64,000 bases of DNA from Gammaproteobacteria bacterium (GCA_965209035.1 OZ242372.1:256001-320000), one strand, 5' to 3'. Shown: positions 1-64,000, counted from the first letter of the stretch. Translations and numbers: made by a program. The notes: a model not told the origin generated them from the letters alone.

Positions 1-1070
1 TCGGCATAGGAAGCCGCATCACTAAAATTCAATGAGCGGGTCAGTTCATAACCCACACAGCCGCCGTTCTCTTCAGTCGGGCAGCCCCCAGAACCTACAG
101 CGTCAATCGCGTCAATATGATCATCATCCGTCCCATCGCCATTTAGGTCATCGCGCAGCAGGGCCAGTTGATCCAAATTATGAATCTCGATCAAGCCGTT
201 ATTATCATCGTCCGTATCTTCCGCATTCCCGGTACCATCACCATCAAAATCCGTACCCACACCACCGGATTGATCCGCTCCGGTGGTGCTGCGCAAAGAA
301 CTTGAAACCCCGGAAATGTCATTTTCATAAAGCACCGTAATCGCGATGTTGTAGGTGATACCGTTAGTTAGGCCCGTAATTCTGTCCGTAACTCGAGCAC
401 CGGATAAAAGTGAAATATCCGCCGTGGTGGAATCAAGTTCCTTTGTGTCGCCATCGGCATCATCATCAGCATTGAACCAGGCAAGATTGAACCCAACGAT
501 ATCATCCCGATTCGGATTGGTCCAACCCACGAGAATATTATCCTCACCAACCAGCGTCCGGATATTGGAAACAGCCGGCAGAGTGGGGGTGCCGCCGCCA
601 TTTCCATTACCACCGTTACCCGGCGGAGTGGTGGCAGGATCCATCCCGGTCATTCTTTGGACCGGAACCGAATCCACGGATGTACCATTCCGATAAAGGA
701 CCGCAACTGTGATATTGTAAGTGGCGTCATAGGTAAGATCCGGAATGAGGAATGTATTATCCGAAGCACCCGCCGCAGTATTCGCTGCGTCAGAATCAAG
801 CGCCATTTCTCCGCGATCGGTCGCCTCGGCATCATCATCAACATTGATCCACGCGATATTGAAGCCGGTGATATTCTCCAGGTTGGGATTGGTCCAACTC
901 ACGGTGATATTATTGCCAGATGCCGCGGCTTTGATATTGGTGGCAGCCCCGGGATTGGAGATCGTGCGATCATCACCGCCGCCACCGCCGCTGCCGGCAC
1001 AACCGGCAAGAACCAAAGCAAGCATCCCTGTCAGCAGAACAGCGCATACCGAACGAGATGGCATCTTCAT
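1..1070 (-). CDS. Surface lipoprotein, 3' end outside the window: signal/lipobox, two fibronectin-III-like repeats, Asp-rich DxDGDG motif, start of a GLUG-type domain
   Basis: Not in the ORF track; translated by hand. MKMPSRSVCAVLLTGMLALVLAGC (Cys24 at 999-1001), two repeats with WTNPN..I.GFN.AW.N, then DFDGDG and DDDNNGLIEIHNLDQLALLRDDLNGDG...GCVGYELTRSLNF. The frame is open to base 1, with an alternative in-frame ATG at 1259. Confidence 0.8.
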   Translation of the reverse strand, partial: MKMPSRSVCAVLLTGMLALVLAGCAGSGGGGGDDRTISNPGAATNIKAAASGNNITVSWTNPNLENITGFNIAWINVDDDAEATDRGEMALDSDAANTAAGASDNTFLIPDLTYDATYNITVAVLYRNGTSVDSVPVQRMTGMDPATTPPGNGGNGNGGGTPTLPAVSNIRTLVGEDNILVGWTNPNRDDIVGFNLAWFNADDDADGDTKELDSTTADISLLSGARVTDRITGLTNGITYNIAITVLYENDISGVSSSLRSTTGADQSGGVGTDFDGDGTGNAEDTDDDNNGLIEIHNLDQLALLRDDLNGDGTDDDHIDAIDAVGSGGCPTEENGGCVGYELTRSLNFSDAASYA

Positions 1071-1311
1071 CCGCAGGCAGGTATTAGAAGCTGCCGTGAG
1101 CGGCCATGCCGGAAAGCATGCAAGCAGCCGACCAAATGACCGAGCAGCATTCGGCAAAAAATTAAAAGCATTATTAAGGAGACGCTCACATGCCGGGCGT
1201 CTTTGCCGGCAGTGCATTTCTTGCACCGACCGGACAGGAAAAAAGTATAGATTGTTCATAATTTTTTATTGTTATTAATATTCATTTATCTTTTAAATTT
1301 CAAGGAATTAT

Positions 1312-2394
1312 TCAATATCCTTTTTCATTATAACCTAAATCCAGTTTTTGTTTGGATTTTGTATGATCCCACCCATTTCTGGACTTTTGTTGTTTTTGCA
1401 AAAACTGGATTGGCGAGAGTTGTTTGAGAGCATAATGGGGACGTTCCAGATTATACCAAGCCAACCACTCGATGAGTTTGGCGTTGAATGCCGGCATATC
1501 CTTAACCAAGAGATGCCGCATATGACAACCGAACTCTTCCCAGAGAGTGCGATTAAACCGTTCGCAGTGTGCATTCATTTGCGGTTTCCTTGGATAGGTA
1601 TACCAGTGGGTGCTGCCGTTTGCGGTCACGACCCGGTGAAAGTCTTTGGCGAACTCACTGCCATTATCGGTGAGGACTTTTTCGATCCGAGTGCCGAGTA
1701 TGTTTTGCATGGCGGTAAAGAGCCGGGCGGAACTGGCCGAAGCAGCGGAGGTGTCGACACTGACCAGTGAGAAGCGGGAAAATAGGTCAATGCCGACATG
1801 CCAATAAAAGCGCCGGCCATCGACGATGCGGACGAGCGTATCAAAGGCAACACATTCACCTCTCCGGCCCGCAACAAAGCGGGTGTCCTTGCGCTCGCGC
1901 GGAGCACCATGCCGCGGGCGTTTCGGCACGGACCGCGATGGTTTGCACCGCATCTTATCCGGGTCATCGGCAATGATGCGAGAGAGCGTTGATTGGCTGG
2001 GCAGCGGCAGCCCGCGCTGCTGACACCATTCGGGTAACAAGCAGACCAGTTTACCGGCACCGATGTTCGGACGCTGTTGTCGCCAAGATCGGATCTTGGT
2101 AATCAGTGCCGGTGGCCAGGTGTTGGACCGCTTGGGCTGATACCCATAGTTGTTCGCCAGTTCATCGACCCCGCCTTCACGGAAACGCCGCTGCCACTCG
2201 TAGAATGTAGCACGACTGATCCTGGTATGATCCAACGCGGCCGCGACACCATGTTTGCGCGCGAACGCCAAGGTGTCCAGTTTTATTTTGGTGGTTTTAG
2301 ACATGTTTAAATATTGATTTGCTAAAACCACCATTTTATTGAAACCGCGCACGCGATAACCAATGTAGCGTAAACGTGTCCCTCTCATTTCCAA
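1312..2394 (-). CDS. IS481-family transposase (HTH + rve integrase core)
   Basis: Motifs AFDT, GIDLFSR, LTDNGSEF, NAHCERFNRT and YNLERPH; N-terminal HTH ISRATFYEWQRRF. Confidence 0.9.
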   Translation of the reverse strand: MEMRGTRLRYIGYRVRGFNKMVVLANQYLNMSKTTKIKLDTLAFARKHGVAAALDHTRISRATFYEWQRRFREGGVDELANNYGYQPKRSNTWPPALITKIRSWRQQRPNIGAGKLVCLLPEWCQQRGLPLPSQSTLSRIIADDPDKMRCKPSRSVPKRPRHGAPRERKDTRFVAGRRGECVAFDTLVRIVDGRRFYWHVGIDLFSRFSLVSVDTSAASASSARLFTAMQNILGTRIEKVLTDNGSEFAKDFHRVVTANGSTHWYTYPRKPQMNAHCERFNRTLWEEFGCHMRHLLVKDMPAFNAKLIEWLAWYNLERPHYALKQLSPIQFLQKQQKSRNGWDHTKSKQKLDLGYNEKGY

Positions 2395-2658
2395 TGTGCA
2401 GTCCGGCTGCCCTCACAAACCGTACCGTCTCGCCAGCGGATACACCTAGACAGTTTTATCAACAACAAGCCTCCGCTGTCTGCGGCGGTGAGAGCAAAAC
2501 AGCTATCCGTCCTTCTTGCCCGTTTCATTCATCTAGCTCCACATACCGAAGGCCCGTTGCCGGATCTATTTTCGACCCGTCCGACAGAACCTCCGGCCGC
2601 TTGATCTGAGGACGCACAATGCCGAACTCAGAGTCCAGAACCTTTATGAGATCATGCA
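1360..2658 (-). mobile_element. IS481-family insertion sequence
   Basis: Imperfect terminal IRs TGTATGATCCCA..TTCTGGACT (from 1360) and TGCATGATCTCA..TTCTGGACT (ending 2658, minus strand). A 5-bp direct repeat GATTT flanks it at 1355-1359 and 2659-2663. It encloses a DDE transposase. Confidence 0.8.
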
Positions 2659-2728
2659 GATTTAGAAAGAATTGTTCAGGTTTATAAAAACTGCCTCAAA
2701 CTCTTATCCATTAAGAGTTTGTAAGGAA

Positions 2729-2998
2729 GTATCCGCATCTTCAGTATCCGCATCTTCGGTATCCGCATCTTCGGTATCCGCATCTTCAGTATCCGCATCT
2801 TCGGTATCCGCATCTTCAGTATCCGCATCTTCGGTATCCGCATCTTCGGTATCCGCATCTTCGGTATCCGCATCTTCGGTATCCGCATCTTCGGTATCCG
2901 CATCTTCGGTATCCGCATCTTCGGTATCCGCATCTTCGGTATCCGCATCTTCGGTATCCGCATCTTCGGTATCCGCATCTTCGGTATCCGCATCTTCG
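2729..2998. repeat. 15-bp tandem array GTATCCGCATCTTC(G/A) x18
   Basis: Counted directly: 18 units with no spacers; only the last base varies (A in units 1, 4 and 6). Confidence 0.97.
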
Positions 2999-3133
2999 AA
3001 GCCCGGTGATACAAGATCTCCCGCCCGTCATTGACCGCAGCCCGGTAATTTTTTTGTGGTTACAACTTCCCCGATATCATTTTTGGTATTGGGGCAAAAA
3101 AATATGGGAATGCATAAAAAATACGGCAAGAGA

Positions 3134-3142
3134 TGTTATAAT
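3134..3142 (+). promoter_or_regulatory. Putative extended -10 promoter (TGnTATAAT)
   Basis: TGTTATAAT lies just upstream of the 3154/3166 start codons. Confidence 0.45.
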
Positions 3143-3153
3143 TCTTACAGGTT

Positions 3154-4137
3154 ATGGGTTATTTTATGAAATTTAGAAAAATGACAAAGGAGGATATGGA
3201 CTGTAACACAGTCGCAGAAAAATCGGCGGGGAAATACAATACCGAGCGTCTGCCGGAAGTAAAGGTTAGCGTTTGGACATACATCCTATGTGCCATTGGG
3301 TTGTTTGTATTTACGGCATTTTCTACTCTTACCCTTTACGATGCCGCCCTTGCATACAATTTGATACCGGAAGGCAGTTGGTTTATTCTTTTTCTGCTCG
3401 GCTTCTTTGTGATGATCCTTGGCCTGGTCTGCGAATATGCCATAGCTTCGTTATACCTGGCTGTGGCAAAAACAAATCAAAAAATAGAAGTTAATATAGA
3501 GGAAGTAAAAGAGGAGATTACGGGAGTCAGAACTGAATTAAAAGGGGATATTGCGGGAGTCAGAACTGAACTAAAAGGGGATATTGCGGGAGTCAGAACT
3601 GGGCTAAAAGGGGATATTGCAAGAGTCAGAACTGAACTAAAAGGGGATATTGCAAGAGTCAGAACTGGGCTAAAAGGGGATATTACGGGAGTCAGAACTG
3701 AATTGGATGTTGTTGTCAAAACTTTGAAGTTGATGCTTTTGAATAAGAAAGGTGTTGCCATGCAAGTACTAATTGCCGCGGAGCATTCTCCTCTCGATAT
3801 GACAGCTCTTGGTCGGGAAACATTGGAGGAAAGTGGCATTAAAAAATATGTTGACGGCCGTTGGGAAGAATGGAGTCAGCAATTGCATGTACTCAACTTA
3901 TCCAAAAAGCATACGGGGGATCTTTACAAGATTCAAGAAGAAATTTTTTCTTTTGTGGAAGCAAACATCTCCGAGAAAGAAGATCTTGCGTCAATGATAG
4001 AAGAAATCGGTTCCTTAACCAATCTGCGCTTTCTGGCACGCCTGTATGTCCGCAACAAATTTTTTAAAGAAAACAATTGGGTGATTAAGGAAATAGACAA
4101 GTACAACCCGGCCAAGAATAAACCCGCCAAGGAGTGA
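3154..4137 (+). CDS. Membrane protein with two TM helices, hendecad (11-aa) coiled-coil repeats and a C-terminal domain of unknown function (paralog 1; start may be 3166)
   Basis: Two hydrophobic segments followed by repeats of I(A/T)(G/R)VRT(E/G)LKGD; near-identical paralog at 4326. Confidence 0.8.
   Translation: MGYFMKFRKMTKEDMDCNTVAEKSAGKYNTERLPEVKVSVWTYILCAIGLFVFTAFSTLTLYDAALAYNLIPEGSWFILFLLGFFVMILGLVCEYAIASLYLAVAKTNQKIEVNIEEVKEEITGVRTELKGDIAGVRTELKGDIAGVRTGLKGDIARVRTELKGDIARVRTGLKGDITGVRTELDVVVKTLKLMLLNKKGVAMQVLIAAEHSPLDMTALGRETLEESGIKKYVDGRWEEWSQQLHVLNLSKKHTGDLYKIQEEIFSFVEANISEKEDLASMIEEIGSLTNLRFLARLYVRNKFFKENNWVIKEIDKYNPAKNKPAKE
3517..3702 (+). repeat. 33-bp coding tandem repeat, five full units plus a partial unit
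   Basis: Units of ATTGCGGGAGTCAGAACTGAACTAAAAGGGGAT with variants. Confidence 0.9.
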
Positions 4138-4199
4138 AGCAGCCCACCTTGACTTTAGAAAGCAGTTTTTATATTTTAAAAACTCTTGTATCTATAAGG

Positions 4200-4331
4200 G
4201 GCATAACCTCAGCAAGGTGCCGGACTCTGAGTTTGGGATGGTGCGCCCTCAGATCAAAGAGCCGGAGGTCCGGCCGGACGGGGTAAAAAGAGATCCGACA
4301 AGCGGCTTAAGGTATGTGAAGATAGATGAAT
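4200..4331 (+). mobile_element. Diverged orphan copy of the IS481 left-end region
   Basis: Ungapped match to the reverse complement of 2525-2658, about 78% identical by manual count. Confidence 0.7.
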
Positions 4332-5204
4332 AAGGAGGATATGGACTGTAACACAGTCGCAGAAAAATCGGCGGGGAAATACAATACCGAGCGTCTGCCG
4401 GAAGTAAAGGTTAGCGTTTGGACATACATCCTATGTGCAATTGGGTTGTTTGTATTTACGGCATTTTCTACTCTTACCCTTTACGATGCCGCCCTTGCAT
4501 ACAAGTTGATACCGGAGGGCAGTTGGTTTATTCTTTTTCTGCTCGGCTTCTTTGTGATGATCCTTGGCCTGGTCTGCGAATATGCCATAGCTTCGTTATA
4601 CCTGGCTGTGGCAAAAACAAATCAAAAAATAGAAGTTAATATAGAGGAAGTAAAAGAGGAGATTACGGGAGTCAGAACTGAACTAAAAGGGGGTATTGCA
4701 GGAGTCAGAACTGAACTAAAAGGGGATATTGCGGGAGTCAGAACAGAGATTGCGGGAGTCAGAACTGAATTGGATGTTGTTGTCAAAACTTTGAAGTTGA
4801 TGCTTTTGAATAAGAAAGGTGTTGCCATGCAAGTACTAATTGCCGCGGAGCATTCTCCTCTCGATATGACAGCTCTTGGTCGGGAAACATTGGAGGAAAG
4901 CGGCATTAAAAAATATGTTGACGGCCGTTGGGAAGAATGGAGTCAGCAATTGCATGTACTCAACCTATCCAAAAAGCATACGGGGGATCTTTATAAGATT
5001 CAAGAAGAAATTTTTTCTTTTGTGGAAGCAAACATCTCCGAGAAAGAAGATCTTGCGTCAATGATAGAAGAAATCGGTTCCTTAACCAATCTGCGCTTTC
5101 TGGCACGCCTGTATGCCCGCAACAAATTTTTTAAAGAAAACAATTGGGTCATTAAGGAAATAGACAAGTACAACCCGGCCAAAAATAAACCCGCCAAGGA
5201 GTAA
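4326..5204 (+). CDS. Membrane coiled-coil repeat protein (paralog 2, shorter repeat stalk)
   Basis: Nearly identical to 3154..4137, but with two 11-aa units and one 7-aa unit instead of five 11-aa units. Confidence 0.8.
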   Translation: MNKEDMDCNTVAEKSAGKYNTERLPEVKVSVWTYILCAIGLFVFTAFSTLTLYDAALAYKLIPEGSWFILFLLGFFVMILGLVCEYAIASLYLAVAKTNQKIEVNIEEVKEEITGVRTELKGGIAGVRTELKGDIAGVRTEIAGVRTELDVVVKTLKLMLLNKKGVAMQVLIAAEHSPLDMTALGRETLEESGIKKYVDGRWEEWSQQLHVLNLSKKHTGDLYKIQEEIFSFVEANISEKEDLASMIEEIGSLTNLRFLARLYARNKFFKENNWVIKEIDKYNPAKNKPAKE

Positions 5205-5260
5205 AACCTCCCGTTGCGCTATTTGAGCGGGAACTCCGCTTCCAATTCGGCAAAAAAAGA

Positions 5261-5402
5261 TCCCTTCCCCTCACTCAGAAGTCAGCCGGTGATCCCTTCA
5301 TTCGTCTGTGGGATCTTGGCACGAGCCGCCAATACCCCGTCTTGAACTGCATGCCGAGTGGTCTCTCGGCGCAAGGTAAGTAAGGTGAGAGATTAGAAGG
5401 GA
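5261..5402 (+). ncRNA. Candidate structured ncRNA, possibly a reduced 6S RNA
   Basis: Closing stem TCCCTTC/GAAGGGA plus CTCAC/GTGAG; hairpins GCCGGTGATCCC/GGGATCTTGGC and GCCGAG/CTCGGC; CTTGAAC...CAAGG motif reminiscent of 6S RNA. Confidence 0.35.
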
Positions 5403-5656
5403 AAGCGTCTAAAGCAGGCCGAAAGTGCGTTTGGCTGCTTCGGCGGTCCAAACAGATCGATTGGGCATCGATGCGGCGGCTATGAAACAGCGATGCAGCG
5501 GCTGCGAAGCAGAGACAAGTGTGCGGTGCGGCAAAGAGTACATTTTTAACAAGCCTCGATTTTTCTACCAATCGCCCGGAAAAAATTATAAAAAACACCC
5601 ATATCGGTGCATGACATTAATCACATCACCCGAAACAAAGTGTAAAATACTTAAAC

Positions 5657-5729
5657 GGACGCTTAGCTCAGCCGGAAGAGCATCGCCCTTACAAGGCGAG
5701 GGTCGCAGGTTCGATCCCTGCAGCGTCCA
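5657..5729 (+). tRNA. tRNA-Val(TAC)
   Basis: Cloverleaf with anticodon arm TCGCC-CTTACAA-GGCGA and T-loop GTTCGAT; no encoded CCA. Confidence 0.95.
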
Positions 5730-5734
5730 TGGTT

Positions 5735-5811
5735 GGAGCGGTAGTTCAGTTGGTTAGAATGCTGGCCTGTCACGCCGGAGGTCGCGGGTTCGAGTCCCGT
5801 CCGCTCCGCCA
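5735..5811 (+). tRNA. tRNA-Asp(GTC)
   Basis: GGAGCGGTAGTTCAGTTGG...CTGTCAC...GTTCGAGTCCCGTCCGCTCCGCCA. Confidence 0.97.
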
Positions 5812-7055
5812 TTTTTTCTTTCGGACTCTTTATTTTTAGCGGGATCTTTATCCGGATCTTTATTTTTATTAACGCTTCTTTGCCGAAAGCCGGATTCCAA
5901 ATAGTCCGCGGAATGCATCTCAAACAGGCGGCTTAATGTTCTGCCACTTTCGCCCCCTTCTCGTCGTTCCTTACCCTTGCCGTAAAGATCGGCCAAAGAC
6001 ACAGCCGCACTCATCACCGGAATACAGCCCTCGTCATAGAGGATATCCACAAGCCAAGTAAATCTTCGCGATGCCTCCGCCAAGGCGGGATCATGAAGAG
6101 ACGGAATCTCGGATATGAACACCACGTTGAACTTTTCCGCCAGTCGCAGATAGTCTTCTTTCCCTCTGGCCGCCCGGCAAAGTTCGGAAAAACAGAACCA
6201 AATACTGTCCGAACAACGGGCAATGGCGGGAATTTTCCGCCCGCCCGCTTCCAACACAGGCGGCAGCCGGCTGCCGCAAGCGAATTTCTCATAGACATCC
6301 GATAATTTTTGGCGGGAAAGATCTGCCAGCGGGTAAAAAAACCGCTCGTCTCCCGCCAACTTTTCCCGCCGATAGTCCGCTCCGTCTCCCATATCAAATA
6401 CAATAAAAGATTTTTCTATCAGTTCAATCGTCGGCAAAAAAAGATGCCGCGCCAAACCATCCCGATACAGATCCCGGGGGGCATAGTTTGATGTCATAAT
6501 CAAGTCGGTTCCGCCGCGCAACAGTTCCGACAAAATGCGCGCCAAGATCATCGCATCGCCTATATCCGAAACATGGAATTCGTCAAAGCAGATTAACTTA
6601 AATTGCCGGGCAAGTTCTTTTGTCAGGACTGCCAAGTGATTATTCTCTTTGCCGTTGTTTTGGGACGCAAGCCTGTTCATCCCCGAATGAAAATGTCGCA
6701 TAAACGCATGAAAATGCACACGCCTCTTTTCGGGGACAGGCGTATTGAGAAAAAACTCATCCATCAAAAAGGTTTTGCCCCGGCCCACACCGCCGTGCAG
6801 GTAAATCCCGCGGGCACCGGTTCCCGTTTGCCGACCGGAATTCCGGACTAACTTTTTCCATAGCCCGCTTCCTTTGCGAGAATAATGTTCCGAGCGGGCG
6901 GCGATAAACGAATTTAAAAGTCCGGCCGCTTCTTCCTGTTTAGGATCAAACTTAAGTTTTCCCCGGCTTACAAGTTCCGAATACCAAGCGGGGGCATCAA
7001 CGGTGGCGGCGGTTAACTTCTTGGCATCCGGCACATCAGAAGAAGCCGGCATCAT
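5754..7055 (-). CDS. zapE: Cell division ATPase ZapE (AFG1 family)
   Basis: GIYLHGGVGRGKT Walker A, HFHAFM, CFDEFHVSDIGDAMIL, TSNYAPRDLY and RTLSRLFEM. Confidence 0.92.
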   Translation of the reverse strand: MMPASSDVPDAKKLTAATVDAPAWYSELVSRGKLKFDPKQEEAAGLLNSFIAARSEHYSRKGSGLWKKLVRNSGRQTGTGARGIYLHGGVGRGKTFLMDEFFLNTPVPEKRRVHFHAFMRHFHSGMNRLASQNNGKENNHLAVLTKELARQFKLICFDEFHVSDIGDAMILARILSELLRGGTDLIMTSNYAPRDLYRDGLARHLFLPTIELIEKSFIVFDMGDGADYRREKLAGDERFFYPLADLSRQKLSDVYEKFACGSRLPPVLEAGGRKIPAIARCSDSIWFCFSELCRAARGKEDYLRLAEKFNVVFISEIPSLHDPALAEASRRFTWLVDILYDEGCIPVMSAAVSLADLYGKGKERREGGESGRTLSRLFEMHSADYLESGFRQRSVNKNKDPDKDPAKNKESERKNGGADGTRTRDLRRDRPAF

Positions 7056-7152
7056 TTGAAACGAAAACAGAGGGCGAGCGTTTGTGAAATCGGCCGCACA
7101 ACATCCGTCTTGGCAACCGCGAACATACCGTTAGTTGCCGGATTCAATCTTC

Positions 7153-7944
7153 TCATGCATCCGGGGCATCGGGCGGGGCAGGAATTCCGAATAGCGGCAC
7201 AGATCCCGGCGGCGAACCGTCATCATCATCCGAGTCATCGGACGGTTTGGACGGGTCGGGTGGCGGTGCGAAGCTCGGCGACGGACCGCCAGCCTCCGGA
7301 TAGCGGCGCGGCTCGGGTGTTTCCGGCGGCACCTGATCCGCAAAACAAGCAGCCTGGATATGTTCTCCCTTGACAAGAAGATGCTTAGGATCGCGAAACC
7401 GGGTATTGGGAGACGGCGGCAAGATCCTCAGCAGCTCCGTTTGTTCTTCGGCAGCAAATTCAAAAAGAGGCTCAAAATCCGTATCGCCACTTACCAAAAT
7501 AATTTTAGGATGTGTATTCCGGCAAATACTCACGGCAATTTTCAAGGCGATATTCACATCCGTTTCTTTTTCTTTATACGGTTTGTACTTCGGAATATGT
7601 TTTTTGCAATGCGGGCAACAATAACCGGCATCGCCGGACCTGGAAAACCGACCCATCACGGAGACGAACTTTTCCCCGTATCTCTTGGCATGATAGTCCG
7701 TGTAAATTTCCTGAACTTTTTGTTGTTCTTTGGAACCGGGCGACTCATAAGCCGCACTGCAATAGTAAAGTTTGTCTATTACTTCTTCTCCTTCCTTGAG
7801 ATGCCAATCGACTAATTGAAACAGATCATACCAAAGATAACTGTTATCTCCGTGGAGATATTTTTGGACAAAATCACAAACCGAGTAATACAGATTGTAA
7901 CCGTCCACAAAAACCAACACCTTTTTTTCAGTCATCTTTTGCAA
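7153..7944 (-). CDS. NYN-domain (LabA/DUF88, PIN-like) protein with a CxxC insert and a Pro/Asp-rich tail
   Basis: FVDGYNLYY, EKETDVNIA, LVSGDTDF and CCPHC. Confidence 0.88.
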   Translation of the reverse strand: MQKMTEKKVLVFVDGYNLYYSVCDFVQKYLHGDNSYLWYDLFQLVDWHLKEGEEVIDKLYYCSAAYESPGSKEQQKVQEIYTDYHAKRYGEKFVSVMGRFSRSGDAGYCCPHCKKHIPKYKPYKEKETDVNIALKIAVSICRNTHPKIILVSGDTDFEPLFEFAAEEQTELLRILPPSPNTRFRDPKHLLVKGEHIQAACFADQVPPETPEPRRYPEAGGPSPSFAPPPDPSKPSDDSDDDDGSPPGSVPLFGIPAPPDAPDA

Positions 7945-8106
7945 TCTTCATATTATGATTTCCATTAATTTAACTGTTGCTTTTTATTATATCCAATAGC
8001 CGCCCCAATAAACTCTTTCAACATTTCTGTTCCCGTCCCCGTTCCGGCTCTCTTAATGTTTATCTCTATGTTTATCTCTGCGGAAAGAAAGAGCCTTTAT
8101 AGGTAT

Positions 8107-9621
8107 TTATTTTGTTTCTTCGCTCAGATCCAACAGATAAAAAGCAAACCTCGGGCTCGGCACCGCATACAAACTCATATTCGCGGAACCCAAATATTGC
8201 GGTGCCGTCTCCGACTGAGCCAACACGGGCGGTCTCGGATTGCGAAAACTGCCAAGGATGACAGGTTCTAACTCATCCGCGCTAAAACGCATATAAGCAT
8301 AGTGATTCTGACGCCCTGTCAAATGCCGATAAGGCAAGAGTTCCCCGGTGGCATAAGACAGGACCGCATGATCCATATAACTGCGTCCCATCAAGTGCGC
8401 ATCGGGATATTCTTCTTTCAGTTCGGATATTTTGGTTCTCAGTGAATCGTAATCAAAAAAGCGGGCGGCAAGAAGTGAATCCGTATAAGGATTGCGCCAC
8501 AATAAAATCACCCACAGACAGGCAAGAATCAACATATGAAAAGCATAATGACCCCGCAATATAACATCCGGCTGTTTTTTCCCCGTTCGGGTTACCGCGA
8601 AAAAGAGAACAACAAGAATGTAAGCGGAAAATACCATCCAATTCAATTCTATCTTGTTAGAAACGGAAAGTGCAAAAAAGAAAATAAGAGGCAGATAGCC
8701 CGCAAAAGCCAGATGCGCGAATTGCCGGTTTTGCCGGGAAAAGACAAGTCGCCAAACAACAAATGGGCCGATTGCCAACAAAAGGCCCGCCAAAACCTCG
8801 GGCAAGTAAAAGGATCCGCCGCTCAGCGATTGCCCCCGCCCCTGCCCCGCAGATTCCCGCGCCGAGTTCAGCAAATGCATCCCCTGATAGTAAAAAGAAT
8901 CACCGCTATAAACAAGGTTCCACCATAAAACGGGAGAAAAAATAAGAAATGCCAACAGCATCGCCAACCAGGGTTGCCCGCTTTGCAAAATATGACGCCG
9001 ACCGCTGCGGGTGGCAAGCACCCAAAGGAACGCAGACCCGCCCCACAGGATCGCATTGTATTTTGAAAGAAGCGCCGCCCCAAACCACAGACCGCACCAT
9101 ATCCAATCCCTGTTGCCTGTCTTTCCGCAATATGCCTTGTGAAAACTGAAGAGAAACAATGCCAAAAACAAACACAAGGGGGCATCCGGCGTCCATATCG
9201 CCGCATTCACAAAAACCATCGGTGTCACCAACATCGCATAACCAAAGAGCAATACGGATTTTCTATCCCTTGTCAGGTTAAACAACAGGCATGCCAAAAC
9301 GGCACTCGTCAAAACACCGCAGACATTGGCAAGCAAGCGCAGTTGTTCGCCGCCAATAGGTCCGCCCCCGGCAAGAGCGGACGGCAACCAGGCAACCATA
9401 GGCGGATGATCGTAATAAGACCAAGACAACCGCTGTGTCCAGGTCCAATAATAGGCCTCATCCGGATGCAGCGGCAGTTCTCGGTAAAACAAGTAACGGA
9501 AAATTAACGGCAACACAAGAAACACCAAAACAAGATGTGCGCCATATGCCGGCCGCCAAAGTCTTAAATTCGGGTAGGAGTTAATTTTTTCAAACATCAC
9601 AAACATCATTGCCAATTCCAA
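8107..9621 (-). CDS. GT-C fold glycosyltransferase (family 39/ArnT-like)
   Basis: DEAYYW, YYDHPPM, TPDAPL, LLSKY and many TM helices. Confidence 0.9.
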   Translation of the reverse strand: MELAMMFVMFEKINSYPNLRLWRPAYGAHLVLVFLVLPLIFRYLFYRELPLHPDEAYYWTWTQRLSWSYYDHPPMVAWLPSALAGGGPIGGEQLRLLANVCGVLTSAVLACLLFNLTRDRKSVLLFGYAMLVTPMVFVNAAIWTPDAPLCLFLALFLFSFHKAYCGKTGNRDWIWCGLWFGAALLSKYNAILWGGSAFLWVLATRSGRRHILQSGQPWLAMLLAFLIFSPVLWWNLVYSGDSFYYQGMHLLNSARESAGQGRGQSLSGGSFYLPEVLAGLLLAIGPFVVWRLVFSRQNRQFAHLAFAGYLPLIFFFALSVSNKIELNWMVFSAYILVVLFFAVTRTGKKQPDVILRGHYAFHMLILACLWVILLWRNPYTDSLLAARFFDYDSLRTKISELKEEYPDAHLMGRSYMDHAVLSYATGELLPYRHLTGRQNHYAYMRFSADELEPVILGSFRNPRPPVLAQSETAPQYLGSANMSLYAVPSPRFAFYLLDLSEETK

Positions 9622-9659
9622 AAAGTGCTGTCTTTCTCATCGGCGACACAAACAAGAGA

Positions 9660-10460
9660 TTAATTAAAACGCCAAACAAACTGCAAAAAATTGTACTCAA
9701 AGTTTGGGAAGCCCGCCTTCTCTCCTCCCGCCACCTTTAAAGAAACTTCCGGATACCACCGAAACACCGAGCGCAGCATCCAACGACTGCGCATGGAAGG
9801 CAACAGATCCCAACCGCCGACAAACCCCCAATGGGCATAGTATCTTCTGTAATTCTTGCCACTCTCCGGCGAATACCTCAGTTCGTCATAATTAAGACTA
9901 ACACCTACGAACGGGGAAAAACCGCGCACATAAGCATAGGATTCCAAAAGATCCAAACTATAGGCATGCCGTCCGAATGTATGTGTTCCATCGTCTGCGG
10001 ATACTTCAAATTGAAACGGCCTGTATGCCAGTTGCACAAAAGATTTTTGCCCCGGCTTGGCATAACTGCGCTTCCAAATAAATCCAATATCCCACTCCGT
10101 ATTGAGAATCGCCTCATCCGTCATCCGGTCCGCACCGGCCGTGCCGACCGAAGCGGCGATGCCCAGGCTTCCGTATGCATAGATCCCCTGATCCAACGGC
10201 TCCCGCTGTTCGGCAAACACGAATATGGGAGTCAACATAACAAAAATCAAAGTCAATAACTGTGCGGCTCTTTTTAAGATGCGGGCAAAGAACGGGATTG
10301 CAAACGGGGGCTTATTCAAGATGTTTAAGATGTTTAAGATGCTTAAGAGGTTTAAGATGTTTGACATTAATTTTATTATACTGATACAAACCCGTCTCGT
10401 CCCTCGCCGGAAATTTCCGGCCATCGGCAAGCATTTGGGGAGAACATTTGGAGAGAACAT
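9660..10460 (-). CDS. Hypothetical exported, beta-barrel-like outer membrane protein (true start probably downstream of 10460)
   Basis: Signal-like LLTLIFVMLTPIFVFA, alternating aromatic strands, C-terminus ..FVWRFN. Confidence 0.55.
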   Translation of the reverse strand: MFSPNVLPKCLPMAGNFRRGTRRVCISIIKLMSNILNLLSILNILNILNKPPFAIPFFARILKRAAQLLTLIFVMLTPIFVFAEQREPLDQGIYAYGSLGIAASVGTAGADRMTDEAILNTEWDIGFIWKRSYAKPGQKSFVQLAYRPFQFEVSADDGTHTFGRHAYSLDLLESYAYVRGFSPFVGVSLNYDELRYSPESGKNYRRYYAHWGFVGGWDLLPSMRSRWMLRSVFRWYPEVSLKVAGGEKAGFPNFEYNFLQFVWRFN

Positions 10461-10483
10461 TTGGGGAGAACATTTGGAGAGAG
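10318..10483. repeat. 9-bp repeat (AAGATGTTT x~5) and 13-bp repeat (CATTTGG(G/A)GAGAA x4)
   Basis: Read directly. The 13-bp units at 10432-10483 alternate G/A, giving a 26-bp higher-order dimer. Confidence 0.85.
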
Positions 10484-10539
10484 CATTGCGGTGCGAACAA
10501 ACACCGGGGTTTTGCTCATCGGTTCCAAAGAGCGTTTTC

Positions 10540-11562
10540 TTAAAATTCCCGCGGCAATCTCAACTTCAAACTGCGACCGGTCTTAAGAGATTCCTTTGCC
10601 ATCTGTGCCAAGTAAATAGCATTCACCCCGTCTATGGAGCGAAGTTCTTTTAAGAGTTTTTGATCCCCGGCAAGTGCCCGCACAAAACCCGTCAATTCCT
10701 GTTTATAAGATTGGGCGTATCTTTCCATAAAAAAGTGTTTTAGCGGTGCTCTGTGAATCCCGTTTTTGTTCGCCAAAATTAAATGATCCCTTTTTTGATT
10801 TGCGGTCTGCAGCATCCCTTTGGAACCAAAGATCTCTATACGCTGATCGTAACCATAGCAGGCGCGCAGACTGTTATGAATAGAAACCAAACAACCGCTT
10901 GCGGTCTTCATACTAATGAGCGCGCTGTCCGCATCTCCCGTCTCCCCCGCCTCCCCTGTGAGCGCGCCCGTTAGCACAGACGCCATTACGGCCAGACTCT
11001 CCGGCGGATCCGGCATCAAATGCAAAGCCATATCAAAATCGTGAATTGTCATGTCCATGAAAAGACCGCCCCATTGCCGGATATAAGCAAGCGGTGGCGG
11101 AGCCGGATCGCGACTGATAACCCGAATATGCTCCAAGCTGCCGACAGTTCGGATGCTCTCTTTTAGGAGAATATTGTCCCGATCAAACCTTCGATTAAAA
11201 CCGACCATCACCCTTCCGTCGTGCCGCTGGACATAAGAAGTACAATCCAACGCCTCTTGCAAGTTGCCGCACAAAGGCTTTTCACAGAAGACCGCCTTGC
11301 CGGCCCGCACCGCCCGCTTAATCATACCGCTATGTGTCGGCGTTGGCGTGCATAAAATTAAAAGGTCTGTTTTTTTATCCGCCAAAATCTCTTCCAAGTC
11401 ATGCGCCGGCGTGACATCGTATTTTTTGCACATCCGGGCAAGGAGAATCGGATTCGCTTCCGCAAGATAAGTCAGTCGGGCAGTCGGCATCACCGCAAGA
11501 TTTTCAGCGTGCAAGGAACCGATGCGTCCCAGCCCCAAAACCGCACAACCGATCGTCTTCAT
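10540..11562 (-). CDS. iolG: Inositol 2-dehydrogenase, diverged copy
   Basis: GLGRIG, CEKP, GFNRRFD, DMTIHDFD and YGYDQR. Confidence 0.85.
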   Translation of the reverse strand: MKTIGCAVLGLGRIGSLHAENLAVMPTARLTYLAEANPILLARMCKKYDVTPAHDLEEILADKKTDLLILCTPTPTHSGMIKRAVRAGKAVFCEKPLCGNLQEALDCTSYVQRHDGRVMVGFNRRFDRDNILLKESIRTVGSLEHIRVISRDPAPPPLAYIRQWGGLFMDMTIHDFDMALHLMPDPPESLAVMASVLTGALTGEAGETGDADSALISMKTASGCLVSIHNSLRACYGYDQRIEIFGSKGMLQTANQKRDHLILANKNGIHRAPLKHFFMERYAQSYKQELTGFVRALAGDQKLLKELRSIDGVNAIYLAQMAKESLKTGRSLKLRLPREF

Positions 11563-11762
11563 TACAGTCGTTTAACGCGGCCGGATAAGTTATTCAAACG
11601 GGTGTGTTTGGTGATCTGTTGCGCGCTGTGCTTCGCGCACCTCGTGATGTCTTCCGCGCTCGGCTTCCCACCCAGATTCCCGCTGTCCCGGATCGGCAAG
11701 AAGCACATCCGCATGCCCGAATGCTCGGCGTTACCAGTTGCCACTCTCAAATGTTTTGCCAT
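11562..11762 (-). pseudogene. Short ORF or chimeric remnant sharing its first 15 aa with 11807..12115
   Basis: Begins MAKHLRVATGNAEHS inside the 69-bp direct repeat, then becomes unrelated. Confidence 0.35.
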
Positions 11763-12138
11763 TAAAACACCGGATGAATAAAAATAACGCCGAACTTGAC
11801 CCCGGCCTAAAAAGCCGATGTAATGGTAAGAGTTAAAAGCACTACTATGACCATATAATTCAAGCCAAAAATTGCTCCCGCCGCAATCATAGTCCAATCC
11901 AATAACTTGATCTCCCTACGTCGCAGAGCCAGTGCTCTTTGAATAGCTGCCGCTAATCGCTCTTGTTCTTTGCGGTGGCGTTCCTCGCGTGCGTCACGTT
12001 CAGCCTTCTGTTGTGCATCACGTACTTCGCGCTCGGCCTCGCGCTGTTCCAGCCCGGCAAGAAACGCAGCCGAATGCTCGGCGTTACCGGTTGCCACTCT
12101 TAAATGTTTTGCCATTACAACACCGGATGAATAAAAAT
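11717..12138. repeat. 69-bp direct repeat pair (11717-11785 and 12070-12138)
   Basis: 66/69 identical by manual comparison. Confidence 0.92.
11807..12115 (-). CDS. Small protein: short head, charged coiled-coil, C-terminal TM anchor
   Basis: E/R/Q-rich helix followed by MIAAGAIFGLNYMVIVVLLTLTITSAF. Confidence 0.6.
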   Translation of the reverse strand: MAKHLRVATGNAEHSAAFLAGLEQREAEREVRDAQQKAERDAREERHRKEQERLAAAIQRALALRRREIKLLDWTMIAAGAIFGLNYMVIVVLLTLTITSAF

Positions 12139-12249
12139 TACGCGGAAATTTTTTCCGCCGAATACATGCTCCAGCCGGCTAATAGGCTCCGCAACCTAAA
12201 ATAAAACATACTTTAATTATATCAAAAAATCTTGCTTATAATTAACCTT

Positions 12250-13128
12250 ATGGAAACAGAAAAACATCTTTTAAGACCGCAACAACAAGGGCAATATCTT
12301 CATAAAATCAGTGCGCAAGATTATGCTTGGCGTTTCTTGGATTTTGCGGTACTGCATCTGACCGAGGGCTCCCGTTTTGAAATCCCTGCCGACAACAAAG
12401 AAAAAGCCCTGGTTCCGCTAAGCGGGCAATTTGGTGTCCAAACCGAATCGGCAACATTTTCGCTAAAACGCAAAAGTGTCTTTGAAGAGATGCCGCATGT
12501 CCTGTACTTGCCGCCGGGTATTCGGGGCGAAGTAACCGCAAACACCTCTTGTGAATTCGCCATAGGCGGTGCGCCCGCCACCGGCAAGTATCCCCTTCGT
12601 TGTTTTTCACCGGACGAGATGAAAAGAGAGGTGCGCGGTGGCGGCCCCGCCAAACGGCAAGTTAACCATGTTCTGGCATACCCGTTACCCGCCGAGAAAC
12701 TCATTTTGTTTGAGGTGCATGTTCCCGGCGGCGCATGGGCGGGATGGCCGCCGCACTGCCACGACGGTTTTGACGGCTCGGCTTACCTGGAAGAAACCTA
12801 TTTTTTTAGATTTCTGCCCGAAGAACACGGGTTTGGTTTTCAACGCAATTATCGGACGGACGAGCCTTTCAACGAAACCTTTACGGTGCGTCATAATGAT
12901 CTGGTGTTGGTAACCAAAGGATTTCATCCGACCGTCACCTCGCCGGGCAGCCGGATGTTCTTTCTGAATTACCTGGCGGGCGACCCGACCGATGCCGAAA
13001 GAGCAAGACCTCCGCTTGATGACCGGGATTGGACCCATATGAAAGAAAGCGAGGATTCTTGGAATGAAAACAGGTTTGAACTGCCGGCGTTTGACCGGGA
13101 CGGCAAGGCAGTTCATCCGAAGGATTAA
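12250..13128 (+). CDS. iolB: 5-deoxy-glucuronate isomerase
   Basis: RKSVFE, GWPPHCHD, YLEETYFF, VTKGFHP and LNYLAG (KduI/IolB family); iol context. Confidence 0.9.
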   Translation: METEKHLLRPQQQGQYLHKISAQDYAWRFLDFAVLHLTEGSRFEIPADNKEKALVPLSGQFGVQTESATFSLKRKSVFEEMPHVLYLPPGIRGEVTANTSCEFAIGGAPATGKYPLRCFSPDEMKREVRGGGPAKRQVNHVLAYPLPAEKLILFEVHVPGGAWAGWPPHCHDGFDGSAYLEETYFFRFLPEEHGFGFQRNYRTDEPFNETFTVRHNDLVLVTKGFHPTVTSPGSRMFFLNYLAGDPTDAERARPPLDDRDWTHMKESEDSWNENRFELPAFDRDGKAVHPKD

Positions 13129-13210
13129 TTTTTTGATTTTTAACGCGGAAGTTTTTATTAGTACCTTAATCCGCGGCAATTTACCCGGCTTCATTTTGCC
13201 GGGTGTCTTT

Positions 13211-13885
13211 TTAACCGGCTTTTATAGACTCCGGCAAGTCGGCAAAACGATTCAAAATTAAAGTAGGTTCCCTTTCCCAAGGATCCAAAACCACCGTCGG
13301 GTTTCTTTGAATCCAAACAGCCTTCATTCCAAAGAACACAGCCCCAAGAACATCAAAGGAGTTGGCGGAGACAAGCCACACATTCTCCGGCAGACAGCCC
13401 GCCCGTTTGGCAAAATGCCGATACACAGCCGGATCCGGCTTAAAACTTGACACTTCTTCCGTGCTGACGATGTCCCGAAAATGATGGAGAATATTGGCAT
13501 CCCGCAACAGAGTTTTGACGGCGGCGGCGGGACCGTTTGAAAAGGCAAAGAGCGAATAATCCTCATCCCGTAATTTTTGAAGGGTCGGCGCAACATCCGG
13601 GAAAGCGGGCAGAGTTGCATAAGCACTCATCAAGACTTCCATATCCTCCGGACTCAAAGCAACCCCATAGTAAGCGGCGGTGTACTCCAAAGATTGTCGG
13701 GTGCATTCGGTAAAACTGACATAGCATTTCATCAGCCCCCGCCGAAAAGAATATTCCAATTGTTTGGCGCGCCACAGGCGAGAAAACGAAACAGGATCCT
13801 GCGTGTGTTCGCTCAGTGCTTTCTCGACGCCATTGATATCTGTCAGCGTGCCGTAAACATCAAACGCCAGGACCTTCTTGCTCAT
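13211..13885 (-). CDS. Haloacid dehalogenase type II (L-2-haloacid dehalogenase-like)
   Basis: AFDVYGTL, WRAKQLEYS, FSNG, KPDPAVY and VSANSFDV. Confidence 0.88.
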   Translation of the reverse strand: MSKKVLAFDVYGTLTDINGVEKALSEHTQDPVSFSRLWRAKQLEYSFRRGLMKCYVSFTECTRQSLEYTAAYYGVALSPEDMEVLMSAYATLPAFPDVAPTLQKLRDEDYSLFAFSNGPAAAVKTLLRDANILHHFRDIVSTEEVSSFKPDPAVYRHFAKRAGCLPENVWLVSANSFDVLGAVFFGMKAVWIQRNPTVVLDPWEREPTLILNRFADLPESIKAG

Positions 13886-13907
13886 TGTGATTCCAAAGAG
13901 CGTCTTC

Positions 13908-14921
13908 TTAAAATTCCTGCGGTAGTCTCAACTTCAAACTGCGACCGGCCTTAAGAGATTCCTTTGCCATCTGTGCCAAGTACATAGCGTTCACCCCGTC
14001 TATGGAACAAAGTTCTTTTAAGAGTTTTTGATCCCCCGCAAGAGCCCGGATAAAACCCGCCAATTCCTCCGTATAAGATTGGGCGTATCTTTCCAGAAAA
14101 AAGTGTTTTAAGGCCGCCCTGTGAATCCCGCTTTTGTTCGCCAAAATCAAATGATCCTTTTTTTGATTTGCGGTCTGCAGCATCCCCTTGGAACCAAAGA
14201 TCTCTATACGCTGATCGTAACCATAGCTGGCGCGCCGACTGTTATGAATAGAGACCAAACAGCCGCTTACGGTCTTCATACTAACGAGCGCGCTGTCCAT
14301 ATCGCCCGCCTCCCCTATGGACGCATCCGTCAGCACAGATGCCATTACGGTCAGTCTCTCCGGCGGATCCGGCATCAAATGCAAAGCCATATCAAAATCG
14401 TGAATTGTCATGTCCATGAAAAGGCCGCCCGATTGCCGGATATAAGCAAGCGGCGGCGGAGCCGGATCGCGGCTAATAATTTGAATATGCTCCAAGCTGC
14501 CAACAGTGCGGCTGCTCTCTTTTAGAAGAATATTATCCGGATCAAACCTGCGGTTAAAACCGACCATCATCTTGCCGCCGTGCCGCCGGACATAAGAAAC
14601 ACAATCCAACGCCTCTTGCAAACTGCCACACAAAGGCTTTTCGCAAAAGACCGCCTTGCCGGCCCGCACCGCTCGCTTAATCATACCGCTATGTGTCGGC
14701 GTCGGCGTGCATAAAACTAAAAGTTCTGTTTTTTCATCCGCCAAAATCTCTTCCAAGTTATGAGCCGGCGCAACATCGTATTTTTTGCAGATCTTGGCAA
14801 GGACACTCGGATTCTCTTCCGCAAGATAAGTCAGTCGGGCAGTCGGCATCACCGCAAGATTTGCAACATGCAAAGAGCCGATGCGACCCAGCCCCAAAAC
14901 CGCACAACCGATCGTCTTCAT
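13908..14921 (-). CDS. iolG: Inositol 2-dehydrogenase, canonical copy
   Basis: GLGRIG, CEKP, SGGLFMDMTIHDFD and NSRRASYGYDQR. Confidence 0.92.
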   Translation of the reverse strand: MKTIGCAVLGLGRIGSLHVANLAVMPTARLTYLAEENPSVLAKICKKYDVAPAHNLEEILADEKTELLVLCTPTPTHSGMIKRAVRAGKAVFCEKPLCGSLQEALDCVSYVRRHGGKMMVGFNRRFDPDNILLKESSRTVGSLEHIQIISRDPAPPPLAYIRQSGGLFMDMTIHDFDMALHLMPDPPERLTVMASVLTDASIGEAGDMDSALVSMKTVSGCLVSIHNSRRASYGYDQRIEIFGSKGMLQTANQKKDHLILANKSGIHRAALKHFFLERYAQSYTEELAGFIRALAGDQKLLKELCSIDGVNAMYLAQMAKESLKAGRSLKLRLPQEF

Positions 14922-15017
14922 TACGGTCGTTTACCGCGGCCGGATAAGTGATTCAAAATGAGGAGCAAGAAAAAATCTGCGTTACTCTTGCTCTTGCCCT
15001 TACTCTTGCCCTTGCCT

Positions 15018-15890
15018 TTATAAGGACGAGCGAATAAAATCAGCCGCCTGTTTTGCCAGAGGAGCCGGCGGCGCCTTGCTCGGGTCCTGTTCCGCTTCCA
15101 CTACCAACCAGCCGTTGTAATCGGCAAGGCGGATTTCATTCAAGATAGAGACAAAATCCAACCCGCCGTCGCTCGGCACGGTAAATGTTCCGTTAATCAC
15201 CCCGTCCATAAAGCTGCTGTCCTCGTTCTTAACATGGGTGATTTCCGCGGGGCGCACATCTTTGAGATGAATATGATTGATGCGCTCCCGATACAACCGA
15301 AAGATTTCTTTCGGATCGGCACCCGCATAGAACAAATGCCCCGTATCAAACAACAGGTTAACTTCCCGGGTGCCTTCCAACATTTTGGCAATATCTTCGG
15401 CGGTTTCCACTACAGTCCCCATATGTGCATGATAACTCAGTTCCAAACCAATATCCTTTGTTCGGCGAGCCAGTTCATCCAATCGCCTTAAAAACATCCG
15501 CCATTCGTCTTTTGATAATTTGCGTCTCCGCGACACAGGGCACTTTCTGTCCGAATGCACACTGCTGCCAATTGTTTCCGCCACGATAACCCGGTTGCAA
15601 TGCATGCCGATTAACAGATCGCGATGCGCTTGCATGACTTGGAATTCCGCAGCCGCATCTCGTCCCAGAAGCCCGGCGTCATACCAGCCACTGGCAAGTT
15701 TCAACCCGTGCGGTTCCAAAAGCGCACTCAGGGCATCCGCCCGTTTGGGGAACTGCGCTCCCATTTCCACGCCGTCATAACCCGCGGCGGCCGCCTCGGT
15801 AAAAAACTTCTCCAAAGAATTCTCTTTGCCTAGCTCCGGCATATCGTCATTACGCCAGTTGATCGGGCTCACCGCCAATTCGTATCTCAT
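15018..15890 (-). CDS. iolE: Myo-inosose-2 dehydratase
   Basis: SPINWRNDDMPELG, YHAHMGT, FDTGH, HLKDVR and VVEAEQDP; start reassigned to the ATG at 15890. Confidence 0.93.
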   Translation of the reverse strand: MRYELAVSPINWRNDDMPELGKENSLEKFFTEAAAAGYDGVEMGAQFPKRADALSALLEPHGLKLASGWYDAGLLGRDAAAEFQVMQAHRDLLIGMHCNRVIVAETIGSSVHSDRKCPVSRRRKLSKDEWRMFLRRLDELARRTKDIGLELSYHAHMGTVVETAEDIAKMLEGTREVNLLFDTGHLFYAGADPKEIFRLYRERINHIHLKDVRPAEITHVKNEDSSFMDGVINGTFTVPSDGGLDFVSILNEIRLADYNGWLVVEAEQDPSKAPPAPLAKQAADFIRSSL

Positions 15891-15906
15891 CGCAGTTTCT
15901 GTTAAC

Positions 15907-17766
15907 TTATGTCTGTCTCTGCCGGCTCTTACCGGCAAGATTCTTCTTATAAGCCGCAAGCACCGCCTTGGAATCGGATACTTCCGGCACACCCACTTCC
16001 CACCAACAGCCGCCTTCGGTGGTTGTGAGGTCGGCACTCGTATCCAAAAGAATCATATAAACACCGGCGCACCGAACCGAGCGTTTCAAGGCATCGGGCA
16101 GTTCGTTTAAGTTCTCCAATTTTTCCGCCACAGCCCCAAGACTTTCGGCATGCTTCACAAAATCAATTTCAAGTTTGTTCGCATGCGCCGTATTGGGATC
16201 CTGTAACAGATTATTGAATTTCTCGCCGCCGCATCCCTGCTGCAACCGACTGATACAACCAAACCCCCGGTTATCCAAAACAATCAAGTTAATCTTAAGA
16301 CCCATCGCAACAGCCGTAGCAATTTCCGAATTAAGCATCAGGTAACTGCCGTCCCCGACCACTACAAACACCTCGCGTTCCGGGCAAGCCATCTTCACAC
16401 CCAGACCGGCCGCTATCTCATACCCCATACAAGAATAGCCGTATTCCATATGATAATCCTCGCGACTCCGGTTGCGCCAGTGCCTGTGCAATTCCGCGGG
16501 CAGACTGCCGGCGGCACAAACTACCGTAGAATTCTCATCGGCAAAAGTATTCAGAACCCGCACAACCTGCGCATCGCTCGGCAAACCCTTGCCGTCATAA
16601 CGACAAAATCTGTCGGACACGGCATCCCATTCCAACCGCCTTTTTGTCAATGCCGTTTTGTAATCCGCCGAAGTTTGCCAATTCCCGAGTTCCTCCGTCA
16701 GTGCCTTCAAGCCGACCCGGGCATCCGCCAACAGCGGCAGCGCGGTATGCTTAACAGCATCAAAAGTACAACTATTGAGTTGAATAAGCCGCATCTCCGG
16801 ATTCCCAAACAAACTGCGCGAACCTGTGGTGAAGTCCTGTAGCCTGGTACCGACCGCCAAAATAACATCCGCCTCCCCGGCAAAACGATTGGCAACACCG
16901 GTTCCTGTGACGCCGATTGCCCCGACATCATAAGGATCCGCATGCAACATCACGCCCTTCCCCGCCTGTGTCTGTGCCACCGCCACACCATGCTTGGATG
17001 CAAAAGCGGCAAGATCTTCCTCCGCTTGAGAATAAAGAACCCCGCCGCCGGCAATAATCAGCGGCTTCTTTGCATTCCGCATCGCTGTCAGCGCCGCCGC
17101 CAGTTCTCTCGTATCCGGCGAAAGACGGCGTCCGTAACGGACATTCTCCCGGAAAAAATCCAAAGGATAATCATAAGCAAGTGCTTGCACATCCTGCGGC
17201 AAGCAGATGGTCGCCGGTCCCCGACTTTGCGGATCCAACAAAATACTTAATGCCTGCGGCAAACTCTGCAGCAACTGTTCCGGCCGGGTGATCCTGTCCC
17301 AGAAACGGGAAACCGGTCTGAAACAGTCATTAACGGAAATCGTCGGATCCCAACCGCTCTCGCTTTGTTGCAACACCGGGTCCGGCTGTCGCCCGGCAAA
17401 AATGTCGCCGGGTAAAAAAAGCACCGGCAGTCTGTTCACATAGGCAAGCGCGGCGGCGGTCACCATATTGGTGGCGCCCGGTCCTATGGAACTGGTGCAA
17501 AACATCATCCGGCGGCAACGCCTTGCCTTGGCATATGCAATTGCGGCATGCGCCATACTTTGTTCGTTGTGTCCTCTGTAAAGGGGAAGTTCTTTTCTAA
17601 AAGCAAACAGAGCCTCGCCCAGGGCGGGAACATTACCGTGTCCGAAAATACCAAAGCCGCCGGCAAACAGCCGCTCCGATTCTTTGTGTTCGGAATCTGT
17701 ATATATTCTTTGGGATGCCAGGTAACGCACCAGGGCTTGCGCCGCGGTCAATCGAATTGTTTTCAT
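15907..17766 (-). CDS. iolD: 3D-(3,5/4)-trihydroxycyclohexane-1,2-dione hydrolase (TPP-dependent)
   Basis: IFGHGNV, NEQSMAHAA, SSIGPGATN, EYGYSCMGYE and GDGSYLM. Confidence 0.96.
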   Translation of the reverse strand: MKTIRLTAAQALVRYLASQRIYTDSEHKESERLFAGGFGIFGHGNVPALGEALFAFRKELPLYRGHNEQSMAHAAIAYAKARRCRRMMFCTSSIGPGATNMVTAAALAYVNRLPVLFLPGDIFAGRQPDPVLQQSESGWDPTISVNDCFRPVSRFWDRITRPEQLLQSLPQALSILLDPQSRGPATICLPQDVQALAYDYPLDFFRENVRYGRRLSPDTRELAAALTAMRNAKKPLIIAGGGVLYSQAEEDLAAFASKHGVAVAQTQAGKGVMLHADPYDVGAIGVTGTGVANRFAGEADVILAVGTRLQDFTTGSRSLFGNPEMRLIQLNSCTFDAVKHTALPLLADARVGLKALTEELGNWQTSADYKTALTKRRLEWDAVSDRFCRYDGKGLPSDAQVVRVLNTFADENSTVVCAAGSLPAELHRHWRNRSREDYHMEYGYSCMGYEIAAGLGVKMACPEREVFVVVGDGSYLMLNSEIATAVAMGLKINLIVLDNRGFGCISRLQQGCGGEKFNNLLQDPNTAHANKLEIDFVKHAESLGAVAEKLENLNELPDALKRSVRCAGVYMILLDTSADLTTTEGGCWWEVGVPEVSDSKAVLAAYKKNLAGKSRQRQT

Positions 17767-17777
17767 ATTTTTAGGGA

Positions 17778-17806
17778 ATTATATACAATACTCCCTAAAT
17801 TGCCAA
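17778..17806 (-). promoter_or_regulatory. Outward-facing sigma70-like promoter upstream of iolD
   Basis: TTGGCA (17806-17801), 17 nt spacer, TATAAT (17783-17778), ending 11 nt before the iolD ATG. Confidence 0.6.
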
Positions 17807-18056
17807 TCATCTTTCCTTGCTTTTGTATTCTTTTTATTTAATTCCACATCCGGGATCCGATAAGAAATATTTTTGGAGATAATACGATCATGATTCAATG
17901 CCGCCGTAACGATTTCTTCTAATTTCTTTGCTTCTTTTTTAGGAAGTTTTATAGTGTTTTGAATGGAATCAAACCTATTTCCAACAAAATAACACCTTAT
18001 TTGACGACAATCACACCTTTGAAAGTAATCGGACAATACTCTACATTGTTATTCAT
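17779..18056 (-). pseudogene. Small hypothetical passenger gene, possibly frameshifted
   Basis: ATG frame MNNNVEYCPITFKGVIVVK* overlaps the upstream stop; a second frame continues as the 85-aa track ORF. Confidence 0.35.
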
Positions 18057-18398
18057 CTTTACCGCCATCTAAGCTTGCCCCCGCAACAAAACCAATTGTT
18101 AAACTGATAATATTAAACCCTCCGTAAATGACGATGGTAATAAGTTCAAATAAGCCCGAATCTTTTCCTAACTTGCTATAAGCCACTAAAATAAAACTTC
18201 CAAGCAAAACTAACCCAAACATAAAAACAACAATAACCTATATGCTATAAAAAGTTTTTGTTTGCCTGTCCAAAAAGTGCTGTCACAAAAACAATCGCGA
18301 AGGAAGTTTAGCGCGCCATATTTTACTTTGTTCGTTGAGTTTGGTGACAAAGGGCCTTCATTTGATTTTGTTTGATCTTTTTCTTGCGAATGATTCAT
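18049..18398 (-). pseudogene. Frameshifted two-TM membrane protein downstream of Panacea (candidate toxin)
   Basis: Frame 1 reads MNHSQEK..KLFIAY. A shifted frame reads VIVVFMFGLVLLGSFILVAY..ITIVIYGGFNIISLTIGFVAGASLDGGKDE*. The start overlaps the Panacea stop (TAATG). Confidence 0.6.
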
Positions 18399-18880
18399 TA
18401 CTTTTCTGTGATATATTCGTCTTTTATTTTTTTGTAAGGACCATCAATAGTTAAAGTTTTAGCATACGGACTGCCGATAGAATGGGTAATATTCGTTAGG
18501 CGAGAAGCGGTAAAATCTCCATAGTCATTTAAAACATTTTCCAAATGACTCATCATTTTTTGACCGCCCAAATGCTCTTGTTTTTCTTCATACCCTCTTA
18601 CAGCCCCATCAAATAAGATCGGTTTCAACGAATAATATTTAAAATAATACATAATTTCCAGTATAACCGGTCCGTAATTCCAAGCACTAAAAACATTCGG
18701 GGTGCTGCGAAACGGGTTATCCGAACCTTCATCTCTTAAACAAGCACGATACCAAAGATATAGCAATTTTTGTATTTTTGTTTGATTCATATCAATATTC
18801 CTTTCCTTCGCTCTTACTAATAGAGTATTAATCGCAAGAACAAATTCCTTTGTTAAAAGATTACTTCGTTTAACTTCCAT
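18398..18880 (-). CDS. Panacea/SocA-like (DUF4065) antitoxin-domain protein
   Basis: KIQKLLY, AWNYGPV, YGDFTASRL and THSIGSPY. Confidence 0.88.
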   Translation of the reverse strand: MEVKRSNLLTKEFVLAINTLLVRAKERNIDMNQTKIQKLLYLWYRACLRDEGSDNPFRSTPNVFSAWNYGPVILEIMYYFKYYSLKPILFDGAVRGYEEKQEHLGGQKMMSHLENVLNDYGDFTASRLTNITHSIGSPYAKTLTIDGPYKKIKDEYITEK

Positions 18881-18890
18881 ATGACATATC

Positions 18891-19058
18891 CTATTTCACT
18901 AAATCACAATACTTAATCCGCTTGCCGCGAAACGCTACACAAAAGGACTTCAATCTATCTACGGTGTCAATCGCACAGTTGCCCTCATCAGGCACCATCT
19001 TCATAAATTGAAAAACACTAATGGCTTTCGCTATTTGTTTTTCTTCTCTTATCTTCAT
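18891..19058 (-). pseudogene. IS1595-family transposase with a large internal deletion
   Basis: N-terminal-like ISVFQFMKMVPDE is joined directly to C-terminal-like EGNCAIDTVDRL..GKRIKYCDLV; located just inside the IR. Confidence 0.7.
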
Positions 19059-19204
19059 AGTGGTATAAATATTATTATACGATAAAGTATTCACTTTTTA
19101 AAGGTTGAGGAGTATTGTATATAATTCCCTAAATTTAATCTCACTTTGCGGTTGCCTCGCTGCCTCGATGCCGCGATACCACACCGCAGATTCGCATTCG
19201 CATC

Positions 19205-21214
19205 TCATCGGCGACGGCGAGCGGCATGCTCGGCGGGTCGCGCCCCTGTCCAAATGTCTGTCAAGCGCAAGAAATTTTCCGATATCACGCGCACCGTCTC
19301 ATCCGCATCCGTTTCTTTTTGAAACCAAGAAAGAATCGGCGCGCCAAAAATACTTCTGCCAACGGCAAAACCCCGGCATTCGGGTTGCCGGGCGGCAATT
19401 TCTATGTCTTTTTGCAGATCTTCTATCGGTTTGTCTTTCCCGAGTAACAGCACACCGCAACAATGCGGGTCCCCGCGATTAATCACGGAACGGACATCAT
19501 CCCAATGCCCCGCAGATAAGCCGGGCAACTTCCACCAATCGGGGAAGATATCTCTTTTGTAAACTTCCTCCATTCCGCGCAACACTTCTTCGCCTTCTTC
19601 CCGAGCCGCCAAAGGATCCCGCGGCAGAATTTCCAATAACAATCTGTGCCGGGAATGCTCGCAGGCACGATAAAGTTGCCAAACTCTTTTCAATTGCAGT
19701 GCGCGCAGATGCGCCTCCTCGTCGCTCTTATAAAAAAACAAACACTTCACCAAATGCGATGCCGGAAAACTTTCAACCACATGTGCGATCGGCTCGGAAA
19801 AATCAAACTCCAAAGGATAGGATTTCGGCTTCTCTACCGGTCTGGCAATCCAAATCGGCTCTCCGGCAAGCCCAATATCCCCGCCAAGCCCGGTAGCCTG
19901 TCGCAACACATCTTCGCCGTATCTGCCGTCACAGATTAAGCCGGGTTTTAAGGATTTCTCTGTCGTTATGTTCTTCTTTGCCATTACAAACGCCTGCCAA
20001 ATCAACTTCTTGCCTTCCGCGATAGCGGCATCCGCGGGCGACAAACCCGCCTTAGCCGCCATCTCCTCAAATTGCAAACGATGGTCAAACGCCAGAATAC
20101 AGAAATCGCCGGCGCCGGCATCTCCCGCACCCGGTCTGTGCTGTCCCGTGGTTGCGTTATGCAAACGCCGAAAAGCCGGCGCGTGATCCGGAATGGCGGG
20201 CAATTGATCGCGCCGGGACATAAAATAATCCAGTTCCGGCACAGACGGAGATTCGGGGGAACATCCGTGCCTGCTCACCACAAGGGCACCCGAAGCATTG
20301 CCTTTGGTGGCACAGGTTTCCCAATCTTCGCCGCGCAAATAAGCGGACAAAAAGCCGCTCATAAACGCATCCCCCGCCCCGACCGTGTTCACAATCCCGA
20401 CCTTAAAAGACCGCCCGTTCGGCGAGAATTTTGCGGGAACCTCGCCGTCATCAATCACACAGCATCCCAATGCCCCCATCTTAAAAACAAGCGTAGCATC
20501 GGTCAGGGCGCGCACATTTTTCAGGGAAGCATAAGGATCTTCGCTGCCGCCCGCTATGTTGAATTCCTCATCCGTGCCGACTATCAGATCGCACATAGGA
20601 AGAATTTTTTGAATATTTTGAGTCACCTCCCGGTTTGCCACAAAGCGATTCTCCCCCTCACCCAAGTCCGTCAACCCCCAAAGGACGGGACGATAATCAA
20701 TATCAAAAATGATCCGGGTGCCGGCCGCGCGCGCCGCCTCTGCCGCCTTAAACAAAGCCTGTGCCGTTTCGGGTGCGGAAAGATGCACCCCGCTCAAAAG
20801 AATGGCCTTACTCTTGCCAATTGCCTCAACGGGGATATCCTCCCGACATAAGCCCATGTCCGCGCAATCCTTGCGATAATACAACAGCGGAAAGGTTTGA
20901 GAATCGCGAATGCTCAGCAGAACAAGCGTGGTTAAGCGTTTGTCATCGCGGCGAATGAACCGCGTATCCACTCCTTCACAGGCAAAGGTCTTAATCAGAT
21001 ACTCGCCCATCTGCTCCTTACCGACGCGCGAAACCATCGCCACTCGCAGTCCCAGCCGGGAGGTCCCTATGGCGATATTGGCGGGACAACCGCCGACATA
21101 CTTATTGAAAGAAAGGGCATCCTCCAGACCGCCTCCCAGTTGGTTTGAGTACAGATCCACGCCGCATCTGCCGATGCTAATCAGATCATAGTCCGTTTCC
21201 GGTGTTCGCTTCAT
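19205..21214 (-). CDS. iolC: 5-dehydro-2-deoxygluconokinase with DUF2090 domain
   Basis: IGRCGVDLY, KYVGGCPANIA, DIDYRPVLW, GAGDAF, LAFDHR and PDWWKL. Confidence 0.95.
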   Translation of the reverse strand: MKRTPETDYDLISIGRCGVDLYSNQLGGGLEDALSFNKYVGGCPANIAIGTSRLGLRVAMVSRVGKEQMGEYLIKTFACEGVDTRFIRRDDKRLTTLVLLSIRDSQTFPLLYYRKDCADMGLCREDIPVEAIGKSKAILLSGVHLSAPETAQALFKAAEAARAAGTRIIFDIDYRPVLWGLTDLGEGENRFVANREVTQNIQKILPMCDLIVGTDEEFNIAGGSEDPYASLKNVRALTDATLVFKMGALGCCVIDDGEVPAKFSPNGRSFKVGIVNTVGAGDAFMSGFLSAYLRGEDWETCATKGNASGALVVSRHGCSPESPSVPELDYFMSRRDQLPAIPDHAPAFRRLHNATTGQHRPGAGDAGAGDFCILAFDHRLQFEEMAAKAGLSPADAAIAEGKKLIWQAFVMAKKNITTEKSLKPGLICDGRYGEDVLRQATGLGGDIGLAGEPIWIARPVEKPKSYPLEFDFSEPIAHVVESFPASHLVKCLFFYKSDEEAHLRALQLKRVWQLYRACEHSRHRLLLEILPRDPLAAREEGEEVLRGMEEVYKRDIFPDWWKLPGLSAGHWDDVRSVINRGDPHCCGVLLLGKDKPIEDLQKDIEIAARQPECRGFAVGRSIFGAPILSWFQKETDADETVRVISENFLRLTDIWTGARPAEHAARRRR

Positions 21215-21263
21215 TCGTTACTCGTTACTCGTTTTTCGGTATCGCCTTCAACAAACACAAGTC

Positions 21264-22427
21264 TTATTTGTCTCGTCCCTGTCTCTGTCCGTTTTTTACT
21301 TGTATCCAAGAGGACTTCTCGGCGGAAGTCACCATAGATTCTATGACGCGTTGCACCCCCAATCCGAACTCCAGATCCGCGATGGGTTTGTGTTGCGGAT
21401 CCAGTATGGCGGAAATGAACTCACCCGCCTGAATCGTGACAAAGTTATTAAAACTCAACCCGTGGCCGGCAGCCGGACAAAAATACTTGTAAAAGCGATG
21501 TTCCGGGCCGATCAAAATACGCCTGTAGCCTTCCGTGCGCGCATCCTTGTCCCGCAGATGAACCGATACTTGGTTTAGGTTTTCCTGGTCCAATAACAAT
21601 GCCCCCTTGCTGCCGTGAATCTCCAACCGCAGATATAGTTTCCGACCGCTGGCAACATTTGCTGTCTGAAAAATCCCGCTCGGCCCCCCGGCATACTTGA
21701 TAATCGCATGGGCAATGTTATCGGTCGTCACCGGCAGCATATTGCCTTGCATATCCCGTCTTTGACGCACCGACCGACATCGCATCGCCGCCAAAGATTC
21801 GGGCATCCCTAACAGTTTCAGCAAAAGAGCAATTAAGTGATACCCCAGATCGGCGAGCGCTCCCAGATAGGCTCTTTTCTCATCACAACGCCATGTATAT
21901 AAAGCATTCGGATCGCTCATATAGTCCTGATTATGATGCGCCGAAAACGAGTAGATCTCTCCCAACTTGCCTTCCTCTATTAATTCTTTCATCAAGAATA
22001 CCGCCGGGTTTGCCAGGTAGGTAAAGCCCACCGCATTTGCCACCCGCGTCTCTCGCGCCTTTGCGACCAGATTCACACACTCATCGGTGCTCATCGCAAT
22101 CGGCTTCTCGCACAGGACATGCTTGCCCGCTTCCATCGCGAACAACGCTTGCTCGTAATGCTCCCAATCTTCCGAACCGATCAAAACCGCATCCACATCC
22201 GGGTCCTCAAGCATCTTGCGCCAATCGCCATAATGTTTTACAACCCCATAACGGGCGGCAAAGTCCGCCGCGCGGGCTGCGGTGCGCGAACTTACCGCAA
22301 ACAAACAAACATTCGTATTTAATTGAAAGGTCTCGGCAACCGTATCAAAAGCCACCGCAAAGGCGCGGGCAATGAAACCGGTGCCGATAACGGCAACATT
22401 AATGGTCTTCTTGTCAGTCGGTTTCAT
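21264..22427 (-). CDS. Gfo/Idh/MocA-family oxidoreductase
   Basis: IGTGFI, CEKP, GALADLGYH and PAAGHGL; ATGA overlap with the upstream gene. Confidence 0.9.
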   Translation of the reverse strand: MKPTDKKTINVAVIGTGFIARAFAVAFDTVAETFQLNTNVCLFAVSSRTAARAADFAARYGVVKHYGDWRKMLEDPDVDAVLIGSEDWEHYEQALFAMEAGKHVLCEKPIAMSTDECVNLVAKARETRVANAVGFTYLANPAVFLMKELIEEGKLGEIYSFSAHHNQDYMSDPNALYTWRCDEKRAYLGALADLGYHLIALLLKLLGMPESLAAMRCRSVRQRRDMQGNMLPVTTDNIAHAIIKYAGGPSGIFQTANVASGRKLYLRLEIHGSKGALLLDQENLNQVSVHLRDKDARTEGYRRILIGPEHRFYKYFCPAAGHGLSFNNFVTIQAGEFISAILDPQHKPIADLEFGLGVQRVIESMVTSAEKSSWIQVKNGQRQGRDK

Positions 22428-23635
22428 TTGCCGGAAATGTAAACCCAAGAATTACTGTCCGCGGACTGAACCATTGCATCCGTGATGCTCTGCACCCCCT
22501 TGCCAAAATGCAGATCGGCAATCACCCGATCTCTCCCCGTAACGATGGATTCCGCGAAACAACCGTCTTGAATGATTAAAAGATCATTAAAACCCAGCCC
22601 GTGAGCGGGAGCGGGACAAAACTTGGAAAAATACTGATGCTGGGGACCGATAAAAATTCGCTTAAATCCTTCCTGTTGTCGGTCGTCTTGTCGCAGGTAA
22701 AGTTGAATTGTATTCATATCTTCCATATCAATCAAAAGGCTTCCCAGACTGCCGTTAATTTCTATCCAAATGAACTGATCCCTGCCCGTCGCCACACGAC
22801 TGACCTGAATCACCCCCGCAAGATCCTCATCATAACGAATAATGGCATTTGCCATATCATCCGAGGTCACCCGTTTCATTTGAGGGTCATTCTTGCCACC
22901 CCGTTTCTCCGTTTGCCGGGCGGTGTCGTCTCCGGCGGCCGCATTGATGCTGCGTGTCCCGCTCGCCGAACTCACCCGGCGTTGCGGAACCTTAATTTCG
23001 CGATTCGCAATTAACGATTCCGGCATACCCAGCAAGGACAACAGATAGCCCGCCACATGATAGCCAAGATCCGCCGTGGTGCCGGAACCGGCAATCTTCT
23101 CGTCACAGTGCCAGTGAAACGGCAGGTCCGGATCGCTCAGATGATCCTCATTGAAATAGGCGGTAAAGCCGTATAGTCTTCCCAACTTATTCCCGGCAAG
23201 AAGTTCCTTCGCCATAAATATGGCGGGATTGGCAAGATAAGTTAACCCCACCGCATGCCGCACGCCCTGTTTTTCCGCCAATTCACAAAGGTGCGTACAC
23301 TCGCGCAGGCTCATCGTAATCGGTTTTTCGCAAATGATATGCTTCCCCGCCAAGATGGCAGCCTTCGCCTGCTCAAAATGCAGGTAAGGCGGCGTCCCGA
23401 TCACAACGGCATTCACAGCCGGGTCGTCGATGAGAGCCCGCCAATCCTTGCAGATCTTGCGGCAATTAAAGCGTCTTGCAAAACGCTCCGCTTCTGCCGG
23501 AATATCCGAGCAGATTGCCCCAAAAGAAATATCCGCATCAATATCCATGATCTTGGCGGCGGAATTTAACGCCAGTGCGTGGGCGTTTGAGATGTAACCC
23601 GCGCCGATAAAACCGAAACAAAGGTTTTTCTTCAC
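22424..23635 (-). CDS. Gfo/Idh/MocA-family oxidoreductase
   Basis: IGAGYI, CEKP, DLGYH and PAPAHGLGFNDL. Confidence 0.9.
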   Translation of the reverse strand: MKKNLCFGFIGAGYISNAHALALNSAAKIMDIDADISFGAICSDIPAEAERFARRFNCRKICKDWRALIDDPAVNAVVIGTPPYLHFEQAKAAILAGKHIICEKPITMSLRECTHLCELAEKQGVRHAVGLTYLANPAIFMAKELLAGNKLGRLYGFTAYFNEDHLSDPDLPFHWHCDEKIAGSGTTADLGYHVAGYLLSLLGMPESLIANREIKVPQRRVSSASGTRSINAAAGDDTARQTEKRGGKNDPQMKRVTSDDMANAIIRYDEDLAGVIQVSRVATGRDQFIWIEINGSLGSLLIDMEDMNTIQLYLRQDDRQQEGFKRIFIGPQHQYFSKFCPAPAHGLGFNDLLIIQDGCFAESIVTGRDRVIADLHFGKGVQSITDAMVQSADSNSWVYISGK

Positions 23636-23806
23636 CCTATTATTAATTGTTAATTGTTATTAAGAATCACCGGTTAGCGTTGAAAACTGAAATCCGAAAT
23701 CCGGATAGATGCCGAGCCGAATCGTCCGTGCCACCCCTATTGCCAGCATTACCCGGCTATTTGGTGTCGGCAAAAGTTGCCGGAAACGCAACAGGCAAAA
23801 AAAAGA

Positions 23807-24625
23807 TCAGTGCTTCTTTTGAGGAGAAGCATCCGACTCGTCGCCGCCTATCTCCCTCAGTTCGCGTTCCAACTCCTTAAGTTCGGCACCGCCCGCCATC
23901 ATTTCAAGAAGTTGCGCTTCGCTAATCTCTTCCTTATGGTAAAAACCGAGACTCTTGCCGCGATTCAACAAAGTAAAATCTTCGCCTATCGGAAACGCAT
24001 GATGGACATTGTGTGTAATGAGAATCACTCCTATGCCCTTGGCCCTCGCGCGGGCAACAAACTTCAGCACCAGACCGGACTGCTTGACACCCAGAGCGGC
24101 TGTCGGCTCGTCCAGAATTAACACCTTGGCGCCAAAGTAAATGGCACGGGCGATCGCCAAACACTGACGCTCGCCGCCGGACATGGTGCCGACCGCCTGT
24201 TCCGGGTCGCGAATCTTGATACCGATTTCCGCCATTTTTTCTTTGGCGATTCGGTTCGCCTTTTCCATATCCAACACACTGATGGGCCCGTATTTCTTAA
24301 CCGGCTCCCGTCCCATAAAAAAGTTGCGGGAAATACTCATCAGCGGGATCAACGCCAGGTCCTGATAAACCACTCCTATACCCATGTCCAAAGCATCGCG
24401 CGGAGAATTAAAGTTCATCTTCTTTCCTTCCATGTAAATTGCCCCCTCGCTGGGTTTATGCACACCCGCCAGGGTCTTAATCAACGTGGACTTGCCGGCG
24501 CCGTTATCTCCCAACAAGCAACAAACGCAGCCGCCCGATTCAAGAGAAAACGAAATATCTTTTAGCGCGATGACCGAGCCAAAATATTTACTGACATTTC
24601 TAAACTCAATTAATGGTGTACTCAT
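23807..24625 (-). CDS. Sugar (likely inositol) ABC transporter ATP-binding protein
   Basis: [15 protein letters not shown] and LILDEPT. Confidence 0.93.
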
Positions 24626-24630
24626 AATAA

Positions 24631-25755
24631 TTACCTCGCTTCGGTTACTCGTTTACGCACAAAATCATTAAATATGACGGCAATGAGCATCATCACCCCC
24701 AGAAAAACGCGAAACCAATCCGTATCTATGCCCGTATAAAAAATCCCCGCCTGCACTGTGCCAAAAATCAACGCGCCCAAGGCCGCGCCCACCGCGCTTC
24801 CATATCCGCCGGTCAGCAGGGTCCCGCCGATCACAGTGGCAATAATCGCCTCAAACTCTTTGAGAACGCCGCGTTGTGTATCCGCGGATCCTGCGCCCAT
24901 CACCTGAACACACGCAAAAATAGTCGCCGCCATAGCCGTGATAATAAAAAGAATGATCTTCACTCTGTTCACCGGAACGCCGACATTACGGGCGGCATTG
25001 GCATCGCCGCCGACTGCAAAAATCCAGTTCCCAAACTTGGTGCGCAGCAACACCCAGGTCGCCACAAGGGTAAAAACAAGCCAGATCATCACCGACATCG
25101 GAATACCCGCCACTATGGGCTGATCGTTATTCAGGGTCTCTATCATCCCCCATTTTGCCAGGGCCGTAAAGAGACCTTGAAAAAGATCCGCATCAAAAAA
25201 CCTGCCCAGAAAATCCTTTTCCACATGCTCCGTCAACCCGCTAATCTGGGTGCGCCCCGTAATCAAACGAGTCAAAGCAATCGTCAGACCGCGCAGTATA
25301 AAAAGCATTGCCAGAGTCACAATGAACGATGGCAACTTGGTTCTGATCACCAGCATACCGTTGATATAGCCCACCATCACGGCACAGCCAAAGGCAAAGA
25401 AAATGGAAGACCAAAGCGGCCATCCCCAAACCGTTGTCGGTATTGCAATGCAAATACCCGCAAACCCTATCATAGAGCCTACCGACAGATCAAACTCTCC
25501 GCCGATCATCAACAAGGCGGCCGCAACCGCTATGATGCCCAACTCAGCCGACCATTCCAAAAAATTAATAGTGCCAAGGGCGGAAAACATCCCGGTCCCT
25601 CCTTGGGCAACTTCCAATATCCCGAAAAACAGAAAAACCAACATCGTGCCGGCTAAAGCGCCGAACTCCGGCCGATTCAGCAGTTTCCTAAACAAGGAAA
25701 TCTTACGAACCCGCTCGTCTGTGTTGTTATTGCTTACCGAAGCCGTATCTTGCAT
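24631..25755 (-). CDS. Sugar (likely inositol) ABC transporter permease
   Basis: [28 protein letters not shown] and [10 protein letters not shown]. Confidence 0.93.
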
Positions 25756-25773
25756 GATTTTTTTGTAATTGTT

Positions 25774-25809
25774 AAAAAAGAAGAGGGGACCCATATGGGT
25801 CCCTTCTTC
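25774..25809 (-). terminator. Intrinsic terminator/attenuator between the binding-protein and permease genes
   Basis: Hairpin GGGACCCATATGGGTCCC extended by GAAGA/TCTTC, followed by a U-tract on the minus strand. Confidence 0.7.
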
Positions 25810-25821
25810 AGATGTCAAAGA

Positions 25822-26751
25822 TTAACGATAGCCTTTCTTGGCTGCCGCAATCACTTGCTTGGCGTTGTCCTTGGTAACAAACCCCGGACCCGTCAAAATA
25901 AGACCCGAAGGCAACACACCCCACTTGACATATTGCGCTATGATGGCAACAGGCAAGTAGCCCTGCAGATAGGGTTGCTGGTCTATCAGGAAAGTCATTT
26001 CTCCCTTTGAGGTCGCTTGCAATGTGGAATCCGCCAGGTCAAACGAGCCAAATTGGATCTTGCCAACCAGCCCGAGTTCCTTCAAAGCCGCCAAACTCGG
26101 TTCGGCGGAAAGAGGACCCAAGGTCAAAATACCGTCAATTGTCTTGTCGCGTCTCAGTGCGGCTGTTACCGCAGTCCGAACGGCAGTCGGATCATTGCTT
26201 ACCGCAACGACTCGCAGTTTTCCGCCCAGACCCTTCTTGAAACCTTCGCAGCGCAAGTCCAACGCAACATTACCCACCTCGTGGTTAATGCAAAGCGCGT
26301 TCTTGACACCGGATGCCTTCATTCTTTCGCCGCCGCCCAAACCGGCTTCATATTCGGTTTGGCCCACATGCGCTTGAAGTCCCAGTTTCTTGTAAACATC
26401 GCTGCCGGAATTAATTGAGATAACCGGAATACCGGCCGCAACGGCACGACGAATGGAATCACCGAGAGCGTCCGCATCCGGAATGCTCACAATAATACCG
26501 TCCGGTTTTTGCGCAACCGCAGTGTCAATCAATTTGGACATTTCGGACATATCAAAAGTTGCCGGTGCCCTGTATTGTGCCCGAATATCCGCGTCTTTGG
26601 CGGCGCTGTCAACGCCGTTTTTAACGATGTTCCAAAACGGATCATTTGCTTGGCCGTGTGTAACAACGATGACTCTTCCGGCGGCAAATGCACTGCCACC
26701 AAAAATTGCCATGGATGCCACCAGGACCAAAAGTATGTTTTTTATTTTCAT
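25822..26751 (-). CDS. Sugar (likely inositol) ABC transporter periplasmic binding protein
   Basis: Signal peptide, HGQANDPFW, GIPVISINSG and IDQQPYLQGY. Confidence 0.93.
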   Translation of the reverse strand: MKIKNILLVLVASMAIFGGSAFAAGRVIVVTHGQANDPFWNIVKNGVDSAAKDADIRAQYRAPATFDMSEMSKLIDTAVAQKPDGIIVSIPDADALGDSIRRAVAAGIPVISINSGSDVYKKLGLQAHVGQTEYEAGLGGGERMKASGVKNALCINHEVGNVALDLRCEGFKKGLGGKLRVVAVSNDPTAVRTAVTAALRRDKTIDGILTLGPLSAEPSLAALKELGLVGKIQFGSFDLADSTLQATSKGEMTFLIDQQPYLQGYLPVAIIAQYVKWGVLPSGLILTGPGFVTKDNAKQVIAAAKKGYR

Positions 26752-27088
26752 AATGTTTTACTCCTTATAAAGGTAAATATAAATAATAATATAGTAATTT
26801 CTTATTGTATGGGAAGCGGATCTTTCCCGCAGTCCTTGTTTTTTACGGTTTTTTTACGGAATTTCTATTTTTTACAAACTTCCGGGAATTTTTACAAATT
26901 GAAGCGTTTTGTTTTGAAGCGTCTTAATTCTTTTGACGCGCATTAAAAAAACTTAAAACGGCACTGCCGCGCTTCCGCGCTGCCTCATTTTCGCCCAATA
27001 ACCCGGAGGGACCCGGCGACCAAGCCGATATCCCGGTTTGCGGGTTAGCGGATTAACCGGATTAGCGGGTTATGTTATGAGCGATTAG

Positions 27089-27420
27089 TTAAAATGACAT
27101 CTCGTGCCGCCCGCCGGACAAGGCGGGGCAAGGCGGGACAAGGCGCAGCAACGGTAAGGTATTGCTGTTGCCGAAATCCCATATGCCGAGGCTCCAACCG
27201 GCATAGGCGGTTCCGGATGTCGGGGTTGCACTTTGCAAGATATCGATAGCACGGGCTTGTGTTTCTTGAGAAGAGTTCGAAAAACCCGCATTTGGATCGC
27301 CCGGGGCGCGACTGGCGTTGTAATAAGAAGCAGTTAAAGATGCGGAGCCTCCTTGCAGACCCACCTGTGAATTCAACCTTCCGGTGCAACACCGGTTGCT
27401 AAATTATAATCCACTCCGGT
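27089..27420 (-). pseudogene. C-terminal remnant of a GLUG-type surface protein
   Basis: LTASYYN..LQSATPTSGTAYAGW..IWDFGNSNTLPLL; no proper start, and it abuts an IS end. Confidence 0.55.
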
Positions 27421-27435
27421 CGCTTCTGAGAAGAC

Positions 27436-27502
27436 CTCGGCTGCTTGATCTGAGGACGCACAATGCCAAACTCAGAGTCCGGAGCCTTTATGAGATCATG
27501 CA
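27436..27502 (-). mobile_element. Orphan IS481 left end, with a second IR-like motif ending at 27550
   Basis: Close match to 2591-2658, ending exactly at ..GAGATCATGCA. Confidence 0.8.
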
Positions 27503-27724
27503 CTGAGGATGCATCACACTCCGATTTCAAAACCTTTCCCGGATCATGCAAGCAACCGCCTATTGGCGATATTCACCACAAGCACTTTTGGTGTCATCTT
27601 ATAAGGTTCTGCCGCTTTTTTTATGGCTGCATTTTGGGCTTAAGCAAGTGCAAATTAAATTTTTGGTATTATAATATTAGTATGTTTGTAATAAATATAA
27701 ATCAAACAAAAAAGGAAAAAGGCT

Positions 27725-28279
27725 ATGAAAAATCTAAATGTAACCACGCAAGATATGGAGTCAGACACGGGTAACCAAATGTTCCATGCTTTACGGGATG
27801 CCGGTATTGCGGACAAGCACGCCAAGCGTGTTGCCTCTGAGGCGGAAAAAACTAATACTTATCTCAAATCATTGGGCAAATCTGTGGAGTCTCTGCAAGG
27901 CGATGTCTCTACTCTTAAAGGTGATGTCATTACTCTTAAAGGTGATGTCACTACTCTTAAAAATGATGTCATTACTCTTAAAGGTGATGTCTCTACTCTT
28001 AAAAGTGATGTCGTTATCATTAAAAAAGATATTGACATACTCAAAGAAGATAGCATTGCTATTAAAGGTGATGTCGCTGTCTTAAAAAATGATGGCACTG
28101 CTTTTAAAAATGATATGATCACGATTAAAAGTGATATCGCCACTATAAAAGAGGCTATCATTTCTTTACAAGCAAGCAACCGTCTAATGGCGATATTCAC
28201 CACAGGCACTTTTGGTATTATCGCAACAGCGGCACTGACCGGCATGTTCGGTTTTTTGTTCTATCTGCTCGGCATTTAA
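27725..28279 (+). CDS. CCDC90/DUF1640-like membrane-anchored coiled-coil protein with heptad repeats
   Basis: Head ALRDAGIADKHAKRVA, about 12 heptads of the LKGDVxT type (21-bp DNA repeat), C-terminal TM helix. Confidence 0.75.
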   Translation: MKNLNVTTQDMESDTGNQMFHALRDAGIADKHAKRVASEAEKTNTYLKSLGKSVESLQGDVSTLKGDVITLKGDVTTLKNDVITLKGDVSTLKSDVVIIKKDIDILKEDSIAIKGDVAVLKNDGTAFKNDMITIKSDIATIKEAIISLQASNRLMAIFTTGTFGIIATAALTGMFGFLFYLLGI

Positions 28280-28390
28280 TAAATAACAAAACCTCCCGGG
28301 GGACAACTCTCCTTAGGTTGTTGAAACAACAAACACACTTGGAACGCATTTAGCCCTATTTGGATTATGCCTGTTCCTATAATGAGATTT

Positions 28391-29479
28391 ATGTCCGGCA
28401 CAACGCACAACAAGGAACGAATATATAACATTAATGTTCTTTCGGAAGAGGTTTTAATCAGTCCGCAGGAATTGCAACGGGAAATCCCGACAGATGCGAC
28501 CATTGAAAACAATGTGCACAAGGCGCGCACCACCGTGGAAAATATTCTTAAACGCAAGGATCACAGACTTCTGACGGTAGTCGGCCCCTGCTCGGTGCAT
28601 GATGTCAAAGCGGCGCGCGAATACGCGACCAAACTGAAAGAACTTTCCCGGGAACTGGAAGACAGTCTGTTCATTCTGATGCGCGTTTACTTTGAAAAAC
28701 CGCGCACGACTGTCGGCTGGAAAGGATTGATCAACGACCCGGATCTGGACGACAGCTTTGACATTGCCAAAGGGTTACTCATTGGCAGAAAATTTCTGAC
28801 AGAACTTGCCCGTATGGATCTGCCGGTTGCCACAGAATCTCTAAACGCCATAGTCCCCCAGTATATTCAGGATCTGGTTACCTGGTCGGCTATCGGTGCC
28901 AGAACAGCGGAATCGCAGACACATCGCGAGATGTCCAGCGGGCTGTCGACTCCGGTTGGCTTCAAGAATGGCACGGATGGCGGCCTGGCAGTTGCCATCA
29001 ACGCCCTGAAATCGGTGAATGCTCCGCACAGTTTTCTTGGGATTAACCGGGCCGGCCAGGTCTCTATTTTGAAGACCAAAGGCAATCCTTACGCGCATGT
29101 GGTGCTGCGCGGCGGCGGCGGCAAAACCAATTTTGATTCGGTGAGTATTGCCGACTGCGAGGCGGTTCTGAAAAAAAGTAAGTTGCCGCCGAATATTATG
29201 GTGGACACCAGCCACGCCAACTCGGGGAAAAATCCCGAACACCAGCCTTTGGTGTTTGCGGATCTGGTGAATCAAATTGTCAAAGGGAACAGATCTATTA
29301 TCGGGGTGATGATTGAAAGCAATTTGAAAAGCGGCAATCAGCCAATCGGTAAGGACCCCAAAAAATTGAAATACGGCGTATCTGTTACGGACGGCTGCAT
29401 AGACTGGAAAACAACGGAAAAGATGCTGAGAGAAGCGGCGGCCACGCTCAAACCGGTTTTAAAAAAACGCATTCCATAA
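28391..29479 (+). CDS. aroG: DAHP synthase class I (isoenzyme not resolved)
   Basis: VGPCSVHD, RVYFEKPRTTVGWKG, AIGARTAESQTHRE and SHANS. Confidence 0.93.
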   Translation: MSGTTHNKERIYNINVLSEEVLISPQELQREIPTDATIENNVHKARTTVENILKRKDHRLLTVVGPCSVHDVKAAREYATKLKELSRELEDSLFILMRVYFEKPRTTVGWKGLINDPDLDDSFDIAKGLLIGRKFLTELARMDLPVATESLNAIVPQYIQDLVTWSAIGARTAESQTHREMSSGLSTPVGFKNGTDGGLAVAINALKSVNAPHSFLGINRAGQVSILKTKGNPYAHVVLRGGGGKTNFDSVSIADCEAVLKKSKLPPNIMVDTSHANSGKNPEHQPLVFADLVNQIVKGNRSIIGVMIESNLKSGNQPIGKDPKKLKYGVSVTDGCIDWKTTEKMLREAAATLKPVLKKRIP

Positions 29480-29490
29480 TTCCATAATAG

Positions 29491-29533
29491 CCGCACATTC
29501 ATTATTCCCGGATCCCCCGGAATGAATGTGCGG
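29491..29533. terminator. Hairpin between convergent aroG and coaX
   Basis: CCGCACATTCATT...AATGAATGTGCGG inverted repeat; no clear U-tract. Confidence 0.5.
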
Positions 29534-29718
29534 GGCGAAAACAGAGTCTGCGGGCAATCCGGCTCGGCAAGTAAGACACACAGGCGGCAAGCACTGTTCT
29601 TACTTACTTTCTTATCTTACTTAAATGCCCCTCAAATATCGGATTTGATGTTCTGACCAGATGTTCTCGTTTTGCTTGTTATTCGGTTGCCTTATGCCGT
29701 GTGGCATGCTATGACGCA

Positions 29719-30648
29719 CTAATCAAACGCATAGCGCAGACCCCGACACACCAAATGGCTGTCATAAGAGCAATCGGCCGCCTCTGCCGATGAAAGAAGC
29801 GAGATGGCTCGATGCAACAGTTCCTCGCCGTCACCGCCCGTGAACATCATTCTGCCATCCGGGAACTGACCGCGAAATACCCGAATTCGCCCAAGAACAA
29901 AATCCAGCAGCATAAAATCCGTTCCCAGCTCCAAGCAAGAAACCGTCTCCCGCCCCCAAAAAAGAGCATCGGATTTTTCGTCGGCATGCCGGCTCTTTTT
30001 TAATGCTCCCGTATTCCCTGTTTTAGAAAATGTTTTAGAAAGTGTTTTAGAAAGCTCCCGCTCGCCCGCTTTCAATCTATCGTCCAAGACAACCCCGGTC
30101 CTGTTCAAAAAAGCCGAACGGATGCCAGTCTTGCCGGGAGCAAGGAGGCCGCCCGGATGCATTCCACCGCTTAAAACATCCATACTAAGTGCCGTACCGG
30201 CATCTATCAGCAACCAATTACCGGGAGGGGACATAACATGCAATGCCAATAACCCCAGCCATCTGTCCGTTCCCAAATGCGACAAGTTTGCATAGGCGGG
30301 CTTCAATCCATGACACCCCGCTTTGGGTCTTGCCAATCGGACCGTTTTGCACCGGGTATTAAAGACATCACGAATCCTTTTGCTCCAATAGTCCTCGCCA
30401 TAAGGTGCCGGACGCACACACGACAGGCACACACAACTTGGCGGGGCGGACAAGGATACGCCCAGACCCTCAAAATCCGCGGCCCTGCCCTTGGCAATCT
30501 CCCCGCCGGAATCTGACAATACTTCCATCCAGGTGAAGGAAGTATTTCCTATATCCAATAAAAGAGTGGTCTCTTTGTTTGTTTTTGGCATAGATTTCTG
30601 CATTGATTTTTGATGATCCGTTTGTGTTCGTCTCTGTTGCAATATCAT
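29719..30648 (-). CDS. coaX: Type III pantothenate kinase (start uncertain)
   Basis: LDIGNT, LGTDRW, IDAGTA and TGGDG; follows birA. Confidence 0.88.
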   Translation of the reverse strand: MILQQRRTQTDHQKSMQKSMPKTNKETTLLLDIGNTSFTWMEVLSDSGGEIAKGRAADFEGLGVSLSAPPSCVCLSCVRPAPYGEDYWSKRIRDVFNTRCKTVRLARPKAGCHGLKPAYANLSHLGTDRWLGLLALHVMSPPGNWLLIDAGTALSMDVLSGGMHPGGLLAPGKTGIRSAFLNRTGVVLDDRLKAGERELSKTLSKTFSKTGNTGALKKSRHADEKSDALFWGRETVSCLELGTDFMLLDFVLGRIRVFRGQFPDGRMMFTGGDGEELLHRAISLLSSAEAADCSYDSHLVCRGLRYAFD

Positions 30649-30665
30649 TAAGTGAAAACCGCAAA

Positions 30666-31790
30666 CTACTCGGATACAGCCGCCGGATCATCCGCGGCCG
30701 GCTCTTGCAAAGTGCCGGCAAGGATTCTATGTTCTTTCCCTGCGGCATCGGTCAGCAGTAGTTCACCGCGCCGATTGATGCCTTTACAAATACCGGCAAG
30801 TTCCTTGCCGTTGCGGACAACAATTGTTTTGCCCCGGAGATGATCCGCGGCACGCCACTCATCCGCGAAAACGACAAAGCCGTTATTGGCAAACTGCCCA
30901 ATACCGGTAAACTGTCGAATACCTGTAAACAGCGCATCCAGCATCAAAGCCGCCGCCCTGTTTCGGCGCGGTGGCTCCGTTCCGGCGATTTTCGCCATTC
31001 GGCACAAAGAACTTCCAAACGCAGTTTGTGAATGATGATTAATGCCAATCCCTATGACGATGTCCTTTTCAAACACCTCCAACAAAATGCCGCCAAGCTT
31101 GTTTCCCGAAGGATCCATCAAGTCATTCGGCCATTTTAATCGGGCACTCAGTCCGAGTTTGCCGACAAATCGCATCATCATCACGCCCACCGCCAGACTC
31201 AACCCGTTCGTTCCCGATTGACGAAAGTCCTCCAAATCAAAAACCGCCGAAAGGGACAAACCCGCCCCAAAAGGACTGTGCCATACGCGCCCATAGCGTC
31301 CCCGTCCTTTGGTCTGCTGTTCACAAAAGAGTGCCGCCGGGCGCTGTGGCAGCCGACGGACACACTCATTGCCGGAATCGGCACTTGCTAAAACTCTTAA
31401 ACTGTTCCTTAAACTGTTCCTTAAACTGTTCCTTAAACTATTCGAGGACAGTCTTTGTCGTGCCGGATTAACTGCACCGGCTTCATCACACAACAAATGT
31501 AAGGAGGATAAGGAGGGTAAGGAGGACAAGAAGGATAAAATTTTGTCCGCCCGCAAGAATTCCGCATCCCGGGCAAAGGAAACTTCTTTGCCTTTTGTTA
31601 TGAGAGGCCCCATAGCGGTGGCGTTAATGACAGCCAGATCCTCTTTTAATGCCGAGGGTGTCATTTGCAGTTTTGCCGACAAGCTCGTGAATTCTGTCGG
31701 CCCCGCCGCCAGTTCCTTGCAAATTTTTAACTGCGTCTCATTTAGAATACCGAGATCCTTGTTGTTTTCGTTTGAGGGAATTAAAGGCAC
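30666..31790 (-). CDS. birA: Biotin--acetyl-CoA-carboxylase ligase
   Basis: QTKGRGRYGRVW, KWPND, KLGGIL and GIGIN. Confidence 0.9.
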   Translation of the reverse strand: MPLIPSNENNKDLGILNETQLKICKELAAGPTEFTSLSAKLQMTPSALKEDLAVINATAMGPLITKGKEVSFARDAEFLRADKILSFLSSLPSLSSLHLLCDEAGAVNPARQRLSSNSLRNSLRNSLRNSLRVLASADSGNECVRRLPQRPAALFCEQQTKGRGRYGRVWHSPFGAGLSLSAVFDLEDFRQSGTNGLSLAVGVMMMRFVGKLGLSARLKWPNDLMDPSGNKLGGILLEVFEKDIVIGIGINHHSQTAFGSSLCRMAKIAGTEPPRRNRAAALMLDALFTGIRQFTGIGQFANNGFVVFADEWRAADHLRGKTIVVRNGKELAGICKGINRRGELLLTDAAGKEHRILAGTLQEPAADDPAAVSE

Positions 31791-31980
31791 AATTAAAGGG
31801 GCGATAAATAAAGGAAAGGCACGGATAAAGGCACGAATAAAGGCACAGTAGCAAATAGCGTTCTAATATGCAAAAAATATCTTTAAAAAATACCAAACAA
31901 ACCGCATAATCTTCCTTCTTGCTCGCATATCTTCAAACCTTCCCTATAATAAGATTTATTATGATTATTAATGTAAACAC

Positions 31981-32229
31981 ATGCCTTCCGTTGAAATAAA
32001 AGAAAACGAATCGTTTGATTATGCTTTGCGTCGGTTTAAACGCTCGTGCATTCGTGCGGGTGTTATTGCCGAAGCACGCCGCCGGGAATACTACGAAAAA
32101 CCCACCTGGGTGCGCAAGCGCAAGAAACTTGCCGCCAAACAAGCGTCGAAACGCCATAACTGGTATAATTCGCCGCGCCGACTGGCAAAACATTCTTCTT
32201 TTTCCCTGCCGTTTCAAACCGTCAAGTAA
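31981..32229 (+). CDS. rpsU: 30S ribosomal protein S21
   Basis: [31 protein letters not shown]. Confidence 0.95.
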
Positions 32230-32253
32230 AAACTCTCGGCTCTTTTTTGTCTC

Positions 32254-32703
32254 TTGTCCCGCGCCCAAGATATTCAAAAGTCCGTTAACGAGGCGTTGCG
32301 TGCGGGTGACAGCGTGCGTGTCAATGCCCTGCGTTTGATCAAATCGGAACTCACAAGGTTGGAGCAAGAAAAACGAGAAGAACTCTCGGATAGTCTTTTT
32401 TGGCAACTTCTTAACCGCATGCGCAAACAAAGACGGGAATCCATTGAGCAATACGAAAAAGCCAAGCGGTCGGATCTGGCGGACAAAGAGCAGTTTGAAC
32501 TTAAAGTCATTGAATCCTTCTTACCGCCGCAACTTGAAGAAAGCGAACTCCTCACATTAATTGAAAACACGATCAAGGAAACCGGTGCCGTCCAAATGAA
32601 AGACATTGGTAAAGTGATGGCAAAATTAAAGACCCCGCTGGAGGGTCGTGCCGATATGAAGCACGTGAGCGAAATCATCAGAAACCGATTGGGGCAGTCA
32701 TAA
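32254..32703 (+). CDS. GatB/YqeY-domain protein
   Basis: KQRRESIEQY, FLPPQL and MKDIGKVM; follows rpsU. Confidence 0.92.
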   Translation: MSRAQDIQKSVNEALRAGDSVRVNALRLIKSELTRLEQEKREELSDSLFWQLLNRMRKQRRESIEQYEKAKRSDLADKEQFELKVIESFLPPQLEESELLTLIENTIKETGAVQMKDIGKVMAKLKTPLEGRADMKHVSEIIRNRLGQS

Positions 32704-32802
32704 GTAACACAACAAATAACACAATAGCAATCACAAAAAATAAATCATAAAAACAGCAAGACAAACTGCTGTTATCTTGCAGATTGATTCATCTTCTAAA
32801 TC

Positions 32803-33525
32803 TTAATGACACATCACGGTAATTTCGTTTCTGATCCTGTCCGCGGTAGTAGGAGAATCATAACCCGCCGCCAGCCTTCTTAACAGTTCACCGACAAACT
32901 TTGTTCCTCTCTCGGAGCAATTGCGAAAGAGCAATGTTTCCGTATCTCGGTCAAGATGCACCCCAAGTTTTTCCGCGCGCAGGCGCACAAAGTCTTTGAG
33001 TAAGTTTCCTTTTAGGGGATGCACCCGAAATACATAAAAAGACAACAACCGACTGACAAGATCATCGGATAAAGTATTGAGTTTGGCGGGGTTTCTGTCG
33101 CCACTGAGCAGCACAATTTTATCCAACTCGACACTCTCTTTAAGAAAAGAAAGAAGTTCCTCTTCTTCGGCGGATTCCGGGCGAACAAACTGAATATTAT
33201 CTATCACCAACCCGGCCGCCCCCTCGCCCGATGCTCCAAGGGCAAACCGCCTGCCGAATGCTGTCTCCGCATCAACATAATCAATCCGAATACCGCGCTC
33301 TTGCCAGTAAAAGCAATAGGCGCGCAACAAATGGCTCTTGCCGCTGCTTTGTCCCGCCCAGAGATACATAGAATTACCGTATCCGTAATGCAGCGGATCG
33401 GATGCTCGCATAAATTCGCAAAGAGATGCATTTGTTCCGGCAACAAAGTTTGAAAAAGTCTGGTCCTGTTCCGTCCCCAGTTGCAACCCCAGTTGACGAA
33501 CAGAAAAAAGATGATTGTCCGGCAC
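32803..33525 (-). CDS. hda: DnaA regulatory inactivator Hda
   Basis: QLGL clamp motif, TFSNFV, GKSHLL and DLVSRL. Confidence 0.8.
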   Translation of the reverse strand: MPDNHLFSVRQLGLQLGTEQDQTFSNFVAGTNASLCEFMRASDPLHYGYGNSMYLWAGQSSGKSHLLRAYCFYWQERGIRIDYVDAETAFGRRFALGASGEGAAGLVIDNIQFVRPESAEEEELLSFLKESVELDKIVLLSGDRNPAKLNTLSDDLVSRLLSFYVFRVHPLKGNLLKDFVRLRAEKLGVHLDRDTETLLFRNCSERGTKFVGELLRRLAAGYDSPTTADRIRNEITVMCH

Positions 33526-34823
33526 TATATTTTGCCCGTCGTTTCCTGTTTGCTGTCGGTCAAGACATCGCGATATTCAATATAGGCTCGGCTGCGGATA
33601 TCATTCAACCAAAAATCCCGCACCTGTCTCAGTTTTTGCTGAACCAACAAATCGTAGGCTTCTTCGCGCAACCGCTCCATAACCACATCCTTCTCACGCT
33701 TTTCTTCCAACAATAACAAATGCCAACCATCGTTGATATTTAAAGGAGACGACAGTTCCCCCGCTCGCATTGTATCCAAAATAGCAACCAATTCCGGCGG
33801 CAAAAACGAACGGCGTTGCCATTCCAAGTGATAAGCGGCAAAGGGGGCGTTGGGATGACCATAAGTTGCCGCCAACTCGTCAAAATTCTCTCCCGCTGAC
33901 AGCCGCCGATGCAAATCATTAATTTGCACCTCCAATTGCTCCGAAGTATAAATAATATCCGTTAAAAGCGAGAGTGTTTTTAGACGATACTCGGTTTGAA
34001 CGGAGTCGCGCGGATAACGGACCGCCAGCAACTTGATGAGATGAGATGCCCCGTCTTCGTCGCGAAAGGAAAGCACCTCGCCTTCTTGCATAAATAGGAC
34101 CCTTTCGGTAAGAAGGCGCGGCAGGCTATCCGGCTTGCGGTTGCGAAACTCTGTCGGCCGAACATCTGTCTCCTTCCATTCTTCCTGCACCAAATCGGCA
34201 AACGAATCCATTCTTTCAAACAAACTTCGGGCTTGCCGCAAGGCATCGGTGTCCGATGCATCCGACACAGTATGAATAAAATCGTAGTTTGTTTGACGCA
34301 AAAATGGCGGAATATTAGATGCCAGATATTCGTCAACATCCGTGGGGCTCACTCGAATATAACCGCTTAATTGTTGCCTTTGCAATTCGTTAATGACAAG
34401 AAACTCCCGGATCTCTTTACGCCATTCAAGATAATCGCTGCCCGCCGCTTCCAGCCGTTTGGCGTGCTGTGCCGCGGTCAGTTGATTGGCGTTTAGAAAA
34501 TTACGAATGTAGTCCTGCATGCGATCTTCGCCGATATAAATCCCTTGTCTTTCCGCCGTATCCAACTGAATCTTACGAATCACCAGAGTATCCAGGGCGC
34601 GGCCTATGCCAATTTCCGAATTGGGAGATCTTCGCAAAAGTCCGTCATAAAACCGATTCAACTCCGAACGCAAAATCACATCGTCGTTGACGACCGCCAC
34701 TATGTCGTCCAAGGGCTGTTCCGTCTCGGCCGCATACAACAATATCGGCTGCATACCAAACATCCGACAAACGGATACCAACAAAACAAACCGAACAAGA
34801 ATTTTCCAAGCCATTATCCACAT
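33525..34823 (-). CDS. surA: Periplasmic chaperone/PPIase SurA
   Basis: IVAVVNDDVILRSEL, GENFDELA and GWHLL; follows lptD. Confidence 0.85.
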   Translation of the reverse strand: MWIMAWKILVRFVLLVSVCRMFGMQPILLYAAETEQPLDDIVAVVNDDVILRSELNRFYDGLLRRSPNSEIGIGRALDTLVIRKIQLDTAERQGIYIGEDRMQDYIRNFLNANQLTAAQHAKRLEAAGSDYLEWRKEIREFLVINELQRQQLSGYIRVSPTDVDEYLASNIPPFLRQTNYDFIHTVSDASDTDALRQARSLFERMDSFADLVQEEWKETDVRPTEFRNRKPDSLPRLLTERVLFMQEGEVLSFRDEDGASHLIKLLAVRYPRDSVQTEYRLKTLSLLTDIIYTSEQLEVQINDLHRRLSAGENFDELAATYGHPNAPFAAYHLEWQRRSFLPPELVAILDTMRAGELSSPLNINDGWHLLLLEEKREKDVVMERLREEAYDLLVQQKLRQVRDFWLNDIRSRAYIEYRDVLTDSKQETTGKI

Positions 34824-34863
34824 TAAACCATTAAATTATCAAATATTGTGTCAATAAAATATC

Positions 34864-37248
34864 CTAACGACTGATACCGAACAAAATACTATTATAAATT
34901 TCTTCCGTCCCGGCTGTTAGACCCCGGTTCACCCCGATGCTTCCCCAAGGCTTAAAAACAAACCGAAGGATGATACCCGTTTCCAATTCCTCGCCGCGAC
35001 GCTGTTCATACAGGCCGTTCACAATGCGGATACAACAATTTTCATAAGAAAAACCGGTCAACAAACTCGCCCATTCCCTCTCCGGAACATCATAGCGGAC
35101 GGCATTAAGAACAGACCACTTATTATGTACTTGCCAAACAACACCCCCACCCCACTGCTCCGCTTTATCCTGATAAAAGGTATTCTCCCGACCATAATAA
35201 GAAACGGAAATGTCATAAAACCGGCGATCTGTCGCATGCCCCGCGATATGACGATTAACCGCCGCTCCGTCCTCTTGAACCAGCCCCGCTTCCAAATAGC
35301 CCCCATAGGGAAAAAACCATGCCAGATCAAATACCCAAGGCGAAAAATTATTGTTTTGGTCTTGCTCCCCGGGCGTAAGTTCTCTGTCGGTCAGGTAAAA
35401 GGCACGTGCCAAACGCAGTCTGTATTCTTCGCCGCCGGCAAGATTAATTAAACGACTCTCCGTCCCAACCGCAACACGCTGTTCGGAGGCAAGATAATCC
35501 CCGCCAATGTAATGCCGATGATCAAACAACGCATCGTAGTTTGGGAATTGCCTCGCTGTGTCAAATGTCCTGTCTAATCCCAGCCCCAAACCCACGCCCG
35601 AACTCGTTCCGATCCTGTCCGTTGGATGCCGCGCCCGCTGCCTTTCCGCATACAAGGCATAAAACCTTGGCTCAAGGGTCACATAGCAATCGCAAATCGG
35701 CGACGGGGCGGAAAAAATCGGTTTCCCGTCCAGGTAAAACCCGCTGCGAGACAAGGAATTTTCCGCAAAATCTTGTTCGGTTGCACTGAGGCGATATCGG
35801 ATGTCTTCCAGAAACAGATTAGCCTTCAAAAAGCCTCCCTGCCTTGCATAGGTCCAAAGCAACGACAGTTCGTTAAACAAACGAGCATTGTTTCCCGTGT
35901 AAACTTCCGGGTGGTCTTCCGAGTCGGCTTCTAAGCGGGCTTCCGGGCTGCCCGCAGGCTCGCCAAACAGAATGTACTCGCTGTTCTGAAACCAAGAAAA
36001 GCCGTAGCCGAGATGACCCAGATAAGAAAAGCGCGTATAGGGCAACTGCCGATAGGGCGCAAGGCGTGTCCTGTTTGCGGTATCCGTCATCTCGGCCAAC
36101 AACTGATCACTGCGAAAGCCGAATGACCAATGAATACTCTTGCTGTCGTAACGAACCCGAGCATCGCTCGGCAAGCTGAAATCGTCACCGGCTTCAAAAA
36201 ATGTCGGCAAGTCTCGCAGGTAATCCGCATCACTGACCGCATTGAGCGAAACATCACCCGACCAACCGTTCCGAACAACCGAGTCAAACCGGAAATGCTG
36301 TGCCACCCGCCGCTTCTGTTCGCGCGCATCCCGATGCAAGTAGCCATAACCGACAGTCCCGTCTCCCGCAGGCGACAGCCATCGCAATTCTTGTTCCAAC
36401 AGAAAACCGCGCTCGGAGAGGGCATGGGCGTAAAAGGTGGTATCCAGGTTGGGGCGAATGTTCACATAAAAAGGCTGGCTGTAAACAAAACCGCTGCGGC
36501 TGTTCACATTGAAAGTCGGAAACAACAGGCCGCTTTGCCTGGCATCGCCCAAAGGAAACTGCAAGAACGGCAAGGCCATCACCGCCGAACTGCCGGCAAA
36601 AAAACGAACACCGCGCGCCTTGCCCTGCCCGGTCGCCCGGTTCAAGTCCAATCGGCGCGCACGCAAGTGCCAAGAGTTTTCCGTCGGATCACAAAAACTG
36701 ATGCGTGCTTCTTCCATTTCAATTCGCGCAAACCCGTTCTTCCGGGTTGCCCGCAAGTTGCCCGCATTTCCCCAAGCATGCAAACCGGGTAAGGTAAACC
36801 TTAATTCTTGCGCCGACAGGGATTCTGTGTCCGCATAGTAATCCGCTCTTTGACCCGCCGCAAGCAATGTGTAGCCCGCCAATTCAAATCCGGCTGACAG
36901 CTCAAAATAGTTCTTATCCGGATAGTAAAGTGCCAGCTGCGTTTTTAGGACAAGATCTTCGTCCAAAATAACAACATTGCCTTGTAACCCCAAGCGTTCG
37001 CTATCTCTAAAAACTTGATCCGCACGAATATCAATATTGTCGGGATTCTCAATGTCGATAGCGACAAGTGGCGAAACAAAACCGCCGGCACAATACCCCG
37101 GCACCGATCCCGGTACCGAGCCCGCCTGCGGAAGATCCTCTTTTGGCACCCAACCAAGAGGCGGCTCATCCGCCGCCATTGTGACCGCCGCCGACATAAA
37201 AACAGAACACGCACACAAACAGAAGAACCGGCGACAAAAGACAAGCAT
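34864..37248 (-). CDS. lptD: LPS assembly protein LptD
   Basis: RQSGLLFP, PFYVNIRPNLD, LEPRFYALY and YENCC. Confidence 0.9.
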   Translation of the reverse strand: MLVFCRRFFCLCACSVFMSAAVTMAADEPPLGWVPKEDLPQAGSVPGSVPGYCAGGFVSPLVAIDIENPDNIDIRADQVFRDSERLGLQGNVVILDEDLVLKTQLALYYPDKNYFELSAGFELAGYTLLAAGQRADYYADTESLSAQELRFTLPGLHAWGNAGNLRATRKNGFARIEMEEARISFCDPTENSWHLRARRLDLNRATGQGKARGVRFFAGSSAVMALPFLQFPLGDARQSGLLFPTFNVNSRSGFVYSQPFYVNIRPNLDTTFYAHALSERGFLLEQELRWLSPAGDGTVGYGYLHRDAREQKRRVAQHFRFDSVVRNGWSGDVSLNAVSDADYLRDLPTFFEAGDDFSLPSDARVRYDSKSIHWSFGFRSDQLLAEMTDTANRTRLAPYRQLPYTRFSYLGHLGYGFSWFQNSEYILFGEPAGSPEARLEADSEDHPEVYTGNNARLFNELSLLWTYARQGGFLKANLFLEDIRYRLSATEQDFAENSLSRSGFYLDGKPIFSAPSPICDCYVTLEPRFYALYAERQRARHPTDRIGTSSGVGLGLGLDRTFDTARQFPNYDALFDHRHYIGGDYLASEQRVAVGTESRLINLAGGEEYRLRLARAFYLTDRELTPGEQDQNNNFSPWVFDLAWFFPYGGYLEAGLVQEDGAAVNRHIAGHATDRRFYDISVSYYGRENTFYQDKAEQWGGGVVWQVHNKWSVLNAVRYDVPEREWASLLTGFSYENCCIRIVNGLYEQRRGEELETGIILRFVFKPWGSIGVNRGLTAGTEEIYNSILFGISR

Positions 37249-37251
37249 AAG

Positions 37252-37368
37252 AGTATTTTATATCCGCAATTTTCTATTTTGAAGAAATTTCCAAACGCAT
37301 CTGTGGTAACCGCCGACGACGACCTGATGTACCCGAGAAACTGGTTGAAAAATTTATACGCTGCTTAA
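37252..37368 (+). pseudogene. Short glycosyltransferase (GT2-like) fragment
   Basis: LKKFPNASVVTADDDLMYPRNWLKNLY (DxD motif context); no start of its own. Confidence 0.55.
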
Positions 37369-37429
37369 ATCTAAAATATTGACAACTCTTGGATATGCCT
37401 GCCTAAACCCGTTTCCTATAATAGCCAAT

Positions 37430-38800
37430 ATGACAAACCGTTTTGCCGGGCTTTTTCTTTGCCTTATCTTGCTTACGATACCAAATATTCGGGGGGTTCG
37501 GGCAAATGTTCTGGAAGATCTCCTCACAGCCGCGATGAAATATGACAATCAACTGCTTCTCGCCGAGGCACAATTAAACGAAGCAAAGTCGCGAGCGCGC
37601 GGTGCGGCCGGACAGATGGCGCCGCAAGTAACGGCAAGAGTGCAGAGTAACAGGCAGGATGGAAAGTGCTCGGGCGATTTTTGTTCGCAAAGTCCGACAT
37701 CGGGAGAGCGAGACGGAACAGCCACAACCCTTTCTTTGACACAATCTATTTACGAACCGGCGGTTCACTCGACTTTCAGAAGAGATCGAGCGCGTGCCGA
37801 ACAACGGGGATACTTATATGCTGCCGCGAGACTGGCTGTGTTTCAAAGGCTTTTGTCACAGTACATAGACATCCTCAAAGAAACGGACAGGCTGCGCACT
37901 CTGCGCTCGCAGCGAGAAACTGTGAGCAAACAAGCCGAGCGCGTGGCGGCATTGGTTGCCAACGGCGCACGCAGGCGGACAGACCTAACGGAAGCACTGG
38001 CGGCCAAAGATTTAAATGCGGCGCGTATTTTTCAAAGTGAAATCACTCTGCAGACTTTTTACGAGGGGTTGAGCGAAGCCACAAAACTTTCGATTAAGAA
38101 TCTGCCACCGATACGCAAGGATGTTAAATTACCCAAACTGGAACCCGCCAATGCGGCGCACTGGAAGCGGGAGGCATTGGAACAAAACTTCAACCTGAGG
38201 GCGGCACGCAAAGGAGTGGATGCGGCTCGTTTTGAAGTGCGGCGGCTTTCTTACGGCCCCGCACCAAAGTTAAATATTTATGCCGACTATACGGAAAGCA
38301 GTTTAAATTTGGAAGCGGGCAACCAAAATCAACGACAAACCGAAGTGGGTATCCGCTTGAGTTTACCGATCTACGAAGGCGGACTTTATGCGGACATCCG
38401 CGCCGCCAAATCGCAAAAAAGGCAGGCGGAACAACAACTTCTCCTCGCGGAATTGGAAGTTAAAACACTGGTCCCTTCGTTGGTTCGGTTGATCAATCGC
38501 GGGCAGGAGACGGTGGATGCCGCATTTCAAAACATGCGGGCAAAGGAAGAGAATGCCCGGCAAACCTCTTTGGAATACCGCGACGGGGCCGCGAGTATTA
38601 CGGAGTTTTTGGAATCTTACGACAACTTTTATCAAGCGGAAAGAGACTATTACGAGAGTTTGTATGCGCACATTATGAATTACGCGGATTTTTATGTTCG
38701 GACGGGAACATTAAATGAAAAGACCGTGCGCCCGTTTTATGACATAGCCGACTTTACCGATTACGACCCCGAAAATCCTGTTTACCCCGAAACGAATTAA
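37430..38800 (+). CDS. tolC: TolC-family outer membrane efflux protein
   Basis: Signal peptide, LSLTQSIY, LSLPIYEGG and helical repeats; divergent sequence. Confidence 0.78.
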   Translation: MTNRFAGLFLCLILLTIPNIRGVRANVLEDLLTAAMKYDNQLLLAEAQLNEAKSRARGAAGQMAPQVTARVQSNRQDGKCSGDFCSQSPTSGERDGTATTLSLTQSIYEPAVHSTFRRDRARAEQRGYLYAAARLAVFQRLLSQYIDILKETDRLRTLRSQRETVSKQAERVAALVANGARRRTDLTEALAAKDLNAARIFQSEITLQTFYEGLSEATKLSIKNLPPIRKDVKLPKLEPANAAHWKREALEQNFNLRAARKGVDAARFEVRRLSYGPAPKLNIYADYTESSLNLEAGNQNQRQTEVGIRLSLPIYEGGLYADIRAAKSQKRQAEQQLLLAELEVKTLVPSLVRLINRGQETVDAAFQNMRAKEENARQTSLEYRDGAASITEFLESYDNFYQAERDYYESLYAHIMNYADFYVRTGTLNEKTVRPFYDIADFTDYDPENPVYPETN

Positions 38801-38855
38801 TGTTTGTGTCGCGTACAGCCGGCACGCAAGATTGCAACTTTTCTTTTCTCTGCTT

Positions 38856-40919
38856 TTAAAGACTAATCAAGTCGCCCTTTTCTTCCAACCATTCCCGGCG
38901 TTCGGCTGCCAACTTCTTGGCAAATAATTTGGGAAGTCTTTGTTGAATCTCCGATTCGTCCTCCGTTTCCAACTGCAATAGTCTGCGCGTCGCGGGTGCC
39001 ATGGTGGTCTCGCGCAGTTGGCGCGCGTTCATTTCGCCGAGACCTTTAAATCTTTGAACATCCACTTTGCCCTTGCCTTTCATACCTGATAAAATCTTTT
39101 TTCTTTCGACATCATCCAGGGCATAAAAAACGGAGTTGCCGCGATCAATACGGTATAGCGGTGGCATGGCAACATACATATGACGCTCTCGGACCAATTG
39201 CGGAAAATGCTTAATAAACAACGCACAAAGAAGCGCCGCAATATGCATCCCGTCCGAATCCGCATCCGCAAGAATGCAGATTTTGTCGTAACGCAAACCG
39301 CCGAGATCTTCCGCCTTCGGCATGACGCCGATTGCCCTGATAATATCCAAAATTTCATTCGATTCAAGGATCTTTTGACCGTCCAGTTCCCATGTATTGA
39401 GAATCTTTCCTCTGAGCGGCAAGACCGCTTGGGTGTTTTTGTCCCGTGCCTGTTTGGCGGAACCGCCCGCCGAATCTCCTTCCACCAAAAACAGTTCCCG
39501 TTCTTCCGGTTTCTTTGAAATGCAGTCCGCCAACTTGCCGGGCAGGCCGCCGGATCGAAGTTGTTTGTTCTTTTTTGCAATGTTTGCTTGTCGGGCGCGT
39601 TCGCGCGCATTCTCGATCACCATCAACACGATCTTTTCCGCCGTCTGCGAGTGTGTGTTCAGCCAATTCAAAAATGTCTGTTTGACTTCGCCGGCAATAA
39701 ACGCCGTTTGATCCTGAGAAGTTAAACGCTCTTTGGTTTGACCGGCAAAATGCGGATTGCGAATCATCACGGACAACACATGACCGCAGTTCTTCCAAAT
39801 GTCTTCCGAAGACAGTTTTGTGTCTTTTGGTAACAGATTACGGTATTCGCAGAATTGTTTGATTCCTTCGTATAGCCCGCTGCGAAACGAGGTGACATGT
39901 GTCCCGCCCAAAATCGTCGGGATCAGGTTGACATAGGTTTCCGTAAGTGTCGGGTCGTCCTCCAAAGTCCACTGCACTCCCCAACTCAGTTGTCGCTCCG
40001 CGGAATGTGTCTCGCCGCAAACAGGTTCCGCAGGCAGGCATAGGATATCGCCGTTCATCTCTTGTATATACTCTCGAATACCTCCTTTGTAAAGCCAGGT
40101 TTGTTGTGTGTGCCTCGGGTTTCTTTTGCCGGCTGCCTGATGCGTATGATCCGTAAAACTTGTCCGCAATCCGGGACAGAGAACCGCTTTTGCCCGCAGT
40201 AAATGGATAATATAAGAAACGGAAAAATTGGGACTGTCAAAATAGTCAGTGCAGGGTCTGAAGGTGATGCGGGTGCCCCTTCCCCCTTTTTCTCCTCCTC
40301 CTATCAGACGGGGCGGATCCGAGTTCTCGGTCTCTTCGAGTTCCGCCTGTTTTTCGCCGTGCCGAAAAGACATCCGGTACTTCTTGCCGTTCTTCCATAT
40401 CTCTGCGATCAGTTCTTCGGAAAGAGCATTCACCACGGAAACTCCCACTCCGTGTAACCCGCCGGAAAAAATGTAATTCTTGTCGGAAAACTTCGCGCCG
40501 GAATGCAATCTTGTAAAAATCAGTTCCACACCGGTGACTCCGTGTTCGGGGTGAATATCCACAGGCAGGCCTCTGCCATCATCGGTCACTCGCACCCTAT
40601 TGTCGGGGAGAATCTCTACGGTTAAATTTTTGGCATGACCGGAAATAGCCTCGTCCACGCCGTTGTCAATGACTTCCTGTACCAAATGGCGCGGCGAGGA
40701 AGTATCCGTATACATTCCGGGGCGCTTGCGCACCGGGTCCAGTCCGACAAGAACCTCTATGGACGAAGCGTCATACTTATCTTTTATGTTTTTGAGGTTT
40801 TTGAGGTTTTTGATGCCTCTTGTATCTTTTGTGTTTTTTGTGTTTTTTGTAGCGGAGGCAATGGCGGTGACTGTCTCTTCTTCGAAAAGGTCCTTGTTCG
40901 CCTTATTCGTCTTGTTCAC
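38856..40919 (-). CDS. parE: DNA topoisomerase IV subunit B
   Basis: GLDPVRKRPGMYTDT, FLVEGDSAGGSAKQ, PLRGKILNTWE and ADADSDG. Confidence 0.96.
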   Translation of the reverse strand: MNKTNKANKDLFEEETVTAIASATKNTKNTKDTRGIKNLKNLKNIKDKYDASSIEVLVGLDPVRKRPGMYTDTSSPRHLVQEVIDNGVDEAISGHAKNLTVEILPDNRVRVTDDGRGLPVDIHPEHGVTGVELIFTRLHSGAKFSDKNYIFSGGLHGVGVSVVNALSEELIAEIWKNGKKYRMSFRHGEKQAELEETENSDPPRLIGGGEKGGRGTRITFRPCTDYFDSPNFSVSYIIHLLRAKAVLCPGLRTSFTDHTHQAAGKRNPRHTQQTWLYKGGIREYIQEMNGDILCLPAEPVCGETHSAERQLSWGVQWTLEDDPTLTETYVNLIPTILGGTHVTSFRSGLYEGIKQFCEYRNLLPKDTKLSSEDIWKNCGHVLSVMIRNPHFAGQTKERLTSQDQTAFIAGEVKQTFLNWLNTHSQTAEKIVLMVIENARERARQANIAKKNKQLRSGGLPGKLADCISKKPEERELFLVEGDSAGGSAKQARDKNTQAVLPLRGKILNTWELDGQKILESNEILDIIRAIGVMPKAEDLGGLRYDKICILADADSDGMHIAALLCALFIKHFPQLVRERHMYVAMPPLYRIDRGNSVFYALDDVERKKILSGMKGKGKVDVQRFKGLGEMNARQLRETTMAPATRRLLQLETEDESEIQQRLPKLFAKKLAAERREWLEEKGDLISL

Positions 40920-43522
40920 AGTGATTTTGTTTGTCCCGGCACAACAACAAATCGTTTGTCCTTATGGTCTATTTCTATCGAGGTCTCCGGCTGAATTGCA
41001 TCATTGAGGATCTTCTCGGCGAGAAGGTTTTCTATGTATTTTTGAATCACTCGTTTTAATGGTCTGGCACCGAACACTTCATTGTAGCCATAGTTTACAA
41101 GAACACGCTTGGCGTCATCGGTAATGTGCAGTCGGATTTTATATTCCGCCATCAATCTTTCCGCCAGGAGAGCAATTTGCAAGTCGGCAATTCGCATAAT
41201 CTCTTCTTTGGTGAGATGACGAAAAATGACCATCTCGTCTATCCGATTAACAAACTCGGGACGAAAATGCGCATTGACATGCCGCATCACCATATCATGC
41301 AGAACATCGTAAGGCTCGTCTTTGAGGCTGATAATATCCTTGGAACCCAAATTGGAGGTCATCACAATTACGGTATTCTTAAAATCTACCGTTCTCCCCT
41401 GTCCGTCCGTCAGGCGCCCGTCGTCAAGAACTTGCAAAAGGATGTTAAAGACATCTTTGTGCGCCTTTTCAACCTCATCCAAAAGAATCAACGAATAGGG
41501 ACGACGGCGGACTGCCTCCGTCAAACTTCCCCCCTCTTCGTAACCGACATAACCGGGCGGTGCCCCCACCAGGCGCGCCACCGAATGTTTTTCCATATAT
41601 TCGGACATGTCTATGCGGGTGATTGCATTTTGGTCGTCAAACATCACCTCCGCCAGAGCCCGACACAACTCCGTTTTACCGACTCCCGTGGGGCCCAGAA
41701 ACAGGAAAGAGCCGTTCGGGCGATTGGGGTCCGACAAGGCGGCACGGGCCCGCCGAATGGCGTTACTGACCGCGGTGACGGCTTCTTTTTGACCGATGAT
41801 GCGTTCCGCAAGTTGTTTTTCCATGTCCGCCAATTTCCGCTTTTCTCCTTTCAGCATACGTGTGACAGGAATGCCCGTCCATAATGCAACAATTTCCGCC
41901 ACTTCGTTTTCCGTTACCCGATTGCGAATCTGATTTTGTTTGGCTTCTTGCAGAGAGGTCATTTTCTTTAAGGCTGCTTCTTGCTTTTTCTCCAGGCCGG
42001 GAATCACCTCATACTCCAGTTCGGCAACACGCGTGAGTTCGCCATCCCGGCGTGCCGTCTCTTGTTCCATACGCGCTCTGTCCAATTCGCTTTTGAGTTC
42101 TTGGGATCTTTGCAGTTCGTTTTTTTCTTCCCGGAATTTCTCATGCAAAGAGTCGTATACGCGCTGACGCTCGGCAAGTTTCTTTTCCAATTCCAGCAGT
42201 TTCTGTTTGGATGTCTTGTCGTCTTCCTGTTTAAGGGCTTCGCATTCTATCTTCATTCGGATAATTTCCCGTTCCATCTTGTCCAGGGCTTCCGGCTTGG
42301 AATCCATTTCTATGCGGATGCGACTTGCCGCTTCATCTATCAGGTCAATGGCTTTGTCCGGCAATCGCCTGTCGCTGATATAACGCACGGACAAACTCAC
42401 CGCGGAAAGAAGCGCCTGATCCGTGATATCCACGCCATGGTGAATCTCGTACTTTTCTTTGAGGCCGCGCAGTATGGCAACAGTGTCTTCCGGCGACGGT
42501 TCTCCCACAAATACCTTTTGGAAACGGCGTTCCAGGGCGGCATCTTTTTCAATGTATTTTCTATATTCGTCCAAGGTGGTCGCACCCACGCAGTGGAGTT
42601 CGCCGCGGGCAAGCGCGGGCTTGAGCATATTACTCGCATCCATGGCACCGTCTCCCCGTCCCGCTCCAACCAGCGTGTGCATTTCGTCCATAAAAAGAAT
42701 GACTTGCCCTTCCAATTTTTGCAGTTCCTTAATCACGCTCTTAAGACGCTCTTCAAAATCGCCGCGAAACTTAGTGCCGGCGATCAATGCCCCCATATCC
42801 AAAGCAAGAACACGTTTGGTCTGCATGGACTGCGGAACCTCCCGATTGATCATTCTCTGAGCCAAACCTTCCACTATGGCGGTCTTGCCGACACCCGGTT
42901 CGCCAATGAGAACCGGATTATTTTTGTTGCGCCTTTGCAGAACCTGTATTGTCCTCCTGATCTCGTCATCCCTGCCGATGACAGGGTCTGTTTTTCCTGT
43001 CTTGGCGCGTTCGGTCAGATCAATGGTATAAAGCGACAAGGCACTTTCACCGCTTTCTTGGCCGGAACCTTCCACCTTGTCCTCGCCGCGCACATTTTTA
43101 ATGTCTTCCAAAAAAGTTTCTTTCTTTAACCCGAGGGAGCGTAAAACAGCCGACACAGGACCGCCGACATCCGTCGCAGCCGGCATCACCCACTCGCCGG
43201 AAACATAAGTATCGCCGTTATCCCGGGCATATTTTTCCGCCTGGCCAATTAACTTGATAAACCCGCGCCCGGCCGAGATGCCCGCATCGCCGTCGTTTTT
43301 GATGGTTGGCAGCTTATCCAGTTCTTTTTCCAGCTTCTTTTGCGCGACCGCAGGCGAAACCGATTGTTTTTCCACCAACTTGCATGCCAAACTTTCTTTG
43401 TCGCGCATCAAAGCAAGCAGAAGATGGGTCGGTTCCAGAGTTGCATGGTCCTTTTCTATGACCAAACTCTGGGCGTTTTGCAATGCCTGTTTTAGTCTGT
43501 CCGTATATTTGTCTTGTTGCAT
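40916..43522 (-). CDS. clpB: ATP-dependent chaperone ClpB
   Basis: Two AAA+ modules (GEPGVGKT and GPTGVGKT) and a middle coiled-coil domain. Confidence 0.97.
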
Positions 43523-43700
43523 ATTTGTTTACTTCCTCTCTTTTTCAATATAGGTATTATTGAGAAAAAAACAATTGAAGCGGGTTAGATATTGTGCCGG
43601 AAAATCACTTCCGGAATTCCGGAATTCAGGTGTTGCTTGTGCCGGCCGAAAAATCGGCGGCGGGACATCCGCAAGGACATCCATAAAGAAATGATGGATG

Positions 43701-45284
43701 TTAACCGTGCCAAAAACAACGATAACCCGTAAATGCCATTGCAATGCCGTGCCGGCGGGCTGCCTCTGTAACTTCTTCGTCTCGCTTGGAGCCACCCGGC
43801 TGAATCACTGCTGTGATTCCCGCTTCCGCTATTAATGCAACGGAATCGGCAAACGGAAAGAAACCGTCCGATGCCAGGACGGCGTCCTTTAAACCGGCTC
43901 CGTTATCCTTGGCGCGCATGATGGCCGATCTGACCGCAAAGACGCGACTGGTCTGCCCGGCACCGATCCCGCATGTGGCTCGGTTTTTGGCAATCACAAT
44001 GGCGTTGGAGCGACAGAACCGAACGGTCTGCCAGGCAAATATCAAGTCTGCCACAACAGAAGTGTCCGGGGGCTTCGGTGTCACCCAACGCAGGTCCTCT
44101 TCCGTGAGTTGTTGATTGTCCGGCGACTGAAGCAACCAGCCGCCGTTGACCTTTCGGGTTTCCGGCATCGGTTGGGTTTGCCGGCCGGAAGCATCGCCAA
44201 TATTCTCCGTTTCCCCCACAACAAAGACACGCAGGTTTCTTTTTTTCTTGAAAATCTCAGCCGCTTCGGGAAGAATTTCCGGGGCAATAACAAGTTCCGC
44301 AAACTGCTCGCTGACAGCCAAAGCGGTTTCCCGATCCAATGCGCTGTTGAAGGCGATGACACCGCCAAATGCCGATTCCGGATCGGCACGGTAGGCCGCC
44401 CGATAGGCATCTGCCGGGCCTCCTCTTTCCGCAACTCCGCAAGATTGGGCGTGTTTGATAATGGCACAAGCGGGTTCCGTAAACGAACGGACAATTCGCA
44501 GCGCCATATCCGCATCGGCATAGTTGTTGTAGGATGGTTCCTTGCCTTGTAACAGTTTGGCGGCAGCCAGTCCGACCGGCGGCATCGCATCCGCATAAAA
44601 TGTGCCGGTCTGATGCGGGTTCTCACCGTAACGCAATTCCTTGGCGGCATAGCCGCCAAATAGAAAAACAGACGATTCAGGGGCTTCCCGGTGATAATCT
44701 GCGGCGAAATAGGAGGCGATTTGTCTGTCATAATCCGCGGTGAGTAGAAACGCATCGCGAACCCTGGCACGCCGAAAGGCATCCGACACCTTGCCTGAGT
44801 GCGCATCAAGTTCCCGTCCCAGTGCCTCATAATCATCCGGCGATGTGATCAGAACAACATTATGATGATTTTTTGCCGCAGCGCGTATCAATGTGATGCC
44901 TCCTATATCAATGTTTTCTATGATCTCTTCGGCTGAGCCGCCCCGTCTGCGGACCGCGGCAAAAGGATAAAGATTGACAATCACCAGGTCAATGTGTTCG
45001 ATTCCCTCTTGTTCCAGATCTCGCAGATCTTCCCGATGCCCCTTGCGTGCCAAGATACCGGCATGAATCGCCGGGTGCAGCGTCTTCACCCGCCCGCCCA
45101 ATCTTTCCGGGAAACCCGTTACCTCCGCAACGGAGGATACGCTTATCCCAAATCCGGCAAGTGCCTCGGCGGTCTTGCCTGTGGACAAGACCGCGATTTG
45201 ATGCTTTTTGAGAGTCCCGGCAAGAGTTTCCAGACCACTTTTGTCGGAAAGGCTAACCAGAGCGCGATTAATTTTCAACATCAT
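43701..45284 (-). CDS. purH: Bifunctional AICAR transformylase/IMP cyclohydrolase
   Basis: GRVKTLHP, IDIGG, LRYGENPHQ, ASDGFFPF and IQPGGS. Confidence 0.97.
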   Translation of the reverse strand: MMLKINRALVSLSDKSGLETLAGTLKKHQIAVLSTGKTAEALAGFGISVSSVAEVTGFPERLGGRVKTLHPAIHAGILARKGHREDLRDLEQEGIEHIDLVIVNLYPFAAVRRRGGSAEEIIENIDIGGITLIRAAAKNHHNVVLITSPDDYEALGRELDAHSGKVSDAFRRARVRDAFLLTADYDRQIASYFAADYHREAPESSVFLFGGYAAKELRYGENPHQTGTFYADAMPPVGLAAAKLLQGKEPSYNNYADADMALRIVRSFTEPACAIIKHAQSCGVAERGGPADAYRAAYRADPESAFGGVIAFNSALDRETALAVSEQFAELVIAPEILPEAAEIFKKKRNLRVFVVGETENIGDASGRQTQPMPETRKVNGGWLLQSPDNQQLTEEDLRWVTPKPPDTSVVADLIFAWQTVRFCRSNAIVIAKNRATCGIGAGQTSRVFAVRSAIMRAKDNGAGLKDAVLASDGFFPFADSVALIAEAGITAVIQPGGSKRDEEVTEAARRHGIAMAFTGYRCFWHG

Positions 45285-45437
45285 CCGCTCTTGCTCTCCA
45301 AGTGTCCGGGTGCCAAAATGCCCGGCAAGTTCTAACTACCCGCAGGCGGTTTTCGTTCGCCTCGTTTGTTTCAAATGTTTCAAACCGCACCCCAAAGTTT
45401 CCGGAATACCCGGAAGATTTGGAATCTATGCCGAAGA

Positions 45438-47513
45438 CTAGGCCGACAGGGCTTCTTTGATACTGAGCCTAATTTTTCCTCTGTCCAAACCCAGAACCTT
45501 GACTCGCACCTTTTGCCCGACTTGCAGATAATCTTCCACCTTCTCCACACGCTCTTTGGCAATCTGGGAGATATGCACAAGACCGCTCTGATTGGGAAGG
45601 ATTTCCACGATCGCTCCCACCGGAATAATGCGGACAACCTCGCCCTCATACACCATACCGATTTCCGGTTCAACGATGACCTTTTCTATCTCTTCTTTGG
45701 CGGCAAAAGCACCCGCACGATCTTCGCCGTAAATGGTGATGTTCCCTTCTTCTATGTCAATATCGGTTTTGGTGCGCTCCGTGATCCCGCGAATCACACT
45801 GCCTCCCTTGCCGATCACATCGCGCGTTTTTTCCGGATTGATCGTCATTGTCAGCATATAAGGCGCCAAAGGAGATATTTCCTCGCGCGAAGCGGGCAGC
45901 GCCTTGTTCATCTCAGTTAAGATCAACATCCGTGCTTCATGCGCTTGTTGCAGGGCTTCCTTCATAATTTCGGGCGTAACACCCTCAATTTTGATGTCCA
46001 TCTGCAAGGCGGTCACGCCGTTCTTGGTGCCGGCAACCTTAAAGTCCATATCCCCGAGATGATCCTCATCACCCATGATGTCCGTTAAGACGGCATGCTT
46101 GTCGCCTTCTTTAATCAGACCCATGGCAACTCCGGCAACTGGCTCTTTAATCGGAACACCCGCATCCATCAACGCCAAACTTGCGCCACAGACTGTTGCC
46201 ATGGAGCTGGAACCGTTGGATTCGGTGATTTCGGAAACCACCCGCAGCATATAAGGGAAATCCTCTTCGTTCGGCAAAAGAGCACGCAGGGCGCGCAACG
46301 CCAGACGGCCGTGTCCTATTTCACGCCTTTTGGTAGAGCCGATAAAAGAAATTTCACCGACACAAAAAGGAGGAAAATTGTAATGCAACAAGAAGTGATC
46401 CTTGTGTTCGCCTTCCAAAGCGTCTATGATCTGTGCATTTCTCTTGCCGGCAAGCGTGGCAGTAACCACAGCCTGCGTCTCACCGCGCGTGAACAGGGCG
46501 GAGCCATGAACACTTGGCAAGAGGCCCGCATCAATCGAGATGGGACGCACCGTTTTGGTGTCTCTGCCGTCTATGCGCGGTTCTCCTTTGAGAATGGCAT
46601 TTCGCATCACCTCGGCACTGACACTTTCCAACAGCATACCCACAGACTGGGTTTGCTCCGCGTCATCGGCGTCCGCATGCTTGGCAAAAATCTCTTCCCG
46701 GAGAGTATCCACCTGAGCCCCGCGCTCCTGCTTGTCTCGCACGGAATAAATTTCTTTAAGTTTTGCGCCGTGTTCTGTCGCAATTTTCTCACGCAGATCG
46801 GGAAGTTTTTCTTGCGGAGATTTCCATTCCCACCTGGGTTTCCCCGCTTTTTGGGTCAATTCGGAAATCGCGTTGATTGCTGTTTGCATGTTTGTGTGGG
46901 CGAATTCTACCGCACCCAACATCGTCTCCTCCGGCAATTCAGCGGCTTCGGATTCCACCATCAGAACGGCATCCTTTGTTCCCGCAACCACCATATCCAA
47001 CTTTGAATCTTTCAACCGGCTATAAGTCGGGTTCAACAAATATTGCCCGTCCGCACCATAACCGACGCGCAATGCCCCCAGAATGCCCTTGACAGGCAAG
47101 CCGGAAAGACTCAACGCGGCCGATGCGCCCAAAAGCGCACAGATGTCCGGATCCACATTTTTATCGGTGGAAAGAACGGTGCACATCACCTGCACTTCGT
47201 TGCGAAACTCTTTGGGGAAAAGCGGTCGCAAGGGTCGGTCTATGAGACGAGATGTAAGAACCTCTTTTTCACCGGGTTTTGCTTCTCTTCTAAAAAAACT
47301 GCCCGGAATTCTGCCGGCAGCATATGTCTTTTCTATGTAGTGAACCGACAAAGGAAAGAAGGGATTGACCGCTCCTTTCTTATAGGCAACCAGAGTTACC
47401 AAAACCCCGGTGTTTCCTCGGCGCACCATCACGGCGGAAGTCGCCTGACGGGCAATACGGCCTGTTTCCAAAATGTACTCGCCGTCGCCGTAATTAAATG
47501 TTACTGTTTCCAT
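45438..47513 (-). CDS. pnp: Polyribonucleotide nucleotidyltransferase
   Basis: [27 protein letters not shown] and KH/S1 domains. Confidence 0.97.
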
Positions 47514-47516
47514 GGT

Positions 47517-47819
47517 TTATCCTCTAATTCCAAGTTTTCCAATCAGTGTCTTATAGGCATTGGGGGTCTTGTCCTTCATATAACGCATTAGTTTGCGTCT
47601 TTTTTCAATCTTTTCCCTCAAGCCGTGTCTGGAATGGTGATCCTTGGCATGTGTTGTAAAATGTTGTTGCAAATGCCGAATACCTTCGGTTAAAAGTGCG
47701 ATTTGCACCCCGGAAGATCCGGTGTCCTTGTCTTTTGTTTGATAGGTTTCAATCACAGATTTTTTTAATTCTTGCTGCCCTTGAAATTCTTTCCGTTCCT
47801 TATCTTGTTTATTTTTCAT
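47517..47819 (-). CDS. rpsO: 30S ribosomal protein S15
   Basis: DTGSSGVQIALLT and KDHHSRHGL. Confidence 0.95.
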   Translation of the reverse strand: MKNKQDKERKEFQGQQELKKSVIETYQTKDKDTGSSGVQIALLTEGIRHLQQHFTTHAKDHHSRHGLREKIEKRRKLMRYMKDKTPNAYKTLIGKLGIRG

Positions 47820-47937
47820 GTTCTTATAATTTTTTATAACTTGTAATGTTCTTATTATACCTTTATAAACCTCGGCAGTTGTTAAGTTCTTTCGGACTTA
47901 TCCGTAAAAATAAAAAATAAATAACCAATAAATAAAA

Positions 47938-48729
47938 ATGTTTTTCGGCTTTGATATCAATGTTCTGCTTTTAATCCTTGTCATCGTCACAGGTGTCGTC
48001 TGGGGAGCACATCTGTTGTTGGCGGGAGCAAAGGCCAAGGTTGTTGCCAAGCAGAAACCGCCCTGGTGGCTGGACTATTCGCGCTCCTTTTTTCCGATTT
48101 TATTGGCCGTATTTGTTTTTCGCGCCTTTTTGTTTGAACCTTACCAGATCCCCAGCGGCTCTATGTTGCCATCTTTGCGCTCGGGTGATTTTATCCTGGT
48201 CAACAAGTATACCTATGGTTTGCATCTCCCCGTGAATAATCTGCAGCTTACCAAAGGTGCCACCCCCAAGCGGGGAGAAGTCGTTGTATTTGACTTCCCG
48301 CCGGACCCGCGTGTTCGGTATATTAAACGCCTGATCGGACTGCCGGGCGACAAGATCCTTTACCGGAATAAAACTCTGACCATTAACGACGCCGAAATAA
48401 CTTATGAGACCAATGGCGAGGATGCGGACATATTTTGGGAATATCTCCGAGATAGCGAAGGTTCGGGGGCAAGAAAAGGCGAAGGCGAAACAGAAAGAGA
48501 AGCGCATGCAATTCGCCTGGACCCGCTGCTACCGAGCGGCGAAGGCCAATGGACAGTCCCGCCGGGACATTACTTTGTGATGGGCGATAATCGGGATAAC
48601 AGCAACGACAGTCGCTATTGGGGTTTCGTCCCTCGCAAAAACATGGTAGGCAAGGCCGTGTATATTTGGATGCATTGGAAATCTTGGAAGGAGCTGCCGG
48701 GTTTTGAGCGTAATAAGCGCATCCGGTAA
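47938..48729 (+). CDS. lepB: Signal peptidase I
   Basis: IPSGSM, YIKRLIGLPGD and MGDNRDNSNDSRYWG. Confidence 0.96.
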   Translation: MFFGFDINVLLLILVIVTGVVWGAHLLLAGAKAKVVAKQKPPWWLDYSRSFFPILLAVFVFRAFLFEPYQIPSGSMLPSLRSGDFILVNKYTYGLHLPVNNLQLTKGATPKRGEVVVFDFPPDPRVRYIKRLIGLPGDKILYRNKTLTINDAEITYETNGEDADIFWEYLRDSEGSGARKGEGETEREAHAIRLDPLLPSGEGQWTVPPGHYFVMGDNRDNSNDSRYWGFVPRKNMVGKAVYIWMHWKSWKELPGFERNKRIR

Positions 48730-48787
48730 CAGGCACTCTCGGACATTCCTCGTCATTAAAATTGAAGATGAATGAATATGAATCAAG

Positions 48788-49462
48788 ATGAAGAATGAAC
48801 ATAACGACCATAAGAACCATTGCCCGGGGGCTGCTCCTTATATTTGGCGGGCGGAGAACATCGACGCAACCCGCCGCTTGGCAGAGTATCTGGCACAGGC
48901 ATTAAAAGACCATACGGAAACGAGCGACAACAAAGCAGAGCCAAATATTCCTCTCGTTTTTTTCTTATCCGCTCCGCTGGGTGGGGGTAAAACGACATTC
49001 TGCCGCTTTGTTTTGCAAAAACTAGGTTGGTCGGGGATTGTACCCAGTCCCAGTTTCGGTCTTCGGCATTCCTACAAGATTCCGAATATGCATCTCCATT
49101 TGCATCATCTGGATGCTTACAGGATCGACGAGCCGGGAGAGTTTGAGGAACTCTGTGATGCGGAACTGTCGGCTTCCAATTCGGTGCTGTTAATAGAATG
49201 GCCGGAGCATATCGGCACCTTTCCGAAACCGGATATTGTTATCCGTATTTGTTATGGGTGGGCAGTGGAAACCACAACCAGTGCGGGTGATATGGGCGAG
49301 ATGGGCGGACCGGGTGCCACGGGCAGTTCCGGTGGGGCCAACGGTGAGGCCCACAGAGAGAACGGCAATGCACGAATCTTTACCATCACACCGAAAAGCC
49401 CCCGCGGAGAGACACTGTTACAGTGCATTCGGCAACAAGGGCAGCAAGAGCAACAAGAGTAA
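48788..49462 (+). CDS. tsaE: tRNA threonylcarbamoyladenosine biosynthesis ATPase
   Basis: LGGGKTTF, SPSF, HLDAYRI and LIEWPE; Gly-rich insertion near the C-terminus. Confidence 0.88.
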   Translation: MKNEHNDHKNHCPGAAPYIWRAENIDATRRLAEYLAQALKDHTETSDNKAEPNIPLVFFLSAPLGGGKTTFCRFVLQKLGWSGIVPSPSFGLRHSYKIPNMHLHLHHLDAYRIDEPGEFEELCDAELSASNSVLLIEWPEHIGTFPKPDIVIRICYGWAVETTTSAGDMGEMGGPGATGSSGGANGEAHRENGNARIFTITPKSPRGETLLQCIRQQGQQEQQE

Positions 49463-49611
49463 CGAGAAAAAGAGAAGTTACTTCTCTTATTAAACTAAAT
49501 CGGAGGAACAACAAAGCAGACCGGGGTGTTTCCTCCTGCTCGCTTTTGTCCGCTTCATCGCGGATGGCGGGGGCGGCGGTAATTTGCTATGCTATGTATG
49601 CAATGCAAAGC

Positions 49612-49638
49612 AAAAAAAAGGGAGCCGAAGCTCCCTTT
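49612..49638 (-). terminator. Intrinsic terminator of the porin gene
   Basis: AAAGGGAGC-CGAA-GCTCCCTTT on the + strand, with a long U-tract on the minus strand. Confidence 0.85.
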
Positions 49639-49660
49639 GATGAAATAAGGTTTCTAACAG

Positions 49661-50887
49661 TTAGAAGCCGTATTCAAGACGAACACCATACTTGCCGGTA
49701 GTAGTGGGATCAGCATCCCCTACTGTTTCGGTGCCGGAAGTGTATGCCAAGGCAACTGTCAGCGGATCCTGATTGGTTGCCCACATCAGATCAAAGCCAC
49801 TGGAAGTGGTTTCCTCATCGTTAGTTTCTTGGGTACCGGATCCATATGCCAGGACCAGATCGGAAGCACCCAAACCAAGTGAAACACCCAGGTTCCAACC
49901 ACTTCTGGAGTATTCCTCTACTTGAACCCCGCCTGCCAAGGCTGCCACATCGGGAGTTACCTCGCGCGTCTGTGTTCCAAAGTTCAAGAAGGGCGTGAAC
50001 TTGCCTTCTTGTATGGGAAAAGCAAGATATAATTGGGTTACACCGCCTGTGCTTTCCACCTCGGCATCTCCTCTATCGGTATTTGTGTTTTGGCTGCCGG
50101 ACAAAACGGTCAACTCGGCATCTACGGCACCATGAGTATAACCCACACGCAGACCAAAGCCATTCGTATCCGTTGAGTAAACAGCCGGATCGGTTGCATT
50201 CGGGGATGCAAGAGCCGCATCACCGCCTAGGCTGCTGGCCGCAGCGGCTGCACCGGCTGGCACGGAATCACGCTGAATTAACAACGCAACATTGAGGCCA
50301 AGACCTTTCCAACCCAGCGCGTGCAAAGAAAAACGGTTGTTTGCCGCTTGACCGGAAAAGTCCTTGGTTGCAGTCAAGAAATCGGTGGTGTAGCCTTTTT
50401 CGTTGTTCAGCCACTCCTCACGACCAATCTTGTAGTAGACACCGGTAGGACTATGCGTCAAAATGGCGAATTGATCGCGACCGGTAAGATCGCCACCAAA
50501 ACCGTCATTGCTTTCCCATTCGGCCTTGAGGGCGGCATTATAGTCACCCAACTGCGAACTGGCTTCCACATTGTAGCGAATAGCGTTATTGGCTGTGAAG
50601 CGAATAAAGCCGTTGCCCGCGGTGTTGCCGTCATCGGAAGCGAAATGATGATTCCATTGCAGATGGGTGTCCCCGCCTGTGCTGGATGCTTCATCATCAC
50701 CGCCAAACGATGTGGTAAGAGTCTCTATGGCGGTGTCGCCGTCATTCACTGTCGTGGACTGGGACTCTACCCGGACATTGCCACTGAAAGACTGGCTGTA
50801 TTCCGCCGCCTGAAGACTCGGTAAAACAAGTCCGCAGGATGCGAAAATAATAAATAAAGTTTTTTTAAGGTTCATTTTAAAGTTCAT
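49661..50887 (-). CDS. Porin-like outer membrane beta-barrel
   Basis: Signal peptide, AAGGAG RBS, amphipathic strands, C-terminal YGVRLEYGF. Confidence 0.8.
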   Translation of the reverse strand: MNFKMNLKKTLFIIFASCGLVLPSLQAAEYSQSFSGNVRVESQSTTVNDGDTAIETLTTSFGGDDEASSTGGDTHLQWNHHFASDDGNTAGNGFIRFTANNAIRYNVEASSQLGDYNAALKAEWESNDGFGGDLTGRDQFAILTHSPTGVYYKIGREEWLNNEKGYTTDFLTATKDFSGQAANNRFSLHALGWKGLGLNVALLIQRDSVPAGAAAAASSLGGDAALASPNATDPAVYSTDTNGFGLRVGYTHGAVDAELTVLSGSQNTNTDRGDAEVESTGGVTQLYLAFPIQEGKFTPFLNFGTQTREVTPDVAALAGGVQVEEYSRSGWNLGVSLGLGASDLVLAYGSGTQETNDEETTSSGFDLMWATNQDPLTVALAYTSGTETVGDADPTTTGKYGVRLEYGF

Positions 50888-51180
50888 TGTTTTCTCCTTT
50901 AATTAATTGATAATAATAATAATATCAGTGATCACTGACCTTACAAGTATGATCACTCATACCCATAAAATCATGTTGTGTCGCAAAGCAAGCTCCCAGT
51001 CTCATATCCCGTTGAAATCCCGAACCAAAATCCGAGAATCTCAACCAAAAATAACGGGACGAAGAATCTGCCACGGCACAACTCTTCGTTTCGCAAATAT
51101 TCAAATATGCACGAAACATACAAAGATTATAAACAAATATCGTCAAAATAATCATTTTTTTGGATTTTTTATAAAAATTT

Positions 51181-51975
51181 TTAAATTGCCACTTGTGCCT
51201 TAATATGCGGCTGCGGATGGTAATCCGAGAGCTCAAAATCGTCATAAACAAAATCTTTGAGATTGCGGAGATCCCGTTTCAGTCGCATCTTCGGCAAGGG
51301 TCCCGGTGTCCGCTTCAATTGCATGTCCGCTTGCTCCAAATGATTTTCATACAGATGGACATCGCCCAGGTTCTGCACCAATGTATCCGGCGTCATGCCA
51401 CATACCTTCGCCACCATCAGGGTAAGCAGCGCGTATGAAGCGGTATTAAACGGCAAGCCCAAAAAGATATCCGCACTGCGCTGATACACACTGCAAGAGA
51501 GCCCGCGCCTGCCGACATAAAACTGAAACAGAACATGACACGGCGGCAAACGCATCCGCGCAAGTTCGCCGACATTCCAAGCACTGACCAGATGGCGGCG
51601 GCCGTGCGGATCCGTTTTCAAGCCGACTATTAATTTTTCCAGTTGGTCTATTGTTTTGCCGTCTGCGGTTTCCCAAGCGCGCCACTGCTTGCCGTATATA
51701 GGACCGAGTTCGCCCTTCTCATCCGCCCATTCGTTCCAAATAGACACCCCTCTTTCTTGCAGATAGGCGATGTTTGTTTCGCCGCGCACAAACCACAGAA
51801 GTTCGTGAAGGATGGAAGGCAGATGCAGTTTCTTGGTGGTCAGTAGCGGAAACCCTTCTCGCAGGTCTGTCCGCATCTGATAGCCAAAGATGCTGTAGCA
51901 TTTCAACCCGGTTCGGCTTTCTTTGAGTTCGCCATCCCGGCGCGTCTTATGCAAAAGATCCAAATACTGTTTCAT
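51181..51975 (-). CDS. thyA: Thymidylate synthase
   Basis: [14 protein letters not shown] and [14 protein letters not shown]. Confidence 0.97.
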
Positions 51976-52187
51976 TGTTTGTTTAGTTTGTTTAGTTTGT
52001 TTAATTGCTTAATTGCCCACCCGAAGTCACTTATGATTTTTTATTTTTACTTTTCATTTTAAGGAGTGCTTATTAAGGCGTGCTTAAAAAGTCAAGTTGG
52101 TATCATTGAATGCTATTAAATGCTATCGGATGATATTCGTCTTTTCTCTTGTTTTGATTTTGATACCGGATAAAAAACAGATCCTAT

Positions 52188-52868
52188 TTAAGGGGTCGCC
52201 GGTTCCGGCAGCTTCTCGGTTTTGCGAATGAGTTGCATGATCTTCTCGCGCCCCGCAGGTGTTTGCTCTTTGACCAACAGTCTATTTAAGAGACGCAACG
52301 CTTCTGTCCGATTGCCCGCCGCCGTATGTTCGGCCGCCAGAACAGACAAGAGTGTCGGATGTTCGGGATTGAGATGTTCCAGTTGCCACAACAGAGATGC
52401 CAATTTTTCGGACCAAGCCGGGTCGGTATTTTGATAACCCGCCTCGTAATGCATACGCAGAAGCAGGGCACGGGCATCCTCGTCCGATTGCAGGCTTGGA
52501 TGTTCCAACACCGAACTTGCCCGCAAAGAATTACCGGACAAGTAATAGAAACGCCCCAAGTCAAGTCGGAGTCGGGTGTTGTCGGGGTCCTGTTTCAAAC
52601 GCGTCTCCAAGGTCGCAAGTTCCGCGGCCAAGATATCTTGCATACTCTTTTGTTGAAACTCTTGTTTTAATGTTTCCCAACGCAGGATCTTGCTCAGTTG
52701 CGGATATGAGAATGCGAAGGCAAGCAAGGGGGCAGTTAAAATCGGCAACCAAAACCATCGCCCTTCTTTTTTACCGAGTTGGCGGCGCACCGGCAACCAA
52801 AGAAAGCAACATGCCACCAAAACAAGCAAGGCGGCAGCGATAAAAAAAGAAGAAAAGAAAGCGGGCAA
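52188..52868 (-). CDS. CcmI/CycH-like TPR membrane protein (TTG start inferred)
   Basis: FFIAAALLVLVACCFLWLP TM segment and LETRLKQDPDN TPR-like segment; downstream of ccmH. Confidence 0.65.
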   Translation of the reverse strand: MPAFFSSFFIAAALLVLVACCFLWLPVRRQLGKKEGRWFWLPILTAPLLAFAFSYPQLSKILRWETLKQEFQQKSMQDILAAELATLETRLKQDPDNTRLRLDLGRFYYLSGNSLRASSVLEHPSLQSDEDARALLLRMHYEAGYQNTDPAWSEKLASLLWQLEHLNPEHPTLLSVLAAEHTAAGNRTEALRLLNRLLVKEQTPAGREKIMQLIRKTEKLPEPATP

Positions 52869-52908
52869 CCCGGTGAAATCGCGAGGTTTGGGAAAGGACT
52901 GAGCCTGA

Positions 52909-53394
52909 CTAATTCGGGTGTCGGCTGTTCTTTGTCTTCTTGCCGGAATTGCCCCCAAAAGCGGGCGCCGTCTTTGGAAAACCGAAAGTTTTCGTTTTCC
53001 GATGTTTGTGATGATCCGCGAAAATCCGGAACCAGAGTCCGCCAAGAGCCAAGAGAACAAACAACAAAGGCATGCCGATCAACACCACATTATGTTTCAG
53101 AGAACTCGGCTGCCTCAAGATCTCCTCGCCGTAGCCGGATTGCAGGTATTCTTTGATCTCCGCCGCCGAATAGCCGTCAGTCGCCAATTCAAACACAAGT
53201 TGTCGCAGTCCTTCCGCCATAGCCGAGGAAGAACCCGCAATACTCTGGCCGGCACAACCGGGGCAGTTAATCTGCGGTAAGGCCTGCTCAAATACCTTTC
53301 TGTGCTTGGTATCGGTAAACTCATAGACTTCTTTTGCCGACACCGGAATTGTCGCAGTCCAAATCAATAAAAGAAAAACGAAAAGGACACGCAT
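52909..53394 (-). CDS. ccmH: Cytochrome c biogenesis protein CcmH/CycL
   Basis: CPGCAGQSIAGS, YGEEIL and a C-terminal TM helix. Confidence 0.82.
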   Translation of the reverse strand: MRVLFVFLLLIWTATIPVSAKEVYEFTDTKHRKVFEQALPQINCPGCAGQSIAGSSSAMAEGLRQLVFELATDGYSAAEIKEYLQSGYGEEILRQPSSLKHNVVLIGMPLLFVLLALGGLWFRIFADHHKHRKTKTFGFPKTAPAFGGNSGKKTKNSRHPN

Positions 53395-53565
53395 AGGGTT
53401 AAGATTGGGGCAAGTTTGAGATATGCGATTGGAGTGTGCTGTCAACTCTGTCAAACTTGTCAAGCCTGCCAAGCTGAAAACAACCTCGGACAAACGCGAA
53501 CCGACAGTGTCCTTTAATGTAAAGATTGTTGGACTTCCTTTCTCTTACTTACTTAAAGGAAGCGA

Positions 53566-54090
53566 TCAAATATGTTCTACTTTTTCTATCCGGTAATACG
53601 CGGTTTCGCCGGAGGGCTTGGTAAGAGTCACCACCTCTCCTTCGTTTTTGCCAATCAGGACCCGCGCAAGAGGCGCCGCATAGGAAAGTTTTTTGTTTTG
53701 AATGTTGGCTTCGTCCTCACCAACAATTTGATAAGTGATACTCTCCTTGGCGGCTTTCTGTCCTTTGCCCGCCTCTTTTGTTTCTTTTGTTGCCCCGGGA
53801 TCTTTCACCGTCAAAAGAGTCACAGTCGCACCAAAAATTACCCTGCCGTTGTGCGGGATAGCGGTAATGTCTATCACGCGCAGGTTCCCCAAACGACTTT
53901 GCAGGGTCCCAATGCGAGATTCCACCATTCCTTGTTCTTCGCGGGCCGCATGATATTCCGCATTCTCGCGCAGATCACCGTGCGCGCGCGCCGTGGCAAT
54001 ATCTTGAATAATACGCGGACGCTTCTCGCGAACCAACCTGTCCAGTTCTTCGCGCAGGAGTTTTTCTCCCAGAATGGTCACCGGGTTCAT
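53566..54090 (-). CDS. greA: Transcription elongation factor GreA
   Basis: ARAHGDLRENAEYHAAREEQ and YQIVGEDEA. Confidence 0.96.
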   Translation of the reverse strand: MNPVTILGEKLLREELDRLVREKRPRIIQDIATARAHGDLRENAEYHAAREEQGMVESRIGTLQSRLGNLRVIDITAIPHNGRVIFGATVTLLTVKDPGATKETKEAGKGQKAAKESITYQIVGEDEANIQNKKLSYAAPLARVLIGKNEGEVVTLTKPSGETAYYRIEKVEHI

Positions 54091-54900
54091 CTACCAATTC
54101 CCGTTAAGAGACCAGTCATAATCCAAACTTTCAATATCGTTTTTCCCGACGGAATAACCGGAGTAGTCGCCAATCAGTTTGATAATCCCCGCCGAATGTC
54201 CAAAGTCCTTGTCATACCAATGGAATATTTTGGATAGGCGGATCTCGACGCTTTCGCCGCCTTTACGAACAATCCGCATCCCCTTGGACGGGTTATTCAT
54301 AAAGCGTTGTTCTTGGAGTTGCAACTGAGCATCCAGACGAGAGCCCTCATAAGGTTCCTCATAAAGATCCGGGCAGGAAAGTGACGCACAGTTAATTGCA
54401 TAGTGGACGCGCGGCTCACCCATTGGGCGTAGGATTTTGTGTTCAATGCGATGTAGCGTGTGTTCCTTGTCATTAATTTCCCAATCATGAATTCGCCATA
54501 CATTGCGCAGCAAGCCGCCCAGGTTGCGAATACTTTCTTTTTCTTCATTTTTGATGATCAGGTCTATGGTAAGAATGTTGTATGTGTTAATCCAAAACGC
54601 CATCCGATCCGCTCCTCTTAAATGTTTGGGATTAATTGTCCGGATGCTTGCCATCACCCGGGCATGCAAAGGGTCCCGTAGCCATCCGTCATAATCTACC
54701 TCCGTATAGGTAATCCCATTTCTCACCATATCCGGGCGAAGATAATTTGACAGCAATACGCGATAGTCCGCGTAAATAGCACGAAGGGCTTGATAAGCCT
54801 CATCATAGTCCTCAACGGATTGTGCCAAAACCGAGGCACTTCCGATTCCTCCCAAAACTCCCGTCAATACAAGAGAGCATATCAACCTTCTTATTGCCAT
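54091..54900 (-). CDS. DUF547-domain exported protein
   Basis: AFWINTYN, IEHKILR, PRVHYAINCASLSCP and YDWSLN. Confidence 0.9.
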   Translation of the reverse strand: MAIRRLICSLVLTGVLGGIGSASVLAQSVEDYDEAYQALRAIYADYRVLLSNYLRPDMVRNGITYTEVDYDGWLRDPLHARVMASIRTINPKHLRGADRMAFWINTYNILTIDLIIKNEEKESIRNLGGLLRNVWRIHDWEINDKEHTLHRIEHKILRPMGEPRVHYAINCASLSCPDLYEEPYEGSRLDAQLQLQEQRFMNNPSKGMRIVRKGGESVEIRLSKIFHWYDKDFGHSAGIIKLIGDYSGYSVGKNDIESLDYDWSLNGNW

Positions 54901-54951
54901 ACTTTTATTATATCCTTAATTATGCAGATATTATCACGAACACAAAGATGA

Positions 54952-55025
54952 TCGGGACGGCAGGATTTGAACCTGCGACCACCACACCCCCAGCGTGGTG
55001 CGCTACCAGGCTGCGCTACGCCCCG
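54952..55025 (-). tRNA. tRNA-Pro(GGG)
   Basis: CGGGGCGTAGCGCAGCCTGGTAGCGC..CTGGGGG..GTTCAAATCC; followed by TCA rather than CCA. Confidence 0.95.
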
Positions 55026-55158
55026 ACATGAGAAAGATTATAAGGCATTCATTTTTTTAATGAGGAGAGATGTCTTACCCAAAGAATATTTTCCGGTCGC
55101 ATTCGGCTTAATGCTTCCCGATGCTTCCCGTGCCGGTGTTCAAACCGGAATACTCCCC

Positions 55159-55783
55159 TTAATTTTCTAATGTGTCTCTTTCTTTCAAATAATTAATGGC
55201 ATTCATGAGATAGTTCTTGCCATTCTTAAATCTGCCCAAACCCGTATTACAACTATCACAAATAAAATCTCTGATGTTGCCTGTGTGATGATCGTGGTCC
55301 GCAACTACCTTGGTCGTAATCCCAACAATGGAACGCTTTTGACAAATGGGGCACTTAAAGTAATCTCCTTTTTGAGGGCGGCTTTTTTCCATACGCTTTG
55401 CCTGTATGCTCTTAGGGGATCTCTTGTCTATATCGGTTCGACAACTAATACAACCGGGACGACGTATGGAGCCATGTTTATTTGTTTGGTTTATTTGTTT
55501 GGTTAAGGCTAAACTTGATTGTCGGTCTTAGCCTATGACAAATGTTACAAATCTTTTGTTGATGTCTGTCGCCTGTTTTGTGCACATCCAAATCGGTGAT
55601 TTCATTCTTCGCGACAGTCCAAGTTTCGTTTCTGCCAATTAACCAAACAATCGCCATCCCGCCCTCAATCTTTTTTAGTAACCCCACCGAGTTGGCGGGA
55701 AAGTGTGTGCTGTGTTTTGAAGGCGTACCATCTTCATGTAAATGACCCTTCCCCTTGAGACAAACAACCCATTTAGACAGCAT
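55159..55783 (-). pseudogene. Hpy99I-family type II restriction endonuclease, frameshifted by a 13-bp tandem duplication
   Basis: KICNICH, RPGCISCR, CPICQKRSIVG and DHDH..ICDSCNTGLGRFK; GTTTATTTGTTTG x2 at 55476-55501. Confidence 0.88.
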
Positions 55784-56679
55784 CTTTTATTAAGTCCAAT
55801 CGTTTTTTTGCTATATCAATATACTCATGTGAAACATCCACACCTATATACTTGCGCCGATTAATGGCCGCCATTTTACAGGTCGTTCCCGAGCCACACA
55901 TAGGATCGAATACCAGGTCGCCATCATTTGTCCAAGATAATATATGCTCTTCGGCCAGTTTTTCGGGAAATACGGCGGGGTGATTAAATGCGATCTTGTC
56001 CGATCTTGTCCGATATTGCCCCGCCCATACCAACCGCATAGGACCATATATTTGTTCTAGTTTTTTCTTTTTTTAATTCTCTTAGAATTTTTTTATTCAC
56101 CCCGTCGGACTTTTTGTTGTGAACAACCATTTCAAGCCCGTGCCTGACTGTTTTTTCTTTTAGCGGGTTAAATATTTTTGGTTTTCCTTTGCTCAAAACA
56201 AACATAAACTCGTAACAATTTGTATAAGCATTACTGCGCATAAACGGAGTATTCTTCTTTTGGTAAATCATCACATCATGTGCGCTAAATCCGATATCTC
56301 GAAAGTAAATTCCTTGCTCAAAACTGGTGAGAGTTCGCCCTCCGTTAATTCTATCGCCGACAACCCAAACGACAATACCTCCCTTTTTGGTAACTCTGTA
56401 TAGTTCCCGGGCAATCAATCTAAAATCAAAATCGTAACCCTTGTAATCTCGTAAATTGTCATAAGGCGGAGAAGTAATTGTCAGATCCACACTATTTTCT
56501 GCCATATCTCGCATAAACTCAACACAATCACTAACATGAAGTCCGCACTTTCGATCATTTGTGATTCGGTTGGATGACGAAACGGCGGAGCTTGCGGAAG
56601 TTGTTTCCATGTCCGGGGCATCCGGCGCGAATAAATCCGAACTGCTCATTTCACCGCGATCACACTTCTTACATTCCAA
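55773..56679 (-). pseudogene. Beta-class N4-cytosine/N6-adenine DNA methyltransferase, frameshifted by a 10-bp tandem duplication
   Basis: DLTITSPPY, HPAVFPEKL and DPMCGSGTT; CGATCTTGTC x2 at 55991-56010. Confidence 0.9.
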
Positions 56680-56712
56680 AAAGATTGCCCAAAACGGATG
56701 CCCGCGCCTTGC

Positions 56713-59238
56713 TTACTCGGCACGCAGGACGATGTTGTGCTGCTGCGCCAATTGTTTTAGAAGTTTATCCGCTTGTTTTCCGGTATAGTCGTCCGTCAGG
56801 GTTTCTGTCGGCGACTGCCAGCCCAACCGAATACTCATGCTTTTTTTGTTCTCGCCTAACTTGGGCGAGGTATAAACATCCAACAGTTCCACAGATTGTA
56901 ATTGCCGGTCCGCAAGTTTTTGGATATAACCTTTTAATTGGTAATAGTTAATCTCTTTATCCATCACCAAAGACAATTCAAACTGTGCGATCGGATAACG
57001 CGAAAAAGGGGCGTAATTGCCGGTGCTACCGGCATTGCCGGCAGTCATTTTCTCGCCATGCAAAATATCAATCGTAAACTCAAACACATAAATACTTGCC
57101 TTACCAAGTTTGTGTTTTTCACGCAAGGACGGATGCAACTGCCCGGCATAACCGACAGGCATACCATCTCCCGGCCGCGTCAACGATAAGAAACAACCGG
57201 GATGAACACAGGAGGGAGGAGGAGTATCATAAGAAAAGTTGGCATCCGCACCGCAAGAACGGAGCAGTGCCTGCATATCACTTTTAAGTGTCCAAAAATC
57301 ACAGGGTTTATCACCAAAGGGTCTGCCTTCCGGCACATCCAAAATCGCCCCGCCGATGCGTGTCTCTTGCAGAAGATTGTCGGAAGGATTCTTGCCGGGA
57401 ACAAAGCACATACCAATCTCAAAAATGCGACGGGAAACCGGCCGCTGTCGGTAATTGTAAAACAGACAACGCAAAAGACCGGGAAGAAGATCCGAGCGCA
57501 TCATAGACATGGCTTGAGAAATCGGGTTTGCTATTTCCAAGGGCTGCTCTGAAGACGGAGACCGGGCGATATCCTCCGCACCGATAAAACTATAATTAAC
57601 CGTCTCGCGATACCCCCTTCCCGCAAGAACACTCCTTGCCCGATCTTCGGCAAGAAACGGAGAAACGGGAAAATTCTCGGAAAACGCTACCTTAGGAATA
57701 TGTGCGGGAATCTTGTCATAACCATAAACACGCGCCAGCTCTTCGGCCAAGGATTCCCAACAGTCCAGGTCAAACCTGTGCGATGGGGGCGTAACCCCCA
57801 ATGTGCGAGATATTGCCGACTCCTTGCTAACTTCCTTTTGCTTTGCCGCGGCCGTCTTATTGCCCCGCACTTCCTCTCGGGCAACCTTCACTTGCATCCC
57901 CAACTTCTCAAGAATTTCAATGATGTTAGTTTCCGACAGAGCATCCTCGGTCACGCAGGATGCCGAAGCCAACCCAAGAAATATGTTCAGTCGTTCGCTA
58001 TTAATCCGTATGCTCTCGCGGCGCGGCAGGTTCTCCCGGCTCAGGGTACCGACAATCGGCCCCGCCTTCCCGTTTCCATACTCCGCCAGCAAGGCAACCG
58101 CACGAGACATCGCATTTTCGGTGTTTCCATAGTCCACCCCCCGTTCAAACCTGTGTGCCGCATCCGTTTGCAAGCCGTATTTTGCCTGCTTGCCAAAAAT
58201 AATCTCCGGTGTAAAAAACGCCCCTTCCAAAAAAATGTCTTTGGTATTCTCGCCAATTGCCGTGTCTCTGCCGCCAATCACACCCGCCAATGCCACGGGG
58301 CCCGTATGATCCGCTATCACCAGGTCTTCGGCATCCGGCAGAATGACCTCTCCGGTCAGAAGTTTTAGTTTTTGTTTGCCGTCTCCTCGCCGCACCCGAA
58401 TGCCTTCTTTAATAGTGCGCAAATCAAACGCATGTAACGGCTGCCCCAACTCCAACATCACATAGTTTGTGACATCCACCGCCAGGTCCAAAGGACGCAA
58501 GCCCGCGGCAAGAAGTCTGCGTTTCATCCACTCGGGAGTCGGCATGCCGAGGTCAATCTCTTTAATGACACAACCATAATACGCCGGACATTCTTTCGGC
58601 GACAACAACTCTACCGGCACAGATTCCCGGTGCTGCGGCATCAAAAGAGTTTCTTTCCCGCCCGTTTCGGTCGGAAGCCGAAGTGCCGCATTGCAAAGAA
58701 CCGAAACTTCACGGGCAATACCGCGCAAACAGAAACAATCGCCGCGATTGGGCGTAACAGCCAACTCCATCACCTTGTCGTCGGACCCCAAATAATCCGC
58801 AAGTACTTTGCCCACAGGAGCATCGGCGGGCAATTCCATAATCCCCGCAGCGTCCTCGCCGATTTGCAACTCTTTTTCCGAACAAAGCATTCCCTCGGAT
58901 TTGACACCGCGCAGTTTGGCAACCTTAATGGCGGTTCCGTTTGGCAATCTCGTCCCGACTTTGGCAAAAGCACTTTTAAGATTCTTACGCGCATTCTCCG
59001 CACCGCATACAACCGAATAGGACTCCTTTCCGTCTGTGACCTCGCAAATCCGCAACCTGTCCGCTTGCGGATGCGGGCTGACATTCACGAGGGTTGCCAC
59101 CACTATATCCTTGGATAACACAGCCGGAATATGGATTTCCTCTAATTCTAACCCCGCACCCGTAAGAATTTCCGCTATCTCCTCCAAAGGCAATGGCGGA
59201 TCCGTCCATTCGCGCAACCAGGATTCGCTTATCCGCAT
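56713..59238 (-). CDS. pheT: Phenylalanyl-tRNA synthetase beta subunit
   Basis: MRISESWLREW, TPNRGDC, GQPLHAFD and RFERGVD. Confidence 0.97.
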   Translation of the reverse strand: MRISESWLREWTDPPLPLEEIAEILTGAGLELEEIHIPAVLSKDIVVATLVNVSPHPQADRLRICEVTDGKESYSVVCGAENARKNLKSAFAKVGTRLPNGTAIKVAKLRGVKSEGMLCSEKELQIGEDAAGIMELPADAPVGKVLADYLGSDDKVMELAVTPNRGDCFCLRGIAREVSVLCNAALRLPTETGGKETLLMPQHRESVPVELLSPKECPAYYGCVIKEIDLGMPTPEWMKRRLLAAGLRPLDLAVDVTNYVMLELGQPLHAFDLRTIKEGIRVRRGDGKQKLKLLTGEVILPDAEDLVIADHTGPVALAGVIGGRDTAIGENTKDIFLEGAFFTPEIIFGKQAKYGLQTDAAHRFERGVDYGNTENAMSRAVALLAEYGNGKAGPIVGTLSRENLPRRESIRINSERLNIFLGLASASCVTEDALSETNIIEILEKLGMQVKVAREEVRGNKTAAAKQKEVSKESAISRTLGVTPPSHRFDLDCWESLAEELARVYGYDKIPAHIPKVAFSENFPVSPFLAEDRARSVLAGRGYRETVNYSFIGAEDIARSPSSEQPLEIANPISQAMSMMRSDLLPGLLRCLFYNYRQRPVSRRIFEIGMCFVPGKNPSDNLLQETRIGGAILDVPEGRPFGDKPCDFWTLKSDMQALLRSCGADANFSYDTPPPSCVHPGCFLSLTRPGDGMPVGYAGQLHPSLREKHKLGKASIYVFEFTIDILHGEKMTAGNAGSTGNYAPFSRYPIAQFELSLVMDKEINYYQLKGYIQKLADRQLQSVELLDVYTSPKLGENKKSMSIRLGWQSPTETLTDDYTGKQADKLLKQLAQQHNIVLRAE

Positions 59239-59242
59239 CGGG

Positions 59243-60283
59243 TTATACGAAAAAATTGAGGAAGCGCATATCGTTTTCGTAGAATAAACGAATGTCGTTT
59301 ATCCCCAGGGACAACATCGCCATACGCTCCACGCCCAAGCCAAAGGCAAATCCGCTGTAAATGTTTGGGTCCAGACCGCCCGCCTTCAAAACATTCGGAT
59401 GCACCATACCGCAACCGAGTATTTCCAGCCATTGATCCTTGGCGGAAACTGCGGCTCTTTTATTGTCGGTTCCGAGGGCAACGCTCTCACGCAGAATGTC
59501 CACCTCGGCGGAGGGTTCCGTGAAAGGAAAATACGAAGCACGAAATCTAAGGCGCGCCTTGTGCCCAAAAAATACATTAACAAACATCTGCAGGGTCCCT
59601 TTAAGATCGGCGAAACTGATCCCTTTGTCTATGACCATCCCTTCCACTTGATGAAACATTGGCGAATGGGTGGCGTCATAGTCACATCTGTATGTCTTGC
59701 CCGGGCAGATGATCCGAAACGGCGGTTTACGCGTTTCCATCGCACGAATTTGACCCGGCGAAGTATGTGTCCGCAAAAGTTGTTTGTCGGCAAAATAAAA
59801 AGTGTCGTGCAGAGTTCTTGCCGGATGCATCGGGGGAAAATTCAAGGCTTCAAAGTTGTAGTAATCGCTTTCTATTTCCGGCCCTACGATCGTCTCATAG
59901 CCCGCACGGGTAAAGATTGCCTCTATCCGGGCGCGCACCCGGCTGATTGGATGCCAGCCACCGCCGGTATTTTCTTCCGCAGGCAAGGAAGTATCAATGG
60001 CTTCGGAACGCAGCCGCTCCGCCAAAGCATTCTCTCTGAACCATTCTTGTTTTTCGTCCAATGCGGTGCGCACGGATTGCACCGTCTCATTTAAAAGACG
60101 ACCCCGATGCGCGCGCTCATCCGCGGGCAGTTTGGATAACTCCTTTAATTGCAGGGTGAGTTTGCCTTTCTTTCCCAAAAGAGAAAGGCGTAACTTGCTA
60201 ATATCTTCTTCGCACCGACAAGCATCCAAGACACGATGCGCCTCCTCGGCCAGGGTGTTCAGTGTGTCAATAAAACGCACCAC
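59243..60283 (-). CDS. pheS: Phenylalanyl-tRNA synthetase alpha subunit
   Basis: LRTHTS, FHQVEG, FPFTEPS and GFAFGLGVER. Confidence 0.97.
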   Translation of the reverse strand: MVRFIDTLNTLAEEAHRVLDACRCEEDISKLRLSLLGKKGKLTLQLKELSKLPADERAHRGRLLNETVQSVRTALDEKQEWFRENALAERLRSEAIDTSLPAEENTGGGWHPISRVRARIEAIFTRAGYETIVGPEIESDYYNFEALNFPPMHPARTLHDTFYFADKQLLRTHTSPGQIRAMETRKPPFRIICPGKTYRCDYDATHSPMFHQVEGMVIDKGISFADLKGTLQMFVNVFFGHKARLRFRASYFPFTEPSAEVDILRESVALGTDNKRAAVSAKDQWLEILGCGMVHPNVLKAGGLDPNIYSGFAFGLGVERMAMLSLGINDIRLFYENDMRFLNFFV

Positions 60284-60295
60284 TCGGGATGCTCG

Positions 60296-60649
60296 TCAGA
60301 GGTTAACTTTAATTTTGTCGACAAGTAAGGTAAATTCTTGCTCGTGATGCATTGCCATATCCGCAAGAACTTTTGTGTCAAGTTCAATAGAAGACTTTTT
60401 TAAACCGAACATCAGGCGGCTATAACTCAATCCGTTCCGACGGGCTGCCGCATTGATACGCGTGATCCAAAGGGAGCGAAAATCTCTTTTTCTCACTTTG
60501 CGATCCCGATAAGCATATTGTGCGGCACGTATGACCGCCTGTTTTGCCGAACGAAATGTCCGACTGCGTGCGCCGTAATATCCTTTGGCTTGTTTTAGAA
60601 CCTTGGCGTGTCGGCGACGGGCTACAACGGATCTCTTTACTCTGGCCAT
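60296..60649 (-). CDS. rplT: 50S ribosomal protein L20
   Basis: [25 protein letters not shown]. Confidence 0.97.
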
Positions 60650-60653
60650 GATA

Positions 60654-60845
60654 TCAATGAACCAGCAGTTTCTTTGCTACGCGTGCGGGCTGTGCACTTA
60701 AAAAGTTTCGGCCGCGCAGTTTGCGCTTTTGTTTCATACTTTTACCGCCAAAATTATGACCGGTAAACGCGTGACGATATTTCAAGCCGCCCGCACTTTT
60801 TTTGAAACGCTTGGCAACTCCTTTGATTGTTTTAATTTTTGGCAT
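60654..60845 (-). CDS. rpmI: 50S ribosomal protein L35
   Basis: [15 protein letters not shown]; located between infC and rplT; start reassigned. Confidence 0.93.
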
Positions 60846-61620
60846 TTTCTTTTTCTTTTTGTTGCTTCTTATTAATTCCCGGTGCATCCTCTTTTTTGGC
60901 ATCATCCTGAGTCGGCAGATTTTCCTTAACCGCTACCTTTGCCTCATTCGCCGCCTTCGCTTCCGGCTTGGTCTCACTCGCCGCTTTCGCTCCTAACTTG
61001 GCCTCACTCACCGCTTTCGCTTCTAATTTCGTCCCACTCACCGCTTTCGCTCCTAACTTTGTCCCACTCGCCACTTTCGTTTCCGGCTTGGGCTCACTCG
61101 CAGAACTTTGTTGTTTCTGCAAGGGTCTTAGGACAATAATCAATTGCTTTCCTTCCAACTTGCTCTCATTTTCCGGCTCACTAATAGCGGACAAATCATT
61201 GATCACTCTGTTCAGCACATTATAACCCTGCTCCTTATAAACCACTTCTCTACCCCTAAAACGGATCGTAATCTTGGTGCGATCTCCTTGTTCCAAAAAC
61301 CTTTGCAATTTTTTCAATTTCACTTTGTAATCTCCTTCTTCTGTTCCGATACGAAACTTTACTTCTTTTAAAACCATTCTCTTGTGCTTCTTTTTGGATG
61401 CCGACTGTCGTTTCTTTTTTTCAAAAACATACTTTTTGTAGTCCAACAGTTTGCATACGGGCACACGACTATCTTCTTTCACCTGCACAAGATCGACATT
61501 ATTGCGTTGCGCGTGTCGCATCGCTTCGCCAAAAGCAAGAACGCCTAACTGTCTCCCCTGCAAATCAATTAACCGAACGCGATCTGCCTCGATCTGTTCG
61601 TTTATCTTTAAATCTCGCAA
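60832..61620 (-). CDS. infC: Translation initiation factor IF-3 with a long repetitive C-terminal tail
   Basis: INEQI..VRLID, KEVKFR and IRFRGRE; TTG start. Confidence 0.95.
60945..61100 (-). repeat. 30-bp coding tandem repeat (about five units) in the infC tail
   Basis: [50 protein letters not shown]. Confidence 0.85.
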
Positions 61621-61692
61621 ATTAAACTCGCCTTACTCAACCGCATCTTGTTTCTTTCAATAGACTATTTGCAGATTCAATCTTATCAACTC

Positions 61693-63675
61693 TCAACCGA
61701 ATACTTCTCCTCTTCCTCGTGCTTTCGCATTTTCTTCGTTCTTTGGCATTCCGCCTTCCAATTCTTCTTTTGGTCCCTTCCGCAACATAGTCATCAGATC
61801 CGAGGTATGCATAATGCCCAAATCCGCACCATCGCGCTTCCGAACAGAAATACTGTCGGACTGCTCTTCCTTGTTACCCAAGATAATTAAATAAGGAACT
61901 TTTTTCATCGTATGTTCTCTTATTTTATACCCAATTTTTTCGTTTCGCAGATCCAATTCCGCCCGAAATCCTTGTAAACAAATAAATTCACATACTTTTC
62001 GCGCATAAGACGCCTGATCGTCAGTAATCGTCATCACCGTCAGTTGAACCGGAGCAAATTCAAACGGCAAGCTACCCGAATAGTGTTCTATCATGATGCC
62101 GATAAATCGTTCCATGGAACCCAAAACAGCCTGATGTAGCATGACCGGCGTCTTTCGCTCACCCGAAGCGGTCACATACTCGGCACCCAATCTTCCCGGC
62201 ATGGAAAAATCTACTTGTATGGTCCCACACTGCCAAACACGACCTATTTGATCCTTAAGAGAAAATTCTATCTTGGGTCCGTAAAACGCCCCTTCACCGG
62301 GTAACAGATCCCATTCATAACCGCCCGCATTGAGTGCTTCTGTTAATGCTTGCTCCGCCTTGTCCCAGATTGCATCATCTCCCACCCGATTTTCCGGGCG
62401 CGTGGAAAGCTTGAGAATCACCTTATCAAAACCCAGTCGCCGATAAAGACGCAAAATAAGATTGAGCGAACGCAAGACCTCGTCTTTCACCTGCTCTTCG
62501 GTCAAGAAAATATGGGCATCATCCTGGGTAAAGTTGCGCGCCCGCAGCATGCCGTGCAGCGTGCCGGAAGGTTCGGCACGATGGACATTGCCAAACTCGC
62601 CGTAACGCAAGGGCAAATCTTTGTAACTGTGAAGTCCCTGTTTGAAAATCTGCACATGCCCCGGACAATTCATCGGTTTGATCGCATATTCGCGCCCCTC
62701 ATTCTCCGTAGTAAACATCATATCGCGAAATTTTTCCCAGTGCCCGGATTTCTCCCACAGACTGCGTGCCATGATCTGCGGTGTCTTAATCTCATCATAG
62801 CCCGCGTCTTCCATGGTTTTACGGACAAGTTCTTCAAGCAGAAGGTACACCTTCAGACCGCGCGGATGCCAAAAAATCATTCCGGGCGCTTCCTCCTGCG
62901 AATGAAAAAAGGACAACCTCTTTCCCAACTTGCGATGATCGCGCTTTTCAGCCTCTTCCAACCGGTGCAGATACTCGTTTAATTCTTTTTGTGCAGACCA
63001 GCAGGTTCCGTAAATGCGCTGTAACATTTCGTTACGGGCATCGCCGCGCCAGTAAGCACCCGCCAACTTCATCAGTTTCAATGCTTTGGGTTTGATATGC
63101 CGTGTGTTCGGAACATGCGGCCCGCGACACATATCAACATATTCCAGATGACGATATACCTGCAAGGTCTGCTCTTCTTTTGGTATATCGTTAATTAATT
63201 TCAGTTTGTAGTTCTCCCCTCTTTCTTTGAAAATTTTGATGACTTCCGCGCGCGGCAAGACCTCTTTGACAACCTCGTAATTTTGTGCCGCCAATTCTTG
63301 CATACGCCGTTCAATTTTCTCCAGATCCGCCTCGGTCAGAGTCCGCTCCGAAGCCACATCATAGTAAAATCCGTCCTCGATGACCGGTCCGATTGCCATT
63401 TTTGTTTCCGGGTAAAGTTGCTTGATTGCATGTCCCAGCAGATGGGCGCAAGAATGACGAACAATGTCCAACCCCTTGGCATCATTAATCGTAAGAATAC
63501 GCACCTCGGCATCTTCTTCCACCCTGTCGCAAAGATCCCGTTGGCGTGCCCCCACCATTCCCGCCAGGGCGTCCCGGGCAAGCCCCTCGCCAATCCCTTC
63601 GGCTATCTCGCGCAGACTGGGCGGCTGTGCATACTCACGGGCACTGCCGTTCGGTAAACTAATTTTTATAGGCAT
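61693..63675 (-). CDS. thrS: Threonyl-tRNA synthetase
   Basis: RHSCAHLL, DMCRGPHVP, KPMNCPGH and GAFYGPK. Confidence 0.97.
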   Translation of the reverse strand: MPIKISLPNGSAREYAQPPSLREIAEGIGEGLARDALAGMVGARQRDLCDRVEEDAEVRILTINDAKGLDIVRHSCAHLLGHAIKQLYPETKMAIGPVIEDGFYYDVASERTLTEADLEKIERRMQELAAQNYEVVKEVLPRAEVIKIFKERGENYKLKLINDIPKEEQTLQVYRHLEYVDMCRGPHVPNTRHIKPKALKLMKLAGAYWRGDARNEMLQRIYGTCWSAQKELNEYLHRLEEAEKRDHRKLGKRLSFFHSQEEAPGMIFWHPRGLKVYLLLEELVRKTMEDAGYDEIKTPQIMARSLWEKSGHWEKFRDMMFTTENEGREYAIKPMNCPGHVQIFKQGLHSYKDLPLRYGEFGNVHRAEPSGTLHGMLRARNFTQDDAHIFLTEEQVKDEVLRSLNLILRLYRRLGFDKVILKLSTRPENRVGDDAIWDKAEQALTEALNAGGYEWDLLPGEGAFYGPKIEFSLKDQIGRVWQCGTIQVDFSMPGRLGAEYVTASGERKTPVMLHQAVLGSMERFIGIMIEHYSGSLPFEFAPVQLTVMTITDDQASYARKVCEFICLQGFRAELDLRNEKIGYKIREHTMKKVPYLIILGNKEEQSDSISVRKRDGADLGIMHTSDLMTMLRKGPKEELEGGMPKNEENAKARGRGEVFG

Positions 63676-63699
63676 TTTTTACTCATCGTAATTAAAAAA

Positions 63700-63773
63700 T
63701 AGGCACGATTGGACTCGAACCAACGACCCCTACCATGTCAAGGTAGTGCTCTAACCAGCTGAGCTACGCGCCT
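63700..63773 (-). tRNA. tRNA-Val(GAC)
   Basis: AGGCGCGTAGCTCAGCTGGTTAGAGCACTACCTTGACATGGTAG..GTTCGAGTCC; no CCA. Confidence 0.96.
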
Positions 63774-63804
63774 TCAGTTGGTATTTTATGGTAAGTGAAA
63801 TGTG

Positions 63805-64000
63805 TCAGCCTGACCAGGTACCGGTCAGAATAACCCCCAGAATCAACAGGTTCAGCCCCAATAAGAGGCCTGTCGTTAAGGTGACTTTTGCTTCCAGATG
63901 TTTGACATCTCCCTGAACCTCCAGGATGGACTTCTCCATATCCGAACGCAACGCATTGATAGATTTATCCGTATCCGAACGCAACGCAAGATTGGACCTC
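63805..64000 (-). CDS. 3' end of a membrane-anchored coiled-coil protein with 11-aa repeats (partial)
   Basis: Hand translation ..ALRSDTDKSINALRSDMEKSILEVQGDVKHLEAKVTLTTGLLLGLNLLILGVILTGTWSG*. Confidence 0.7.
   Translation of the reverse strand, partial: RSNLALRSDTDKSINALRSDMEKSILEVQGDVKHLEAKVTLTTGLLLGLNLLILGVILTGTWSG

Follow-up and report, generated by a model that had tools for sequence, protein, structure and literature searches.

A probable decaying IS1595-family insertion cassette with a Panacea antitoxin gene in an iol operon

What kind of DNA separates iolC from iolD in this gammaproteobacterial iol operon, how did it come there, and is it still at work? The question is raised by a 64-kb stretch (64,000 nucleotides, GCA_965209035.1 OZ242372.1:256001-320000, hereafter the window) in which a segment with a GC content of 34.0%, against 49.0% for the whole window, lies between these two genes. 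A sequence-only reading had described it as a non-autonomous IS1595-like cassette carrying a Panacea toxin-antitoxin (TA)-like module, mobilisable in trans and now being domesticated. All genes of the insert are on the minus strand, as is the host operon, in the order 55-aa ORF, 160-aa ORF and two broken ORFs, the successive junctions being 10 nt, a 1-nt overlap and an 8-nt overlap. The insert and its neighbours are:

15907..17766, minus strand: iolD of the host, intact, 619 aa (TIGR04377 above cut-off)
17774..19129, minus strand: whole element, 1,356 bp, a probable internally deleted IS1595-family transporter IS (mobile insertion cassette)
19205..21214, minus strand: iolC of the host, a kinase-DUF2090 fusion, intact, 669 aa (NF047869/TIGR04382 above cut-off)

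Both neighbours scored above the NCBIfam cut-offs, in agreement with the position first given for the insert, between iolC and iolD. In related loci iolC was found directly upstream of iolD (6/6, gaps of -4 to 198 nt); these loci are distant, with IolD 55-58% identical, and provide evidence on gene order rather than an empty allele. When the element and one flank copy are removed from the window, the iolC-iolD gap is 74 nt. These data support the reading of the segment as an insertion into an otherwise contiguous iolC-iolD junction. Elsewhere in the window, two inositol-dehydrogenase-like genes that are ~90% identical were also observed (10540-11562 and 13908-14921), 3.4 kb apart.

The limits of the insert depend on the length assigned to its inverted repeats (IRs), which had been reported as perfect over 25 bp. 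The complementary arms at 17770-17794 and 19109-19133 do match at 100% over 25 nt, but the true IR is 21 bp and the additional 4 bp belong to the flank, since homologous elements end at GGG and their 8-bp duplications lie directly outside it. The element termini are accordingly the GGG at 17774 and 19129, the point at which the homologous elements stop.

17766..17773, no strand: 8-bp flank copy TATTTTTA, 6/8 identical to TAAATTTA
17774..17794, plus strand: IRR, 21 bp, identical to IRL (complementary arms, window-wide IR search)
19109..19129, minus strand: IRL (transposase side), 21 bp, GGGAATTATATACAATACTCC, with 24/27 nt identical to the IRL of the complete element L008
19130..19137, no strand: 8-bp flank copy TAAATTTA, probable target-site duplication, at the same offset as the duplication of L010

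The 21-nt IR core has exactly two copies in the 64-kb window, and none of 100 shuffles matched. With IRs of this length the flanks match at 6/8, as in a degenerate 8-bp duplication, whereas beside a 25-bp IR they would match at just 4/8 and four bases would be counted twice. A match of 6/8 or better is reached by 33 of 1,348 element 8-mers, i.e. ~2.4% by chance, and the last minus-strand base of TATTTTTA is the A of the iolD ATG. As the flank copies differ at 2/8 positions and the IRs at 0/21 (Fisher p 0.07), it is possible that the flanks are something other than one duplication that has aged. A direct repeat of 10 nt, TCCCTAAATT, is present at 17792-17801 and 19126-19135 of the window and turns the iolD-side end into a quasi-palindrome, the stem of which would be perfect over 10 bp had the left flank once been identical to the right one; there are hints that the two flank differences arose beside the iolD start codon. 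Rfam gave no match at 17000-20000, and blastn of the element against plasmids returned short chance matches only.

The affiliation of these ends was sought in other genomes. GTDB was scanned once with the first 18 nt of the IR and gave 29 loci, corresponding to 28 distinct places (L008 and L012 overlap), the source genome of the window not being among them. IS1595 transposase sequence was present at no more than 6 kb from the IR in 4/28 places, with E<=1.4e-5 (L008, L010, L022, L009), and a fifth place, L017, showed a weak match to the transposase C-terminal tail. Eighteen of the 28 matches, which fall within long open frames or other genes, probably arose by chance, and three (L005, L013, L023) are solo intergenic IR matches. 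Two of the places hold complete elements: L008, in a Dehalococcoidia record, has 2,346 bp and no flank duplication; the other is

L010:3196-6018, Nitrospirales record: complete IS1595 element, 2,823 bp, with a perfect 8-bp (8/8) duplication

Both encode NF033547/PF12762/PF12760 transposases followed by passengers, which are membrane or no-match genes in L008, and in L010 a type II methyltransferase together with a convergent ORF that weakly matches a restriction enzyme (nuclease). The transposase begins 76 nt inside IRL in L008 and 105 nt in L010, to be compared with 71 nt for the first ORF of the window element, whose IRs share 18-19 nt with the ends of the complete elements. Among six plasmid IS1595 loci examined, two have IR pairs with GG-starting ends and 8-bp duplications (L050 8/8, L049 7/8). 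Taken together, an IR common to elements encoding an IS1595 DDE transposase, and transposase-derived sequence just inside IRL, confirm the IS1595 origin. The element presumably belongs to the ISNwi1 group, for which we assume the end motif GGnnatTAT. According to the accessible portions of two papers, IS1595 elements produce AT-rich 8-bp target duplications (PMC5704250; PMC12561309, both in part; this mark is kept below for sources cited from the accessible portion of their text). Short MITE-like units with this IR family were also observed at L014:5845-6018, where the unit has 174 bp, and at L020:5857-6211, where four IR-like sites occur within 355 bp.

The transposase-derived sequence and a putative promoter lie on the iolC side of the insert:

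18891..19058, minus strand: 55-aa ORF, in-frame fusion of IS1595 transposase N- and C-terminus (transposase profile)
19074..19102, minus strand: inward sigma70-like promoter match TTTAAA-17-TATAAT, 10/12 (consensus match only), preceding the unit transposase remnant-panA-gene 3-gene 4

The profile was built from 120 homologues of the L008 transposase together with the L008 and L010 proteins (122 sequences, profile length 311), and it was solely through this profile of transposases, themselves found through the IR, that the ORF was recognised. Residues 7-27 of the ORF correspond to profile positions 8-28 and residues 29-54 to positions 285-310, so that both profile ends are matched in the alignment to IS1595 transposases. 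Among 1,752 six-frame segments of the window the ORF ranked first, with 10.5 bits against 3.2 for the next, and its score of 11.1 bits exceeded those of all 1,000 shuffles, the highest of which was 4.2; the C-terminal match alone gives 9.8 bits and the N-terminal one alone is weak (0.7 bits). The fusion of transposase termini first proposed is therefore upheld, and the join, previously placed at PDE/EGN, is only approximately there and falls at about residues 26-29 (G-N-C-A). Profile positions 29-284 are absent, i.e. ~257 codons have gone in frame with the zinc ribbon, the HTH and the DDE core, and the element contains no PF12762 or NF033547 match. This internal deletion bears out the description as a non-autonomous cassette, since an element whose transposase core is deleted cannot move by itself. 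Direct searches of Pfam, NCBIfam, PHROGs and plasmids (tblastn) with the ORF gave nothing useful, and no longer protein matched it (5 candidates; weak evidence), though PanA of the source genome is in that database.

Passenger genes thus lie between IS ends with no functional transposase, and the insert is best read as a mobile insertion cassette (MIC). Its passengers are:

18398..18880, minus strand: panA, intact 160-aa gene of the Panacea/SocA/DUF4065 antitoxin family (PF13274)
18049..18398, minus strand: gene 3, ~116 aa, candidate membrane PanT toxin, with one frame change between ~18240 and 18210
17779..18056, minus strand: gene 4, ~92 aa, with one frame change near 18000 and its stop codon inside IRR

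The Panacea gene is indeed intact, with a complete frame and 34.2 bits for PF13274 (cut-off 25.7), and a PHROG match at E 2e-18. The protein shares 24-32% identity with homologues from phages and plasmids, among them the validated PanA of phage phiE52237, and keeps 11 of the 15 columns that are invariant in six homologues, W..GPV included, with drift at three conserved positions. When homologues of the Panacea protein were searched for, the window's own protein was the sole one obtained (1/10 candidates).

In gene 3 a polar N-terminus is followed by two predicted TM helices, and the start of the gene overlaps the panA stop by 1 nt (TAATG), within the distance of at most 100 nt used to define same-operon partners (PMC8832971, in part). 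Validated membrane PanTs have the same polar-N plus TM layout (PMC8832971, in part), and for one of them PanA was modelled binding the unstructured N-terminus and the pre-TM helix (PMC10440598, in part). Across eight homologous loci, the downstream gene overlapping or abutting panA shows this polar-N/TM-C layout in four. At the sequence level, the best pairwise score of gene 3 was 44, with the L030 protein, a value reached by 2/500 global and 14/500 block shuffles; given composition and 16 comparisons, its similarity to the four downstream proteins of the same layout is not significant. Searches of families (Pfam), Atlas, PHROGs, phages and plasmids found no significant homologue, apart from one weak plasmid match with no panA nearby, and family-building from the L030 protein gave no relatives. 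We propose gene 3 as a candidate for a former membrane PanT toxin. Of the TA module first reported, PanA is therefore present, and the toxin is recognised by its architecture only and, its reading frame not being intact, would at best be half of a former pair.

The 73 stop-free codons of gene 4 (P ~0.002 per frame) suggest that it is probably a real coding remnant. It had no match in 1.84 billion representatives, Atlas, plasmids, PDB sequences, Pfam or PADLOC, and its single-sequence fold has a pLDDT of 53. A resemblance to YbaB/EbfC was considered and dropped, Pfam giving it no support.

The lack of homologues for genes 3 and 4 in these searches would also be expected if gene 3 were no toxin at all and panA had been captured together with two unrelated small genes as neutral passengers. 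Such a capture is in line with published counts, since 8 of 25 tested PanTs were non-toxic in E. coli and about half of PanA genes are outside conserved two-gene loci (PMC8832971, in part). Set against it are the TAATG coupling of the translation of gene 3 to panA, the recurrence of the polar-N/TM-C layout beside panA, and the antitoxin-first order, which is that of 943 of 1,268 predicted pairs (PMC8832971, in part). We consider a neutral capture unlikely, without being negligible, and retain the former TA pair as the better reading.

Downstream of panA two broken cargo genes had been noted, and each was indeed found to carry one frame change. Both changes coincide with short A/T runs or lie close to them, a context in which assembly errors arise, and a single-base difference at such a run would explain each break; if so, the cassette would hold an intact, working PanAT pair and a third gene. 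No frameshift was detected in 23 host genes (33,666 bp with 202 homopolymer runs of at least 5), to be compared with two in 620 bp here, a comparison biased by the fact that these host genes were picked as full-length family matches. Furthermore, in another low-GC island of the window a gene is interrupted by the tandem duplication of 10 bp, a kind of change that homopolymer errors do not produce. The frameshifts of genes 3 and 4 are thus probably genuine, and assembly error appears to us a very unlikely explanation.

The position of the element directly before iolD raises the question of how this gene is now expressed. Two features are relevant:

17778..17806, minus strand: outward sigma70-like promoter match TTGGCA-17-TATAAT, 11/12, toward iolD (consensus match only)
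19139..19147, minus strand: probable original iolD Shine-Dalgarno, now stranded upstream of the element (anti-SD pairing)

In the reconstructed empty site, an SD-like pairing of -4.9 kcal/mol occurs 8 nt before the iolD ATG, and no SD-like pairing was found in the 20 nt that are now upstream of this codon; the insertion probably separated iolD from its ribosome-binding site. The outward promoter match has its -10 within the IR and ends 12 nt before the iolD ATG, so that a near-leaderless iolD transcript would be produced from it. A circular intermediate is reported for MTnSag1 (PMC5704250, in part). The idea of the outward match as a family-wide circle-junction promoter was rejected, as a -35 of at least 4/6 is absent from all 13 ends taken from other loci.

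The co-option of the outward promoter for iolD is at most suggested by these data, and belongs to a broader reading in which the cassette has been domesticated, either by the IRR promoter driving iolD-iolE-iolG independently or by the orphan PanA being kept as an anti-addiction or sensor protein. In agreement with domestication, the 11/12 match ranks first in the interval 17.6-27.1 kb, of the 15 element ends examined the IRR end alone has a correctly spaced -35 of 5/6, iolD and iolE are intact even though the native SD is stranded, and PanA is intact as well. The -10, however, belongs to the family IR, TATAAT being present in 13/15 element ends, and AT-rich DNA yields many such matches (11 sigma70-like matches found against 5.7+/-2.9 in shuffles); a hairpin spanning the iolD leader does not exceed shuffles in stability (z -0.5). 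As for PanA, it has drifted at the three conserved positions mentioned above, and by length two breaks sparing both panA and the 55-aa ORF are expected in ~1/4 of cases (hand estimate). A module of this kind can decay viably only if the toxin is lost first, so that an intact panA can be accounted for without any selection for another function. Domestication is for these reasons judged improbable.

A further possibility is that the cassette is still actively mobile and exists in several copies, a cognate IS1595 transposase encoded at another place in the genome acting on it in trans. Its two perfect IRs, with the 18-19 nt common to the ends of complete elements, and the short MITE-like derivatives of the same IR in L014 and L020 would fit this situation, and a cognate transposase can activate MICs (PMC3129680, in part). 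Nevertheless, neither an IS1595 transposase nor a further IR (at most 3 mismatches, or a relaxed pattern) was found in the 64-kb window, the flank copies now differ, the cargo is broken, and the absence of a longer protein matching the 55-aa ORF points, weakly, in the same direction. Ongoing mobility seems to us as improbable as domestication.

The window also contains other repeated or low-GC sequences, which are recorded here for themselves. At 55030-56680 a low-GC island lies beside tRNA-Pro and carries a gene for an N6/N4 DNA methyltransferase, the one that is disrupted by the 10-bp tandem duplication; this gene (55984-56679) was considered as part of a second copy of the element and rejected, there being no IR nearby. 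The segment 1312-5204 comprises an IS481-like transposase, two duplicated ORFs containing 33-bp repeats and an array of 15-bp tandem units (2669-3073), a 64-131-bp repeat occurs at ~2527-2657, 4201-4331 and 27438-27502, and a coiled-coil protein of 21-bp repeats with a hydrophobic C-terminus is encoded at 27725-28279.

Taken together, our data argue with good probability for a decaying, internally deleted IS1595 transporter IS (MIC) with a decayed TA module. In the history that we propose, an ancestral element of ~2.1 kb with the layout IRL-tnp-panA-panT-orf4-IRR would have been inserted by an IS1595 DDE transposase into an AT-rich 8-mer between the iolD ribosome-binding site and the ATG, with duplication of this target 8-mer, and the in-frame deletion of ~257 codons of the transposase core could have preceded or followed the insertion. 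The passengers were most likely a former type II PanAT addiction or defence module, in which PanA would bind a small inner-membrane toxin; the toxin gene and gene 4 would later have been frameshifted, leaving the antitoxin without a partner. Read-through or the outward promoter at IRR could explain the survival of iolD-iolE. The element is now most likely a passive relic, whose movement would depend on a cognate transposase being present at some other place in the cell.

The other IR places give this relic a wider context. Apart from L010, whose passengers are described above, L009:6001-8870 shows the IR adjoining a PDC-S46 ATPase with a transposase tail; L022:3570-6018 contains the IR, a transposase without both its ends, an HTH gene and then a broken HipA gene, no right end being found; and L017:630-2365, in a Treponema record, has a small ORF ending in the IS1595 transposase C-terminal tail, a HipA-like gene and the same IR. 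L022, L017 and L009 have one clear element end each. The small ORF of L017, which we take to resemble DUF433, and its neighbour lead us to read this locus as another TA-carrying derivative in decay. A TA or defence-type gene is thus just downstream of the transposase gene in 4/5 transposase-bearing IR places (L010, L009, L022, L017). At L005:6001-12018, an MzaC/D/E defence cluster lies beside the IR, with no transposase within 6 kb. Two plasmid loci can be mentioned separately: L048:3477-5781, with an IS1595 transposase followed by a PIN-domain pair, and L050:3420-5946, where an IS1595 transposase and a Cas2-like small gene are enclosed by IRs with an 8-bp duplication.

The cargo seen so far, i.e. 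PanAT (window), a type II methyltransferase with a candidate nuclease (L010), PDC-S46 (L009), HipA-like (L017, L022) and Mza (L005), leads to a tentative and more speculative hypothesis: IS1595 elements with GGGAATTATA ends could be a cross-phylum shuttle specialised for small TA or defence modules, with a slot just downstream of the transposase gene that could be one engine of Panacea partner swapping, and with an outward -10 in the IR that would let insertions into operons be tolerated and sometimes rewire host genes. If true, iolD would be a possible case of such rewiring. The cause of partner swapping was left open in the Panacea study (PMC8832971, in part), and the IS1595-panA link, which was filtered there as spurious, here becomes a bounded element with ends, a probable target duplication and passengers, so that transposon-driven exchange of PanAT partners becomes testable on defined units. 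Reading the content between IS1595 ends would moreover be a cheap route to defence genes. As a single decayed relic in one genome, the window element is of modest importance by itself, and serves as an example of how such elements may ferry TA genes between bacteria.

Transporter ISs and MICs are established categories (PMC3129680, in part), and the window element can be compared with both. It resembles the transporter ISs MTnSag1/tISSag10 and tISCpe8 by its terminal IRs of 21-25 bp, its probable AT-rich 8-bp duplication and a transposase followed by passengers (PMC5704250, PMC12561309, in part), and differs from them by the missing transposase core, by a Panacea passenger in place of a resistance gene and by a mobility that is putative. 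Like MICs, it has passengers between IS ends and no working transposase (PMC3129680, in part), and a Neisseria RM unit has been described with a 26-bp IR, an 8-bp duplication and an inactivated transposase-like gene (PMC2853133, in part). Unlike these, its IS1595 ends could be matched to autonomous relatives, its cargo is of the TA type, and its transposase remnant is in frame and two-ended.

Concerning the cargo, the closest layouts are those of the PanAT membrane-toxin clusters T3 and T12/D11 (Kurata 2022, Ernits 2023), in which a single-domain PanA comes first, followed by a small protein with a polar or charged N-terminus and a C-terminal TM; gene 3, in contrast, is frameshifted, and the likeness is one of layout, not of sequence. 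Of 25 predicted PanAT pairs, nine were validated in E. coli, and transposases near PanATs were noted and proposed, speculatively, to drive partner swapping (PMC8832971, in part). In Dataset S1 of the same study, as far as this source was accessible, six genomes have an IS1595 transposase gene -8 to 99 nt upstream of panA; they represent three phyla (three Alphaproteobacteria, one Acidobacterium, two Bacteroidetes), and in three of the six a predicted panT of cluster T1 or T5 follows. These six loci, of which WP_027380521-3, WP_109485033-5 and WP_110312091-3 are examples, were flagged there as false positives (spurious toxins or accessory genes). The window element shares with these loci (cluster pT35) the gene order and the short gap between transposase gene and panA (10 nt in the window), whereas their transposases are full-length and the dataset rows give no element boundaries (PMC8832971, in part).

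Each part of the window element is therefore known, and the combination was not found in print: in the full-text literature outside subscription papers, no paper naming both Panacea and IS1595 was retrieved. Finally, TA pairs are reportedly found in Tn3-family transposons, in work attributed to Lima-Mendez (2020). The window element shares with these a TA module placed on a transposable element, and differs from them by another transposase family, a much smaller size and the absence of a resolvase.
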